From Ranitomeya imitator (taxonomy: Eukaryota), in NCBI RefSeq assembly GCF_032444005.1, contig NC_091291.1, positions 27,776,001-27,840,000 on the forward strand: a DNA stretch of 64,000 bases, given 5' to 3'. Of the stretch, positions 1 through 64,000 are shown piece by piece. Made by a program: the position numbers and the translations under genes. A model generated the notes under the pieces. It worked only from the letters and a program-made list of their open reading frames with translations. It ran no database searches and had not been told where the DNA came from. Positions within the stretch are counted from its first letter, which is position 1, and every line of letters starts with the position of its first letter.

Positions 1-1104
1 CAGTAATACCATGGTCAGTAAACCATTTACCAGTGGTTTTGGCACTGTGAGCAGGTGCCAGGTCGTGCTGAAAAATGAAATCTTCATCTCCATAAAGCAT
101 TTCAGCCGATGGAAGCATGAAGTGCTCCAAAATCTCCTGATAGCTAGCTGCATTGACCCTGCCCTTGATGAAACACAGTGGACCAACACCAGCAGCTGAC
201 ATGGCACCCCACACCATCACTGACTGTGGGTACTTGACACTGGACTTCAGGCATTTTGGCATTTCCTTCTCCCCAGTCTTCCTCCAGACTCTGGCACCTT
301 GATTTCCGAATGACATGCAAAATTTGCTTTCATCAGAAAAAAGTACTTGGGACCACTTAGCAACAGTCCAGTGCTGCTTCTCTGTAGCCCAGGTCAGGCG
401 CCTCTGCCGCTGTTTATGGTTCAAAAGTGGCTTTACCTGGGGAATGCGGCACCTGTAGCCCATTTCCTGCACACGCCTGTGCACGGTGGCTCTGGATGTT
501 TCCACACCAGACTCAGTCCACTGCTTCCTCAGGTTCCCCAAGGTCTGGAATCGGTCCTTCTCCACAATCTTCCTCAGGGTCCGGTCTCCTCTTCTCGTTG
601 TACAGCGTTTTCTGCCACATTGTTTCCTTCCAACAGACTTACCATTGAGGTGCCTTGATACAGCACTCTGGGAACAGCCTATTTGTTGAGAAATTTCTTT
701 CTGGGTCTTACCCTCTTGCTTGAGGGTGTCAATGATGGCCTTCTTGACATCTGTCAGGTCGCTAGTCTTACCCATGATGGGGGTTTTGAGTAATGAACCA
801 GGCAGGGAGTTTATAAAAGCCTCAGGTATCTTTTGCATGTGTTTAGAGTTAATTAGTTGATTCAGAAGATTAGGGTAATAGGTCGTTTAGAGAACCTTTT
901 CTTGATATGCTAATTTATTGAGACAGGTTTTTTGGGTTATCAGGAGTTGTATGCCAAAATCATCAGTATTAAAACAATAAAAGACCTGACAAATTTCAGT
1001 TGGTGGATAATGAATCTATAATATATGAAAGTTTAATTGTAATCATTACATTATGGTAAATAATGAAATTTAACACTATATGCTAATTTTTTGAGAAGGA
1101 CCTG
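1..1104 (-). mobile_element. Tc1-like DNA transposon, cut by the window edge
   Basis: Terminus reads CAGGTCCTTCTCAAAAAATTAGCATA on the minus strand, with TA at 1105-1106; a transposase ORF follows. Confidence 0.93.
2..775 (-). CDS. Tc1 transposase, open reading frame running off the window start (258 codons visible)
   Basis: Manual translation from ATG at 775: MGKTSDLTDVKKAIIDTLKQEGKTQKEISQQIGCSQSAVSRHL...VLFSDESKF...VMVWGAMSAAGVG...FIFQHDLAPAHSAK...WFTDHGIT. Probably missing from the ORF track because no stop lies in the window. Confidence 0.9.
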   Translation of the reverse strand, partial: MGKTSDLTDVKKAIIDTLKQEGKTQKEISQQIGCSQSAVSRHLNGKSVGRKQCGRKRCTTRRGDRTLRKIVEKDRFQTLGNLRKQWTESGVETSRATVHRRVQEMGYRCRIPQVKPLLNHKQRQRRLTWATEKQHWTVAKWSQVLFSDESKFCMSFGNQGARVWRKTGEKEMPKCLKSSVKYPQSVMVWGAMSAAGVGPLCFIKGRVNAASYQEILEHFMLPSAEMLYGDEDFIFQHDLAPAHSAKTTGKWFTDHGIT

Positions 1105-1896
1105 TATATTACCTGTGTTTTATAACTATTGGACTTATTACTCGATAACATATGTGACTGATTATAATTCCTATAGACAAATTATGATGACTCTTCCATT
1201 GGGGAAATACCTCCATGATTAGGTGACTCTACCAGAACGGAAAAACTCTTCCCTATTGACGTATGTTCCATTTGTTTCTTTTTCACCTAGATCATTTTGT
1301 ACTTAAATGGACCTAAACCTATGACCTTTAATATCCAAAAGGCTTTGTTCACACAAGTGTTTTTGCTTTACGCACAGTAGTCAACCAATATCAATCAATG
1401 AGCTAATTTTACGGTTTGTGTAGAATGCATTCTTCTCTTCCGTTTTTCTGATGAAACTCAACAATCAAATTCGAGAGGTGGTTTTCAAAATATGGATCCA
1501 GTACTGATACCGTCCATAAAAATTTAACTTTGAATCTAAAGATTACATAGAAAAATTAATAGTGCTTTTTGGTTTTTTTTTTGTGATTGGAGAGAACGGA
1601 TGACAAGAAGAGTGGATGGATAGAACACCACATGGAGGACAAAAAATATCTGTGGGTGAAATGGATGAAAAATTAGTTATTTTTCATACACTCGTCTGAA
1701 ATTTGCTCAAAGCCTCAATAATTTTTCACTTTTTCCAAATTTTTCACTTTTTTATTTTATCAGTGAGCTGGATTCATTTATCAGCCACTTTTTCTCCATG
1801 TGTCAGTTTTTTTTTATCATCTATGTGTCACCAGTGTTTTGCATATGCAAAAATAAATAAAAATGATGGAAGTTTCCCAAGTTTCTCCTTTCATTC

Positions 1897-1985
1897 AAGG
1901 GGTAACGTTTCTACTTATGGAGAGTGTCATGCCTGGCATGTCAGAGTAACAAGGCTTATAAGCCATGCAACGCTCCTCGGGAAAC
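1897..1985. repeat. Relic related to the left end of the hammerhead-bearing element at 63.4 kb
   Basis: 1897-1923 AAGGGGTAACGTTTCTACTTATGGAGA matches 63430-63456 at 24 of 27 positions; no hammerhead core seen here. Confidence 0.6.
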
Positions 1986-2584
1986 GCGCATTCAGACATC
2001 TGTGATTCACATATGTACTATGTCCATTTTTTCCATTATGCTTGGTTGTTTTCAAGGCTGGGTTTCTATTGCATACACAGTGTCCGCGGAAAAATCTCGA
2101 AGAGGTCCATTTTTGATCGGAGTCACAAAATTGTGCATTCAAGTCAATGGCTCCATCAAAATCATAGAAAGCAGAACACAGATGCCATCTTTTTGCAATT
2201 CGCGCACCGTCCGTTTTCAACATCGTAATTGGTAGAAGTTTTATAATTGTGTGCGGCCAATGAAAAATACGGACCAAACACGTACAAGAATAAACTGACT
2301 TCTGAATGAGTCCTTAGGGTATCGATTCTTGGATTAACGTACCACCAAGTGTGCATGTTTTCATCCTCTCTGGTCTGTATTTTTTTATTGAGTCTTTTTT
2401 TAATCATTTTTCAATGACACCGTAAATGTAAAATTTGCGTTTGTCCACAAGAGGGAGAGAAAGACTAAAGCATCGCTCAATGAAATCCTCAAAGCTGGGA
2501 ATGAAGTTGTATCTGCTCAGTCTTTTTGCACCATCTTCTTCAACATTTCTAGAAATGTCGTTAGGAGAACTTCTTGATTCCATG

Positions 2585-2631
2585 TTGACCTTGACCCTAT
2601 GCTAAATTCAGGAGCTGTAACACCTATTTAA
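2585..2631 (+). promoter_or_regulatory. Candidate nuclear-receptor direct repeat plus TATA-like box (possible APOC4 promoter)
   Basis: TTGACCTTGACCCT followed ~27 bp later by TATTTAA (2625-2631), mirroring TGGACTTGGACCCT...ATATAAC upstream of APOC2. Could instead belong to the CR1 5' UTR. Confidence 0.35.
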
Positions 2632-2712
2632 CACATTATTGCAAGAGAGCTTGGCTGAGTAGATTACACAAGAAGGAAAACACACAGCAAGTCAGCAGGA
2701 TCTAGGAGCAAC

Positions 2713-3666
2713 ATGGCAGAAGTGACAACCTACATGGTGAGCTGCAGCATGTGCTACATGTTCACAGATCGACCAGAAGAAGAATTAAATTTCACCTGTC
2801 AGAAGTGTAGACTAGTGGCCCTTTTAGAAGAAAAGGTGCGGGGTCTGGAAGAAAGAATAGCAACCTTGAAACTCATCAAAGAGAATGAAGACTTTCTAGA
2901 CAGAACAGAAGCATCTCTACTGGTCACAGAAGGTGAAAAAAGTGTCAGAGAACCTCCAAAAGCAGATGAGTGGAAGCATGTGACCAAAAGAAGCAAGAAG
3001 ACCATGGAGAAATCACCAACCACACAACTGAAGAACCGATATCAAATCTTTGTAGAGGATGAAGATGGCACACCTAAGGATGAAGCAATACCAGCAAGCA
3101 AAAAAGAAAAGGGCACACAGCAACAAGTGACAGCAAAAAGTACAGCCAAGAAGCAACGAAGAGTGGTGGTGGTGGGAGACTCACTACTGAGAGGCACAGA
3201 AGCAGCCATCTGCAGACCGGACATAACTGCAAGAGAAGTATGCTGCCTTCCAGGTGCGATGATCAAGGATGTGACCGATAGGATACCAAAGCTCTTCAAC
3301 TCCAAGGACGTCCACCCATTTCTTCTGATACATGTTGGCACCAATGACACAGCAAGGAAGGACCTACCGACAATCTGCAAAGACTTTGAAGAGTTGGGGA
3401 AGAAAGTAAAGGAAGTGGATGCACAGGTAGTTTTTTCTTCTATCCTTCCAGTAGACGGGCATGGCACCAGGAGATGGAACAGGATCCTTGATGCAAACAA
3501 CTGGCTAAGACGATGGTGCAGACAACAAGGATTCGGATTCCTGGACCACGGTGTGAATTACTTGTACGATGGACTCCTCGCCAGAGACGGACTACACCTC
3601 AACAAACCTGGGAAACACACATTCGCCAGAAGACTCGCTACACTCATCAGGAGGGCGTTAAACTAG
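2713..3666 (+). CDS. CR1 ORF1p (zinc finger, coiled coil, SGNH/GDSL esterase domain)
   Basis: CSMC...CQKC, heptad region, VVVGDSLLRG, HVGTND and DGLHLN motifs. Confidence 0.93.
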   Translation: MAEVTTYMVSCSMCYMFTDRPEEELNFTCQKCRLVALLEEKVRGLEERIATLKLIKENEDFLDRTEASLLVTEGEKSVREPPKADEWKHVTKRSKKTMEKSPTTQLKNRYQIFVEDEDGTPKDEAIPASKKEKGTQQQVTAKSTAKKQRRVVVVGDSLLRGTEAAICRPDITAREVCCLPGAMIKDVTDRIPKLFNSKDVHPFLLIHVGTNDTARKDLPTICKDFEELGKKVKEVDAQVVFSSILPVDGHGTRRWNRILDANNWLRRWCRQQGFGFLDHGVNYLYDGLLARDGLHLNKPGKHTFARRLATLIRRALN

Positions 3667-6581
3667 AAGAAGAGGGGACGGGAAGAAAAACATTAGACTT
3701 GAACAAAGAAGATCCAGGAAAACATACTCAGAAGGGAGGTAAGAACATTTCTAAAACAATCCACAGCGAGGAGATTGGAACAAAACAAAATCCTCTAAAC
3801 TGCATGCTTGCAAACGCCAGAAGCCTGACAAACAAGATGGAAGAACTAGAAGCAGAAATATCTACAGGTAACTTTGACATAGTGGGAATAACCGAGACAT
3901 GGTTAGATGAAAGCTATGACTGGGCAGTTAACTTACAGGGTTACAGTCTGTTTAGAAAGGATCGTAAAAATCGGAGAGGAGGAGGGGTTTGTCTCTATGT
4001 AAGGTCTTGTCTAAAGTCCACTTTAAGGGAGGATATTAGCGAAGGAAATGAGGATGTCGAGTCCATATGGGTCGAAATTCATGGAGGGGAAAATGGTAAC
4101 AAAATTCTCATTGGGGTCTGTTACAAACCCCCAAATATAACAGAAACCATGGAAAGTCTACTTCTAAAGCAGATAGATGAAGCTGCAACCCATAATGAGG
4201 TCCTGGTTATGGGGGACTTTAACTACCCGGATATTAACTGGGAAACAGAAACCTGTGAAACCCATAAAGGCAACAGGTTTCTGCTAATAACCAAGAAAAA
4301 TTATCTTTCACAATTGGTGCAGAATCCAACCAGAGGAGCAGCACTTTTAGACCTAATACTATCTAATAGACCTGACAGAATAACAAATCTGCAGGTGGTC
4401 GGGCATCTAGGAAATAGCGACCACAATATTGTACAGTTTCACCTGTCTTTCACTAGGGGGACTTGTCAGGGAGTCACAAAAACACTGAACTTTAGGAAGG
4501 CAAAGTTTGACCAGCTTAGAGATGCCCTTAATCTGGTAGACTGGGACAATATCCTCATAAATAAAAATACAGATAATAAATGGAAAATGTTTAAGAACAT
4601 CCTAAATAGGCAGTGTAAGCGGTTTATACCTTGTGGGAATAAAAGGACTAGAAATAGGAAAAACCCAATGTGGCTAAACAAAGAAGTAAGACAGGCAATT
4701 AACAGTAAAAAGAAAGCATTTGCACTACTAAAGCAGGATGGCACCATTGAAGCTCTAAAAAACTATAGGGAGAAAAATACTTTATCTAAAAAACTAATTA
4801 AAGCTGCCAAAAAGGAAACAGAGAAGCACATTGCTAAGGAGAGTAAAACTAATCCCAAACTGTTCTTCAACTATATCAATAGTAAAAGAATAAAAACTGA
4901 AAATGTAGGTCCCTTAAAAAATAGTGAGGAAAGAATGGTTGTAGATGACGAGGAAAAAGCTAACATATTAAACACCTTCTTCTCCACGGTATTCACGGTG
5001 GAAAATGAAATGCTAGGTGAAATCCCAAGAAACAATGAAAACCCTATATTAAGGGTCACCAATCTAACCCAAGAAGAGGTGCGAAACCGGCTAAATAAGA
5101 TTAAAATAGATAAATCTCCGGGTCCGGATGGCATACACCCACGAGTACTAAGAGAACTAAGTAATGTAATAGATAAACCATTATTTCTTATTTTTAGGGA
5201 CTCTATAGCGACAGGGTCTGTTCCGCAGGATTGGCGCATAGCAAATGTGGTGCCAATATTCAAAAAGGGCTCTAAAAGTGAACCTGGAAATTATAGGCCA
5301 GTAAGTCTAACCTCTATTGTTGGTAAAATATTTGAAGGGTTTCTGAGGGATGTTATTCTGGATTATCTCAATGAGAATAACTGTTTAACTCCATATCAGC
5401 ATGGGTTTATGAGAAATCGCTCCTGTCAAACCAATCTAATCAGCTTTTATGAAGAGGTAAGCTATAGACTGGACCACGGTGAGTCATTGGACGTGGTATA
5501 TCTCGATTTTTCCAAAGCGTTTGATACCGTGCCGCACAAGAGGTTGGTAGACAAAATGAGAATGCTTGGTCTGGGGGAAAATGTGTGTAAATGGGTTAGT
5601 AACTGGCTTAGTGATAGAAAGCAGAGGGTGGTTATAAATGGTATTGTCTCTAACTGGGTCGCTGTGACCAGTGGGGTACCGCAGGGGTCAGTATTGGGAC
5701 CTGTTCTCTTCAACATATTCATTAATGATCTGGTAGAAGGTTTACACAGTAAAATATCGATATTTGCAGATGATACAAAACTATGTAAAGCAGTTAATAC
5801 AAGAGAAGATAGTATTCTGCTACAGATGGATCTGGATAAGTTGGAAACTTGGGCTGAAAGGTGGCAGATGAGGTTTAACAATGATAAATGTAAGGTTATA
5901 CACATGGGAAGAGGGAATCAATATCACCATTACACACTGAATGGGAAACCACTGGGTAAATCTGACAGGGAGAAGGACTTGGGGATCCTAGTTAATGATA
6001 AACTTACCTGGAGCAGCCAGTGCCAGGCAGCAGCTGCCAAGGCAAACAGGATCATGGGGTGCATTAAAAGAGGTCTGGATACACATGATGAGAGCATTAT
6101 ACTGCCTCTGTACAAATCCCTAGTTAGACCGCACATGGAGTACTGTGTCCAGTTTTGGGCACCGGTGCTCAGGAAGGATATAATGGAACTAGAGAGAGTA
6201 CAAAGGAGGGCAACAAAATTAATAAAGGGGATGGGAGAACTACAATACCCAGATAGATTAGCGAAATTAGGATTATTTAGTCTAGAAAAAAGACGACTGA
6301 GGGGCGATCTAATAACCATGTATAAGTATATAAGGGGACAATACAAATATCTCGCTGAGGATCTGTTTATACCAAGGAAGGTGACGGGCACAAGGGGGCA
6401 TTCTTTGCGTCTGGAGGAGAGAAGGTTTTTCCACCAACATAGAAGAGGATTCTTTACTGTTAGGGCAGTGAGAATCTGGAATTTCTTGCCTGAGGAGGTG
6501 GTGATGGCGAACTCAGTCGAGGGGTTCAAGAGAGGCCTGGATGTCTTCCTGGAGCAGAACAATATTGTATCATACAATTAG
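3513..6581 (+). CDS. CR1 ORF2p (APE endonuclease plus reverse transcriptase); true start probably downstream of 3513
   Basis: NARSL, GITETW, GDFNYP, SDH, YRPVSLTS, YLDFSKAFD, GVPQGSVLGP and FADD motifs in an uninterrupted 1022-codon frame. Confidence 0.96.
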   Translation: MVQTTRIRIPGPRCELLVRWTPRQRRTTPQQTWETHIRQKTRYTHQEGVKLEEEGTGRKTLDLNKEDPGKHTQKGGKNISKTIHSEEIGTKQNPLNCMLANARSLTNKMEELEAEISTGNFDIVGITETWLDESYDWAVNLQGYSLFRKDRKNRRGGGVCLYVRSCLKSTLREDISEGNEDVESIWVEIHGGENGNKILIGVCYKPPNITETMESLLLKQIDEAATHNEVLVMGDFNYPDINWETETCETHKGNRFLLITKKNYLSQLVQNPTRGAALLDLILSNRPDRITNLQVVGHLGNSDHNIVQFHLSFTRGTCQGVTKTLNFRKAKFDQLRDALNLVDWDNILINKNTDNKWKMFKNILNRQCKRFIPCGNKRTRNRKNPMWLNKEVRQAINSKKKAFALLKQDGTIEALKNYREKNTLSKKLIKAAKKETEKHIAKESKTNPKLFFNYINSKRIKTENVGPLKNSEERMVVDDEEKANILNTFFSTVFTVENEMLGEIPRNNENPILRVTNLTQEEVRNRLNKIKIDKSPGPDGIHPRVLRELSNVIDKPLFLIFRDSIATGSVPQDWRIANVVPIFKKGSKSEPGNYRPVSLTSIVGKIFEGFLRDVILDYLNENNCLTPYQHGFMRNRSCQTNLISFYEEVSYRLDHGESLDVVYLDFSKAFDTVPHKRLVDKMRMLGLGENVCKWVSNWLSDRKQRVVINGIVSNWVAVTSGVPQGSVLGPVLFNIFINDLVEGLHSKISIFADDTKLCKAVNTREDSILLQMDLDKLETWAERWQMRFNNDKCKVIHMGRGNQYHHYTLNGKPLGKSDREKDLGILVNDKLTWSSQCQAAAAKANRIMGCIKRGLDTHDESIILPLYKSLVRPHMEYCVQFWAPVLRKDIMELERVQRRATKLIKGMGELQYPDRLAKLGLFSLEKRRLRGDLITMYKYIRGQYKYLAEDLFIPRKVTGTRGHSLRLEERRFFHQHRRGFFTVRAVRIWNFLPEEVVMANSVEGFKRGLDVFLEQNNIVSYN

Positions 6582-6726
6582 GTTCTGTAGAAGGATGTAG
6601 ATCTGGGGATTTATTATGATGGAATATAGGCTGAACTGGATGGACAAATGTCTTTTTTCGGCCTTACTAACTATGTTACTATGTTACTATGTTACTATGT
6701 TACCTATGTAAAACTATGAGCTAGAA

Positions 6727-6912
6727 CAGTGTTCCCCAAGTTCGGTCCTCAAGAGCCACCAACAGGTCATGTTTTCAGGATTTCCTTAGTATTGCCCAGG
6801 TGAGAATTCCATCATCTAGACAGGCAACAATTCCATCACCTGAGCCATTCTAAGGAAATCCTGAAAACACGACCTGTTGGTGGCTCTTGAGGCCTGGAGT
6901 TGGGGAACACTG
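6727..6912. mobile_element. hAT-type MITE
   Basis: TIRs CAGTGTTCCCCA / TGGGGAACACTG and an exact 8-bp target duplication AGCTAGAA (6719-6726 and 6913-6920). Confidence 0.92.
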
Positions 6913-7317
6913 AGCTAGAAGAACAAGATAAGTGACTACCATGGGTCATAGCGAAGAGAGAAGTCAATCTGGCATCTGTCTGAAGTCCCCCATACCAGGA
7001 GAATGACAGCTAACCATTCTTGACCATCTGTATTTTCTTGAACTGTTTTGGATTAACTTTAGAAACTTTTTTTGGAGGATTAGCAAAGTGTCTAAATCTT
7101 CAACCAATTGCTTGGTGTACGGGACCAAACTAAATCATCTTTACTAGAAATATGTCATGGTTTAGTCTACATTTTTTGGACTTTCCTGATCTTATTACAA
7201 ATGCGGAATATCTTTGATATCAACTTTTTTCTTTCCTAGTTTTGGTAAAAACAAAAACTTTTCTTGGCCTTTTCTTTCTCTTGACCGAATTTCTACTTTT
7301 GTCTACTAGGTGAAACA

Positions 7318-7363
7318 ATGAAGACAGTCCAGGTGTGGAGTGTGGCACTCGTGTGCTTTTTGG
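7318..7363 (+). CDS. APOC4: Apolipoprotein C-IV, coding exon 1 (signal peptide)
   Basis: Acceptor TAG| at 7309; ATG 7318 gives MKTVQVWSVALVCFL; phase-1 donor G|GTGAGT. Join is 7318-7363, 8131-8281, 9813-9984. Confidence 0.82.
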
Positions 7364-8130
7364 GTGAGTAAAATGGCAATATTTAAGATATTTCCGTATG
7401 ATATTTAACAAAAAAAATTGCTTAGTACGGATCAATTGTTTGAATAACATAGAAAATACCATTAAACATAATTTTATTAGATACAAGCGAGTATATATCT
7501 AATAAAATTATGTTTTAAGGGGATTTTCTATGTTATACACACATTTCCGTATGGAAGTATCTGGAATGCCAACTGTTATAGAAAGGGAGGGGACAATGTC
7601 TTCACAGCCCCCAAAATTGAATTAATTCTGCTATTTTCTTTTATGAAAGAACCGTCTAAATTTATTTATTCATGAAGGGTATAAAATATATGAACATTCT
7701 GGGAAAGCCTTGGAGATTTTTGGAAATCATAACCCTGTTTATTTACTTTGTTCTCACCGGCTACCATCCCCGAAACTTCTAAGTTGTAGTAAAGATCACT
7801 GTCTAAATCAGACATCAATGGAACCTAACACCTATAAACAACAAGAAGTTGGTGTAAAATCTTCATGTGTAACCTGTGAACATCAGTAGGACTAATGATT
7901 AATTTACAATTTGCCTACAGTATGTGTATATGTCTTTATATAATTTTTTTCAATGGACATATTAGAATCAGAGCCTTTTGCAAACAAGGATGGGACCTAT
8001 TGGATTTTACATGCCCAATCCTGTAATCTTGGAGATGACTGATAGCCCATAGTTTCCATTAAAATAACCCCTTATGACTGGTTATTACTGAGAATCCTCT
8101 ACTTATTCCCCCCTATTTTCTCTTTTTCAG

Positions 8131-8281
8131 TCTCCCGAGTTTCCGGAACCCCAACAGAAATGCAATCCGATGACTGGAGCGCATCCACCATTCTGGAAAG
8201 TACAATCAATCAATACATAAAGCCATATACCGGAGAATTAGTGGAAAAGGTCAAAAGCTCTACAGCCTGGAACATATTTGG
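8131..8281 (+). CDS. APOC4: Apolipoprotein C-IV, coding exon 2
   Basis: Polypyrimidine tract plus CAG acceptor; (V)SRVSGTPTEMQSDDWSASTILESTINQYIKPYTGELVEKVKSSTAWNIF(G); phase-2 donor GTAAGC, matching the exchangeable-apolipoprotein intron phases. Confidence 0.85.
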
Positions 8282-9353
8282 GTAAGCAGTCTAACATACG
8301 ATTTGCTTATCACTACCCCCAACATTGTCATTTTATTCCGGCTCCGAAAGAACCAACTTGGCAAGAAAGCTCTACTAGTCGAAGAGACATTTTAAAGGAT
8401 ATAAGATCAAAACAATTTAATCGTCACCAGATATTTTATGCATTTAAAGATATTTTTCTGGTTTTAATGCTTTTTCCATAGAAAATCCTTCCAGTCGCAA
8501 CAATATTTGAAATAATTATGTTGTTAAGATAGGTTTAAAAAAGACTTTTGTAAATCTAGCGCAAACTATTTTCCCACAATATTAATCGAGACAAAGTTAA
8601 AACTAGTGTAATTTGACATTTGAATAGTTTATTTGCTTTTACAGTAAAGAATCCTTTCTATGATCAGTGTAAAAGCTTATTTTCATTAGATCAGTGTTTG
8701 TCTTTGTCTTTGTACCAGTCATCAGGGTATGGTGGGATGAAGCTTTGCCAAATCTGGAAAAACACAGACTGGAAACCTCTGCTTTATCGTTGTGGATTTT
8801 CTATTGATCCAAATGGGAAATTTTTGGATCATTTATTTAAATTCTATATTTTAGCTAGAGATGAGCAAATTGATCTGTAACAAATTGAATTTCTAACAAA
8901 TTATCCCAACTTTGGGATCTCTGTGAGTAACAGTTCAACAAAACGTCAGCCAACCAGCTGTCATTTTACTAGATTTTTTTAGGGTATGGAATGGGGTAAA
9001 AATCAAAAAAGATAATATCTTAACCTGTCCTAGACCAACATCTGACTTCTTACCCCATCTCCAGTGCTGCCGATCCTGTGTCCTTAGCGGGTTCTTGGAT
9101 TCTTCTAGAGCTGAAGCCAATTTCAATGACTTGTGTTGCCCCTCATGGGACCACATGAGGCCATTCACTGTCCTCAGTCCTGGAAAAAACAGAGACCCAT
9201 GTGGAGGAATGGGGAGCTGCGGCAGAGGCACTGTAAGGAGTCAGGTAAGTCAGACTTACTGTGAATATGATGGCAGAATATGTAAAAAAAAAAACCTCAA
9301 AAAATGAAAACGATAGATGCCTCATCAGTCATCAGATGCAAGCTGTTGAACTT

Positions 9354-9700
9354 CCGTCACCAATAACCTTGGTGTTATGACGCAATAGCAATAGACTCCA
9401 TGCCACCTGTAAAAGCTCTCAATTTACAAGTAATGACCCAAAAAAGAGAATTACTTTTATTTATAATGTTTTTCACATAATTTGGCCATTAGGTGTCATC
9501 ACACGTGAAAAATGAGTATATTGGACTCCCGTGACCAATAACCTTGGTGTTATGACGCAATAGCATTAGACTCCTTGCCACCTGTAAAAGCTCTCACTTT
9601 ACAAGTAATTACCCAAAATAGAGAATCACTTTTATTTATACTGTTTTTCACATATTTTGGCCATTAGGTGTCATCACACATGAAAAATTAGTATATTGTA
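9354..9700 (+). repeat. 175-bp tandem duplication in the last APOC4 intron
   Basis: CAATAACCTTGGTGTTATGACGCAATAGC starts at 9361 and again at 9536; the two copies are slightly diverged. Confidence 0.9.
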
Positions 9701-9812
9701 GTGCATTCTCCAATGATTCCCAACCCTCTTATAAATTTTGATGCATTGACTTTTCTTGTTTTGTTTTTATTTCCCCGGATGACACTAATTATTAGATTTT
9801 TAGCATTTTTAG

Positions 9813-9984
9813 GAAAGCTATAAACCGGGTACAGGGAGCGATCAATTTGACTGGCGGATACCTACAAGCGTACTATCAAGATCACCTAAGTGGACCAACC
9901 CAAAAAACCTTGGAGTGGGTTGAGAATAAGACCAAGCCTATTGTAGATGGAATCCGAGAACGTTTTCAGGGGAAAGAACAATAG
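9813..9984 (+). CDS. APOC4: Apolipoprotein C-IV, last coding exon
   Basis: KAINRVQGAINLTGGYLQAYYQDHLSGPTQKTLEWVENKTKPIVDGIRERFQGKEQ*; GYLQAYYQDHL resembles mammalian APOC4 GFMQTYYDDHL; the gene lies directly upstream of APOC2. Confidence 0.87.
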
Positions 9985-10371
9985 ACTGATGTTATAATGG
10001 GCCAAGCTGTCGATACAAGTCTACAGCCCCGAATATTTGCTACAAGATCCAAATGGAAGCTGGCAAAGTCATAAATCATGGGCTAAATGTACAATAGACA
10101 TAACCTGTATAAAAGAAGGAAAAATCTACAGTGTAGAAATGATCATTCGCGTGAACTGGCCTCACTAAATAGTGATAAACCTAAACAAAAAAACTACAAT
10201 CATGACTTAATAAGAATGCAAAAAAGAAAAGGATTAAATACTTGTGAAAGTAGAAAATACTTTATTAGCAGCAAATTGAGTTATAAACAACATGAATCGC
10301 AAGGACAGAAAGTTAAAAGTATCCAAACAAATGTTGTATAGAAACAGTAGCGGTGTTGACGTCACGGTCTT

Positions 10372-10401
10372 CCCACACGTTTCGCAAAGCTTCTTCAGTG
10401 G
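10372..10401 (-). other. Degenerate Penelope-type minimal hammerhead-like motif
   Basis: Minus strand CACTGAAGAAGCTTTGCGAAACGTGTGGG; the CUGANGA and CGAAAC cores are present but there is no valid NUH site. Confidence 0.45.
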
Positions 10402-12160
10402 TTTACATTCTGTTACTAACCTCCTGTTTTCGTGTTACATGTTGTTTTTAATTCAATTGGACCGTCAATTTGCCGTTTTAAAGTATTTTCTATTTTCACG
10501 AATGTTTAATCCTTTTTTATTCAAGTCATGTGTAAGGATAGAAGCCTTTTTGTTTTGGTTTAAGTATAGAGTTGACGCTCCCAGAAAGTCATTCCTTGTG
10601 AAATGCAAAAAGACGTATTCCGAGACCTTTGGGGATGAGGCAGTTTCTCAATTTCTGTACATAGAATATCATATTAATAAAAAAAAATGTGAAAATCTTC
10701 TGCATATTGAGTACGGCATTCACGATTAAGAGAGAGAGGAAAGGTTCCTTATTTGGGGTTTGTGTTAATTAGGAAAATGTCATTACAAAAGTCCCTCTCG
10801 GGAGGACCATAGATGACGTACTCATGCTATTGATTTTAATACTATGGCTTCATTTCGCCTGTGTTGGAGAATTGATCACTAGCTCCTGTGCGCCTTCGCA
10901 TATTACATCCAATTACGGAGCGATACTGTGATCAACTTACGGTATCTTCAAGAAACAATTATTAAGTGGATGTTCCCCCAATCATATGCCTTTACTCTAT
11001 AACTAGTGATGCTCCGACCTCTGGGACTTTCACTAGGGACACAGTCAGAGAGTCAGATAAATTGGACCGAGATCTGACCGTACTGCTCAGATTGGCTGGT
11101 GGCTCTCCCGAACCAAGCATGACAGCTGCATAGAAATACATGAAGCTGTCATGCCAGGAGAGCCACCGGCCAGTCCATGCACTACCATTCGATCTTATAA
11201 GGCCATCAGATTTTGCACTATTTCTGAGAATTAAGGAGTTGCCGCGTTGATGTGACTTTATGAGTTGGGAACATCCCTTTACCCCACTGCCGACATTGGA
11301 TGTACTGGTACGTCCTGTTCGAGAAAATCACAAATGGAGTTGCCAGTACATCACGATGGTTGTGTGGGCACAGGAGCTACGCCCGAGGGAGCTCAGTGTA
11401 AATGACAGCCAAGCTCCTACACCACCGATCCTGGTTGTTTAACCCTCTAAATGCCGCGGTTAATATAGTCAGTTGAATCGAACTGATTGTGAGATGGTTG
11501 TCTTTAACCACATCAACACCCCTGTGATTTCGGTTGGGAACTGGAAGTCAAACAATGGCCACTGGATCTGGCAGATATGGTGACCCGTTGGGCCATGTCA
11601 CAATCAGGAGCTAAAAGACCTCCTGTCATTGCAGCATTAACAGTGCAGACAAGTGTCCACAGATCAGAGATTGGACTATTGAGTGCTCGTTCATGTCCCT
11701 TAGTGGGAATAAATAATTAAGATAAAAAATAAAAAAAATAATAGGTGGAAAAATATAAAACCTTCAGTCCAAAAATAAAGAATGGAAAGGTGTTTTGTCA
11801 TTTAAAACACATGATATGTAAAAACAAAAACTTGTACATTTTTGGTATCACAATCAGAACTACCCAGAATATATACCGTAAGTGTTACAATGTGGAGCCC
11901 AGAAGGTTGAAAACTGTAAAAGAAAATAATATAGGAAAGAACATGGCAAAACAAAAACTGCTTTTCCATCAGACTAACCCTTAAAAAGTAAAATAAAATG
12001 TGATCAAAAACAGTTGTTGTTGGTATACAAAAGTGGCAAAACATAAAAATATATAAATATGGTATCACTGTAATAATACTGACCTGAGGAACAAAGCTTT
12101 TGTCGATAATAAGAACTTCCACTCTACAGAAGAGATAAAGAGAGAGAACATTGCTGATGA

Positions 12161-13870
12161 CAAGAGCTTACACTCTACAGGAGAGAGAGGACCCCACTGA
12201 CCATAAGAGCTTACACTCTACAGGAAAGAGAGGACCCCGCTGACCATAAGAGCTTACACTCTACAGGAGAGAGAGGACCCCACTGACCATAAGAGCTTAC
12301 ACTCTACAGGAAAGAGAGGACCCCGCTGACCATAAGAGCTTACACTCTACAGGAGAGATAGGACCCCACTGATCATAAGAGCTTACACTCTACAGGAGAG
12401 AGAGGACCCCACTGTCCATAAGAGCTTACACTCTACAGGAGAGAGAGGACCCCACTGATCATAAGAGCTTACACTCTACAGGAGAGAGAGGACCCCACTG
12501 ACCATAAGAGCTTACACTCTACAGGAGAGAGAGGACCTCACTGACCATAAGAGCTTACAATCTACAGGAGAGAGAGGACCCCACTGACCATAGGAGCTTA
12601 CACTCGACAGGAGAGAGAGGACCTCACTGACCATAAGAGCTTACACTCTACAGGAGAGAGAGGACCTCACTGACCATAAGAGCTTACACTCTACAGGAGA
12701 GAGAGGACCCCACTGACCATAAGAGCTTACACTCTACAGGAGAGAGAGGACCCCACTGACCATAAGAGCTTACACTCTACAGGAGAGAGAGGACCCCACT
12801 GACCATAAGAGCTTACACTCTACAGGAGAGAGAGGACCCCACTGACCATAAGAGCTTACACTCTACAGGAGAGAGAGGACCCCACTGACCATAAGAGCTT
12901 ACACTCTACAGGGGAAAGAGGACCCCACTGACCATAAGAGCTTACACTCTACAGGGGAGAGAGAGGACCCCACTGACCATAGGAGCTTACACTCTACAGG
13001 AGAGAGAGGACCCCACTGACTATAAGAGCTTACACTCTACAGGAGAGAGAGGACCCCACTGACCATAAGAGCTTACACTCTACAGGAGAGAGAGGACCCC
13101 ACTGACCATAAGAGGTGACACTCTACAGGAGAGAGAGGACCCCACTGATCATAGGAGCTTACACTCTACAGGAGAGAGAGGACCCCACTGACCATAAGAG
13201 CTTACACTCTACAGGAGAGAGAGGACCTCACTGACCATAAGAGCTTACACTCTACAGGAGAGAGAGGACCCCACTGACTATAAGAGCTTACACTCTACAG
13301 GAGAGAGAGGACCTCACTGACCATAAGAGCTTACACTCTACAGGAGAGAGAGGACCCCACTGACCATAAGAGCTTACACTCTACAGGAGAGAGAGGACCC
13401 CACTGACCATAAGAGCTTACACTCTACAGGAGAGAGGACCCCACTGACCATAAGAGCTTACACTCTACAGGAGAGAGAGGACCCCACTGACCATAATAGC
13501 TTACACTCTACAGGAGAGAGAGAGGACCCCACTGACCATAAGAGCTTACACTCTACAGGAGAGAGAGAGGACCCCACTGATCATAAGAGCTTACACTCTA
13601 CAGGAGAGAGAGGACCCCACTGACCATAAGAGCTTACACTCTACGGGAAAGAGAGGAACGCACTGACCATAAGAGCTTACACTCTACAGGAGAGAGAGCG
13701 AGGACTCCACTGATCATAAGAGCTTACACTTTATGGGAGAGAATGAGAGGACCCGCTGATCATAAGAGCTTACACTCTATAGAAGAGAGATAGCGAGGAC
13801 CTCACTGAATATAAGAGATTACACGCCACATGAGAGAGAGCTGATCATAAAAACTTACACTCTACAGAAG
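12161..13870 (+). repeat. 43-bp minisatellite, about 40 copies
   Basis: Unit CACTCTACAGGAGAGAGAGGACCCCACTGACCATAAGAGCTTA, homogeneous core with degenerate edges. Confidence 0.96.
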
Positions 13871-15361
13871 AGAGACTTACCCAGTGACTCTAGAGATGGA
13901 GAACGACTCTGCCGTCCAAACTGTGCTCCACTGGAAACCTCTGATCTGTGATGGCCAAGTCTTTAACCACCACTTTCCAAGAGATGATAATCCACTAGAT
14001 GTCAAAGCACCAGGGCATTATGGGTAAGCAGCTGTAAGGAGGTGGAGAGCAGAGAATGTGATTAATCAACTTTCCATGGCACTTGGTACTTAATGTCGCC
14101 ATCTGCTCAGTGAAACGAGTAGGTGGGATAAAAAAAACGAGCGAAGGACTTCCGGAGGGAAGAACTTGAAGGGAACACTGGTTCAGGTGATAGCTGTAAT
14201 GCAGTTGCCAAATATAAAAGGTCGGAGTGGCAAGGTGGGAAAGCAGTCAGCATCCGCATGCAAGAGCATGAGCAGAGTAATGCACTGGTATCCAACCCTG
14301 AAGGAGAGCAACCAAAAGCTTTGTACCAAGGCAGGCGAGATGTCTTGGGTCAAGCACTAAAGCCCAGACTTCGCCAGTCAAGACCCAAGGCCCAGAATTT
14401 GTTGGTCAAGACTCGAAGCCCAGACTTCATCAGCCAAAACCCGACATCGAAACTTAGTCGGTCAAGCAGTAAGGTTGGACGCTGGTCTTTGGATGAGACT
14501 GGTCATTTGCCGTGTTAACGAGGAGACCCAAGTAAATCAGGCCATTACTTCCAGCGTATACGTACGGTACAGGGTTTGGCCAGGGGCCACGCTTCAAGTC
14601 ACAAAGGTGGCTAGTACGCTAATGTATTCATATATGAGGAACTTGTGACCCCCATCAGTGCTAAAATAACATTGAAGGCACTTGGAGACCATAGGGCAAC
14701 GACAGGCCTTGGTTTGGGAGTGACGCCTGTGGAGCTAAGTCAGGGAGACATCAACTGTTAAATAACAAGGACAGTGTGGACAAATAGAACGTAGAATAAG
14801 ACATTGCGCTAAGTGTCGAGAAATATTATACTGCTTTTATTGTCATTAATTACTTTTAATATTGTGTTTACTGATTTCCATATATATGCATAATCATATG
14901 TTCCTATGGTTAGACTTCCTTTCAGTGGTGGAAAAAAAAACAGCTTTTGTTGACTATTCCGCATCATCATCATCTGCGTTGTTGCATCCTAGTAACCTGT
15001 TTACACAGCAATGTAAGAACACATTAGGCCGCTCCTCGATGCTTCAGCAGTTTGGCAAATGATGAGGGCGTCTTCCTTTTGCATCCATTTGTGTGTACAT
15101 TAATGTGTGTAGTAATGCAAATAATGGGCTTTAGAGAGGTTTCTTTTACATTGATACAATGGTCTACAAACTAATTTCAGGACAGGTCCAATTTAAAAGA
15201 AAATGCTTGTATGATGGATTTAAAGAGACCACAAAAATGAGACCACAGTATAGAAGTAACACAATAGTAGTAGCATGCAAAATGCTGATTGTAGCATGCA
15301 TGTCCTGCCCTGACACAAGTCGGAAGTGACCGACCTCTGAACACTGAGCTCACTGTTTGCT

Positions 15362-15445
15362 TGGACTTGGACCCTCAGTACTGACAACACAGCAGAAAGA
15401 GCATATAACAAAGAGACCCAGGAGCTCGGAGATAGTCCAGAGAAG
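15362..15445 (+). promoter_or_regulatory. Candidate APOC2 promoter and short non-coding first exon
   Basis: TGGACTTGGACCCT (HNF4/nuclear-receptor-like), ATATAAC at 15403-15409, donor AAG|GTAATG at 15445/6; a short untranslated exon 1 is typical of this family. Confidence 0.5.
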
Positions 15446-15714
15446 GTAATGATGGCGGGGAGAAGGTTTGGGGAAGATCATGGATTTTTTTTTTTAAGTA
15501 AAAATTACAAGAATTGAGTAAAACTTCTGCAAAAATTGCAATGGAAAATGGTCTTCTGGAAGTGTGGTCTTCTCAAAGATGCGAGAGTCTGTCCTGAGTA
15601 AAGGACCTCTTCTCTCGGGGCAGTTTTCACTGTAGATACATTTCTTTGTCTTCCTATATTGGTTCACATTGACGCAATGTATCATTAATGTTTAATCTAA
15701 TTTTGTTTTCACAG

Positions 15715-15747
15715 ATCATTTGTTTATTTCTGGTGTATTTCCAAAAG
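15715..15747 (+). other. Candidate 33-nt 5' UTR exon of APOC2
   Basis: TTTTGTTTTCACAG| acceptor and AAAG|GTAAGT donor, with no ATG inside. Confidence 0.45.
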
Positions 15748-16299
15748 GTAAGTTTCTATTGCGATGTGTCTGATATTGGATGGGTGCCATCTACCGAAAT
15801 ATATCGATGATACCATTGTCTCGTGCTGTAAGATAATATTTACTTGTGGATCTTGCAAAAAGTAAATCTCCATTAACTTTGCATTTTGTAACAATCTCCT
15901 GCTGCAGTTTGTATTTCTCTCTTCTTTCTTAGTTTTAGTTTACGATAATCAACTTTTTTTTTTTATGAATGGGCGCATCATCTATTAGACACTTTAGAAG
16001 CGTGGACAGACTAAACGAACAGGGAATAGAATAGGGATGAAGACAGAAAAGGGTCCCTGTGCAAAAACAATATCTGGACCCTCTGCAGCCCAATAGTTTA
16101 TCATAGCGCACACTTCCATCTGTTTTAGAGGTGGTAGTGGCCCCCTTACCTGTTGGACCCCTGCGCAGCTGCCCATGTTGCACCAATAATAAGTGCACAC
16201 CTGCTAGATTAAAAATTGAATTATGAACCCTGAAAATGGTTATTTTGGCTAAATAAGAGGGATAGTTCTGCAGCAAAGGTATGTGATTATCTGTTCTGC

Positions 16300-16470
16300 C
16301 CACTTATATGTCGCCATCATATTCTAGAGCGCTTTACAGATATCATCATCTCTGTCCCCATTGGGGCTTATAATCTATATTCCCTATCTTTGCAGTATGG
16401 TAGAACACCCAGGAAAATATGAGGAAAGTGCAAACACCACACTTTGGGTTTGAACCCAGTTACCCATCAT
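16300..16470 (-). mobile_element. Degenerate SINE with L2-like 3' tail
   Basis: Minus strand CTGTAAAGCGCTCTAGAATATGATGGCGACATATAAG resembles the L2 3' end at ~34587-34620; GGGTTTGAACCC is B-box-like. Confidence 0.5.
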
Positions 16471-16744
16471 CAATGCAGGGGCGGAAAAATCAATGGTGCA
16501 ACCTATAGGGGTCCAAAAGGTAAAGGGGGACACTTCCACCTCTAAAGTGTCTCCTGTCGTATTGGACTATATTATTCTAGCACAGATTCCCTTTTCTATT
16601 CGGGATCCTTTTTCTTCACACTAAATGTTATTTTTCGCAATCAGTGCAAAAAAGTGATGCAAAAAAATATATCTTTTACTCTATGCTATAAAAATAAAAG
16701 TAACTGATACAAATCCTTTTTGTAGGTGACCAGTGGACGAGACC

Positions 16745-16799
16745 ATGAACAGAACCCAAGTTTTAGCCATTTCCCTCCTTCTGCTGCTCATCAGCACAG
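16745..16799 (+). CDS. APOC2: Apolipoprotein C-II, coding exon 1 (signal peptide)
   Basis: Acceptor TAG| at 16725; MNRTQVLAISLLLLLIST(G); phase-1 donor GTCTGT. Join is 16745-16799, 19907-20057, 21503-21590. Confidence 0.88.
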
Positions 16800-16814
16800 G
16801 TCTGTTCCATATAG

Positions 16815-16950
16815 ATTTTTCAAAACTGCCTTGACAGTGTAACTGTTTTTGTTGCCCGTAGCAACCAACAACAACTCAAATTTTTCAAATTTGAAAGCGG
16901 CAGTCGGTTGCTACAGGCAACAAAAACAGTTGCTAAGATAGTTCTGAACA
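16815..16950. mobile_element. Short foldback MITE in APOC2 intron
   Basis: AACTGTTTTTGTTGCCCGTAGCAACC / GGTTGCTACAGGCAACAAAAACAGTT inverted arms. Confidence 0.7.
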
Positions 16951-17603
16951 TTCCGTCCCTATCATTTATATCATATCTTCTGTATAAGGGCAAAAAAGGT
17001 TGATTAGGCAATGGGATCAATTTATGGGGATTTTTTAGTTAGTAAATGCATTTTTAAATCATCTTTTTTTAAGGATTTTTACCTACTAGCCAGAGCAGAA
17101 ATTGACTCTCTCTTTGGAGTTTTTGGCAACAAAAATTTTATTTTTTTCCTAAAGTAAAATCCAAAAGATAATGACACCTTTAGGGTATTTTTTTTAAATT
17201 ATTTATTTGCATGTATTTTGAGCTAAAAATCATTTTGGTAATCACATTGCTTTAAAAGTTTTGCACAATTTTTCTTTTTGAGACTTTGTGTTGAACTGTA
17301 TTTTGTGGAGTTACCTGAGGGTCCATGAGTGAGCTCGTTCTGATGGAAAAGCTTAGATTTTTGTATCTTTCTTGAGCTTCTGAGCTCAACTTTTGTGTGG
17401 TCACAAATCAGCCGAGAGGTTCTCAGTAGAAAATGAAAAGAGATATACACCCGCTCCTACCAGAACAAACTCACCGACTTACTATGAAAAAACTCCTGTT
17501 TTTCATCCAGAAAGGACAAATAATTTTCCATTTTTGTGGTGTCTGATTTTCAGGTCCATATGTCATCCCTATGTTTGTTTTACCATATGGAATTAATTTT
17601 AGA

Positions 17604-19163
17604 CTAGATGGTGGCCCGATTCTAACGCATCGGGTATTCTAGAATATGTATGTATGTATATAGCAGCCACATAGTATATAGCACAGGCCACGTAGTATAT
17701 AGGAGCCATGTAGGATATAGCAAATACTACGTGGCCTGTGCTATATAATATGTGGCTGCTATATACATATATACATATTGTAGAATACCCAATGCGTTAA
17801 TACAGGCCACGCATTATATAACAGTGGCCACGCAGTATATAACACAGCCCAAACAGTATATAACACAGCCCACATACCATATAACACAGCCCAGGCAGTA
17901 TATAGCAGCCACGCAGTATATAACACAGGCGACGTAGTATATAACACAGGCCATGCAGTATATAACACAGGCGACGTAGTATATAACACAGGCCATGCAG
18001 TATATAACACAGGCGACGTAGTATATAACACAGGCCACGCAGTATATAAAACAGGGCACGTAGTATATCGCACAGCCCACGCAGTATATAACACAGCCCA
18101 TGCAGTATATCACACAGCCCACGCAGTATATAACACTGCCCATGTAGTATATAGCAGCCACGCGGTACATAACACTGCCCATGTAGTATATAGCAGCCAC
18201 GCAGTATATCGCACAGCCTACGCAGTATATCACACAGCCCACGCAGTATATAACACTGCCCTTGTAGTATATAGCAGCCACGCAGTATATAGCACAGCCC
18301 ACGCAGTATATAACATTGCACATGTAGTATATAGCAGCCACGTGGTATATAACACTGCCCATGTAGTATATAGCAGCCACACAGTATATCACACAGCCCA
18401 CGCAGTATATAACACTGCCCATGTAGTATTTAGCAGCCACGCAGTATATCACACAGCCCACACAGTATATAACACTGCCCATGTAGTATTTAGCAGCCAC
18501 GCAGTATATAGCAGCCATGTAGTATATAGCAGCCCATGCAGTATCTTACACAGCCCATGTAGTATACAGCAGTGTGGGCACCATATCCCTGTTAAAAAAA
18601 AATTAATTAAAATAAAAAATAGTTATATACTCACCCCCTGGGATCCAGCGAAGCTCTGGCGATGCTCTCCCGACGCGCGCGCGATGCAACCGCCAGCTTC
18701 TGTTCCCAGGATGCATTGCGAAATTACCCAGATGACTTAGCGGTCTCGCGAGACCACTAAGTATTCTGGGTAATTTCGCAATGCATCTCTGGGAACGGAA
18801 GATGGTGGCCGGCGCGAGCATATCGTCGGACGACGGAAGGTGAGAATAGCAGGTTTTTGTTTTTTTATTATTTTTAACATTACATCTTTTTACTATTGAT
18901 GCCGCATAGGCCGCATCAATAGCAAAAACTTGGTCACACAGGGTTAATAGCAGCGGTTATGGAGTACATTACCCGCGGCCCGTTACCGCTGGCATTAACC
19001 CTGTGTGAGCGGTGACTGGAGGGGATTGCGGAGCGGGCGCCGGGCACTGACTGCAGCCGAGTAGGGGAGGCCGCTGGCAAGACCAATTAGCAACGCGGGA
19101 TTTAAGTTACTGAAGTTGCCGACAGAAAGACGGAAGTACCCCTTAGACAATTATATATATAGA
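17604..19163 (-). mobile_element. Non-autonomous Helitron with internal minisatellite
   Basis: Minus strand 5' TCTATATAT...; 3' hairpin CCCGAT-GCGTTAGA-ATCGGG then CTAG; inserted at A|T; internal ~19-21-bp ACACAGCCCACGCAGTATATA repeats explain the long repetitive ORFs. Confidence 0.88.
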
Positions 19164-19906
19164 TGTGAGCTGTAGTAGATATGAGCCGATCTCTCAAAAA
19201 TTGTTCTCGATTCGATAGGCAAATTTGATTGCTTGTGAAAAAAAAAAACGAATAGAGAAAGTCTTCAGAACCAAAACGTCTGAAGAACGGACCGTTCAAT
19301 TTTTTTTTAGAACCACAGGGTCGCTTTGGAAACCTGAAGCAGTTAAAAGATGCTCAAAAGTAAGAACGTATGACCAGCAAGTCGTTTTGACGCTTTTTAA
19401 TGCAGGTTTCGGAGAGGACTTGTTTGAAAAAAAAAACAAAACGATGTGCATATACCCTAAGGCTATGTTCAGACGTTGCTTTTATTGCTGCGTTTGTTTC
19501 ACTCAGAAAAAAACGCAGGGTTGCGTTTCTAATCAGTGAAGAAAAAAAGTATTTGTGCGCATGAGATTTCTGAATTCCCATAGCTTTTGCTGGTACTGTA
19601 AAAGACAGCAAAAAAAGACGCCTAAAAAAACCCCCACAATGGGTGAACGTACCCCTAGAGTGCAAATACTCGTCGTGGTGTGCACATACCCCTTGAAAGC
19701 GGACTTGCCTTGAAAAATGTCATGGGCACAAACCCTTAGGCATCACCTTTCCGCCAAATCCAGAATCTGTGTTCTGGAAAATTTTGGTAAAATTTGAGTA
19801 GATAAATTTGCTCATCAGAATTACTCTTTGGTCCTGTAAGGTAGCTGTATGAAATCATTGAACATCTCCTCCTCTTCCTCATACGCAATGCTGTCTCTGT
19901 CTGCAG

Positions 19907-20057
19907 GAATTGAGAGTTACCGGATACAGAAGCGAGAGTCTCCCACATACTTGTCCCAAGCACAAGACATTCTGAGTTCTACATGGGAGCAAGTCAGTGG
20001 GAAAGCTCAGGAACTGTATGAGAAGACACTATCCTTAGGAGTAGATGAGAAGGTTAA
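19907..20057 (+). CDS. APOC2: Apolipoprotein C-II, coding exon 2
   Basis: CTGCAG| acceptor; IESYRIQKRESPTYLSQAQDILSSTWEQVSGKAQELYEKTLSLGVDEKV(K), compare human AQNLYEKTYLPAVDEKLR; donor GTAAGT. Confidence 0.93.
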
Positions 20058-21502
20058 GTAAGTATTTTAACAAACAAGAACTTGACCAGTTGTCTTCTTC
20101 TGTTACACTACTACAAGTTCTACTATTTTCCAGCTGAGTTTGCTGGATCCCTCAGATTGGACTTTGTAGAAAGGTTGGGTGACGTTTTCCGAGTAGGACA
20201 AACGTTCTTTTGCACTAGATGAAAATGCTAAGGACATGAAAAGTCCTAAACTTCCGCTACCAATGGATCCAAGAATGGTCCATAAACATCTAGCAGAAGA
20301 CAACTCCATTTAGAGCTGGCTTTGAAGACAATTACATGCCACTAGAATTAATTATTAGATCTTTCTACCAAAGTTTAATACTGGGCAACCATGTAATATA
20401 TGATCATTCAAGATCTGGCAGTGGAAGAGTCAATATTTGCATCTGAAAGCAACCAAGGATGTAATATAAAGGTCCTACGTGGTTAGTCCCTTTAATTGTT
20501 AAGAGATACAGCTACTCTATGTATTGTTCACCAGTTAGTTTAACCCGGAGATCTTTGTGGTAAGCCTGGACAACCCCTCTGATTCTGCTCAATATTATAT
20601 TTTACTTAATATTGAGCAGAACTAAGATTGGTGACTCGCTTCTCCTGCTAATACAGGTTACCATAGGGCTTACCTGTAGCAGGTATGGTATGCCATATAA
20701 TTTACTGCTTTTTACAAAATTTATAATCATACTGCTTCCTTGGTAGCTGAATTACTAACAGGTCCACCAACACAGAATGATGTCCCCACAGCCCTCATAT
20801 ACACAATATCATGGCCCTCACAGTCCCCAAACAGTATGACATCCCACAGACCCCCAAACTGTATATTGTCCTCACAGCCCTCCAAACAGTGTGATCTCCC
20901 ACAGCCCCCAACAGTGTGATTTCACCCCAGCCCTCATACACAAGGGTTATTTCCACACAGTATGATGCTCCTACAGCTCTCCGATTACACCGCTTGATGG
21001 TCTCCACTGCCCCCATACAGCATAATGACTTCCATAGCTCCTCACAGTATGAAGGCCCTCATATTCCCTCAAATGGTATGATTCTCCCACAGTCCTCACT
21101 CAATGTGTGGTCCTCACAGTCCCCCAAATAATGTCATGGTCCCTGAGTTTGCCCACACAGATGATGCCCCACGGCATCCCAAACAGCATGATCCCCCACA
21201 GTCTTCCACACAATATGATGGCTCAACAACACCACCCATCCCCACTCCTCTAATGTGCGGCTCCTGTTTGTGTTGTGGTGGGGACTGATGCTCTGCTGAG
21301 ACTAGGATACACAGGATGAAACGTGTGGAAGGGGGCTCCATATTCCTCCATTGTTGAAATTCAAACTCTGGTGTGGTGCCACTCGGTACTGAGCTCCCCC
21401 AACTCATGGCCTGGACACCACTGTTTCCAGCCTTTGGCAGTCCTAGTCTGGTGACCCAGGTCTGGTCTATACTGATCGAATACACTTTTTTTTCCCCTTT
21501 AG

Positions 21503-21590
21503 GGAATATTATGAAAAAGGTACAGGTGCAATCACCACCTACACGAGAATCCTGAGTGACCAAGCCTATCATTGGTGGTATGGAAACTGA
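21503..21590 (+). CDS. APOC2: Apolipoprotein C-II, last coding exon
   Basis: EYYEKGTGAITTYTRILSDQAYHWWYGN*, with the LPL-activating Y-x-x-I-x-x-D-Q pattern; AATAAA at 21752-21757. Confidence 0.92.
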
Positions 21591-22791
21591 GCCATCTACA
21601 GCCGTAGGTCTGGACGTACGATAGATGTTAAAATATGACTTCAACGAATGGAGCCATGAATGTGACGCCATCTGGAATATCCCAACGCATTTTTTTCAGT
21701 GATTTATTTTTTTTGGGTTATGAATTGACACCTTCTGGTCAATCATGATAAAATAAAGACTTGTTTGCACACATCAGTCTGTTCTTTATGTTAGAAATCT
21801 GGGTTCCATGTTCAGTAGTGTCCGTTAACAATACATAACATTTGGCCAAATTCATTATTGTGTTTGTACCTTTTTTAGTCTAGTGTTTTCTGCTTGTTTT
21901 TCATTTGCGGCTTGTTCTTTTTTTTTTTTAATGTTTAAGATGTTTTCAGCTGATTCTTCAATTAAGACTTTATAAAAAGTTGTACATTTTTGGCACAAGT
22001 GTCCTCCAGTCCTCCTCCTGAAGAAATTTTTTGTAGATCCAACACTTTAGCACACATTTTGAAACATTTCAATGGGAACCTGTGACTTTCTAGCACAAAA
22101 AAGGTTCAAAAACATAAAAAAAACATTTCTGATTCCATGCAAAATACCAAGTCAAATTTGAAAAATTTGGTGCAAAAAAACATCAGCGAATGTTTACAAG
22201 ATCAAATGAGAATAGCAAGTTTAAAAAACCCAACAAATGATGAATTGGGCCTCAAATGTTTTTATTAATCAAGGCACAAGCTCCGATCAGAAACTAGAGG
22301 CTTATTTTTTAGCTACACGATTAGATCCGTCATCGTACGTTGATGCTTGTATTTATGTTCTTTTTGTTATCCTGTTTGGTACCTGGTTTCAGAAGCTTTG
22401 GAAAAATAGACTTTACGTGTTTCATACTTACTCACAGCCTCTTTCATAGTCATTACAGTTTCCAGAGAGAAGACTTTACGTTATTGTCACACGGTTGTGT
22501 AAGACTATACCTACATGGATAGAGATGAACCAATCTGGCAAGATTTGAAATCGAAAAATTGCATGGATTTTACAGGAAAATTCAATTCACAGAGAAGTTA
22601 TTCAATGAAAACCAGACCATAATACACATAGAATGTTTAAAATAAATAAATAAATAATACTCACCTGTCCCGCTGTTTCCGCAGCCTACCGTCCAGTCTT
22701 CCTCTTTTGGGTCTCTGACATCCTTACGCGTCATGCAGTCATTACTTGCTCCACGAGGGTATGCCATGCAGTGATGTGCAAGGCATAGTTG

Positions 22792-24010
22792 TGTCACCCC
22801 AGTAGTCCGGTTGCCACAGTGGCATTGCCTCCCTCACAGGCGGTGATGTCATGCCTGGAAGCAAGGAGGGGTCCCCTAATCAGGTAATGAGTCACCCTGC
22901 CAGGGCCGTGGGGTACTCGGTACTGGGTCCGGTGTTTCACAGGGGGATGTGACGGTGGCGACTTGGTCCGTGGCCCTGGGCGCCCATGTAAACGTGAAAG
23001 GTCTTTAAAGGGAATAAAGTTTATGTTCATGATGCCACCTGTGGTATTCGGTCAGTGGGGACCGACGCTGCTCTAAGGGGTCCTCTGGGGTGATGTTATG
23101 GCAGCTAGATGGTATACCTTCCCACAGGTGAAGTATATCCCCAGGGCTCCTGGTGTGTAGATGTAAGATGGTGAATGGCTCAGTAAGGAACAAGGACACA
23201 GGTTTGCAGTCTCTTTACCTTGTTTACTGATGACTTCAGGCATCCACATTCCAGGGCACCAGATCACAGGGCAGGCAGGGTCCGTCTGACTTGGAGACAA
23301 GTTAAGAGTCCCCTTGTCCAGGTGGAAATCAAAGCCTTCCTCTAATGCGGTGGTGTTGTAGTCCCTTACTGCCTATGGCTTCAGATAAGGTCCTCACAGA
23401 TGTTCTCTCTCTGTCCCCCATATAGGATAGGACATAACCCGTATGACTGGTGACTTGGTTTATAGGGACTCTAGCTCTAAGGGTGTCACTGTGCCTCCTG
23501 GGTATTAAGGTGGAAAGGTAACTTGGAGTTCAGCCGTCCTGCCGATCTCTGATGTAAGTCATAGAGGCCCTTACAACCTCGGTGTTCTGGCTACCGGTCT
23601 CTGCGCCTCAGAAGAAGGCAGCCTGCTCATGTCTGGTCTCCCAATGGTGTCCTCTCCTGTGCTTTGCTCTCCTGCATGTTCACTGCAATATATTCGGCTT
23701 TCTGTATGTCTCTTTCCAGGAGCTGCAGCACTGCGGCTTCACAGCTCCGTACACCTTCTTCTGCCTCAGACTGCTCCAGTCTGTTTCCTGGCAAGAACTG
23801 TTCTGACCTTTCTCTAAAGACTACAGATATATATATGGGGAGTCACCTAGTAAATAGGATTAAAAGCTCTCCCTGGTGGCCTGGAGTGTGAATGCGTTGC
23901 ATGTTTGTGGTACCTGGTTACAGTTATCTCTTCTTGTCTTCAAGCGTAACATCACTCTCCCCGTGAGGAAAGCAATGCTACTGTGACGACCAGGACCCTG
24001 GGGCGCCACA
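22792..24010. mobile_element. LTR-like relic (TG...CA ends, imperfect terminal inverted repeats)
   Basis: Starts TGTCACCCC, ends GGGGCGCCACA; ~55-bp imperfect inverted termini; no coding region; no target duplication found. Confidence 0.55.
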
Positions 24011-24560
24011 GTAACACTAGCATACAACACTTTTCCTGACTCCAGACCAGAAGGGGGAGCTCTACCATCCAGTTTCATTGGAGCTTCCCTATAAGTTCTG
24101 GCCTGGAGGTGGAGTTAGTTAGTCGGAGTCTGAGAGAGTGAAGGAAGAGGAGAGCAGTGGGGGAGAGCCTGGAGAGTGGATCTGTGGCCAAGCTCACAGA
24201 GCTGAGTGCCCAGAAACCGGACACCGGAGTCCGTGGTTGCTTGGGTACAGAAGTCTAAATCCGGAGGGCAGGAGACTGCAGGTTTCCTGGCCCATATAAC
24301 ACCCAGCAGCACAGCAGCATATCAGAGCCCGGAACCGCCACCAGGGAGCAACAGCCAGAATAGGGTCACGTGACCTGCCACGGATAGAGACATTCAGGGC
24401 AGAGAGGGAGAGCCATCGTCGAATGGGGGCGCCAGTGCGCAGGTTATAGGGTGCCAACCTCCGCTGTCAGGCAGGGTGAGATAGGCTGTATATAGGGTCA
24501 GGCACTTCTCCCTGGGTGCCTCTGTATATATTTGTAGATTGTATGCATTGGTGTTGGTTT
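24011..24560. mobile_element. Fragment of related LTR-like sequence, apparently in opposite orientation
   Basis: CCAGACCAGAAGGGGGAGCTCT resembles the reverse complement of AGCTCTCCCTGGTGGCCTGG in the preceding element. Confidence 0.35.
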
Positions 24561-24565
24561 ATACT

Positions 24566-25602
24566 TGGATCGCCCCCAGTCGCAGGGCCACGGGTTACTC
24601 GGTACCGGTCCTCTGCTGGCTCAGTTCTGGGGATGTCACGGTGGCTGGGCCCGGTCCGTGACCCCGCTAAGGGGCGTCCAATAAGGGGGTGATGGTGCGT
24701 AGTGCGAGGAATAACGAGGACACAGGGTTCAGTTTCTTTACCTTTTACTGAAGGTTTCAGGATCCTCAATCCAGGGCACTGTCAACGGGGCTGTCTGAGA
24801 CCAGCCGGTCCGATGGGCACATCCGGAGTTCCCTTTGCAGGTGGAAATCAGTGTCTACCTACTAGCGCCTGTGTGTTGTAGTGCTTCCCTGCTGAGCATT
24901 CAGGATAGTCCTCACAACTTCTGTTCTCGTTCTCTCTAGATCTTTCCTTTCTCCGTCCCCCAGGTTTGTTATGGCTAGGACGCACCTTTATGACAGGTAG
25001 GCCTGTAGTTATTCTGGAACCCTAGTGTCGCCCCTCTCCCACGATTGCCTCCTATGTCCTTCTTAGGTGTTGTATGGTAGACAGCCAACCTGTAATTAAC
25101 TATCCTGCCGCTGTTTGAAGTAATGCGTGGAGACTGTTACTTCCTCGGTGCTCCGGCCACCGCTATGCGCCTCAGTAGAATGTTGCCGTTCTCGGGGCAC
25201 GACTCCTACTGGCTCTCCTTTGTGCTGATCTCGTTTCTCACTGTTCCACAATATCCTTCGCGTCTCTTTCTTAGGATACCGCCGCAAGGTAGTGCAGGCG
25301 CGGTTCCGTAACGTTCTGTTCTGTTCGCTAGGTACCTGCCAGATTTCCCAGTTCTGACAGGTCCTCCCTGGAGCTCTCCCAGGCTTCGTTCTGTCTAACT
25401 TCCTGTCCAACCCCTAGTTTTACCAATGTGAGGAGTGGCCCAATAAATAAGCCTTTTACTCCCCCTAGTGGCCAGAGTGTGAAGTGTAATGTGTGCTGGT
25501 GATACCTGGTCAAAGAACTCCTTTAGTGCAGTCAGACGTACCATCACTCCCCTTAGTGGCAGAGCGACGTTACTGCAATGACCAGATCTCTGGGGCGCTG
25601 CA
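24566..25602. mobile_element. Second diverged LTR-like relic of the same family
   Basis: Shares colinear blocks with 22792-24010 (TACTCGGTAC, GGGGATGT.ACGGTGGC, AGGACACAGG, GGTGGAAATCA) and ends GGGGCGCTGCA. Confidence 0.55.
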
Positions 25603-26978
25603 TATTCACCTGCTGTATTTATTTTTTAGCCATTTATATAATAAAAATTGAAGGTTTATAAATTTATATATTAGAGCTCGGCGGTGATTGCATATACAAA
25701 AAATACCTCTAATAATCTATCCTTAATAAACTGTGAAATATGGCCTGCCATGCTGGTAACCAAACTGATAGACAGTGAGAGGAACTTGTGCAGAGATTCA
25801 GGCAGCAAGGACCTAAGAGAACAGCACAGAAGGAACATCTCCAAACTCACCTGGCTAGGTGGATCCTAAATTGCTTCCAGACTGCCAGGACCCCCATCAT
25901 CACCTGTTACCCATGCCCAGGACTGCCCATTCGACCACCAAGTAAAGGTAAAGAAAACTACAATCCTTGTGTCCTCCAGTCATTAATGGGAAGCAGGTAG
26001 CAGAGGCACTGGAAGCTGCAGTCAGACAGGAGACGTCCTGGAGACTGTGGACAGGTAGCACAAATACTGGAAGTTGCAGACGCCTAAGACTCAGGAACAC
26101 TTAAAGTCTTAATAGCAAGAAACAGGTGTGTGACCTGGTTGGCCTTTCATGGGTCTAGGTAGACAATTACATGGGAGCATATTAGGCTATCTGCAAAGCC
26201 CTTTGTGACCAGAATGTTTGACGGACCGGAATGAGGAGAGCAAAAGCCAGATCTGAGACAGGTGTGTAATAGTATCACTTACTGACATGATTGCTGCAGT
26301 TGTGATAAGATCACTGCTTTCTCTGCTGTAGACATAGCAGTAGACAGAATGCTGAGCCCTAAATAACCCTGCCCACACCCTGAGTGACAGCTTCTTGTGT
26401 ACATTGTCAGCAAGCTGTCAATCAGTTGTGGGGGCGGAGGTCACACAGATTGGCAGGACTGGCCTGCACGTGAACCCTAGTCCTGCAGTGATAATCTCCT
26501 GCTGATAAAACACTAATTGTATTGAAACTACAGAAATCTGCTGAGCAAGTGACACATTGCTGGAATCAGACCCTCTGCCCTTACATTATGCTGCTATCAG
26601 ATGAAATATCAAAAACTTGCTGACGGATTCCCTTAAACAGAGAATCCGTCAGCGAGCTCATTCAGATTAAATGATGGGAGAGTTTGTAAATCCTTTACCA
26701 GTCTCTTTTGATCTACTCTCAGCTGATTAATGACCACAGATCACATAAAAGTTAAATGTGCAGGGAAACAAAGATCCTGTAAAAGCAAAATAGTACAAAA
26801 TTCGTAGTGAAACCCAAGTGCAAAAATGAAGTTTAACCTCAAATCCATTACTTTGAGATTCTTCCGAGCCTAAATATAGTAATTACGATTCAATGAGCCA
26901 AATACAAGTACACACAGCTTTCATGGTTAAAGATATGGGTCCTAGTGATTGCTCCCTGCGTGGGGTTTTGAGTTAATA

Positions 26979-26994
26979 TGGGAACTTGCAGGTG
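26979..26994 (-). promoter_or_regulatory. PTF1-type bipartite element (E-box plus TC-box)
   Basis: Minus strand CACCTG-caag-TTCCCA, about 50 bp upstream of TATAAA (27044-27049) of the trypsinogen gene. Confidence 0.65.
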
Positions 26995-27043
26995 TCTGGA
27001 GATGATCCATGTGAAGTTACAAGATGTTGAGTTCTAACGGTCC

Positions 27044-27049
27044 TATAAA
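27044..27049 (+). promoter_or_regulatory. TATA box of the trypsinogen-like gene
   Basis: TATAAA about 70 bp upstream of the ATG at 27120. Confidence 0.7.
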
Positions 27050-27119
27050 GGATTCACCCAACTGACCATAGACCTCAATACTTTATATCACATCAAGGCA
27101 GAGCAAAGATCCGCTCAAT

Positions 27120-27159
27120 ATGCGTTCTCTCTGGGCGTTGATGTTCCTGGGGATAGCAG
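27120..27159 (+). CDS. Trypsinogen-like serine protease, exon 1
   Basis: MRSLWALMFLGIA, 40 coding nt, phase-1 donor GTAACT. Join is 27120-27159, 27916-28078, 28662-28921, 36459-36595, 45049-45198 = 750 nt, 249 aa. Confidence 0.88.
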
Positions 27160-27915
27160 GTAACTACCATAGATATCTGAATGCCTTTCTTAAAGCATAC
27201 CTGTCATTTTAGATTTAGCTGCATATGAGGAACAACACCATTTCTAACCACCATATGACTTCATTTTTCACCACTTTTCCTCTCTGAAGGTTCTATCTCT
27301 AATTTTCAGTTGACTGAGCTGGTGGGTGTAGAATATCTGCTATGTTTCCATACACAACTCATACAGACATAAGGGATTTCCTGCTCTCCTGTCTATATTT
27401 AGCATATGTTCAAAAGCAGCAGCAGTTTAGAGGAAAGTATACAGCATTACTGAGCATTATAGCTGTGAATCCAGGGTGACGTAAAACACCAGAAAGCAGC
27501 ATCAGCATCACCACAGTGTGGCTGTGCCTCCTACTTACTTCTCTCCTCCATAGACTGCTCTCCTGTCTGTATGTAGCACATGCTTAGAAACAGCAATGAG
27601 AGCAAGGAAGATATTACACAGCAGTACTGAGCAGTGTAGCTGTGATGCCAACTCTTTGGTGAGATAAACACAAAAAAGCAACATCTTGATCTGTTTCTGT
27701 GTGTATGCGCCTCTCTCTATCACTCTGATCTCTTTCTCCCCTCTACATAGACTTCAATAGGCAGATGTAATATGAACTCACGGTGAGTTGGCAGATTGTC
27801 TTGCTTTGACCTAGAGGAAAAGTGAAAATTTCCTTCTAGGTCAAATTTGGCTCTCTACAAAATTAAGCCATAGAGCCCTAACTAGGAACTTACCATAAAA
27901 CTTTTTTTTTTTCAG

Positions 27916-28078
27916 TGGCTGCTCCTCTGGACGATGACGATAAGATCATTAATGGATATGAGTGTCCCCGCCATTCTCAGCCGTGGCAAGTTTATTTCAC
28001 CTACAGTGGAAACCGCTGGTGTGGAGGATCCTTGATCACCGCACGATGGATCATCTCAGCAGCTCATTGCTACAAGCA
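27916..28078 (+). CDS. Trypsinogen-like serine protease, exon 2 (activation peptide, catalytic His)
   Basis: (V)AAPLDDDDK|IINGYECPRHSQPWQVYFTYSGNRWCGGSLITARWIISAAHCYK; canonical splice sites. Confidence 0.96.
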
Positions 28079-28661
28079 GTAAGCTCTGGAGATATGGAAT
28101 ATTTAGCTAAAGATTCCTCCATTTAGTAGAAGAAAATTACTTAAGTTGTTTTTCATTCTTTACTCCTTAAGAAAGCAATCAGTTTTTGCGTTGACAGCAA
28201 CAATTTTGCTTTTCAACTTTTCTATTTTTCCCTTGGCACTGCCGAATGAGAGCAAATTGTATTTTTAACATCATCATTTTGGATAACAAATAATGATGAC
28301 GTGATTAAATTTTACGAAAGACAAAAGAAAAAGCACAGGCCATATAGAATGGGGGATCACCAGTCGGCAATATAAATTTCAAAACACAGCTTTATTAAAG
28401 TACAACACAGGAAAAAAGAGAACATTAAAAACATCTAAAACACATTGATTAAATTTTATCTATTATTTTGACTTTTTCGAAGACCCAAAACGTTTTTTAT
28501 TTTTCTGACAACAAAACTTTTCGAGGTCTCGTGTTACCCAATTAGTTTTTACTTTCTCGTTTTTATCCATGAAAATTTGATTTTTTTTTCAGGGAAATGC
28601 AATCTTTCTTAAAAAAAAAGTTAAAAACTTGACCTTACTTGATGTTTTATTGTTTCGGTAG

Positions 28662-28921
28662 ACCCAAGACTTTAATTGCTCATCTTGGAGAACACGATAC
28701 AACAAAGGAAGAGGGTAGTGAGCAACATATCCAGGTGGAGAAAGCTTATCAGTACTTCCACTACAACGCGTATTACATAGACCATGATTTTATGATGGTC
28801 AAACTAGCCGAGCCGGCACAGTTGAACCACTATGTCCAACCTATTCCCATTGCCAGTAGTTGTCCCACTGAGGGAAGCTGGTGCCTGGTATCCGGCTGGG
28901 GAAATCTGAAAACATCTGGTG
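28662..28921 (+). CDS. Trypsinogen-like serine protease, exon 3 (catalytic Asp)
   Basis: PKTLIAHLGEHDTTKEEGSEQ...YIDHDFMMVKL...CLVSGWGNLKTSG; donor GTGAGT. Confidence 0.96.
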
Positions 28922-29059
28922 GTGAGTTTTCTATAACGTTCATCTCTCTTTGGGATTATATCTTATTGTTACGAGTTAAATTACCTTTTTTTACAAGACA
29001 TGGTTGCACAATTACAATCTGGACAACCTGTTTTTATACATGATACTATGATAATTTTG

Positions 29060-31380
29060 TGATGGAAGGTCAATCATCCTTCGGGACTTATGTCTACTAG
29101 AGCAGGGGTCCCCAACTCCAGTCCTCAAGGCCCACCAACATGTCATGTTTTCAGGATTTCCTTAGTCTTGCCCAGGTAATAATTGCATCACTTGTGCAAT
29201 GCAAAGGAAATCCTGAAAACATGACCTGTTGGTGGGCCTTGAGGACTGGAGTTGGACTAGAGGATGGATCATCCTTGGGGTTTATGTCTACTAGAGGGTG
29301 AATTAGCCTTCGGGACTTACGTCTACTACAGGGTGAATCATCCTTTGGGAAAAAAGTCTACTAGAGGGTGGATCATCCTTTGGAACTTACGTTTACTGGA
29401 AGGTGAATCATCCTTCGGGACTTACTTCTACTAGAGGTTGAATCATTCTTAGAGACTTACTTTTTCTACACGGTTAATCATCCTTTGGGAATTACGTCTC
29501 CTAGAGGGTGAATCATCCTTTGGGACTTACTTGTACTAGAGGTTGAATCATTCTTTGGGACTTGTTTCTAGTAGAGGGTTAATCATCCTTCAGAAATTAC
29601 GTGTACTAGAGGGTGAATCATCCTTTGGGAAAAAAAGTCTACTAGAGGGTGGATCATTCTTTGGAACTTACGTTTACTAGAATGTGAATCATTCTTTGGG
29701 ACTTACCTCTCCTAGAGGTTGAATCACTCTACGGGACTTACTTTTTCTTCAGGATTAATCATCTTTTGGGAAAAAAGTCTACTAGAGGGTGGATCATCCT
29801 TTGGAACTTACGTTTACTAGAGGGTGGATCATCCTTCCGAATTTATGTTTTCTAGAGGGTGAATTATCCTTTGGGACTTACTTGTACTAGAGGTTGAATC
29901 ATTCTTTGGGACTTGTTTCTAGTAGAGGGTTAATCATCCTTCAGAAATTACGTGTACTATAGTGTGAATCATCCTTTGGGAAAAAAGTCTACTAGAGGGT
30001 GGATCATTCTTTGGAACTTACGTTTACTAGAATGTGAATCATTCTTTGGGACTTACTTCTACTATAGGTTGAATCACTCTTCGGGACTTACTTTTTCTTC
30101 AGGATTAATCATCTTTTGGGAATTACATCTACTAGAGGGTGGATCATCCTTTGGAACTTACGTTTACTAGAGGGTGGATCATCCTTCCGAATTTATGTTT
30201 TCTAGAGGGTGAATCATCCTTTGGGACTTACTTGTACTAGAGGTTGAATCATTCTTTGGGACTTGTTTCTAGTAGAGGGTTAATCATCCTTCAGAAATTA
30301 CGTGTACTATAGTGTGAATCATCCTTTGGGAAAAAAGTCTACTAGAGGGTGGATCATTCTTTGGAACTTACGTTTACTAGAATGTGAATCATTCTTTGGG
30401 ACTTACTTCTACTATAGGTTGAATCACTCTTCGGGACTTACTTTTTCTTCAGGATTAATCATCTTTTGGGAATTACATCTACTAGAGGGTGGATCATCCT
30501 TTGGAACTTACGTTTACTAGAGGGTGGATCATCCTTCCGAATTTATGTTTTCTAGAGGGTGAATCATCCTTTGGGACTTACTTGTACTAGAGGTTGAATC
30601 ATTCTTTGGGACTTGTTTCTAGTAGAGGGTTAATCATCCTTCAGAAATTACGTGTACTATAGTGTGAATCATCCTTTGGGAAAAAAGTCTACTAGAGGGT
30701 GGATCATTCTTTGGAACTTACGTTTACTAGAATGTGAATCATTCTTTGGGACTTACTTCTACTATAGGTTGAATCACTCTTCGGGACTTACTTTTTCTTC
30801 AGGATTAATCATCTTTTGGGAATTACATCTACTAGAGGGTGGATCATCCTTTGGAACTTACGTTTACTAGAGGGTGGATCATCCTTCCGAATTTATGTTT
30901 TCTAGAGGGTTAATCATCCTTTGGGACTTACTTGTACTAGAGGTTGAATCATTCTTTGGGACTTGTTTCTAGTAGAGGGTTAATCATCCTTCAGAAATTA
31001 TGTTTACAACAGGGTTAATCATCCTTCTGGACTTATGTTTACTAGAGTGTGAATCATCCTTCAGGACTTACTTCTACTAGAGGTTGAATCATTCGTTGGG
31101 ACTTGTTTCTAGTAGAGGGTTAATCATCCTTCAGAAATTACGTGTACTAGAGGGTGAATCATCCTTCAGGACTTACTTCTACTAGAGATTGAATCAACCT
31201 TTGGGAATTAAATCTACTAGAGGTTGAATCATCCTTTCGAACTTGCTTCTACCAGAGGGAGAATTATCCTTCAGAACTTACTTGTACTAGAACGGGAATC
31301 ATTCTTCGGGAATTACGTCTACTTTGTGATTTACATCTACCAGAGGGTGGATCATCCTTCAGGACATATGTCTTTTAGCT
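29060..31380 (+). repeat. 35-bp minisatellite with 350-bp higher-order repeat (protease intron 3)
   Basis: Unit ~CTACTAGAGGGTGAATCATCCTTTGGGACTTACGT; identical ORFs at 29952, 30302 and 30652 show the 350-bp period. Confidence 0.95.
29103..29255. mobile_element. hAT-type MITE of the same family as 6727-6912, right end truncated
   Basis: CAGGGGTCCCCAACTCCAGTCCTCAAG...CATGTTTTCAGGATTTCCTTAG; inserted within the 35-bp minisatellite. Confidence 0.85.
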
Positions 31381-31592
31381 TCTGTTCTAGCAAACATAGG
31401 TTGGTCCATTCAACTAATATTAATGGGCACCATGTAATGGCCAAGGCAGAAGAAATGTGTTGATCTTTTTTTTGGCAATAACACTTGATCACTAAGTTTA
31501 CGATAGTCAGATGATTGTTAAGATGGCTTGCTCTCGAAAAGAGGTTGTCCTACTGGGGCAATGGGGCATAATGTTTAATCTTTAGTTCTTTA

Positions 31593-33090
31593 CAGTTGAG
31601 TTCAAAAGTGTTCACTCCCTACTGCAAATTAGGCTTGTTACAAAAATGTGCAAGCTTTCTCCTGAAAGCAAAAAACAAACGAACAAAAAGCAATCAGCTT
31701 AAATTGCTCAGCGTAATAAATATAATACATTTTTCTCCAAATTCACAAAATGTCACTTTTAAGAACTATTTAACCCTATGATAGAATCCTTCAAAAGATT
31801 ACCAATTGAAAATCACGTGTTATGTCAAGGTCACCAGATGAAACGTATCAATGGCTTCATTTAAGTGCCATTGGGTTTGCTTACAATAAAACAAACTGGG
31901 GGGGGTTTGTTGACTTTGACATTTGACTGCATGTTTGACACATGGCTAAGTCAAGAGAGAGGTCCAAAAAGTTGAGAGAAGCGATCATTGCCTTGTACAA
32001 ACTAGGAAAAGGATGCAAAAAAGTACAAAGACATTGAATGTTCCTAGAGGTATAGATGAAAGCAGAGTTCACAAGTTCAAAGTTACAGGAACATTGACGA
32101 CATTATCTGGATGTGGCAGAAGGAGGAAGCTGTTACAGACTGCCACCAGATTCTTGAGGATGCCGGTAGTTAAACAAAACCCTAACAACTGCAAATGACT
32201 TGCACTAAGATTTGATGGCAGCAGGCCACAAAAGTGCATAATAAACGCTGAAGGACTCCACGGCATGTTTCCAAGACATCACCTCTACTGGCTCAAAAAC
32301 ACAAGAAAACTCATGGTGGGGGCTCGGTGATGCTTCCATTGATGCAGGATGTGGGGTTGGTGATGCCTACAGTGAAGCATGGTGGAGACTCAGTGATGCC
32401 TACAGTGAAGCATGGTGGAGACTCAGTGATGCCTACAGTGAAGCATGGTGGAGACTCAGTGATGCCTACAGTGAAGCATGGTGGAGACTCAGTGATGCCT
32501 ACAGTGAAGCATGGTGGAGACTCAGTGATGCCTACAGTGAAGCACAGTAGTAGCTGGTCAAGCTCTGGGTCTGCTTTGCTTACTCTGGCACTGGAACAAT
32601 GCAGCATGTGGAGAACAAGATGGATTCAACAAGTGTCAGGAAATCCCAGGACAAAATGTCATGCCTTCTATGAAGAAGCTGAAGCTTGGGCATCATTGGA
32701 CCATTCAACATGACAATGATCTCCAGCTTTCCTCAAATTCCAACATGGCTTGGTTTAAAAAAAAAAAGTCATGGAAGATTCTGACATGGCTGTCACAGTC
32801 GCCTGAGTTGAACCGAATAGGAAATTGGTGGGATTCGAACAAAGAGGTTGCAGTAAACGCTAACCCAAGGATATGAGTGACTCAAAGGTGATTGCTCATG
32901 AGATTTTGGGATAAGATTCCTCAGGAACACTTGCAGAAGCTGGTGTCTGGCGAGGCACCATTTTTTTGCAGTGGGTTATAACAGCCAGAGAACAAGTACT
33001 AAAGATATTTGTCATGAAGAGGTGACTAATTGTGAGACAGCAATAGTCAGGAACAGTAGTAATTTGTGCAGAATTTGGAGAAATGTTTGC
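31593..33090 (+). mobile_element. Degenerate Tc1 element with an internal 33-bp expansion
   Basis: TA|CAGTTG start; broken transposase remnants (GRRRKL, PTVKHGG, QHDND, WLSQSPELN); right end approximate. Confidence 0.8.
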
Positions 33091-33528
33091 CATGTATTCC
33101 TAGATGTAGGTCTACTGCAGTGGCAAATCATTAAAGGAAAAAAGGGAATTTAGCAGAGAAGGATAATGTAGGGGCAGAGCGTCTGATTCCAGTTATGTGC
33201 CCCTTGCTCAGCAGCTTGTTGTAGTTTCAATACAATCAGTGTTTTATCAGCAGGAGATAATCACTGCAGGACTAGGTGTTGTGTGCTAGGCAGTCCAGCT
33301 AGTCAGTGTAACCACGCCCCCCACCAGTGATTGGCAGCTTGCTGAAAGTGTACACAGAAAGCTGCCAATCAGTGTTGTGGGCGGGGTTATATACAGATCA
33401 GAATTATGACAACTGCTAGATCTGCAGCAGAGAAAACAGGGATTCTATCACAACGTCACCAAGCAGGCCAGTAAGTGATACATCACTGGAATCAGGCTTT
33501 CTTCCCCATACAGCAAAAAATGTTGTAA

Positions 33529-34645
33529 TTGGGACAGCTCATAGAATCCCACGGTATGCAGTACCATCTCTACGCTGACGACATGCAGATCTACCTCTCC
33601 GGACCTGACCTCACCTCCTTACTGACCAAAATCCCGCACTGTCTGTCTGCCATTTCAGCCTTCTTTTCTGCTCGCTTTCTACAACTGAACATGGACAAAA
33701 CAGAATTCATCATCTTTCCCCCATCTCACTCTACCCCTCCACCAGACCTATCCATCAATGTCAATGGCTGCTCACTATCCCCAGTCCCACACGCCCGGTG
33801 CCTCGGGGTGATCCTCGACTCTGCCCTCTCTTTCAAGCCACATATCCAAGCCCTTGCCTCCTCCTGTCGTCTCAAACTCAAAAATATTTGCCGGATCCGT
33901 GCTTTCCTTGACCGCAACACTGCAAAAACGCTAGTGCATGCCTTTATCATCTCCCGCCTCGACTACTGCAACCTCCTACTCTCTGGACTCCCCTCTAACA
34001 CTCTGGCACCACTCCAATCCATCCTACACTCTGCTGCCCGACTAATCTACCTGTCTCCCCGCTATTCCCCGGCCTCTCCCCTATGTCAAGCCCTTCACTG
34101 GCTTCCTATCGCCCAGAGACTCCAGTTCAAAACCCTCACACTGACATACAAAGCCATCCACAACCTGTCTCCTCCATACATCTGTGACATGGTCTCCCGG
34201 TACCTACCTACACGCGACCTCCGATCCTCCCAAGACCTCCTTCTCTACTCCCCTCTCATCTCTTCTTCCCATAACCGCATCCAAGACTTCTCCCGTGCTT
34301 GCCCCATACTCTGGAACTCTCTACCCCAACACATCAGACTTGCGCCTACCATAGAAACCTTCAAAAAGAACCTGAAGACTCATCTCTTCCGACAAGCCTA
34401 CAGCCTGCAGTGATCCTGAAGTTACTGAACAGCCGCACAACCAGCTCTTCCCTCTCCTAGTGTATCCTCACCCACCCCCTGCAGACTGTGAGCCCTCGCG
34501 GGCAGGGTCCTCCCTCCTTATGTACTCGTGTGCCTTGTTGTCTGCTCATGTTTAATGTATTTGTCTATATTTGCCCCGTATTCACATGTAAAGCGCCATG
34601 GAATAAATGGCGCTATAAAAATGTATAATTATAATAATAATAATA
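33529..34645 (+). mobile_element. 5'-truncated L2-clade LINE
   Basis: HLYADDMQIY RT motif, SRLDYCN and LHWLP C-terminal motifs in ORF 33529-34413; 3' TGTAAAGCGCC...GGCGCTATA plus (AAT)n tail. Confidence 0.92.
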
Positions 34646-35284
34646 AAATAATTGGCTGAAATATTTAATATTTAACTAACTTCTGAAGCTGTCCACCACC
34701 ATAGTCTGTTCACCAATTTTAAAGTTTTTATAGATGGCTAGAATTAAAAAAAAATAGTAAAAAAAATAGCCAAATTTGCAATTTACTTATTAACAATTGG
34801 CTATGTTCTCCTCAAATCTTTACTTTTTATTTGATTATTTTTTACTCATTGCCAAAGGGACCGCCCACCGGTGGTAAAAATGTGCAGTGCTTACAAGCTC
34901 TTTCATGCTGAGCTTGTAAGCACTGCCCTGAAGCTTAGTCACTAACAGTGCACTCCAGTGATTCTGGCCATCTTCAGTGCCACCCAAGCTATGCTTCTGT
35001 TTCCGCAGAGGCTAGACTGACTCATACAGAACCTGGGCTATGTCAGTCAATCAGGAGTATCGTCCCCAGCAGCCAGGAAATCAGGAGGCTGAAAAAATAA
35101 ACATATTGTTCATTCTTTAAGGAGGTACCACATAGAAGAGGGGCTGTGTTGCATTTTTATGAAAAGTTTGTGATTCTTTTAGTATCTGCTTTAAGAACTT
35201 ATTCCATTTGCATGAAACAGAGAGAAAACCTGACGCAGAGCGATGAAACACAAGGACATCTCTGATCTGCTACTTTTTAGGTGT

Positions 35285-35637
35285 TTAATGTGTTCCAAAA
35301 TTTCTGGAACTCCAAATGATATCTCTCCTAAAAATTAGAAGACATGAAGGGGGCTGGCTGACTGGCATATTTAAATAACTAAGCTATCTCTCTCTTTATC
35401 ATGGCTAATAGAGAGAGAGTGAGAAGGGGGCTGGGTGACTTGCTCATTTAAATAACTAAGCAATCCCTTTCTTTATCATGGCTAATAGTGATAGATAGAA
35501 GGGGTCTGGCTATCTGGCTCTTTAATTAACTGAGCCATCCCTCTCTTTATCATGGCTAATGGAGAGTGTGAGAAGGGGGCTGGCTAACTGGCTCTTTAAA
35601 TAACTAAGCCATCCCTCTCTTTATCATGGCTAATATG

Positions 35638-35674
<37 letters not shown>

Positions 35675-35874
35675 GCTGGCTGACTGACTCATTTAAATAA
35701 CTAAGCCATCCTTCTCTTTATCATGGCTAATAGAGAGAGAGAAGGGGGCTGGCTAACTGGCTCTTTAAATAACTAAACCATCCCTCTGCTTATCATGGCT
35801 GAGAGAGAGAGAGAAAGGGGCTGGCTGACTGACTCATTTAAATAACTAAGCCATCCTTCTCTTTATCATGGCTA

Positions 35875-35913
<39 letters not shown>

Positions 35914-36394
35914 AAGGGACTGTCTGACTCTTTAAATAACTAAGCCGTCCCTCTCTTTATCATGGCTAATAGAGAGAGAGAAAAGGGGTCTGGCTAACTG
36001 GCTCTTTAAATAACTCAGCCATCCCTCTCTTTATCATAGCTAATATATATATAGAGAGAAGGGGGCTGGCTGACTGGCTCTTTAAATAACTAAGTCATCC
36101 CTCTCTTTATCATGGCTAGTAGAGAGAGAAGGGGGCTGGCTGGCTCATTTAAATAACTAAGCCATCCTTCTCTTTATCATGACTAATAAAGAGACAGAGA
36201 GAGAAGGGGGCTGGCTAACTGGCTCGTTAAATAACTAAGCCATGCCTCTCTTTATCATAGCTAATAGAGAGAGAGAGGGGGGAGGCTAGCGTAGTTATTG
36301 CAATGAGCCAGTCAGCCTGCCCCCTTCACCACTTCTAATTTTTAGAATTGTTAAATTTTAATTTCTGAGCTCCAGCAATTTTGGAACACATTAA
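35285..36394. mobile_element. TTAA-bounded MITE whose subterminal unit is tandemly amplified (~75 bp, ~14 copies)
   Basis: TTAATGTGTTCCAAAATT / AATTTTGGAACACATTAA termini and ~110-bp imperfect TIRs; internal GGGGCTGGCTGACTGGCTC...ATCATGGCTAAT(GA)n repeats. Confidence 0.8.
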
Positions 36395-36458
36395 AAAAGC
36401 AAAAATGAACATGTATGAAAATATATTTAACTCTGACAATTATTTATTTTTTTTGCAG

Positions 36459-36595
36459 TTCAGTATCCAGATAACTTACAATGTTTGGATGTTCCTGTTC
36501 TTTCGACCTCAAGCTGTAAATCTTCTTATCCCAACAAAATCACCAATAATATGTTCTGTGCCGGTTACTTAGAGGGAGGAAAGGACTCGTGTCAG
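36459..36595 (+). CDS. Trypsinogen-like serine protease, exon 4 (S1 Asp189)
   Basis: (V)[14 protein letters not shown]...[15 protein letters not shown]; 137 nt; donor GTAAGT. Confidence 0.96.
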
Positions 36596-36916
36596 GTAAG
36601 TATGGAAAGAAAGATGTGTATCATTACATTCAGTGGGACTAGTCCTACGGGAAGGGGAAGTAAGGGGGGACTTCTAACAACTTACTTATATGCTTTTTGC
36701 TGTAAGGACTATTCCTAGTCTAATGTCTAAACTGAGCCAATGAGATGTTATTACCTTACTTTTCACAATCTCTGAAACAGTAAAAACTGCAGCTGCATCT
36801 TCCTCCTCTCCCCTCCTCATATATTTCTCATTAGATGCATTGTTCTCTTCAGCTCTCCGTGTTTTTTTCATGGGAGGTTTGAGAAATTATATATATATGT
36901 ATATATATAATATATA

Positions 36917-38520
36917 CAGTGGGGCAAAAAAGTATTTAGTCAGTCAGCAATAGTGCAAGTTCCACCACTTAAAAAGATGAGAGGCGTCTGTAATTTACAT
37001 CATAGGTAGACCTCAACTATGGGAGACAAACTGAGAAAAAAAAATCCAGAAAATCACATTGTCTGTTTTTTTATCATTTTATTTGCATATTATGGTGGAA
37101 AATAAGTATTTGGTCAGAAACAAAATTTCATCTCAATACTTTGTAATATATCCTTTGTTGGCAATGACAGAGGTCAAACGTTTTCTGTAAGTCTTCACAA
37201 GGTTGCCACACACTGTTGTTGGTATGTTGGCCCATTCCTCCATGCAGATCTCCTCTAGAGCAGTGATGTTTTTGGCTTTTCGCTTGGCAACATGGACTTT
37301 CAACTCCCTCCAAAGGTTTTCTATAGGGTTGAGACGTGGAGACTGGCTAGGCCACTCCAGGACCTTGAAATGCTTCTTACGAAGCCACTCCTTCGTTGCC
37401 CTGGCGGTGTGCTTTGGATCATTGTCATGTTGAAAGACCAAGCCATGTTTCATCTTCAATGCCCTTGCTGATGGAAGGAGGTTTGCACTCAAAATCTCAC
37501 AATACATGGCCCCATTCATTCTTTCATGTACCCAGATCAGTCGTCCTGGCCCCTTTGCAGAGAAACAGCCCCAAAGCATGATGTTTCCACCACCATGCTT
37601 TACAGTAGGTATGGTGTTTGATGGATGCAACTCAGTATTCTTTTTCCTCCAAACATGACAAGTTGTGTTTCTACCAAACAGTTCCAGTTTGGTTTCATCA
37701 GACCATAGGACATTCTCCCAAAACTCCTCTGGATCATCCAAATGCTCTCTAGCAAACTTCAGACGGGCCCGGACATGTACTGGCTTAAGCAGTGGGACAC
37801 GTCTGGCACTGCAGGATCTGAGTCCATGGTGGCGTAGTGTGTTACTTATGGTAGGCCTTGTTACATTGGTCCCAGCTCTCTGCAGTTCATTCACTAGGTC
37901 CCCCAGCGTGGTTCTGGGATTTTTGCTCACCGTTCTTGTGATCATTCTGACCCCACGGGGTGGGATTTTGCGTGGAGCCCCAGATCGAGGGAGATTATCA
38001 GTGGTCTTGTATGTCTTCCATTTTCTAATTATTGCTCCCACTGTTGATTTCTTCACTCCAAGCTGGTTGGCTATTGCAGATTCAGTCTTCCCAGCCTGGT
38101 GCAGGGCTACAATTTTGTTTCTGGTGTCCTTTGACAGCTCTTTGGTCTTCACCATAGTGGAGTTTGGAGTCAGACTGTTTGAGGGTGTGCACAGGTGTCT
38201 TTTTATACTGATAACAAGTTTAAACAGGTGCCATTACTACAGGTAATGAGTGGAGGAAAGAGGAGACTCTTAAAGAAGACGTTACAGGTCTGTGAGAGCC
38301 AGAAATCTTGATTGTTTGCTTCTGACCAAATACTTATTTTCCACCATAATATGCAAAAAAAATGATAAAAAAACAGACAATGTGATTTTCTGGATTTTTT
38401 TTTTCTCAGTTTCTCTCCCATAGTTGAGGTCTACCTATGATGTAAATTACAGACGCCTCTCATCTTTTTAAGTGGTGGAACTTGCACTATAGCTAACTGA
38501 CTAAATACTTTTTTGCCCCA

Positions 38521-38523
<3 letters not shown>
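36917..38523 (-). mobile_element. Full-length Tc1 element (1607 bp, long TIRs) in protease intron 4
   Basis: TA|CAGTGGGGCAAAAAAGTATTTAGTCAG ... CTGACTAAATACTTTTTTGCCCCACTG|TA; ~200-bp TIRs. Confidence 0.97.
37133..38155 (-). CDS. Tc1 transposase, 340 aa, DD34E triad intact
   Basis: LWSDETK, FQHDNDP and NPIENLW with 34 residues between the second D and the E; SPDLNPI reads SPRLNPI. Confidence 0.95.
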
Positions 38524-38559
<36 letters not shown>

Positions 38560-38560
<1 letters not shown>

Positions 38561-40218
38561 TAGAAGGTGGCCCGATTCTAACGCATCGGGTATTCTAGAA
38601 TATGTATAGTAGCATATAGCACAGCCCATGTAGTATATTGCACAGCCCATGTAGTATATAGCACAGCCCACGTAGTATATAACACAGCTCACGTAGTATA
38701 TAACACAGCCCACACAGTATATAACACAGCCACGTAGTATATTGCCCAGCCACGTAGTATATACCACAGCCCACGTAGTATATAGCACAGAGATGCAGTA
38801 TATAACACAGCCACGTAGTACATAACACAGCCCATGTAGTATATTGCACAGACACGTAGTATATAGCACAGCCCACGTAGCATATAACACCAGCACGTAG
38901 TATATAGCACAGAGACGTAGTATATAACACAGCCCACGCAGTATATAACACAGCCCACGCAGTATATAACACAGGCCACGCAGTATATAACACAGCCCAC
39001 ATAGCATATAACACAGCCCACGTAGAATATAACACAGCACATGTAGTATAGAGCAGCCACGTAATATATAACACAGCCCACGTAGTATATTGCACAGCCA
39101 CGTAGTATATAGCACAGCCCACGTAGTATATAATACAGGCACGTAATATATAGCACAGAGACGTAGTATATAACATAGCCCACGCAGTATATAACACAGG
39201 CCACGCAGTATATAACTCAGCCCACATAGTACATAACACAGCCCACGTAGTATATAACACAGCCATGTAGTATATAACACAGCCCACGTAGTATATAACA
39301 CAGGCACGTAGTATATAGCACAGAGACATAGTATATAACACAGCCCACGCAGTATATTCCACAGCCCATGCACATGGGTTTTTTTTGCCTTCCTCTGGAT
39401 CAACATGTTAGGGCATGTTAGGTTAGGCTATGGGTTGAACTAGATGGACTTAAAGTCTTCCTTCAACCTTAATAACTATGTAACTATGCAACTATGTATA
39501 TATCACAGGCCACGCAGTATATAACACAGGCCACGCAGTATATAGCAATGTGGGCACCATATCCCTGTAAAAAAATATTTGAAATAAAAAATAGTTATAT
39601 ACTCACCTACTGACGGCCTCTGAATCCAACCCAGGCATTTAGCGATGCTCCTCGCGACGCTCCGGTCCTAAGAATGCATTGTGGCACTTACACTTGATCA
39701 TGTAGCGGTCTAGAGAGACCGCTACGTCATCATCTTGCGAGACTGCTACGTGATCTGGAGTCATTGCCGCATTGCATTCTTGGGACCGGAGCGTCGCGAG
39801 GAGCGGGAAAGGCGCCGGAAAGTGAGAATGTAATGATTTTTTATTTTTTGTATTATTTTTAACATTAGTTCTTTTTACTATTGATGCTGCATAGGCAGCA
39901 TCAATAGTAAAAAGTTGGTCACACAGGGTTAATAGCAGCGTTAACGGAGTGCGTTACACCACGTTATGCCGCAGTGCAATGCACTCCGTGTAACGGACTG
40001 CTAAAACCCTATGTGGCCACTGACTGGAGGGGACTATGGAGGGGGCACTGACTGGAGGGGAGTATGGAGGGGGCACTGACTGGAGGGGAGTAGGTAGGGG
40101 CCAATTCGCGGCCGGACTGTGCCTGTGGCTGATTGGTCAGCGACCAGGGATTTCCGCGACAGACAGACGGAAGTTAGAAACAGACGGAAGTACTCCTTAG
40201 GCAATTATATAATATAGA
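38560..40218 (-). mobile_element. Second non-autonomous Helitron of the same family as 17604-19163
   Basis: Same CTAG/hairpin end and TCTATA start; inserted into the (TA)n run beside the Tc1. Confidence 0.88.
39376..39497 (+). mobile_element. CR1 3'-end fragment nested in the Helitron
   Basis: TTTTGCCTTCCTCTGGATCAAC...GGTTGAACTAGATGGAC...(CTATGTAA)-type tail. Confidence 0.78.
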
Positions 40219-40220
40219 TA

Positions 40221-40420
40221 GGTGGTGATGGCGAACTCAGTCGAGGGGTTCAAGAGAGGCCTGGATGTCTTCCTGGAGCAGAACAATATTGTATCATACA
40301 ATTATTAGGTTCTGTAGAAGGACGTAGATCTGGGGATTTATTATGATGGAATATAGGCTGAACTGGATGGACAAATGTCTTTTTTCGGCCTTACTAACTA
40401 TGTTACTATGTTACTATGTT
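40221..40420 (+). mobile_element. 200-bp 3' copy of the full-length CR1 family
   Basis: Matches 6497-6700 except for one substitution and a 3-nt indel; AGATA on both sides (40216-40220 and 40421-40425). Confidence 0.93.
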
Positions 40421-41520
40421 AGATATAAATATATGGACTATTGAGCGCTACACGCACCGATTTGAGGTTTCCGGGTACCGGGAGTTGAGACTGGCTGCCA
40501 TAGAGGACCGGATACAGTGTGAAGTCAATTGCTCATCTCTTCAACTGGGCGTCACTCTGCTCATTGGGGCATCTCCTTGCCCAGTCCGACATTGCCCAAC
40601 CAGTGTCACATTGTCTAGAGATACCCAGTGGCGTCACTTGAGTCTTGTAGGCTCCAATGCAAAAGCTCCAACAGGGCCCATAATTATTGCAAGTCTTTTT
40701 ATATTGGCCAAGGAGGCCTTTAGGGTCCCCTAGGCTCCAGGGTCTGGGTTGATGGCAACCCCTACACCTATCATAGTTATGCCCCCGGAGATACATCCTA
40801 TTACTATGGATTACCCAATTGTCATACAATTCCAAGAGGAACGACACAATGTTGATCAAACATGAATTAGTATTAACACTGGTCTGCAAAAAGTTGCAAA
40901 ATTATCACTTGGCCCTGAGGACATGTTGTGACTGGTAGTTTTGAACCGGGAATAATAACTGATGTGAACAGTAACATTTCTGTAATGTAGCAGCCACTCT
41001 CCCATACAGGGCTGTGATGACACCGTCTGACACATCCACCACCCAAACACAACTTGATATCAGTCATCAGTTGGGTCACACCGTGAGAATTTTCTTTTGT
41101 AGCTTTTTCTCATTGCATTAATATGTAAAGTTCTGTTGTCATGTTTCTTTACTGTTCAGAGTTTATGACCTGAGAGTCATAACGAAAGGCTCGATTTAAG
41201 CATTAGCAGGTTCCCTAACTGCAGAAATATATACACTGACTACTTCCTGCGATACAGAATACATCATACAGTGCTGGATTGGCAAGAACTAGCCCTTTGT
41301 TTGACCATTTGAGTCCTACTAAGGGCCGGCAACAGGATCTTTGGGTAACAGAGTCTCACTGGACAACTCTTCGCTTTGATGTTTCCACCATTCCTCCCAA
41401 GTACTATAATTTTTCCTATTTTCCAGTTGCTAGAGCTGTATTTTTGAGTACGAGCTGTAGTTTTTAGCGTTACCAATTTGGGGTCCATACAACTGGATTG
41501 ATTCGCAAGACTCCAGTCCG

Positions 41521-43012
41521 GCGTCCAGGTACCTGATGGCTAGATGGGAGACCTACGAATCTCTTACCTTCCGAAACCCATGGTGTGCAGGTACCTGATG
41601 GCTAGACGGTACACCTACGAATCTCTTACCTTCCAAAGCCCATGGTGTGCAGGTACCTGATGGCTAGACGGGACAACTACGAATCTCTTACCTTCCAAAG
41701 CCCATGGTGTTCAGGTATCTGATGGCTAGATGGTACACCTACGAATCTCTTACCTTCCAAAGCCCATGGTGTGCAGGTACCTGATGGCTAGACGGGACAA
41801 CTACGAATCTCTTACCTTCCAAAGCCCATGGTGTGCAGGTACCTGATGGCTAGACGGGACAACTACGAATCTCTTACCTTCCAAAGCCCATGGTGTTCAG
41901 GTACCTGATGGCTAGATGGGAGCCCTATGAATCTCTTATCTTCCGAAGTCCAGGGTGTGCAGGTACCTGATGGCTAGACGGGAGACCTACGAATCTCTTA
42001 TCTTCCGAAGTCCATGGTGTGCAGGTACCTGATGGCTAGATGGGACACCCACGAATCTCTTACCTTCCAAAGCCCATGGCGTGCATGTACCTCATGGCTA
42101 GATGGGAGACTTACGAATCTCTTACCTTCCAAAGCCCATGGTGTGCAGGTAACTGATGGCTAGACGGGACAACTATGAATCTCTTACCTTCCAAAGCCCA
42201 TGGTGTGCAGGTACCTGATGGCTAGACGGGAGCCCTATGAATCTCTTACCTTCCGAAACCCATGGTGTGCAGGTACCTGATGGCTAGACGGTACACCTAC
42301 GAATCTCTTACCTTCCAAAGCCCATGGTGTGCAGGTACCTGATGGCTAGACGGGACAACTACGAATCTCTTACCTTCCAAAGCCCATGGTGTTCAGGTAT
42401 CTGATGGCTAGATGGTACACCTACGAATCTCTTACCTTCCAAAGCCCATGGTGTGCAGGTACCTGATGGCTAGACGGGACAACTACGAATCTCTTACCTT
42501 CCAAAGCCCATGGTGTGCAGGTACCTGATGGCTAGACGGGACAACTACGAATCTCTTACCTTCCAAAGCCCATGGTGTTCAGGTACCTGATGGCTAGATG
42601 GGAGCCCTATGAATCTCTTATCTTCCGAAGTCCAGGGTGTGCAGGTACCTGATGGCTAGACGGGAGACCTACGAATCTCTTATCTTCCGAAGTCCATGGT
42701 GTGCAGGTACCTGATGGCTAGATGGGACACCCACGAATCTCTTACCTTCCAAAGCCCATGGCGTGCATGTACCTCATGGCTAGATGGGAGACTTACGAAT
42801 CTCTTACCTTCCAAAGCCCATGGTGTGCAGGTAACTGATGGCTAGACGGGACAACTATGAATCTCTTACCTTCCAAAGCCCATGGTGTGCAGGTACCTGA
42901 TGGCTAGACGGGAGCCCTATGAATCTCTTATCTTCCGAAGTCCATGATGTGCAGGTACCTGATGGCTAGACGGGAGACCTACGAATCTCTTATCTTTCGA
43001 AGTCCATGGTGT
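41521..43012 (+). repeat. 62-bp minisatellite (~24 copies) with a 682-bp higher-order duplication
   Basis: Unit GGTGTGCAGGTACCTGATGGCTAGACGGGACAACTACGAATCTCTTACCTTCCAAAGCCCAT; rare variants recur at +682 (41571/42253, 42079/42761). Confidence 0.95.
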
Positions 43013-44865
43013 GGTCCATTTAACTTAATAGGTCTGGCGCGACATCTTCTGTGAGACGTGATGCACAGATGGCATTGTGCCAGCCTTGGCTAATTAAAAA
43101 CTTTGCTGGTGACACCAAAAAGTAGGAGATTCTCATGTCTCCCGTCTAGCCATCAGGTACCTAGACACTAGACGGAAGTTTTGCGAATTAATCAGCTCAT
43201 CTCTACTCCCAACCATTTCCAGCTGTATAATATAACCACAACTCCGGTAAATGGAGCTGACTGATCTCAATACATGCCGAGTCCACATTCGTAATACATG
43301 TACGACAGATATTGCCAATGGAAATCTGGGCTGATTTGGCCCCCTAGGTACAACGGGCTCAAGCACTTGCCTGGGTGTGCTGAGTGGTGACGACTGCCCG
43401 TTCTCACTGCTGGGACTCCTGTCAATCACAATAATTGGGATTCCTTATCAGTAGTATGTACGGATGTCAGTCATTCATGGAACTGACAAATAATACATTT
43501 CAGGGGTTTTAAGTTTCCACACTGGAATCCCCTCGGTTCCACTTTACAAAACCTAAATAACCACAGATAGCAGATCACCCTCTAGTCCTATTTTCTCCAG
43601 ATTTTCCAAATATTTAAAACATTAATTTACATAAAAAGGTGTTCCTATATTAATTGGGGATATTACTGGGGTTTAAGGTAGGTGGAGAAGGTTAAATGCC
43701 CCATAAATTAGGACTGAAATGTTGGTGTCATTCTTATGATGATCTAGGTCTTTGTTTAATAAGTCGTGTTGTAACAGGGGAAATATGGAGAAATAAGAAG
43801 ATCTGAAATTAACCAAATTATGGGAAACTTTAAATTTGGGAACATGTATAATGATGCATAAGAACAAAAAAATGATGCTCAGTTCAAGCGTTGACACCAA
43901 CGCACCCCAAACCACCAAAGCTTTTAGGACTTGATCTTCTTTCTAGGATACTTGATTTAATTCACTACATTCCTGTTTTTTGGCATCAGCATATAAGCAA
44001 ACTATGGATCTGGTCATCCACCCCCCAAAAACATACAGTAAGACAGCCCCCGATAACGAATACGACTGCTTGGCAGCCTGATGAAGACCACAGAGATGCA
44101 TTTTGTGGTGGTGGTAGCACTACCTTCGTCTCCTCCTCCCAAGTATATGTTTCTTCTTTGCTCTCATGCATGATGTCTGAGCATACTATAGATGTGTGCC
44201 ACCACTTCTGCCAGATGTGCGGACCTAGACCCATGTCCTTATTGCTCCCCCATATGACTATCTTTATGACACCCCTGCTTGTAGCAATTCTGGAGCTTCA
44301 CATCATCCATAAAATATAGCGAAAAATGCCCTCTCTTTCAAGAGATCCGCCTAGCATACATTTAGCTTACCATTAACCCCTAAAGGGGAGAGATTGTCAG
44401 CGGCATTTAACTAGGTAACAGTCGCGGGTGGATCACGATTCCACCCGCGGCTGTTAGAGGCACATGTCAGCTGTTCAAAACAGCTGACGTGTGCCGGAAA
44501 AAATGTCGGTTCATCGCCGAAGCCCACGTCAAAGGGACAGAGTCCGATATCAGCGTACAATTTCGCCCGATGTTGGAAAAGGGTTAAAGGGAGTCTATTA
44601 GAACAAAATGACTACTCAAACCAAGCACAGATGCTCTTTGCACCCTCAGTGTAGCCAAGCATTTAATGCATCTACTTGTTTTTCATCTATCTCCATCCCT
44701 TACGTCCGTGAGTGACAGCCAGGAGAGGAAGAGATAGATGAAAAACAAGTAGGCGTGAAGGTGCACTGAACGTCTCACCCATGCCCAGGACGCACCGAGC
44801 ACCCGTGCTTGGTTTGAACAGTTTTTTTCTGCTGACAGACTCTCTTTAAGGCTTCTACTCCATGA

Positions 44866-45198
<333 letters not shown>

Positions 45199-45359
45199 TA
45201 AGAAGCCTTCATCACTTATCACATATTACTCTGCATTAAAGTCTGATATGAGAACGTGTGTGACTGTTTTCATCTGTGGTTATTGACTCTGCTGAGCAAA
45301 TACTGAAACCCGAGCCGTTCTCAGCCACAAGTGCAGTCAACAAAGGATTTTTTTTTCGA

Positions 45360-45700
45360 CTTTTACCACAACCCAGAAACTATTCGTTTGTGATAGAACA
45401 GAAAACTGAAATAAATAGGAACACCTGTTCTTGGGAGTAGAAGCAAATGCAATCTTTTATTTTCTATTATAAGGTCAGACACTAATGTTGGGGAGAGGCC
45501 GAACTCACAATCTACGTTCTTCAAGGTGGTTGACGTGCCGCCGGTCAACTTCTTCCACCAAACTTCCCAACCATTTCTGTATGGACCTTGTGCACTGGCA
45601 CAGCCATGAGAACACGAAAGGGTCTTCTCCAAAATGTCCCCATAAAGTTAGATGCTACAACTGTCCACAATATCTTGAGCTGAAGTGTTAAGATTTGACA
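45360..45700 (-). mobile_element. Degenerate Tc1 C-terminal fragment
   Basis: Remnants resembling the PAQSP / EHLW region of Tc1 transposases; heavily mutated. Confidence 0.5.
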
Positions 45701-45899
45701 GAAACATTACTTAACTGTGGCTCAACATAACACATTAACAATATTAAACAGGTTTGCATGAACGATGTCAATGCCTTTGAGCAGCAGATTTTGAGCTCCA
45801 TGTTCTACAATCATTTGACCGTAAAAAGACGATATTAACTAAAAAATTCCTTGAAATGATCAGCAGTTTGAAAAAAGTTGGTGATCTGCCCTGCTGGTT

Positions 45900-46102
45900 C
45901 TGTATCTCAATAAATATCTAATATGCGGGATCAGAGCATCTATGCAATTTAATTCTCGACTCGTTTCGCAGTTAGCAAACTTCTTCAGGAGAACCATAAG
46001 AGTTCTACTCCTGAGGAAGAAGATGGCTAACTGCGAAACGCGTTGAGAATAAAACCGCATAGAAAATCTGATACCGCATGTTGTATATTTATTGCGGGTA
46101 CA
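45900..46102. other. Inverted pair of Penelope-type repeats, each with a minimal hammerhead-like core
   Basis: Plus 46008-46047 CTC-CTGAGGA-AGAAGATGGCTAACTGC-GAAACGCGTT-GAG; minus 45992-45952 CTC-CTGAAGA-AGTTTGCTAACTGC-GAAACGAGTC-GAG; ~95-bp diverged inverted arms. Confidence 0.65.
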
Positions 46103-47443
46103 CAAGCATCACCAACTTTTTTCCACCACTGAAATCATGTTGGACTTTCCAGCAGCTGGAATGACTACTTTCCAGAGGGTAACACAACCTCCCAAGCCGA
46201 GCAAATAATGCATCCTTTCATAATGTACCGGATTGTTGCATAAAACCCTTTTGTGTTTGTATTGTCATCCCAGTTTCGATACAGAACAATAATAGATTAA
46301 TTCTTATTATTGGAAAGAAGGAAAGCATTAAATGTGCAGTCGGGTCCAGAAAACCCATTATCGAACGTCCTATTAGGGAATTCTGAGCTAATAGACAAGG
46401 GGATACCCTGATTAGGACCCTTGACTACCCTTGACTTCTACTCGAGATAAATGCTTGTGAGCATCTATTGCATTTCTATAAATTACATGGACATCCCATT
46501 GAATTATGTAATATTTCATTTGAACTGGGGTGGCACTACAGAAAACAGGAATGATTTGTTTCATCTTTTTCCATGGATCATTCCTTACCATAGAGCTTGC
46601 TGCAGGAGGATACCCTATAAACAGCTTTATATGGGGGCACGTTAAATGTAAAGGCATTATCCAAAGTGTATAACCTTTTTAAAGGGAATCCATCAGTAAA
46701 CTCAACCCCCCAAATTGCACACTTTAACATGTAGGTCTTTGAAAATGAGAATCCATTAACACCTTTATATCTTTTATCTGTTGCTGCACTTCGGAGTAAT
46801 TTGAGTTTTTATCCATTTGCAAATGAGATGCCAAATGAGCATGTCAGAGCACTTCTGGAGTCTCTGCTTCCTGAGGCTCTTTCCCGCCCATCACCAGCCT
46901 CTTTAGCTGGATTACTAAGTTGCTATCTGTATGACGTCAGGCACCAGGAAAGGAAATCAGACACTGAGCTATCAGTCAAGCTAGGCAGGCTGGTGGTAGA
47001 GAGGGAAATAACCTCGGGAGGAAGAAACTTATTAAGGACTCTGTCACGCCCAAAGCACTTAGCCCATTATTTGCATATTAATGAAAATACTAATTACTCA
47101 GGAATGAAGTAACAGATAGTTATAGGGGTTATACATTGGTTTATTTCCATTAATACCATCACTTTTATTCCTAGGCTTCATGAGTCATATAATTTGGCCT
47201 TCACCTGTCCTGCCACTGCAGTGCCCTGCCTCTACTTGCAACCTACAGTCTTCCGCCACTAACCCCTTGACCTCTGGCACATCCAACACTGACTATGTTG
47301 CCCGCATGTTATTGATGCTCTACTAAATTCGTGGACCATTTCGGAGGCCTAGAAGTTAGCACATGAGTGAGCGGAGAACAGGGCAGGGAGCTGCAGTGGC
47401 AAGAAAGCTGCCCACCTATTGGGATTTTATATCCTTTACCCCG

Positions 47444-48454
47444 TTACATAATTTTGGAGTATGAGCGATTAGTGTCACTTAAGACTGTCCCTTCCCTCGA
47501 GAGAACCACATTGGAGTTGATCACTTGGTCAGATATCCTTTTGAAAATCCTAAAAATTTCTTTTCGAAATTTAACCCCAACAAAGGCATAAATAATTGGG
47601 TTTATGCAAACATGAGATAGGCCCAAAGTCTCAGTAATCACCAAGCCGATGTCCAACATCTCTTCGAAATGGCAGCTCCGGGAGAAGTAGCCCATTCTTT
47701 GAAGAGTATCGATGAGCTGCAAAGATGTATATGGTGCCCAGCAGAAGAAGAAGACAAGTAGGAGAACGACAATTACTAACTGAGACCTTCTGGATTCGTT
47801 TAACCTGGACTCTTGAAGAGTGCAAAATATTCGAGAGTAGAAAAACAGCATAAAAATCAATGGGATAACGAAAGCAATAACAATTTTTGTAAGTTGTAAT
47901 GCAATCCTCAATGAGTTCGATTTTTCTGGGTCAAACTTGTAAATGCAGATTGTTGTGTGGGATAGCAGGTTTTCTCCAACGTCGCGAAAATAAAAGTCTT
48001 GCCAAGACAAAAAGCATGATAAACCCCAGACAAAAAGACAAATCATGATTGTGTGGATTGGCCGTTGCTTTTTATGAAGATCCATGGCATGGACGATGGA
48101 GAAATAGCGACTCAAACTAATAGCAACAAGGAGTAAAATGCTACTGTATATATTTATGGTGAACAAAGCTCCCAAAATCTTACAAGACACTTGACCAAAC
48201 AACCAACTGTAGCCATACTGGACGGCCCAAAATGGTAGAGTAAGACCAAGAAGAAGGTCAGACAAGGCCAACTGGAACAGATAGTGATCTGCTAGATGCC
48301 AGGAGGTTTGCCTGCTGATCAGTATGGTTAACACTAATCCATTTCCTATTAGATCCATGAGAAAAACAATCGCCAAGGCTGCCGGAACGAAGTATCCCAA
48401 AAACGACTCGGTTGGCTCACAAGCCGAGGTGTCCAAATTGGAGGGCGTAGGATC
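47444..48454 (-). CDS. CXCR3-like chemokine receptor, exon 2 (all seven TM helices)
   Basis: Acceptor GTGTCTCTAG| at 48454 in phase 0; GN, LALSD, TLPFW, SRYFSIVHA, CWAPY and NPIIYAFVGVKFR motifs. Which CXCR3 paralogue it is cannot be settled without a tree. Confidence 0.88.
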   Translation of the reverse strand, partial: DPTPSNLDTSACEPTESFLGYFVPAALAIVFLMDLIGNGLVLTILISRQTSWHLADHYLFQLALSDLLLGLTLPFWAVQYGYSWLFGQVSCKILGALFTINIYSSILLLVAISLSRYFSIVHAMDLHKKQRPIHTIMICLFVWGLSCFLSWQDFYFRDVGENLLSHTTICIYKFDPEKSNSLRIALQLTKIVIAFVIPLIFMLFFYSRIFCTLQESRLNESRRSQLVIVVLLLVFFFCWAPYTSLQLIDTLQRMGYFSRSCHFEEMLDIGLVITETLGLSHVCINPIIYAFVGVKFRKEIFRIFKRISDQVINSNVVLSREGTVLSDTNRSYSKIM

Positions 48455-49076
48455 CTAGAGACACATAATTGAATGAGTTATTAAAACTTATCCTGAAACG
48501 TTCTCTCTATAACAAGCTTTGCAAATGGATTCAATGGGGAAGGAGAATTACACAATCAAATCAAGTGTTAAGAAATTTGATGCAGAATACATGCTGATCC
48601 GCAGCAAAATCTGCAGATGCCGGATACTTCCTTACCTAATCATCTGTTGCTTCTCAACCATCTCTCTATCCTGCCCACCAGGATAGAAGACAAACAGCTT
48701 AAAACTTTACCGAAAGGTGGAAGATGCGCCAAAGTTCTTACATTGTCCCATGCGGGGTGATATATTTGGCGCTAATTTCTAGGTGTTTTGGACTCTTCTG
48801 TACAATTCCTCTTGGCTGGCTTACTTTGGATTATTATTTTGTGCCAAGATTTTGGTGCAACTTTGGTTCGATCTAGTACATATGAAGGCTCGTCTAAGCC
48901 AGTCTTCAACCTAACGAGGCTTAAAAATAGAAAATAAATTGGTGCAAGAAGTAATTTACCCTCAGTGTGTCTCAAAATCAGTCCACCTTGAGTAAAACAA
49001 CGAGTTTCTTAATATTTTTGCAGATTTTAACTGTGGAAGGTTGCATGTAGTCCAAGCTTTGGAAAGAAAAATTGGA

Positions 49077-49462
49077 AAGGGGGTTGTCTGGTCTTAAACT
49101 TCAAGTCTGCAGTCACTCTACCTGACCACAAAATTGGGAATCATCACATCGCATGCACTGCACGCTGTGAGGGTTTTCCAGTGTTGGTGCCGGGAGCGGA
49201 CAGTCATGTGACCGTAAGTATGGCGATTTGCCTACTTCCAGCCACATTCTGACCAGACTGTATTCGGCCTTGCTCAATATGCTTGCATTGAGTGAGTCCA
49301 TACTCATCTAGTTGGCAGGTGACACAATGTATTATGGTCATGCACCCGTTGCTGGGCACTGGAGAATCCTCACAATGCGCAGCGGGCTGATATGAGGATT
49401 TACAAGTCTGCAGTTACATAGAGCGACTGCAGACTTGCAACCTAAGACCAGAAAACCCCTTT
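49077..49462. mobile_element. T2/Kolobok-type MITE in the receptor intron
   Basis: GGGGTTGTCTGGTCTT...GTCTGCAGTCACTCTA / TAGAGCGACTGCAGAC...AAGACCAGAAAACCCC inverted arms. Confidence 0.75.
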
Positions 49463-51469
49463 ATGGGTAATTTGAGTTCCAGAGAACCCCCATCCTATTC
49501 AGGATCTTCACGTATTAGCAGGAGCAGAAAACAGTTACAACAAGCTTCTCTTACTCAGCATGGTCCAGTTTATCCAACCATTATACACAAGAATGGAAAG
49601 GAAACGGTACAATGCTACCTTGAGGGTGGTATTAAACCCTTGTTCCCAAACTCATCTACCTACATTGTTGCCAACAGCGTAAATTTTTCAGAAACAATTG
49701 CAGGAAATTCGTGGTTGCTCTGAAGATGACGGGGATTTGGCCTTTGGATTGAGATTTTTCCCACTTGAGGTGAAGGTTGAGTGCTAAATGTCCCCTCATT
49801 ACACCAATGTTAGTAAGTTTGTAATTTTTCATATTTGCCCTGATTTTCCCCTCTTATGTCCATACCTAGCATACAGGAAAGAAATATATCTTGGTACCGT
49901 GTTAGCCAGTGGATAGATAACCATTAAAAGGTATCAACCACTGAGGACTCTCAATTCTAAATATTTTTCATACCTAGCATAGAATGCTATGGAGAAGAAG
50001 TATTCTTGCCCATCCAAGACTCCATAAAACTACACCTAAAGAGTTACATGTTGGTTTTTATTTTGAGATTCGCATACAGTTCAGCAGATAAAATCTCTCC
50101 CAATAAAATCAGGACAGATGAAAATGATAAGTCTCGAAAACCTCTATGGTAGCCTTATTTTGGTCCCTAGATAGCAGAATAATAAGGGCATATGGATAAT
50201 AATCTCTAGGAATAATGCTAGTGGACTATCACCACTGGTCAGAAGTATCTCTACCAGCTTCATGGAGCTCTTTCGAAGGTCATATTTGTAGTTCTATCTA
50301 CAAATGTTCACCACAATGGTTTCAGCATCGTATGGATCTCTCGGTTTGAGTCAGCCACCAATTTACCTAGACAGCTTTGGGTACAAGAAATAAAATTTAT
50401 AAAAGTGAAGAAGGCATGAGATTTTAGCTTAGCGTCATACTATGTCTTCATTAAGTCTAGAAATCAAGGCATTTTTGGGGGCAAAATCTTTTGGAAATTC
50501 GTGAATGCAAAATTGGCTCCATTGTCGCGCCATTGACTTCGAAAGTGGCAAATTAATCTCCGGTCCTCTGCTCTCTAAGTATAGGCGCTTTATAGTCTTG
50601 TGTGAACAAAATTATCTTCCTCTAATCCGACTGTAACTTGTACATCTAATAAATCTAAGCTAGATGCTAACAAAAAAGTTGCCCTTGGGAAATTTCAAAC
50701 AATTTCTAATATTTTGGGAACTGTCTAGCTACTTTTATTAAAAAAAAAATAGTTGGATTGTCTGGCAATTATTGGTCAACTTATTTCCATGTTAATACTA
50801 GCCAAAGGATTTTTCACTTGATAGTAGAGCGTCAAGAAGAAAATGCACCTTTGACTATTTTTCTTTTATACATGGTTTGTACAGATTGTCAAATATAGTT
50901 TAACTCAATTCTATCACTTTCATCTATGTGTCTCTCTAACAAAATAGAAATGCCCCAAATTTTATCTAATTTATAAAAAAAAGTAAATAAAATAAAATTG
51001 ATTTAAAAAAAGTATATGTATGTAACAGCATAAAACTAATAAAATATGAGTAAATTAAATCATACATAGATTAACAAACAAGTCAAATTCTGTATTTAAA
51101 ACACTTTTATAAATTAGTTGAAAAATTCCATATGAGAAAAGAGAAAAGAAAGTATTAGGAATAACAATAAAAGGTGTAAAAAAATAAAATGTCAATGTTC
51201 TATTACTCTCCTCTTTAATAGAATATTTTTTTCAGCTAAGGGAATAGAAAGCTGTGATAATGAAAATTTTTTGGCAACTGTTGCAAAAAAAAAGAGTAAT
51301 TATTAAAAAAAAGTTAACTGTTCATACTCAACAAATTGGGACAGAGATTTAGCGGTCTGACAGCTGTACGGATATATCGGATGGCACTAAAGTTGCACGC
51401 ACACACAGCTTTCATAATCTTTTCATTGTGTCATATGGAAAATATACCAATAAAGAGCGAACAAACAAA

Positions 51470-52280
51470 AAATCTTTCAGTGAAAAACGTAAAAAAAATA
51501 GTGACATTTTTGTCACTATAAAGAACAATAAAGAACAATGTCGCAAAAAAGAACAAACAAAAAAAAAAACTTCCAGTGAAAAATGTAAAAAAAAAGTGAC
51601 ATTTTTGTCACTATAAAGAACAATAAAGAACAATGTCACAAAAAAGAACAAACAAAAAAAAACTTCCAGTGAAAAATGCAAAAAACAAATAGTGACATTT
51701 TTGTCACTATAAAGAACAATAAAGAACAATGTCACAAAAAAGAACAAACAATAAAAAAAACTTCCAGTGAAAAATGCAAAAAAAAAATAGTGACATTTTT
51801 GTCACTATAAAGAACAATAAAGAACAATGTCACAAAAAAGAACAAACAAAAAAAAACTTCCAGTGAAAAATGCAAAAAAAAAATAGTGACATTTTTGTCA
51901 CTATAAAGAACAATAAAGAACAATGTCACAAAAAAGAACAAACAAAAAAAAACTTCCAGTGAAAAATGCAAAAAAAAAAATAGTGACATTTTTGTCACTA
52001 TAAAGAACAATAAAGAACAATGTCGCAAAAAAGAACGAACAAAAAAAAAACGTCCAGTGAAAAATGTAAAAAAAATAGTGACATTTTTGTCACTATAAAG
52101 AACAATAAAGAACAATGTCACAAAAAAGAACAAACAAAAAAAAACTTCCAGTGAAAAATGCAAAAAAAAATAGTGACATTTTTGTCACTATAAAGAACAA
52201 TAAAGAACAATGTCACAAAAAAGAACAAACAATAAAAAAAACTTCCAGTGAAAAATGCAAAAAAAATAGTGAAATTTTTG
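51470..52280. repeat. ~96-bp A-rich tandem repeat (~9 copies), each with a 9-bp palindrome
   Basis: ATAGTGACA-TTTT-TGTCACTAT recurs with its GTGAC at about 51501, 51596, 51692, 51790, 51886, 51983, 52079 and 52173. Confidence 0.93.
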
Positions 52281-52367
52281 TTAACCTTTCATCCTTCTTG
52301 TACTTTTCATGTGATAACTCCTACACTTAGAAATGATCTTGAATATACCATATTTACTCATACTCAC

Positions 52368-52418
52368 ATATTCGTAATCCGGGCTGGGTGTAAGTTCATC
52401 GTTTTCATAAAGTATCAT
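52368..52418 (-). CDS. CXCR3-like chemokine receptor, exon 1
   Basis: ATCACC-ATG; MILYENDELTPSPDYEY (17 codons, acidic and Tyr-rich) then phase-0 donor GTGAGT, in frame with exon 2 (353 aa total). Confidence 0.8.
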
Positions 52419-53739
52419 GGTGATGACCTTGAAATGTTCCCGAGAGTAAAAAACCTTCGCATGCAGATGACTTTGCTTCTGAGAAGAAGATGACGAGATA
52501 CCTAAACGGAGGGGATGCCTAGTCTAAAAAAAAGGAAGTGGACAGAAAAAAAGCTGCATCGAATACAAATGAGCTTGTAATCATCTGTTGTGAAAATATA
52601 TACTTTTTTTTATCTCACTCCTGTCTTTTCTTACATTGAGCCTCGCTTGTAATCGTTACTATTTTTCTAGCTAAGATTTTATTTCATTTTTTTTTACATT
52701 TTATTTACATTTTTTGTAAACTGAAATGGCAAAAAAAGAAGAAAAAGAATGGGGTCAGAATTAGAGATGGGCGAACCCGAGTAGAAAAATTCGGTGTTTG
52801 TACCGAACACCTACTCTTCGGACACGGAGACCGAACACGGACTTCACCTGGAAGTCCCTGTTACTGTTTGTGTTCGGCTGCCCGAACACCGGGTGTTTGT
52901 CGCGCTATCATGTGCATGACAGCGCAGCAAACACAGCTTCTGATTGGCGGTGAAATCATCCCTGCCGGTCAGAGAGCCGCAGTTTCCACACTGTCAAAAG
53001 GCAGAGTGAACCCACAGCTGTGATCGGAGGTATGAAGTCACTGGTGTCAGCTGATGGGACTACTGCTCCCATCATCTGATGCCTTACCGTGCTCTGCATC
53101 TACAATTTTATGTTCAATTTTATGTCTTGTACTTCTGTGCCTTCAAGTCGCTGCAAATCTGCATGTATGTTTAGCTTTTACCTGATCAGTTGTTGGGCAC
53201 CGCTATGGGTGATGCATGTACCCTGGTGGTGGAGAGATGAGATCGTTGGTGTCATGTTTCTAGAAGCTGTGGACCACAAGGCAGTGAGTAATTAACCCTG
53301 GTTGATCCATGATGTGCTGTAAGTTTGCCATGATATTAATGGGAGGAGATTGTGATGATTAAAATTGTTGAGCACGCACCTATATAGAGCAACGACATCC
53401 AGCCAGTGGCTTACACTGTCATGGAAGTCCTACAGATTTCTGTCTCAGCTGAAAATAGCGCTGCAAGGGTGCAGAGGAATTTGTCAGGTGGACGTAGGAG
53501 CCTGACCATGATAGAGAAGCAGAATAAAGACTGAGTGAATAATGCATAGGTTAACCGCTGAGCAGATGATGCCATTTTGACCCACTAACGGGTCGTTTCT
53601 GAAATGTGTTTAGGAGATTGTACCTGACAGCTGCCTTGTTCCCAGCTCTGTGAGAGTAAAGTTGATTTACACATCAGAAGATACCTCATCTGCTGCCCCA
53701 GTTTGTCTATCTTCTAAATTAATTTGCAAAGTTACTCAG

Positions 53740-54640
53740 TTGCAAGTAGACTATCTGGCTAAAGGTATTGGGGCACCTCCACGTCACATCTACAGGAGCT
53801 TTTAGAACATCCAGATCTATAGGCATTAATATGAAGTAGGTCCTTTTTGCAGCTATAATATAACATCTTCCACTCTCATGGGAAAATATTTTGGAGGGGT
53901 TTTGTGGAAATTGTGCCTCTTCGTCCAGAAGATCATTTGTGAGGTCAGACCCTGATGTTGTGAAGCTCACAATCTCCTTTGTAGTTGATCTGACGATGTT
54001 GGTTGGTGTTGTGATTGGAGATCTTTGCCACCGGTCATCTTCTTCTACACCAAACTCCCCCAAAACAATGGAACTTGCTTTTTTGCACTGATGGGACACA
54101 AAAAGCCTTCCGCAAACTGGTTCCATAAAGTTGGAAGCATCAGTTGTCCGCAATGTCTTGTGTTGAAAAATTAAGATTTACTTTCTCTGGAACTAAGGCT
54201 GATGCTGATCCCTGATAACAGCTCATAGTATTATCCTCCTCCACCAAACTCTATAGTGGGCACAATGCAGCCAGTTGGGTAAAGATCTCCTGGATTTCAT
54301 CAAACCCAGACTCCTCCATCAGATGCCAGATAGGGAAGTGTGATCTGTCTCTGCACAGAACACGTTTCCTCCAGAGTCCAGTGGTGGCGGCTTTAGACCA
54401 CTTGATCCAACACTTGGCATTGTGCTTGGTGATGAAAGGCTGCATGCAGCTGCTCAGCCATGAAGCTCCCGTCGGGGGTCAGTGTTTGTGCTGATGTTAT
54501 ACCAGAGGAAATGTGGACTCTGCAGTTATGGAGTCAGCAGAACATTGAAGACTTTCCTGCCCTCTGCTCCTCAGCACTTGGTGGCCCCACTCTGTAACGT
54601 TACAGGGTCTCCACTTGCATAGAGACTGAAAGAAAAACCT
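53740..54640 (-). mobile_element. Degenerate Tc1 fragments
   Basis: Remnants such as PFITKHNAKCWIKW... resembling the Tc1 ARRKP/WSDE region; multiple frameshifts. Confidence 0.6.
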
Positions 54641-55494
54641 GATTTCACTGGTTAAGACATGAGGTCCAGTTCCTTTTCTCCATATAACGTAGCTGCTAGG
54701 ACTGTGTCCTGACCATCTTGCATGCAGTTTAGAACCTTTTCCTATCATGGTCCATGTAGTAGTTAGGCGTCGTTGCCCCTATGTTAGGCATGCCACTATA
54801 AAAGGGGAAATCTACCACTAAATGATCTTATACTCTTGTGGATTATTCTCATCCTGGCTATACAGTAGAATCGCTGCTTTATTATGTGCCTGTTTGGAGC
54901 TCATTATTTTATTTGTTTTTGCAATATATGTTTTGTGGTTGTAACATACAGATGTGAATGATAAGATCCAAACAGTGAGAAGTCAGAGGAGCGTCAGCAG
55001 TTCATAGAAAACCACAAAACTAACAACAGCAAATAAAGTGACTTTATATTTTGTCCATTTATGAGAATATCAATAGGAGCGAAGTATAATATTTATTTGT
55101 AAAGCAATTTGGAATTTTCTTCCGGTGATAGAAGATAAACTGCATAGCGCCTTCAGTAGACTATGTCTCACTAGACCGTGATGTTGGTAAATGGTGGAGC
55201 TTCATGCTGGGCTTCTTCTGCTCACAGGTTTCGCCATTGGTCAAAGGAGTCCAGTAAATATTCACAAAAGTGTCTTAATAGTTGTGTGACAGAGTGTTGT
55301 ATCTGCAGTGTCTGAGTAACGCATTTTCATAATGTGTCCAACAAGTCAATGGTGCATGTGTGGCATGTGAGCATGTACATTATATTTACTGAAATCTCTG
55401 CTACATGGATAAATATGACTCAAGTAGCCATTGCGACTCATATGAGTCCAGTGGGTGGTTCTTCTCATATGAGTCCAGAGAGCTGTTCTACTTA

Positions 55495-57085
55495 CAGTGC
55501 CTTGTGAAAGTATTCGGCTCCCTGGAATGTTTCAACCTTTTCCCACATATCATGCTTCAAACCTAAAGATACCGAATGTAAATTTTTGGTGAAAAATCAA
55601 CAACAAGTGGAACACAATAGTGAAGTTGAACAAAATGTATTGGTTATTTTACATTTTTGTGGAAATTCAAAAACTGAAAAGTGAGGCGTGCAATATTATT
55701 CGGCCCCTTTACTTTCAGTGCAGAAGTTCATTGTGGATCTCTGAATGATCCAATGTTGTCCTAAATGCCTAATAATGATAAATATAATCCACCTGTGTGT
55801 AATCAAGTCTCCGTATAAATGCACCTGCTCTGTGATAGTCTCAGGGTTCTGTGTGAAGCACAGAGAGCATCATGAAGACCAAGGAACACAACAGGCAGGT
55901 CCGTGATACTGTTGTGGAGAAGTTTAAAGCCGGATTTGGATACAAAATGATTTCCAAAACTTTAAACATCCCAAGGAGCACTGTGCAAGCAATCATATTG
56001 AAATGGAAGGAGTATCATACCACTGCAAATCTACCAAGACCCGGCCGTCCCTCTAAACTTTCATCTCAAACAAGGAGAAGACTGATCAGAGATGCAGCCA
56101 AGAGGCCCATGATCACTCTGGATGAACTGCAGAGATCTACAGCTGAGGTGGGACAGTCTGTCCATAGGACAACACTCAGTCGTACACTGCACAAATCTGG
56201 CCTTTATGGAAAAGTGGCAAGAAGAAAGCATAAAAAGTGTAGTTTAAAGTTTGCAACAAGCCACTTGGGAGAAACACCAAACATGTGGAAGAAGGTGCTC
56301 TGGTCAGATGAAACCAAAATCGAACTTTTTGGCAACAATGACAAACGATATGTTTGGCGTAAAGGCAACACAGCTCATCACCCTGAACACACCATCCCCA
56401 CTGTCAAACATGGTGGTGGCAGCATCATGGTTTGGGCCTGCTATTCTTCAGCAGGGACAGGGAAGATGGTTAAAATTGATGGGAAGATGGATGGAGCCAA
56501 GTACAGGACCATTCTTGAAGAAAACCTGTTGGAGTCTGCAAAAAACCTGAGACTGGGACGGAGATTTGTCTTCCAACAAGGCAATGATCCCAAACATAAA
56601 GCAAAATCTACAATGGAATTGTTCCCTAATAAACGTATCCAGGTGTTAGAATGGCCAAGTCAGAGTCCAGACCTCAATCCAATCGAGAATCTGTGGAAAG
56701 AGCTGAAAACTGCTGTTCACAAACGATCTCCATCAACCTCACTGAGCTTGAGCTGTTTGCCAAGGAAGAATGGGCAAGAATTTCAGTCTCTCCATGTACA
56801 AAACTGATAGAGACATACCCCAAGCGACTTGTAATCGCAGCAAAAGGTGGCGCAACAAAGTATTACGATAAAAGGGTCGAATAATATTTCACGCCCCACT
56901 TTTCAGTTTTTGAATTTCCACAAAAGTTTAAAATAACCAATAAATTTCGTTCAACTTCACAACTGTGTTCCACTTGTTGTTGATTCTTCACCAAAAATTT
57001 ACATTTGGTATCTTTATGTTTGAAGCATGATATGTGGGAAAAGGTTGAAAAGTTCCAGGGGGCCGAATACTTTCGCAAGGCGCTG
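55495..57085 (+). mobile_element. Full-length but defective Tc1 element
   Basis: TA|CAGTGCCTTGTGAAAGTATTCGG ... CCGAATACTTTCGCAAGGCGCTG|TA. Confidence 0.95.
55872..56807 (+). pseudogene. Inactivated Tc1 transposase
   Basis: Second catalytic Asp replaced (QQGNDP), short deletion after ARRK, and a frameshift after HKRSPS. Confidence 0.85.
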
Positions 57086-57087
57086 TA

Positions 57088-57750
57088 CATAAGTCCAATG
57101 GACGGTCCTACCCATGGGTCTAGAGGGCAGTCCTACTTATATAAGTCTAATGGACGGTTCTACTCATATGAGTCCAGTGGGTGATAGTATTCAGCGATTG
57201 ACCGGCTTTCTTGTATGACTGTGCAAAGAAGAGATAGATATCAATCATCGATTTGGTCCACCCAATAGACTCATATGAGTAGGACAGCCCACAGGACTCA
57301 TGTGGGTGGCTCTTCTCATATGAATCCAGTGGGCAGTCTTGTTCATATGAGTCCAGTAGGTGGTCCTACGGAATGATTGTCAGCTATTTCAGACTGTAAA
57401 TTGCTGAGTAGGATTGGCCACTGGTCTTATATGAGTAGGACCGGCCACAAGATTCATATGAGTAGGACAGCCCACTGGACTCATATGAGTAGGACAGCCC
57501 ACTGGACTCATATGAATAGGACAGCCCACTGGACTCATATGAATAGGACTGCCTACTGGACTCATATGAAAAGAACCACCCACTCGACTGAGTCCAGTGG
57601 GTAGTTCTACTCAATGATTGTCGGTTATTTCTGCATGCGCAGCCACACAGGTAAGACTGTCAATTGCTGAATAGGACCGCCCACTTGACTCATGTGAGAA
57701 AAAACGTCCACTGGACTCATCTGAGAAGACCCTCAAAATGGACTCATATA
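57088..57750. repeat. 27-bp minisatellite with blocks in both orientations, continued at 55431-55490
   Basis: Unit GAGTAGGACAGCCCACTGGACTCATAT; the same repeat flanks both sides of the Tc1, so the Tc1 inserted into it. Confidence 0.88.
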
Positions 57751-58998
57751 GACCAAAAACAAGGGATTTCAATAACTAAAATACAAGTTATACTGAATCT
57801 TATCCCGTAAACCTTCTTTATACCACGTTGCCTACAAATCAGACTAAATGTACATGACAGTTTCTGTGGAATACCGAAATCTTACCATTCTCCGATCGGT
57901 TGGATTTTTCCATTTTCTTTTCCATAGATTAGTAAATACCGCGATGGCTCTCCCATGATTTTACCCTGTGACATGTCTCATCGCGGCACTAACCTTACAA
58001 AGTGTACATTCTCTATTCACAGCGCTTATTAAAAGCGAACAACGAGGTCAAACTTTTCCTCAATCCATTATTACTGAAAATAAAAAGTAAAACAAATAGA
58101 TGTTTTCTTCTCTGTGGAAGTGACTGAGATCAAACATCTCCGCTGCTTAATTCAATTAGGCGAAACATCAATCACGGTTAATAGAAAACCCCCGCCGAAC
58201 AGTCCCCCTTCCTCTCCCGGCCCTGAGTACACACTCTGATCTTGTAATTCCCTCATTCAATTAGAGAGTAAATCAATCAAAGTTAATTAAAAATGAGAAC
58301 ACTGTTCTGGATGAAATAACTGTACTGTCTGACTATTCTCGCTGAATTGCAAAAAAAGTTAAAAAAAACGTCGGCTTCTGGCGATATTGTATATCAGACG
58401 ATCAGCCACTTCTGAAATGACCTCATTTATCATAATGGAGGACATTTAAATAAATAAACCTGGGCATTAATGGGTAAAAGCAACTATTTTAAGAGAAACA
58501 GCGCCTCCTCTCGTCCTTGGCTGTGTTTGGTATCGCAGTCCAGCACCATCGAAGTTAATAATAGTCTCTGGACAAAACTATTTCTAGAAGAAAAATTAAC
58601 CCTTTTTTTTCAAATTTAGGACAACCCCTTTGTCCATATATTGGGATTTTTTTGGAAATCATAATTTTGCAGAAATAGTAAACACAAGATTTTTTACTGA
58701 TCCCTTTCAACATTGATCAGTTATTTAGCTTCAATAGGTGTCACCACAAGCAGCAATTTTCTTTCTTTCTGGGAGAAAGTTAATTTGCATACTTTTTCCC
58801 ATGGTGCATTGACAAAAAAATGTCCTACACAGGTTGTCCCTGTATGAAGATCTAGAACCTGCTTCAAGGCCATTGGCTACTGCCCCAAACTGCTCGATGA
58901 TGAACACCAGAAGCAGCATAATTTAGGCGAAACAGTTGTTGCTTACTTACCTTTTTATGGCTCGTTTCCTCATGTGACGACCACAGTAAACAAAGTTA

Positions 58999-61055
58999 CC
59001 ATATATACTTGAGTATAAGCTGACCCGAGTATAAGCCGCCCCCCCCCTAATTTTGCCACAAAAAACTTGGAAAACTTATTGACTCAAGTGTAAGCCTAGG
59101 GTGGGAAATGCAGCAGCTACTGGTAAATTTCAAAAATAAAAATAGATACCAAGAAAAGTAAAATTAATTGAGACATCAGTAGGTGAAGTGTTTTTGAATA
59201 TCCATATTGAATCAGGAGCCCCATATAATGCTCCATACAGTTCATGATGGGCCCCATAAGATGCTCCATACAAAATATATGCCTCATATGATGCTGCACA
59301 AAGGTTAATAATGGCCCCATAAGATGCTCCATATTAAAATATGCTCCATATAATGCTGCATAAAAGGTTAATGATGGCCCCATAAGATGCTCCATAAAGG
59401 TTGATGGTGTCAAAAGATGCTCCATAGAATTATATTCCCCCATACAATGCTCCATAAAGGTTGATGGCCCCATAAGATGCTCCATAGAATTATATGCCAC
59501 ATATAATGCTCCATATAGGTTGATGACCCCATAAGATGCTCCATAGAATAATATGCCCCATATGCTGCTCCATAAAGGTTGATGGCCCCATAAGATGCTC
59601 CATAGAATAATATGCCCTATATAATGCTCCACAAAAGTTGATGGCCCTATAAGATGCTCCATAGAATAATATGCACCATATATATAATGCTCCATAAAGG
59701 TTAATAATTATGGCCCCATAAGATGCTCCATAGAATTATATGCCCCATACAATACTCCACAAAGGTTGATGGCCCCATAAGATGCTCCATAGAATAATAT
59801 GCCCCATATAATGCTCCATAAAGGTTGATGGCCCCATAAGATGCTCCATAGAATAATATGCCCTATATAATGCTCCACAAAAGTTGATGGCCCTATAAGA
59901 TGCTCCATAGAATAATATACATCATATATAATGCTCCATAAAGGTTAATTTTTATGGCCCCATAAGATGCTCCATAGAATTATATGCCCCATACAATGCT
60001 CCACAAAGGTTGATGGTCCCAAAAGATACTCCATAGAATTATATGCCCCATACAATGCTCTATAAAGGTTAATAATTATGGCCCCATAAGATGCTCCATA
60101 GAATTATATGCCCCATACAATGCTCCACAAAGGTTGATGGCCCCATAAGATGCTCCAAAGAATAATATGCCCCATATAATGCTCCATAAAGGTTGATGGT
60201 CCCAAAAGATGCTCCATAGAATTATATGCCCCATACAATGCTCTATAAAGGTTAATAATTATGGCCCCATAGGATGCTCCATAGAATTATTTGCCCCATT
60301 TGCTGCTGCTGTGATTAAAAAATAAAATGACATTCTCACCTCTCATCACTGGGGGACAGGTGTCGGTGTCCTGAGCTGGTCGAGGACACCAGCGCGTAAT
60401 AGGGTCCAGGTGCCGGTGTTGCTGCTGGCTCAGGCCCCCGACACTAGAAATATTCACCTGTCCCCATTCATCCACAGCGCTGCTGTGTCTTCCATCTCTC
60501 TGTCTGTGACTGTTGCGGCAGAGGGCGCGCACTAACCACGTCATCGCGCCCTCTGACCTAAACGTCACAGCCAGAGGACGCGGAAGACACAGCCCGATGG
60601 TGGAATGGGGACGGGACAGGTGAATATCGCATGGCTCACCCTCCCCCGTCATACTCACCCTCCTGGCACGGTCTCTGCACTTCCCTACTTCTCCGTTGTC
60701 CTGGGGCGGCAGCTCCTTCCAGTACTGAGCGGCCACATGGTGCTGCTCATTATGAATAATGAATATGCGCTCCACACCTATGGGAGTGGAGTCACGTGCA
60801 TATTCATTACATTAATGAGTGGTACCACGTGACCGCTGAACACAGGAAGAGCTGCCGGTGCCAGAGACCATCTGAGAAGCAGGGAAGTGCAGAGACCGTG
60901 CCAGGAGGGGGTGAGTATAATGTGACAGCCGCCGACTCCTGCCGCTCCCCCTCCCCCGCTGACAACTGGGACAATGATTTGAGTATAAGCCGAGATGGGC
61001 CCTTTCAGCCTAAAAAATGGGCTCAAAATCTAGGCTTATACTGCAGTGTATATGG
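58999..61055. mobile_element. Non-autonomous TcMar (Tc2-like) element with an internal 59-bp minisatellite
   Basis: TA|CCATATATACTTGAGTATAAGC ... GCTTATACTGCAGTGTATATGG|TA; GATGCTCCATAGAATAATATGCCCC... repeats at ~59215-60300. Confidence 0.8.
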
Positions 61056-61689
61056 TATAAAACTTGAAAAAAAGGCACATGTCCTTCAAGTTCAACCAAT
61101 GAATGGGAAATTAAAAGGAAAGGATATTTATTTAACCACAATGCATGATCCAGTCTCCCCCAAAGGAGCTAAATGTTCCCTCCCGAGTCCAAACCATTAT
61201 CCAATGAAATAAAAAGATGGTAATAAAGAAGATTGGAAAAAATTAAGTACTTAAAATTATTGCACTCCTCTTTTTAACTTCTATTTTTTAACTCCACTTT
61301 GTTTCCAAAGGGATCACACCTCCAAAACACAGCAAGACTGGTGCACTTTGGGATTGCAGTCTTGTACAGGATTGGTTGGATGCTCTGGAATATGAAGTCA
61401 AAGACTGTGTACCCAGGAACAGCATATAATACCATTTGCTGCTTTTTGGACTATTTCTGGGGATCATACAGTTAGGGCCAACAACAAAGAGACTTGGCAG
61501 CCTGTGAATTGATTTAAAAATGCTACATAGTTTGCCAGGAACTGAATATTTTTGTAAAAGAAGGATATGTCTGTCCTGCACTACCGTAGGCTGATCCATG
61601 GCCTTCTCAGAGACTATTCCATCTTTGAAAGTCCAGATATCAATGAAGAAGAGGATTTAAACCCTTTTCCTTTCCCCACTCCCAAAGAA

Positions 61690-63245
61690 ACATAGACACT
61701 CCCCAACTTGCCGCAGAGACCTGCCTCCCCTTCCTATAGAGAGACAAAGACCTGCCTCCCTTTTTCTGTAAGTAAACAAGGACCCACCTCCACTTCCCGT
61801 AGAGAGATATAGACTCGCTAACACTTCCTGTAGAGAGACAAATACCCACCTCCATTTTGTGTAAAGAAATGAAGACCTGCCTCCATTTACTGAGCAGAGA
61901 AAAAGTCCTGCCCCAGTTCCTGTATGGAGAGAAAAATGGGCCCCCATTTCCTACAGTGATACAAAAATCCTCCTCTACTCCAGGTAGACAAAGACCCCCC
62001 CCACTTCTTTTAAGGAGACAATGACCCACCTTCACTTCCTGTAGAATAACAAAGACGTGTCCCTACTTCCTGAAAAGAGACAAAGACCTGACCCCACTTC
62101 CTGTAAAGAGACAAAGACCTGACCCAACTTCCTGTAAAGAGACAAAGACCTGACCCCACTTCCCATAAAAGACAAAAATCTACGCTACTTTCTGTAAGAG
62201 ACAAAGACCTGCCCCCACTTCCCATAGAGAGACAAAGACCCATCTCTACTTCCTTTAGAGTGACAAATACCTTGCCCAACTTTCTGTATAGAGAAAAAGA
62301 CCCACTTCCACTTCCTGTAAAGAGACAAAGACCTGCCCCACTTCCTGTGGAGAGACAAAGATCTGCCCCCACTTCCCATAGAGAGACAAAGACCCATCTC
62401 TACTTTCTTTAGAGTGACAAAGACATTCCACAACTTTCTGTATAGAGACCCACTCCCACTTCCTGTAGAAACAAAGCCACCCCACTTTCTGTAGAGAGAC
62501 AAAGAACTGCGCAAACTTCCCGTTGAAAGACAAAGACCCGCCACCACTTTCTGGAGGTATACAAAGACCCCCCACTTCCTGTAGAAAAACGAAGACCACA
62601 CCCCATTTTCTGTGGAGAAACAAAAACCTGCCCCCACTTCCTGTATAGATACAAAGACCCCAACTTCCTGTTGCAAGATAAAGACCTGCCCCCACTTCCA
62701 GTAGAGAGACAAAGAACCCCCCCTTCTTGTAGAGAGATAAAGACCCCCACTTCAAATAAAGACCTGACCCCACTGTAAAGAGAAAAAGACCAGACCACAC
62801 TTCCTGTACAGAGACAAAGACCTGCCCATACTTCCTGTACAGAGACAAAGACCTGCCCACACTTCCTGTACAGAGACAAAGACCTGCCCACACTTCCTGT
62901 ACAGAGACAAAGACCTGCCCACACGTCCTGTACAGAGACAAAGACCTGCCGATACTTCCTGTACAGAGACAAAGACCTGCCCACACTTCCTGTACAGAGA
63001 CAAAGACCTGCCCACACTTCCTGTACAGAGACAAAGACCTGCCCACACTTCCTGTACAGAGACAAAGACCTGCCCCAACTTCCTGTAGGGAAACAAAGAC
63101 CTGCCCACACTTCCTGTACAGAGACAAAGACCTGCCCACACTTCCTGTACAGAGACAAAGACCTGCAACTTCCTGTAGGGAGATAAAGACCTGCCCCAAC
63201 TTCCTGTAGAGAAACAAAGACCTGCCCCCACTTCCTGTAGTCCAT
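61690..63245 (+). repeat. 31-bp minisatellite (~50 units, homogeneous at ~62790-63180)
   Basis: Unit AGAGACAAAGACCTGCCCACACTTCCTGTAC; accounts for the long repetitive minus-strand ORFs. Confidence 0.95.
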
Positions 63246-63427
63246 CTGTACGTCATGCTGCTTGACTTGTATTACATTTGACAACAGACAGTTACTCAGA
63301 AGGGAGACACCTAGTGTCACTTTAGAGTGATTTTTCATAGGTAAGACATACATTTTACGTAAAGTGGTTTGAAGATTCCAATTAAGTGGAAAAATAAAAT
63401 ATACCTGATTATGAACTTATACAAGAT

Positions 63428-63698
63428 ACAAGGGGTAAGGTTTCTCCTTGTGGAGAAGAGCTGGTTTGTCACTCTCCACAAGAGCCTCTCACCTAGCCAA
63501 ATCAGTTCTCATACTTCGCACTGACGAGGGCCAACAGCCCGAAACACCGTGTCTGCGAATTGAGATACTGATTTGGCTTTTATCCTAAGTCCTATTGCAC
63601 GACTCGTTAAAGAGTTGATTGTGACTTGTAGGATCGCTACTTCCAACAGGTGGCACTAGAGAGTTCAAGTCCTCTTTTTCTCTGAAGAGGCAATTTGC
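63428..63698 (+). mobile_element. Satellite-2/retrozyme-like monomer
   Basis: Flanked by ATACAAGAT direct repeats (63419-63427 and 63699-63707); contains a hammerhead, a CTCF-like site (63643-63659) and the octamer ATTTGCAT (63693-63700). Confidence 0.72.
63495..63578 (+). ncRNA. Type I hammerhead ribozyme
   Basis: Core CUGACGA (63521-27); stem II GGGC/GCCC with loop CAACA; GAAA (63541-44); stem III ACA/UGU; GUC cleavage after 63553; stem I UUCGCA/UGCGAA, UCUCA/UGAGA, AGCCAAAUCAGU/ACUGAUUUGGCU. Confidence 0.92.
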
Positions 63699-64000
63699 AT
63701 ACAAGATTCACTGAACTCAATAAGGGCTGTTAAACTATAAATCTTTTAACATAAATTATTACTATTTTCCCCACTAGAAAAACATATAAATGTACATGTA
63801 GGTGAGTGATTGACCCTGCAAAATTAATGCATAAAATTATACAGATATAAAAAAATATGTACTGAAAAGACGCTGGCATCAGGATGTAATTGTACATACT
63901 GCCATCTAGTGGTACAAGCACATCTTGCATTTTTTACATTGCTTGAGCTCATTATCCAGTTATTGCTTGCATTCCCAAAGCATCAACAGGAAAATAAATG

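What the first reader, a model, noticed from the sequence alone, without database searches (positions are those of the whole stretch)
63428..63698. Frog satellite-2/retrozyme-like element: complete hammerhead, snRNA-type promoter motifs and a 9-bp target duplication
Seen: a ~270-bp non-coding insert with ATACAAGAT on both sides, consistent with a target-site duplication from retrotransposition. It holds a type I hammerhead with every core nucleotide intact and a 23-bp bulged stem I. It also has the octamer ATTTGCAT at its 3' end and TCTCCTTGTG (63443-52) about 50-60 nt upstream of stem I. Known: newt satellite 2 and metazoan non-LTR retrozymes are small hammerhead-bearing monomers that spread via circular RNA; newt satellite 2 is reported to use an octamer plus PSE snRNA-type promoter. 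Inference: this is a circularly permuted monomer of an anuran counterpart, with the octamer belonging to the next unit's promoter. The resemblance to the Xenopus PSE core (recalled as TCTCCNNATG) needs checking.
Basis: partly seen in the sequence, partly recalled or inferred. Interest (0 to 1): 0.88.

Follow-up and report, generated by a model that had tools for sequence, protein, structure and literature searches.

The report
Solo frog hammerhead retroelement copy
This is one single-unit, slightly damaged copy of a very abundant small non-coding mobile element of frogs that carries a self-cutting hammerhead RNA motif, a kind already described in amphibians, so it is genuine but ordinary.

Summary
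The sequence features are real. A complete type I hammerhead lies at 63495-63578, with the cut predicted after C63553. Rfam Hammerhead_1 aligns end to end at 30.6 bits, just under its 34-bit cut-off. ATACAAGAT flanks the insert and occurs nowhere else in the window.

Contigs from four public runs show that 63484-63701 belongs to a huge dispersed family, on the order of 10^5 copies by a rough depth ratio. The family has one sharp 3' end, at 63699-63701, followed by unrelated AT-rich DNA. The first 55 bases are about 30 times rarer. This copy also lacks about 31 bases at 63482/63483 that complete a 27-bp 5' hairpin in fuller copies.

I read it as a monomeric, internally deleted, target-primed retro-insertion of a hammerhead-bearing non-autonomous element. 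That places it in the non-LTR retrozyme / Penelope-associated class described in frogs (Cervera and de la Pena 2020; Li et al. 2026).

The snRNA-promoter and circular-permutation reading is not supported. The PSE-like motif occurs at chance frequency, no well-supported head-to-tail junction appeared, and the octamer sits at the 3' tip of dispersed copies.

This scan has already reported hammerhead retroelement copies on other pieces of this genome. One loose end remains: the 5' 31 bases resemble the putative 5' end of a CR1-like LINE in the same window.

The parts
63419..63427 (.). Left copy of the direct repeat ATACAAGAT (target-site duplication)
   Evidence: The summed depth of repeated contigs starts to rise in the 63406-63431 bin.
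63428..63701 (+). The inserted element, 274 bp in this copy and about 305 bp in undeleted family members
   Evidence: Depth is 10^4-10^6 inside the element against about 10 in the flanks. Loose ends fall behind 63699, 63700 and 63701, with about 70% at 63701.
63430..63456 (+). 5' hairpin arm, a module of about 27-31 nt that also occurs at window 1893-1923
   Evidence: BLAST gave 27/31 identity, E 1e-4. Most family copies read the reverse complement of this arm just upstream of 63481 (table 7).
63443..63452 (+).
   Evidence: Present, but the pattern occurs at chance frequency. It is part of the hairpin arm.
63473..63482 (+). Remnant of the 3' hairpin arm, a 10-bp perfect inverted repeat of 63447-63456. 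The deletion point is between 63482 and 63483.
   Evidence: pair I2. table 5c: three contigs carry 31-39 extra letters between 63480/63482 and 63483.
63495..63578 (+). Extended type I hammerhead ribozyme. Predicted cleavage is between 63553 and 63554.
   Evidence: Rfam RF00163 matches 63515-63559 at 30.6 bits.
63693..63700 (+). Octamer ATTTGCAT inside the conserved 3' terminus of the family
63699..63707 (.). Right copy of ATACAAGAT. Its first 3 bases also match the family's 3' end.
1893..1923 (+). Look-alike of the element's 5' module, at the putative 5' end of a CR1-like LINE. Whether it belongs with this element is uncertain.

Best explanation
The insert at 63428-63701 is one monomeric copy of a very abundant, dispersed, non-coding retroelement family of this frog. 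Each unit carries a type I hammerhead ribozyme. [quoted passage not shown] 2026 derive from the terminal repeats of Penelope-like elements.

Inferred mechanism:
- A hammerhead-sense RNA was copied by a borrowed reverse transcriptase. Synthesis started at a fixed site, which gives the invariant 3' end ...TTTGCATA with no poly(A) or microsatellite tail. The primer was a nicked AT-rich target, which produced the 6-9 bp duplication.
- Most copies lack this copy's 5' end. This copy reached that 5' end, a hairpin, and later lost about 31 bp of the hairpin.
- The ribozyme core is intact. With a 3-bp helix III it should cut well only when paired with a second unit through the near-palindromic helix III. 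This lone copy is therefore probably inert, with no function at this locus.

Shown: the motif, the boundaries, the duplication, the dispersed family and the deletion. Inferred: which enzyme moved it, that the ribozyme depends on dimer formation, and that this copy is inert.
For: Hammerhead:
- All core nucleotides and three helices are present.
- The full-length Rfam RF00163 alignment scores 30.6 bits, E 1.5e-6.
- Helix I pair 63517-63557 varies in the family as C to T (about 13%) and G to A (9-14%). That would convert C-G to U-A. The partner changes at the same two CpGs are rarer: 63518 G to A at about 3%, and 63556 not listed (table 3).

Family:
- About 10,000 contigs per DNA run were laid.
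- Summed depth is 0.6-1.35 million over 63484-63691, against 8-14 for single-copy flank contigs (tables 1, 2, 8).
- Loose ends behind 63699-63701 have flank agreement of only 0.41-0.43, which indicates different insertion sites (table 7).

Strand: the 3' end is sharp and the 5' part is about 30 times rarer. This fits 5' truncation of a hammerhead-sense RNA (table 2).

Duplication: the 9-bp repeat abuts both family boundaries.

Deletion: three contigs carry 31-39 extra letters at 63480-63483. The upstream consensus in most copies is the reverse complement of the 5' arm (tables 5c, 7).

Helix III: the canonical fold is 3.3 kcal/mol above the minimum free energy fold. The helix III segment self-pairs at -7.4 kcal/mol.

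Literature:
- Amphibian type I hammerheads with a short helix III cleave as dimers, and they sit in non-LTR retrozymes with duplications longer than 4 bp (PMC7229834).
- Frog retrozyme families include dispersed monomers and are related to Penelope pLTRs (10.64898/2026.07.22.740005).
- A Penelope-like element starts reverse transcription at internal sites and cuts AT-rich DNA (PMC11167929).
Against: - No Penelope-like sequence could be compared, so the partner enzyme is inferred from the literature only.
- This copy is not tandem, and none of the 15 joints shown is a head-to-tail joint of this family. The defining tandem layout of an active retrozyme is therefore not met here.
- The Rfam score is below the gathering cut-off.
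- All four runs were contigs. Copy number is only an order-of-magnitude reading, the linkage of the two covarying positions was not seen, and RNA status is a guess.
- The 5' module shared with a CR1-like LINE is unexplained by this account.
Confidence: 0.75

Rival explanations
1. The element is a circularly permuted monomer of a tandem, satellite-2-like retrozyme. It is transcribed from an snRNA-type promoter, with the octamer at the end of one unit and the PSE at the start of the next, and it spreads through circular RNA.
For: A perfect octamer lies at the 3' tip with no listed variant of 10% or more across the family. A PSE-like decamer lies 16-25 nt from the 5' end. One contig in X2 joins a 3' region to an upstream region in head-to-tail order (table 5c, 63681 to 63492). 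An earlier scan note reports a 317-bp tandem hammerhead repeat in this genome.
Against: The PSE pattern occurs at chance frequency. It lies in the part held by about 3% of copies, and it is one arm of a hairpin. In undeleted copies it is 31 nt further from helix I. The family has fixed ends and diverse flanks, not permuted ends. In a tandem layout the octamer and the PSE would be only about 20 nt apart. Retro-copies include the PSE, whereas an upstream promoter element would not be transcribed.
Confidence: 0.08
2. The element is SINE-like and depends on the CR1-like LINE of the same genome. It would have borrowed the LINE's first ~30 nt, as a promoter or protein-binding module, to build its 5' hairpin.
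For: 27 of 31 bases are identical between 63426-63456 and 1893-1923, E 1e-4. The match lies about 790 bp upstream of ORF1 of a LINE with intact ORFs. It sits at a change from AT-rich simple sequence. Contigs in which the arm is followed by LINE-like letters occur in both DNA runs (table 5c).
Against: The LINE's true 5' end was not established. Stringent LINE-SINE pairs share 3' ends, and the element has neither the LINE's 3' UTR nor its (CTATGTTA)n tail. No tRNA-like head or Pol III boxes were found. Most family copies carry the module only in reverse orientation.
Confidence: 0.1
3. It is simply the terminal repeat (pLTR) left by a 5'-truncated autonomous Penelope-like element, not a separate non-autonomous family.
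For: Most Penelope insertions are 5' truncated and keep one terminal repeat with a hammerhead. The absence of a tail and the AT-rich target fit such an insertion.
Against: The depth profile is flat over 217 bp, and no listed contig continues upstream into coding sequence. No ORF start lies in the 3' 120 nt, whereas the one Penelope element studied in vitro ends inside its ORF. The apparent copy number is very high for truncated autonomous elements.
Confidence: 0.07

Closest known systems
Non-LTR retrozymes of amphibians (Cervera and de la Pena 2020, PMC7229834; Li, Clavereau and Pollet 2026, bioRxiv 10.64898/2026.07.22.740005)
   Same: A non-coding unit of about 300 nt with under 50% GC. It has a type I hammerhead with a short helix III, a target duplication longer than 4 bp and high copy number. 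Monomeric dispersed copies are described for frog families.
   Different: This copy is a single unit with fixed family ends, not a tandem array. The family seems mostly dispersed. It has a 5' hairpin and a terminal octamer that were not mentioned in the parts of those papers I read. Circular RNA was not shown here.
Hammerheads in the terminal repeats of Penelope-like elements (Cervera and de la Pena 2014, PMC4209133; Frangieh et al. 2024, PMC11167929)
   Same: A type I hammerhead apparently built to act as a dimer. It has no poly(A) tail, a fixed 3' end, an AT-rich target and widespread solo copies.
   Different: The Penelope motifs described are mostly minimal hammerheads with no helix III. 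This one is a canonical extended hammerhead with a 6-bp helix I and a loop 1. No reverse transcriptase gene is attached, and no sequence comparison with a pLTR was possible.
Newt satellite 2 (Epstein and Gall 1987; promoter: Coats et al. 1994, not readable here)
   Same: An amphibian repeat of about 300 bp with a type I hammerhead. The Rfam type I model aligns to this motif over its full length.
   Different: Helix II, loop 2 and helix III differ in sequence from the Rfam type I consensus. The element is dispersed, not a satellite. The snRNA-type promoter is not supported here.
Schistosome Sm-alpha hammerhead SINE (Ferbeyre et al. 1998; ribozyme architecture recalled from the Martick and Scott 2006 structure)
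   Same: A dispersed short retroelement carrying a type I hammerhead. From memory it has the same layout: a 6-bp helix I followed by a UAC/U internal loop.
   Different: Sm-alpha has a tRNA-like Pol III head. None is present here.

Membership tests
Hammerhead ribozyme, type I (Rfam RF00163) | Conserved core: CUGANGA, GAAA, and a cleavage-site triplet NUH ending in C17 | tested here: met
   CUGACGA at 63521-27, GAAA at 63541-44, GUC ending at 63553.
Hammerhead ribozyme, type I (Rfam RF00163) | Three helices around the core, with helix I open-ended | tested here: met
   Helix I is 23 bp, helix II 4 bp and helix III 3 bp, and every listed pair is a standard pair. The family variants at 63517 and 63557 would keep that pair.
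Hammerhead ribozyme, type I (Rfam RF00163) | Covariance-model score at or above the curated gathering score | tested here: inconclusive
   30.6 bits against 34. The alignment covers model positions 1-45 of 45, E 1.5e-6 in a 66-nt search. There was no hit in the whole-window or 431-nt searches.
Hammerhead ribozyme, type I (Rfam RF00163) | Self-cleavage | not testable with these tools
   This needs in vitro transcription of monomer and dimer constructs.
Non-LTR retrozyme | A non-coding unit of roughly 170-400 nt with a type I hammerhead | tested here: met
   The unit is 274 bp here and about 305 bp when undeleted. The longest ORF is 46 aa and has no relatives.
Non-LTR retrozyme | Tandem organisation: at least two consecutive units, each with a hammerhead (the criterion of Li et al. 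for an active element) | tested here: not met
   There is a single unit at this locus. None of the 15 joints shown is a head-to-tail joint of the family. In Li et al.'s terms this is a monomer derivative.
Non-LTR retrozyme | Target-site duplication longer than 4 bp | tested here: met
   6-9 bp.
Non-LTR retrozyme | Expression as linear and circular RNA | tested here: inconclusive
   Two runs guessed to be RNA hold family contigs, some embedded in longer contigs (table 8). Contigs cannot show circles or ends.
Non-LTR retrozyme | Sequence relation to a Penelope pLTR | not tested
   No Penelope sequence of this genome could be fetched.
Newt satellite 2 | Long tandem satellite arrays of about 330-bp units | tested here: not met
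   The family consists of dispersed copies with diverse flanks.
Newt satellite 2 | snRNA-type promoter (octamer plus PSE) driving the unit | tested here: inconclusive
   The octamer is present and no listed variant disrupts it. The PSE-like motif is at chance level and poorly placed. The reference paper is not held.
tRNA-derived SINE with a LINE-matched tail | A Pol III tRNA-like head, and a 3' end shared with a partner LINE | tested here: not met
   ARAGORN finds nothing. There is no similarity to the 3' end of the CR1-like LINE.

The most novel reading that the evidence does not exclude
The family may be a chimeric, SINE-like dispersed retrozyme of about 10^5 copies. Its full-length form would start with a 27-bp hairpin built from the first ~30 nt of a co-resident CR1-like LINE and end in a conserved Oct-1 octamer. 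That would be a hammerhead element that captured a LINE 5' module, as a promoter or protein-binding site, instead of the usual 3' tail. The octamer-bearing tip would serve as the fixed reverse-transcription start.
Probability: 0.12. Interest if true: 0.55.

Novelty: new member of a known kind. Interest (0 to 1): 0.25.

Why it matters
It is a clean example of a solo hammerhead retroelement in a frog, probably a poison frog. The ribozyme core is intact, both boundaries are defined and the target duplication is present.

The family-level data add three small points:
- In this species the family is mostly dispersed single units with one invariant 3' end.
- Fuller copies carry a 5' hairpin.
- One helix I pair changes in a compensatory way.

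These points bear on how retrozymes are copied, namely from a fixed internal start with 5' truncation. They do not change the known picture. The appealing snRNA-promoter link to newt satellite 2 does not hold on the evidence available.

Tried and rejected
- Rfam at gathering threshold on the whole window, and at E up to 10 on 431 nt, gave no hammerhead. Only a 66-nt search recovered it.
- I tried to fetch other copies and failed. The metagenome scan with the 25-nt core returned one unrelated soil contig. Two viral scans and one prokaryote-genome scan returned nothing.
- A spurious 45-aa ORF of the element used as bait found nothing in either protein library.
- The newt satellite 2 promoter paper is not held, so the PSE consensus stays unverified.
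- tRNA-like head: none. The T-arm-like stretch near 63660-63677 does not fit box A/B spacing, by my own reading.
- Similarity of the element's 3' end to the CR1 tail: none.
- 5' ends of copies piling up at the ribozyme cut site: no step in DNA depth after 63553 (table 2). The step seen in the two presumed RNA runs cannot be interpreted from contigs.

Full report
WHAT IS THERE

The hammerhead core is complete:
- CUGACGA at 63521-63527.
- A 4-bp helix II (63528-31 with 63537-40) closed by CAACA.
- GAAA at 63541-63544.
- A helix III of three pairs (63544-46 with 63550-52) around CCG.
- C17 at 63553, so the cut would fall between 63553 and 63554, as predicted.

Helix I is 6 bp, then a UAC/U internal loop, then 5 bp, a one-base bulge and 12 bp (63495-63520 with 63554-63578), 23 bp in all. 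A pattern scan of both strands of the window finds no other hammerhead.

Rfam gave nothing at the gathering threshold on the whole window, and nothing at E up to 10 on 431 nt. When only 63505-63570 was searched, Hammerhead_1 (RF00163) aligned over its whole model to 63515-63559. The score was 30.6 bits against a gathering score of 34, with E 1.5e-6. The motif is therefore a near-threshold but complete type I hammerhead, and the earlier blanks were filter losses.

THE DUPLICATION AND THE MOTIFS

ATACAAGAT occurs only twice in 64 kb, at 63419 and 63699.

The octamer ATTTGCAT is at 63693-63700. The window holds 8 such octamers against 4.05 expected, so alone it is weak evidence.

The PSE-like decamer is present at 63443-63452. 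However, TCTCCNNATG with at most one mismatch occurs 61 times in the window against 57.6 expected. The resemblance therefore carries no statistical weight. Three of those 61 hits lie in the element only because the decamer is part of an inverted repeat.

THE FAMILY

I laid contigs of four public runs on 63250-64000. Two runs are DNA, of organisms coded A and B. Two are guessed to be RNA.

- Run X2 (organism B) has a 481-nt contig identical to 63676-64000. It crosses the 3' junction, so B is the window's species or very close to it.
- Run X1 (organism A) has a 310-nt contig over 63250-63512 with 15 differences and 18 gapped positions. It crosses the 5' junction.
- The insertion is thus present in both. 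No empty site appeared among the joints shown.

Inside the element about 10,000 contigs per DNA run align. Summed depth is 0.6-1.35 million over 63484-63691, against 8-14 for the single-copy flank contigs. The tool warns that summed depth is not a copy number. I read it only as an order of magnitude, roughly 10^5 copies.

Three further points follow.

1. The 3' end is sharp. Loose ends start behind 63699 (82 and 90 contigs in the two DNA runs), 63700 (66 and 71) and 63701 (354 and 399). What follows agrees at only 0.41-0.43 and is AT-rich, meaning different insertion sites. The family therefore ends ...TTTGCATA at 63701, the octamer is wholly inside it, and the family is dispersed. In this copy the duplication is thus CAAGAT, plus three bases (ATA) that fit either the element or the target.

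2. The first 55 bases (63428-63483) are about 30 times rarer than the rest. Before 63481 most copies instead read a 30-nt consensus whose first 18 bases are the reverse complement of the motif near the 5' tip. Three contigs that do carry the 5' part have 31-39 extra letters between 63480/63482 and 63483. Fuller copies therefore have a 5' hairpin of about 27 bp. This copy has lost about 31 bp of it and keeps only a 10-bp inverted repeat, 63447-56 with 63473-82.

3. None of the 15 joints shown is the head-to-tail joint expected of tandem units or circles (57 more joints were not shown). Single contigs show odd junctions, one of them head-to-tail-like but lacking both termini.

A sharp 3' end together with an under-represented 5' end means the copied RNA was the hammerhead-sense strand.

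VARIATION IN THE FAMILY

This copy differs from the family majority at 63513, 63592, 63613, 63655 and 63659 (table 3). That is about 2% over 217 nt, in addition to the deletion. It is not a fresh insertion, which fits its presence in both organisms.

In helix I, 63517 C to T (about 13% in both DNA runs) and its partner 63557 G to A (14% and 9%) would turn C-G into U-A. Both positions are in CpGs. However, the opposite-strand changes at the same CpGs are much rarer: 63518 at 3%, and 63556 not listed. The pattern looks compensatory and not like plain CpG decay. Linkage on single copies could not be seen. No core nucleotide shows a variant reaching 10% in the DNA runs, but given the density of variable sites elsewhere this is not significant on its own.

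HOW IT PROBABLY WORKS

Published work covers several of the steps.
- Amphibian type I hammerheads with a short helix III cleave poorly alone and well as dimers, and they sit in non-LTR retrozymes whose RNAs are linear and circular (PMC7229834).
- Frog retrozyme families range from all-tandem to all-monomer. Monomers are spread evenly along chromosomes, and the families are sisters of Penelope terminal repeats (bioRxiv 10.64898/2026.07.22.740005). Only one of nine Xenopus dimers tested cleaved in vitro.
- A Penelope-like enzyme starts reverse transcription at fixed internal sites of its RNA and cuts AT-rich DNA (PMC11167929).

The features seen here are a fixed tail-less 3' end, graded loss of the 5' end, an AT-rich target and a 6-9 bp duplication. 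They fit target-primed copying by such an enzyme. That step is inferred, because I could not obtain any Penelope sequence of this genome.

In this copy the canonical hammerhead fold (-34.6 kcal/mol) is 3.3 kcal/mol above the minimum free energy fold, in which core bases pair with helix III bases. The nine-base helix III segment is a near-palindrome that self-pairs at -7.4 kcal/mol. A lone unit would then rarely cut, and I take this copy to be inert.

THE PROMOTER IDEA

An upstream snRNA-type promoter would not be carried in the transcript, yet retro-copies include the decamer. The decamer is in the part held by about 3% of copies. In undeleted copies it is 31 nt further from helix I than in this copy. 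In a tandem layout the octamer and the decamer would be only about 20 nt apart. The octamer shows no listed variant across the family, but its place at the very tip suggests a role in the start of copying at least as much as a role in transcription.

AN UNEXPLAINED LINK

The 5' module (63426-63456) matches 1893-1923 at 27 of 31 bases, E 1e-4. That site lies about 790 bp upstream of ORF1 of a CR1-like LINE with intact ORFs:
- ORF1 has an esterase fold.
- ORF2 has endonuclease and reverse transcriptase domains.
- The tail is (CTATGTTA)n.

The match sits at a change from AT-rich simple sequence. Contigs in which the arm is followed by LINE-like letters occur in both DNA runs (table 5c). Whether 1893 is the LINE's true 5' end is not established. 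The 3' ends of the LINE and the element are unrelated. I list a LINE-linked chimeric element as a rival and as the most novel reading, at about 10-12%.

CONTEXT AND VERDICT

A Tc1 transposase of the window is 96% identical to Ranitomeya imitator proteins, and earlier notes of this scan call the genome a poison frog. The scan has already reported many hammerhead retroelement copies on other pieces of this genome. They include 384-bp, 353-bp and 317-bp tandem units, fold-back copies and solo copies. I did not see those sequences and cannot say whether any belongs to the same family.

The finding is real and well read at the sequence level. It is a new member of a known kind, a solo and internally deleted copy, and its promoter interpretation is not supported.

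Noticed in passing
window 1893-6712: An apparently full-length CR1-like LINE on the + strand. ORF1 (2713-3666) has a GDSL esterase fold. ORF2 (3513-6581) has endonuclease and reverse transcriptase domains. The tail is (CTATGTTA)n near 6670-6710. A 202-bp 3' fragment that is 98% identical lies at 40220-40421, so the family is young.
   Followed up: partly
window 61717-63240: A minisatellite of a 31-bp unit, about 50 copies at 72% matches, ends 190 bp upstream of the element. The long minus-strand ORFs listed at 62185-63353 lie in it and are probably artefacts of the repeat.
   Followed up: partly
window 37133-38155 (-) and 55872-56807 (+): Two Tc1/mariner (Sleeping Beauty-type) transposase ORFs that look intact. 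The first is 96% identical to Ranitomeya imitator proteins and 85-88% identical to many fish copies.
   Followed up: partly
window 47444-48436 (-): An intron-less rhodopsin-family receptor ORF of 330 aa (Pfam 7tm_1, E 1e-54).
   Followed up: no
window 6721-6918, also 29097-29255: A palindromic short repeat of about 200 bp, with arms 87% alike, lies directly after the LINE tail and is repeated at 29.1 kb. It looks like a MITE.
   Followed up: no
L001 797-840 (-), soil metagenome contig Ga0307474_10214395: An unrelated contig carries a type I hammerhead with the same 25-nt core, helix II and loop 2, and a perfect 8-nt palindromic helix III (RF00163, 31.2 bits). A stretch that reads like a tRNA precedes it, though ARAGORN calls none. 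Telomere-like CCCTAA-type repeats lie nearby. This ribozyme module is therefore not frog-specific.
   Followed up: partly
window 63536-63587, runs X14 and X25: In the two runs guessed to be RNA, summed depth rises two- to three-fold just after the predicted cut site and keeps rising towards the 3' end. The DNA runs are flat there. Contig depths cannot settle whether this reflects cleavage.
   Followed up: no
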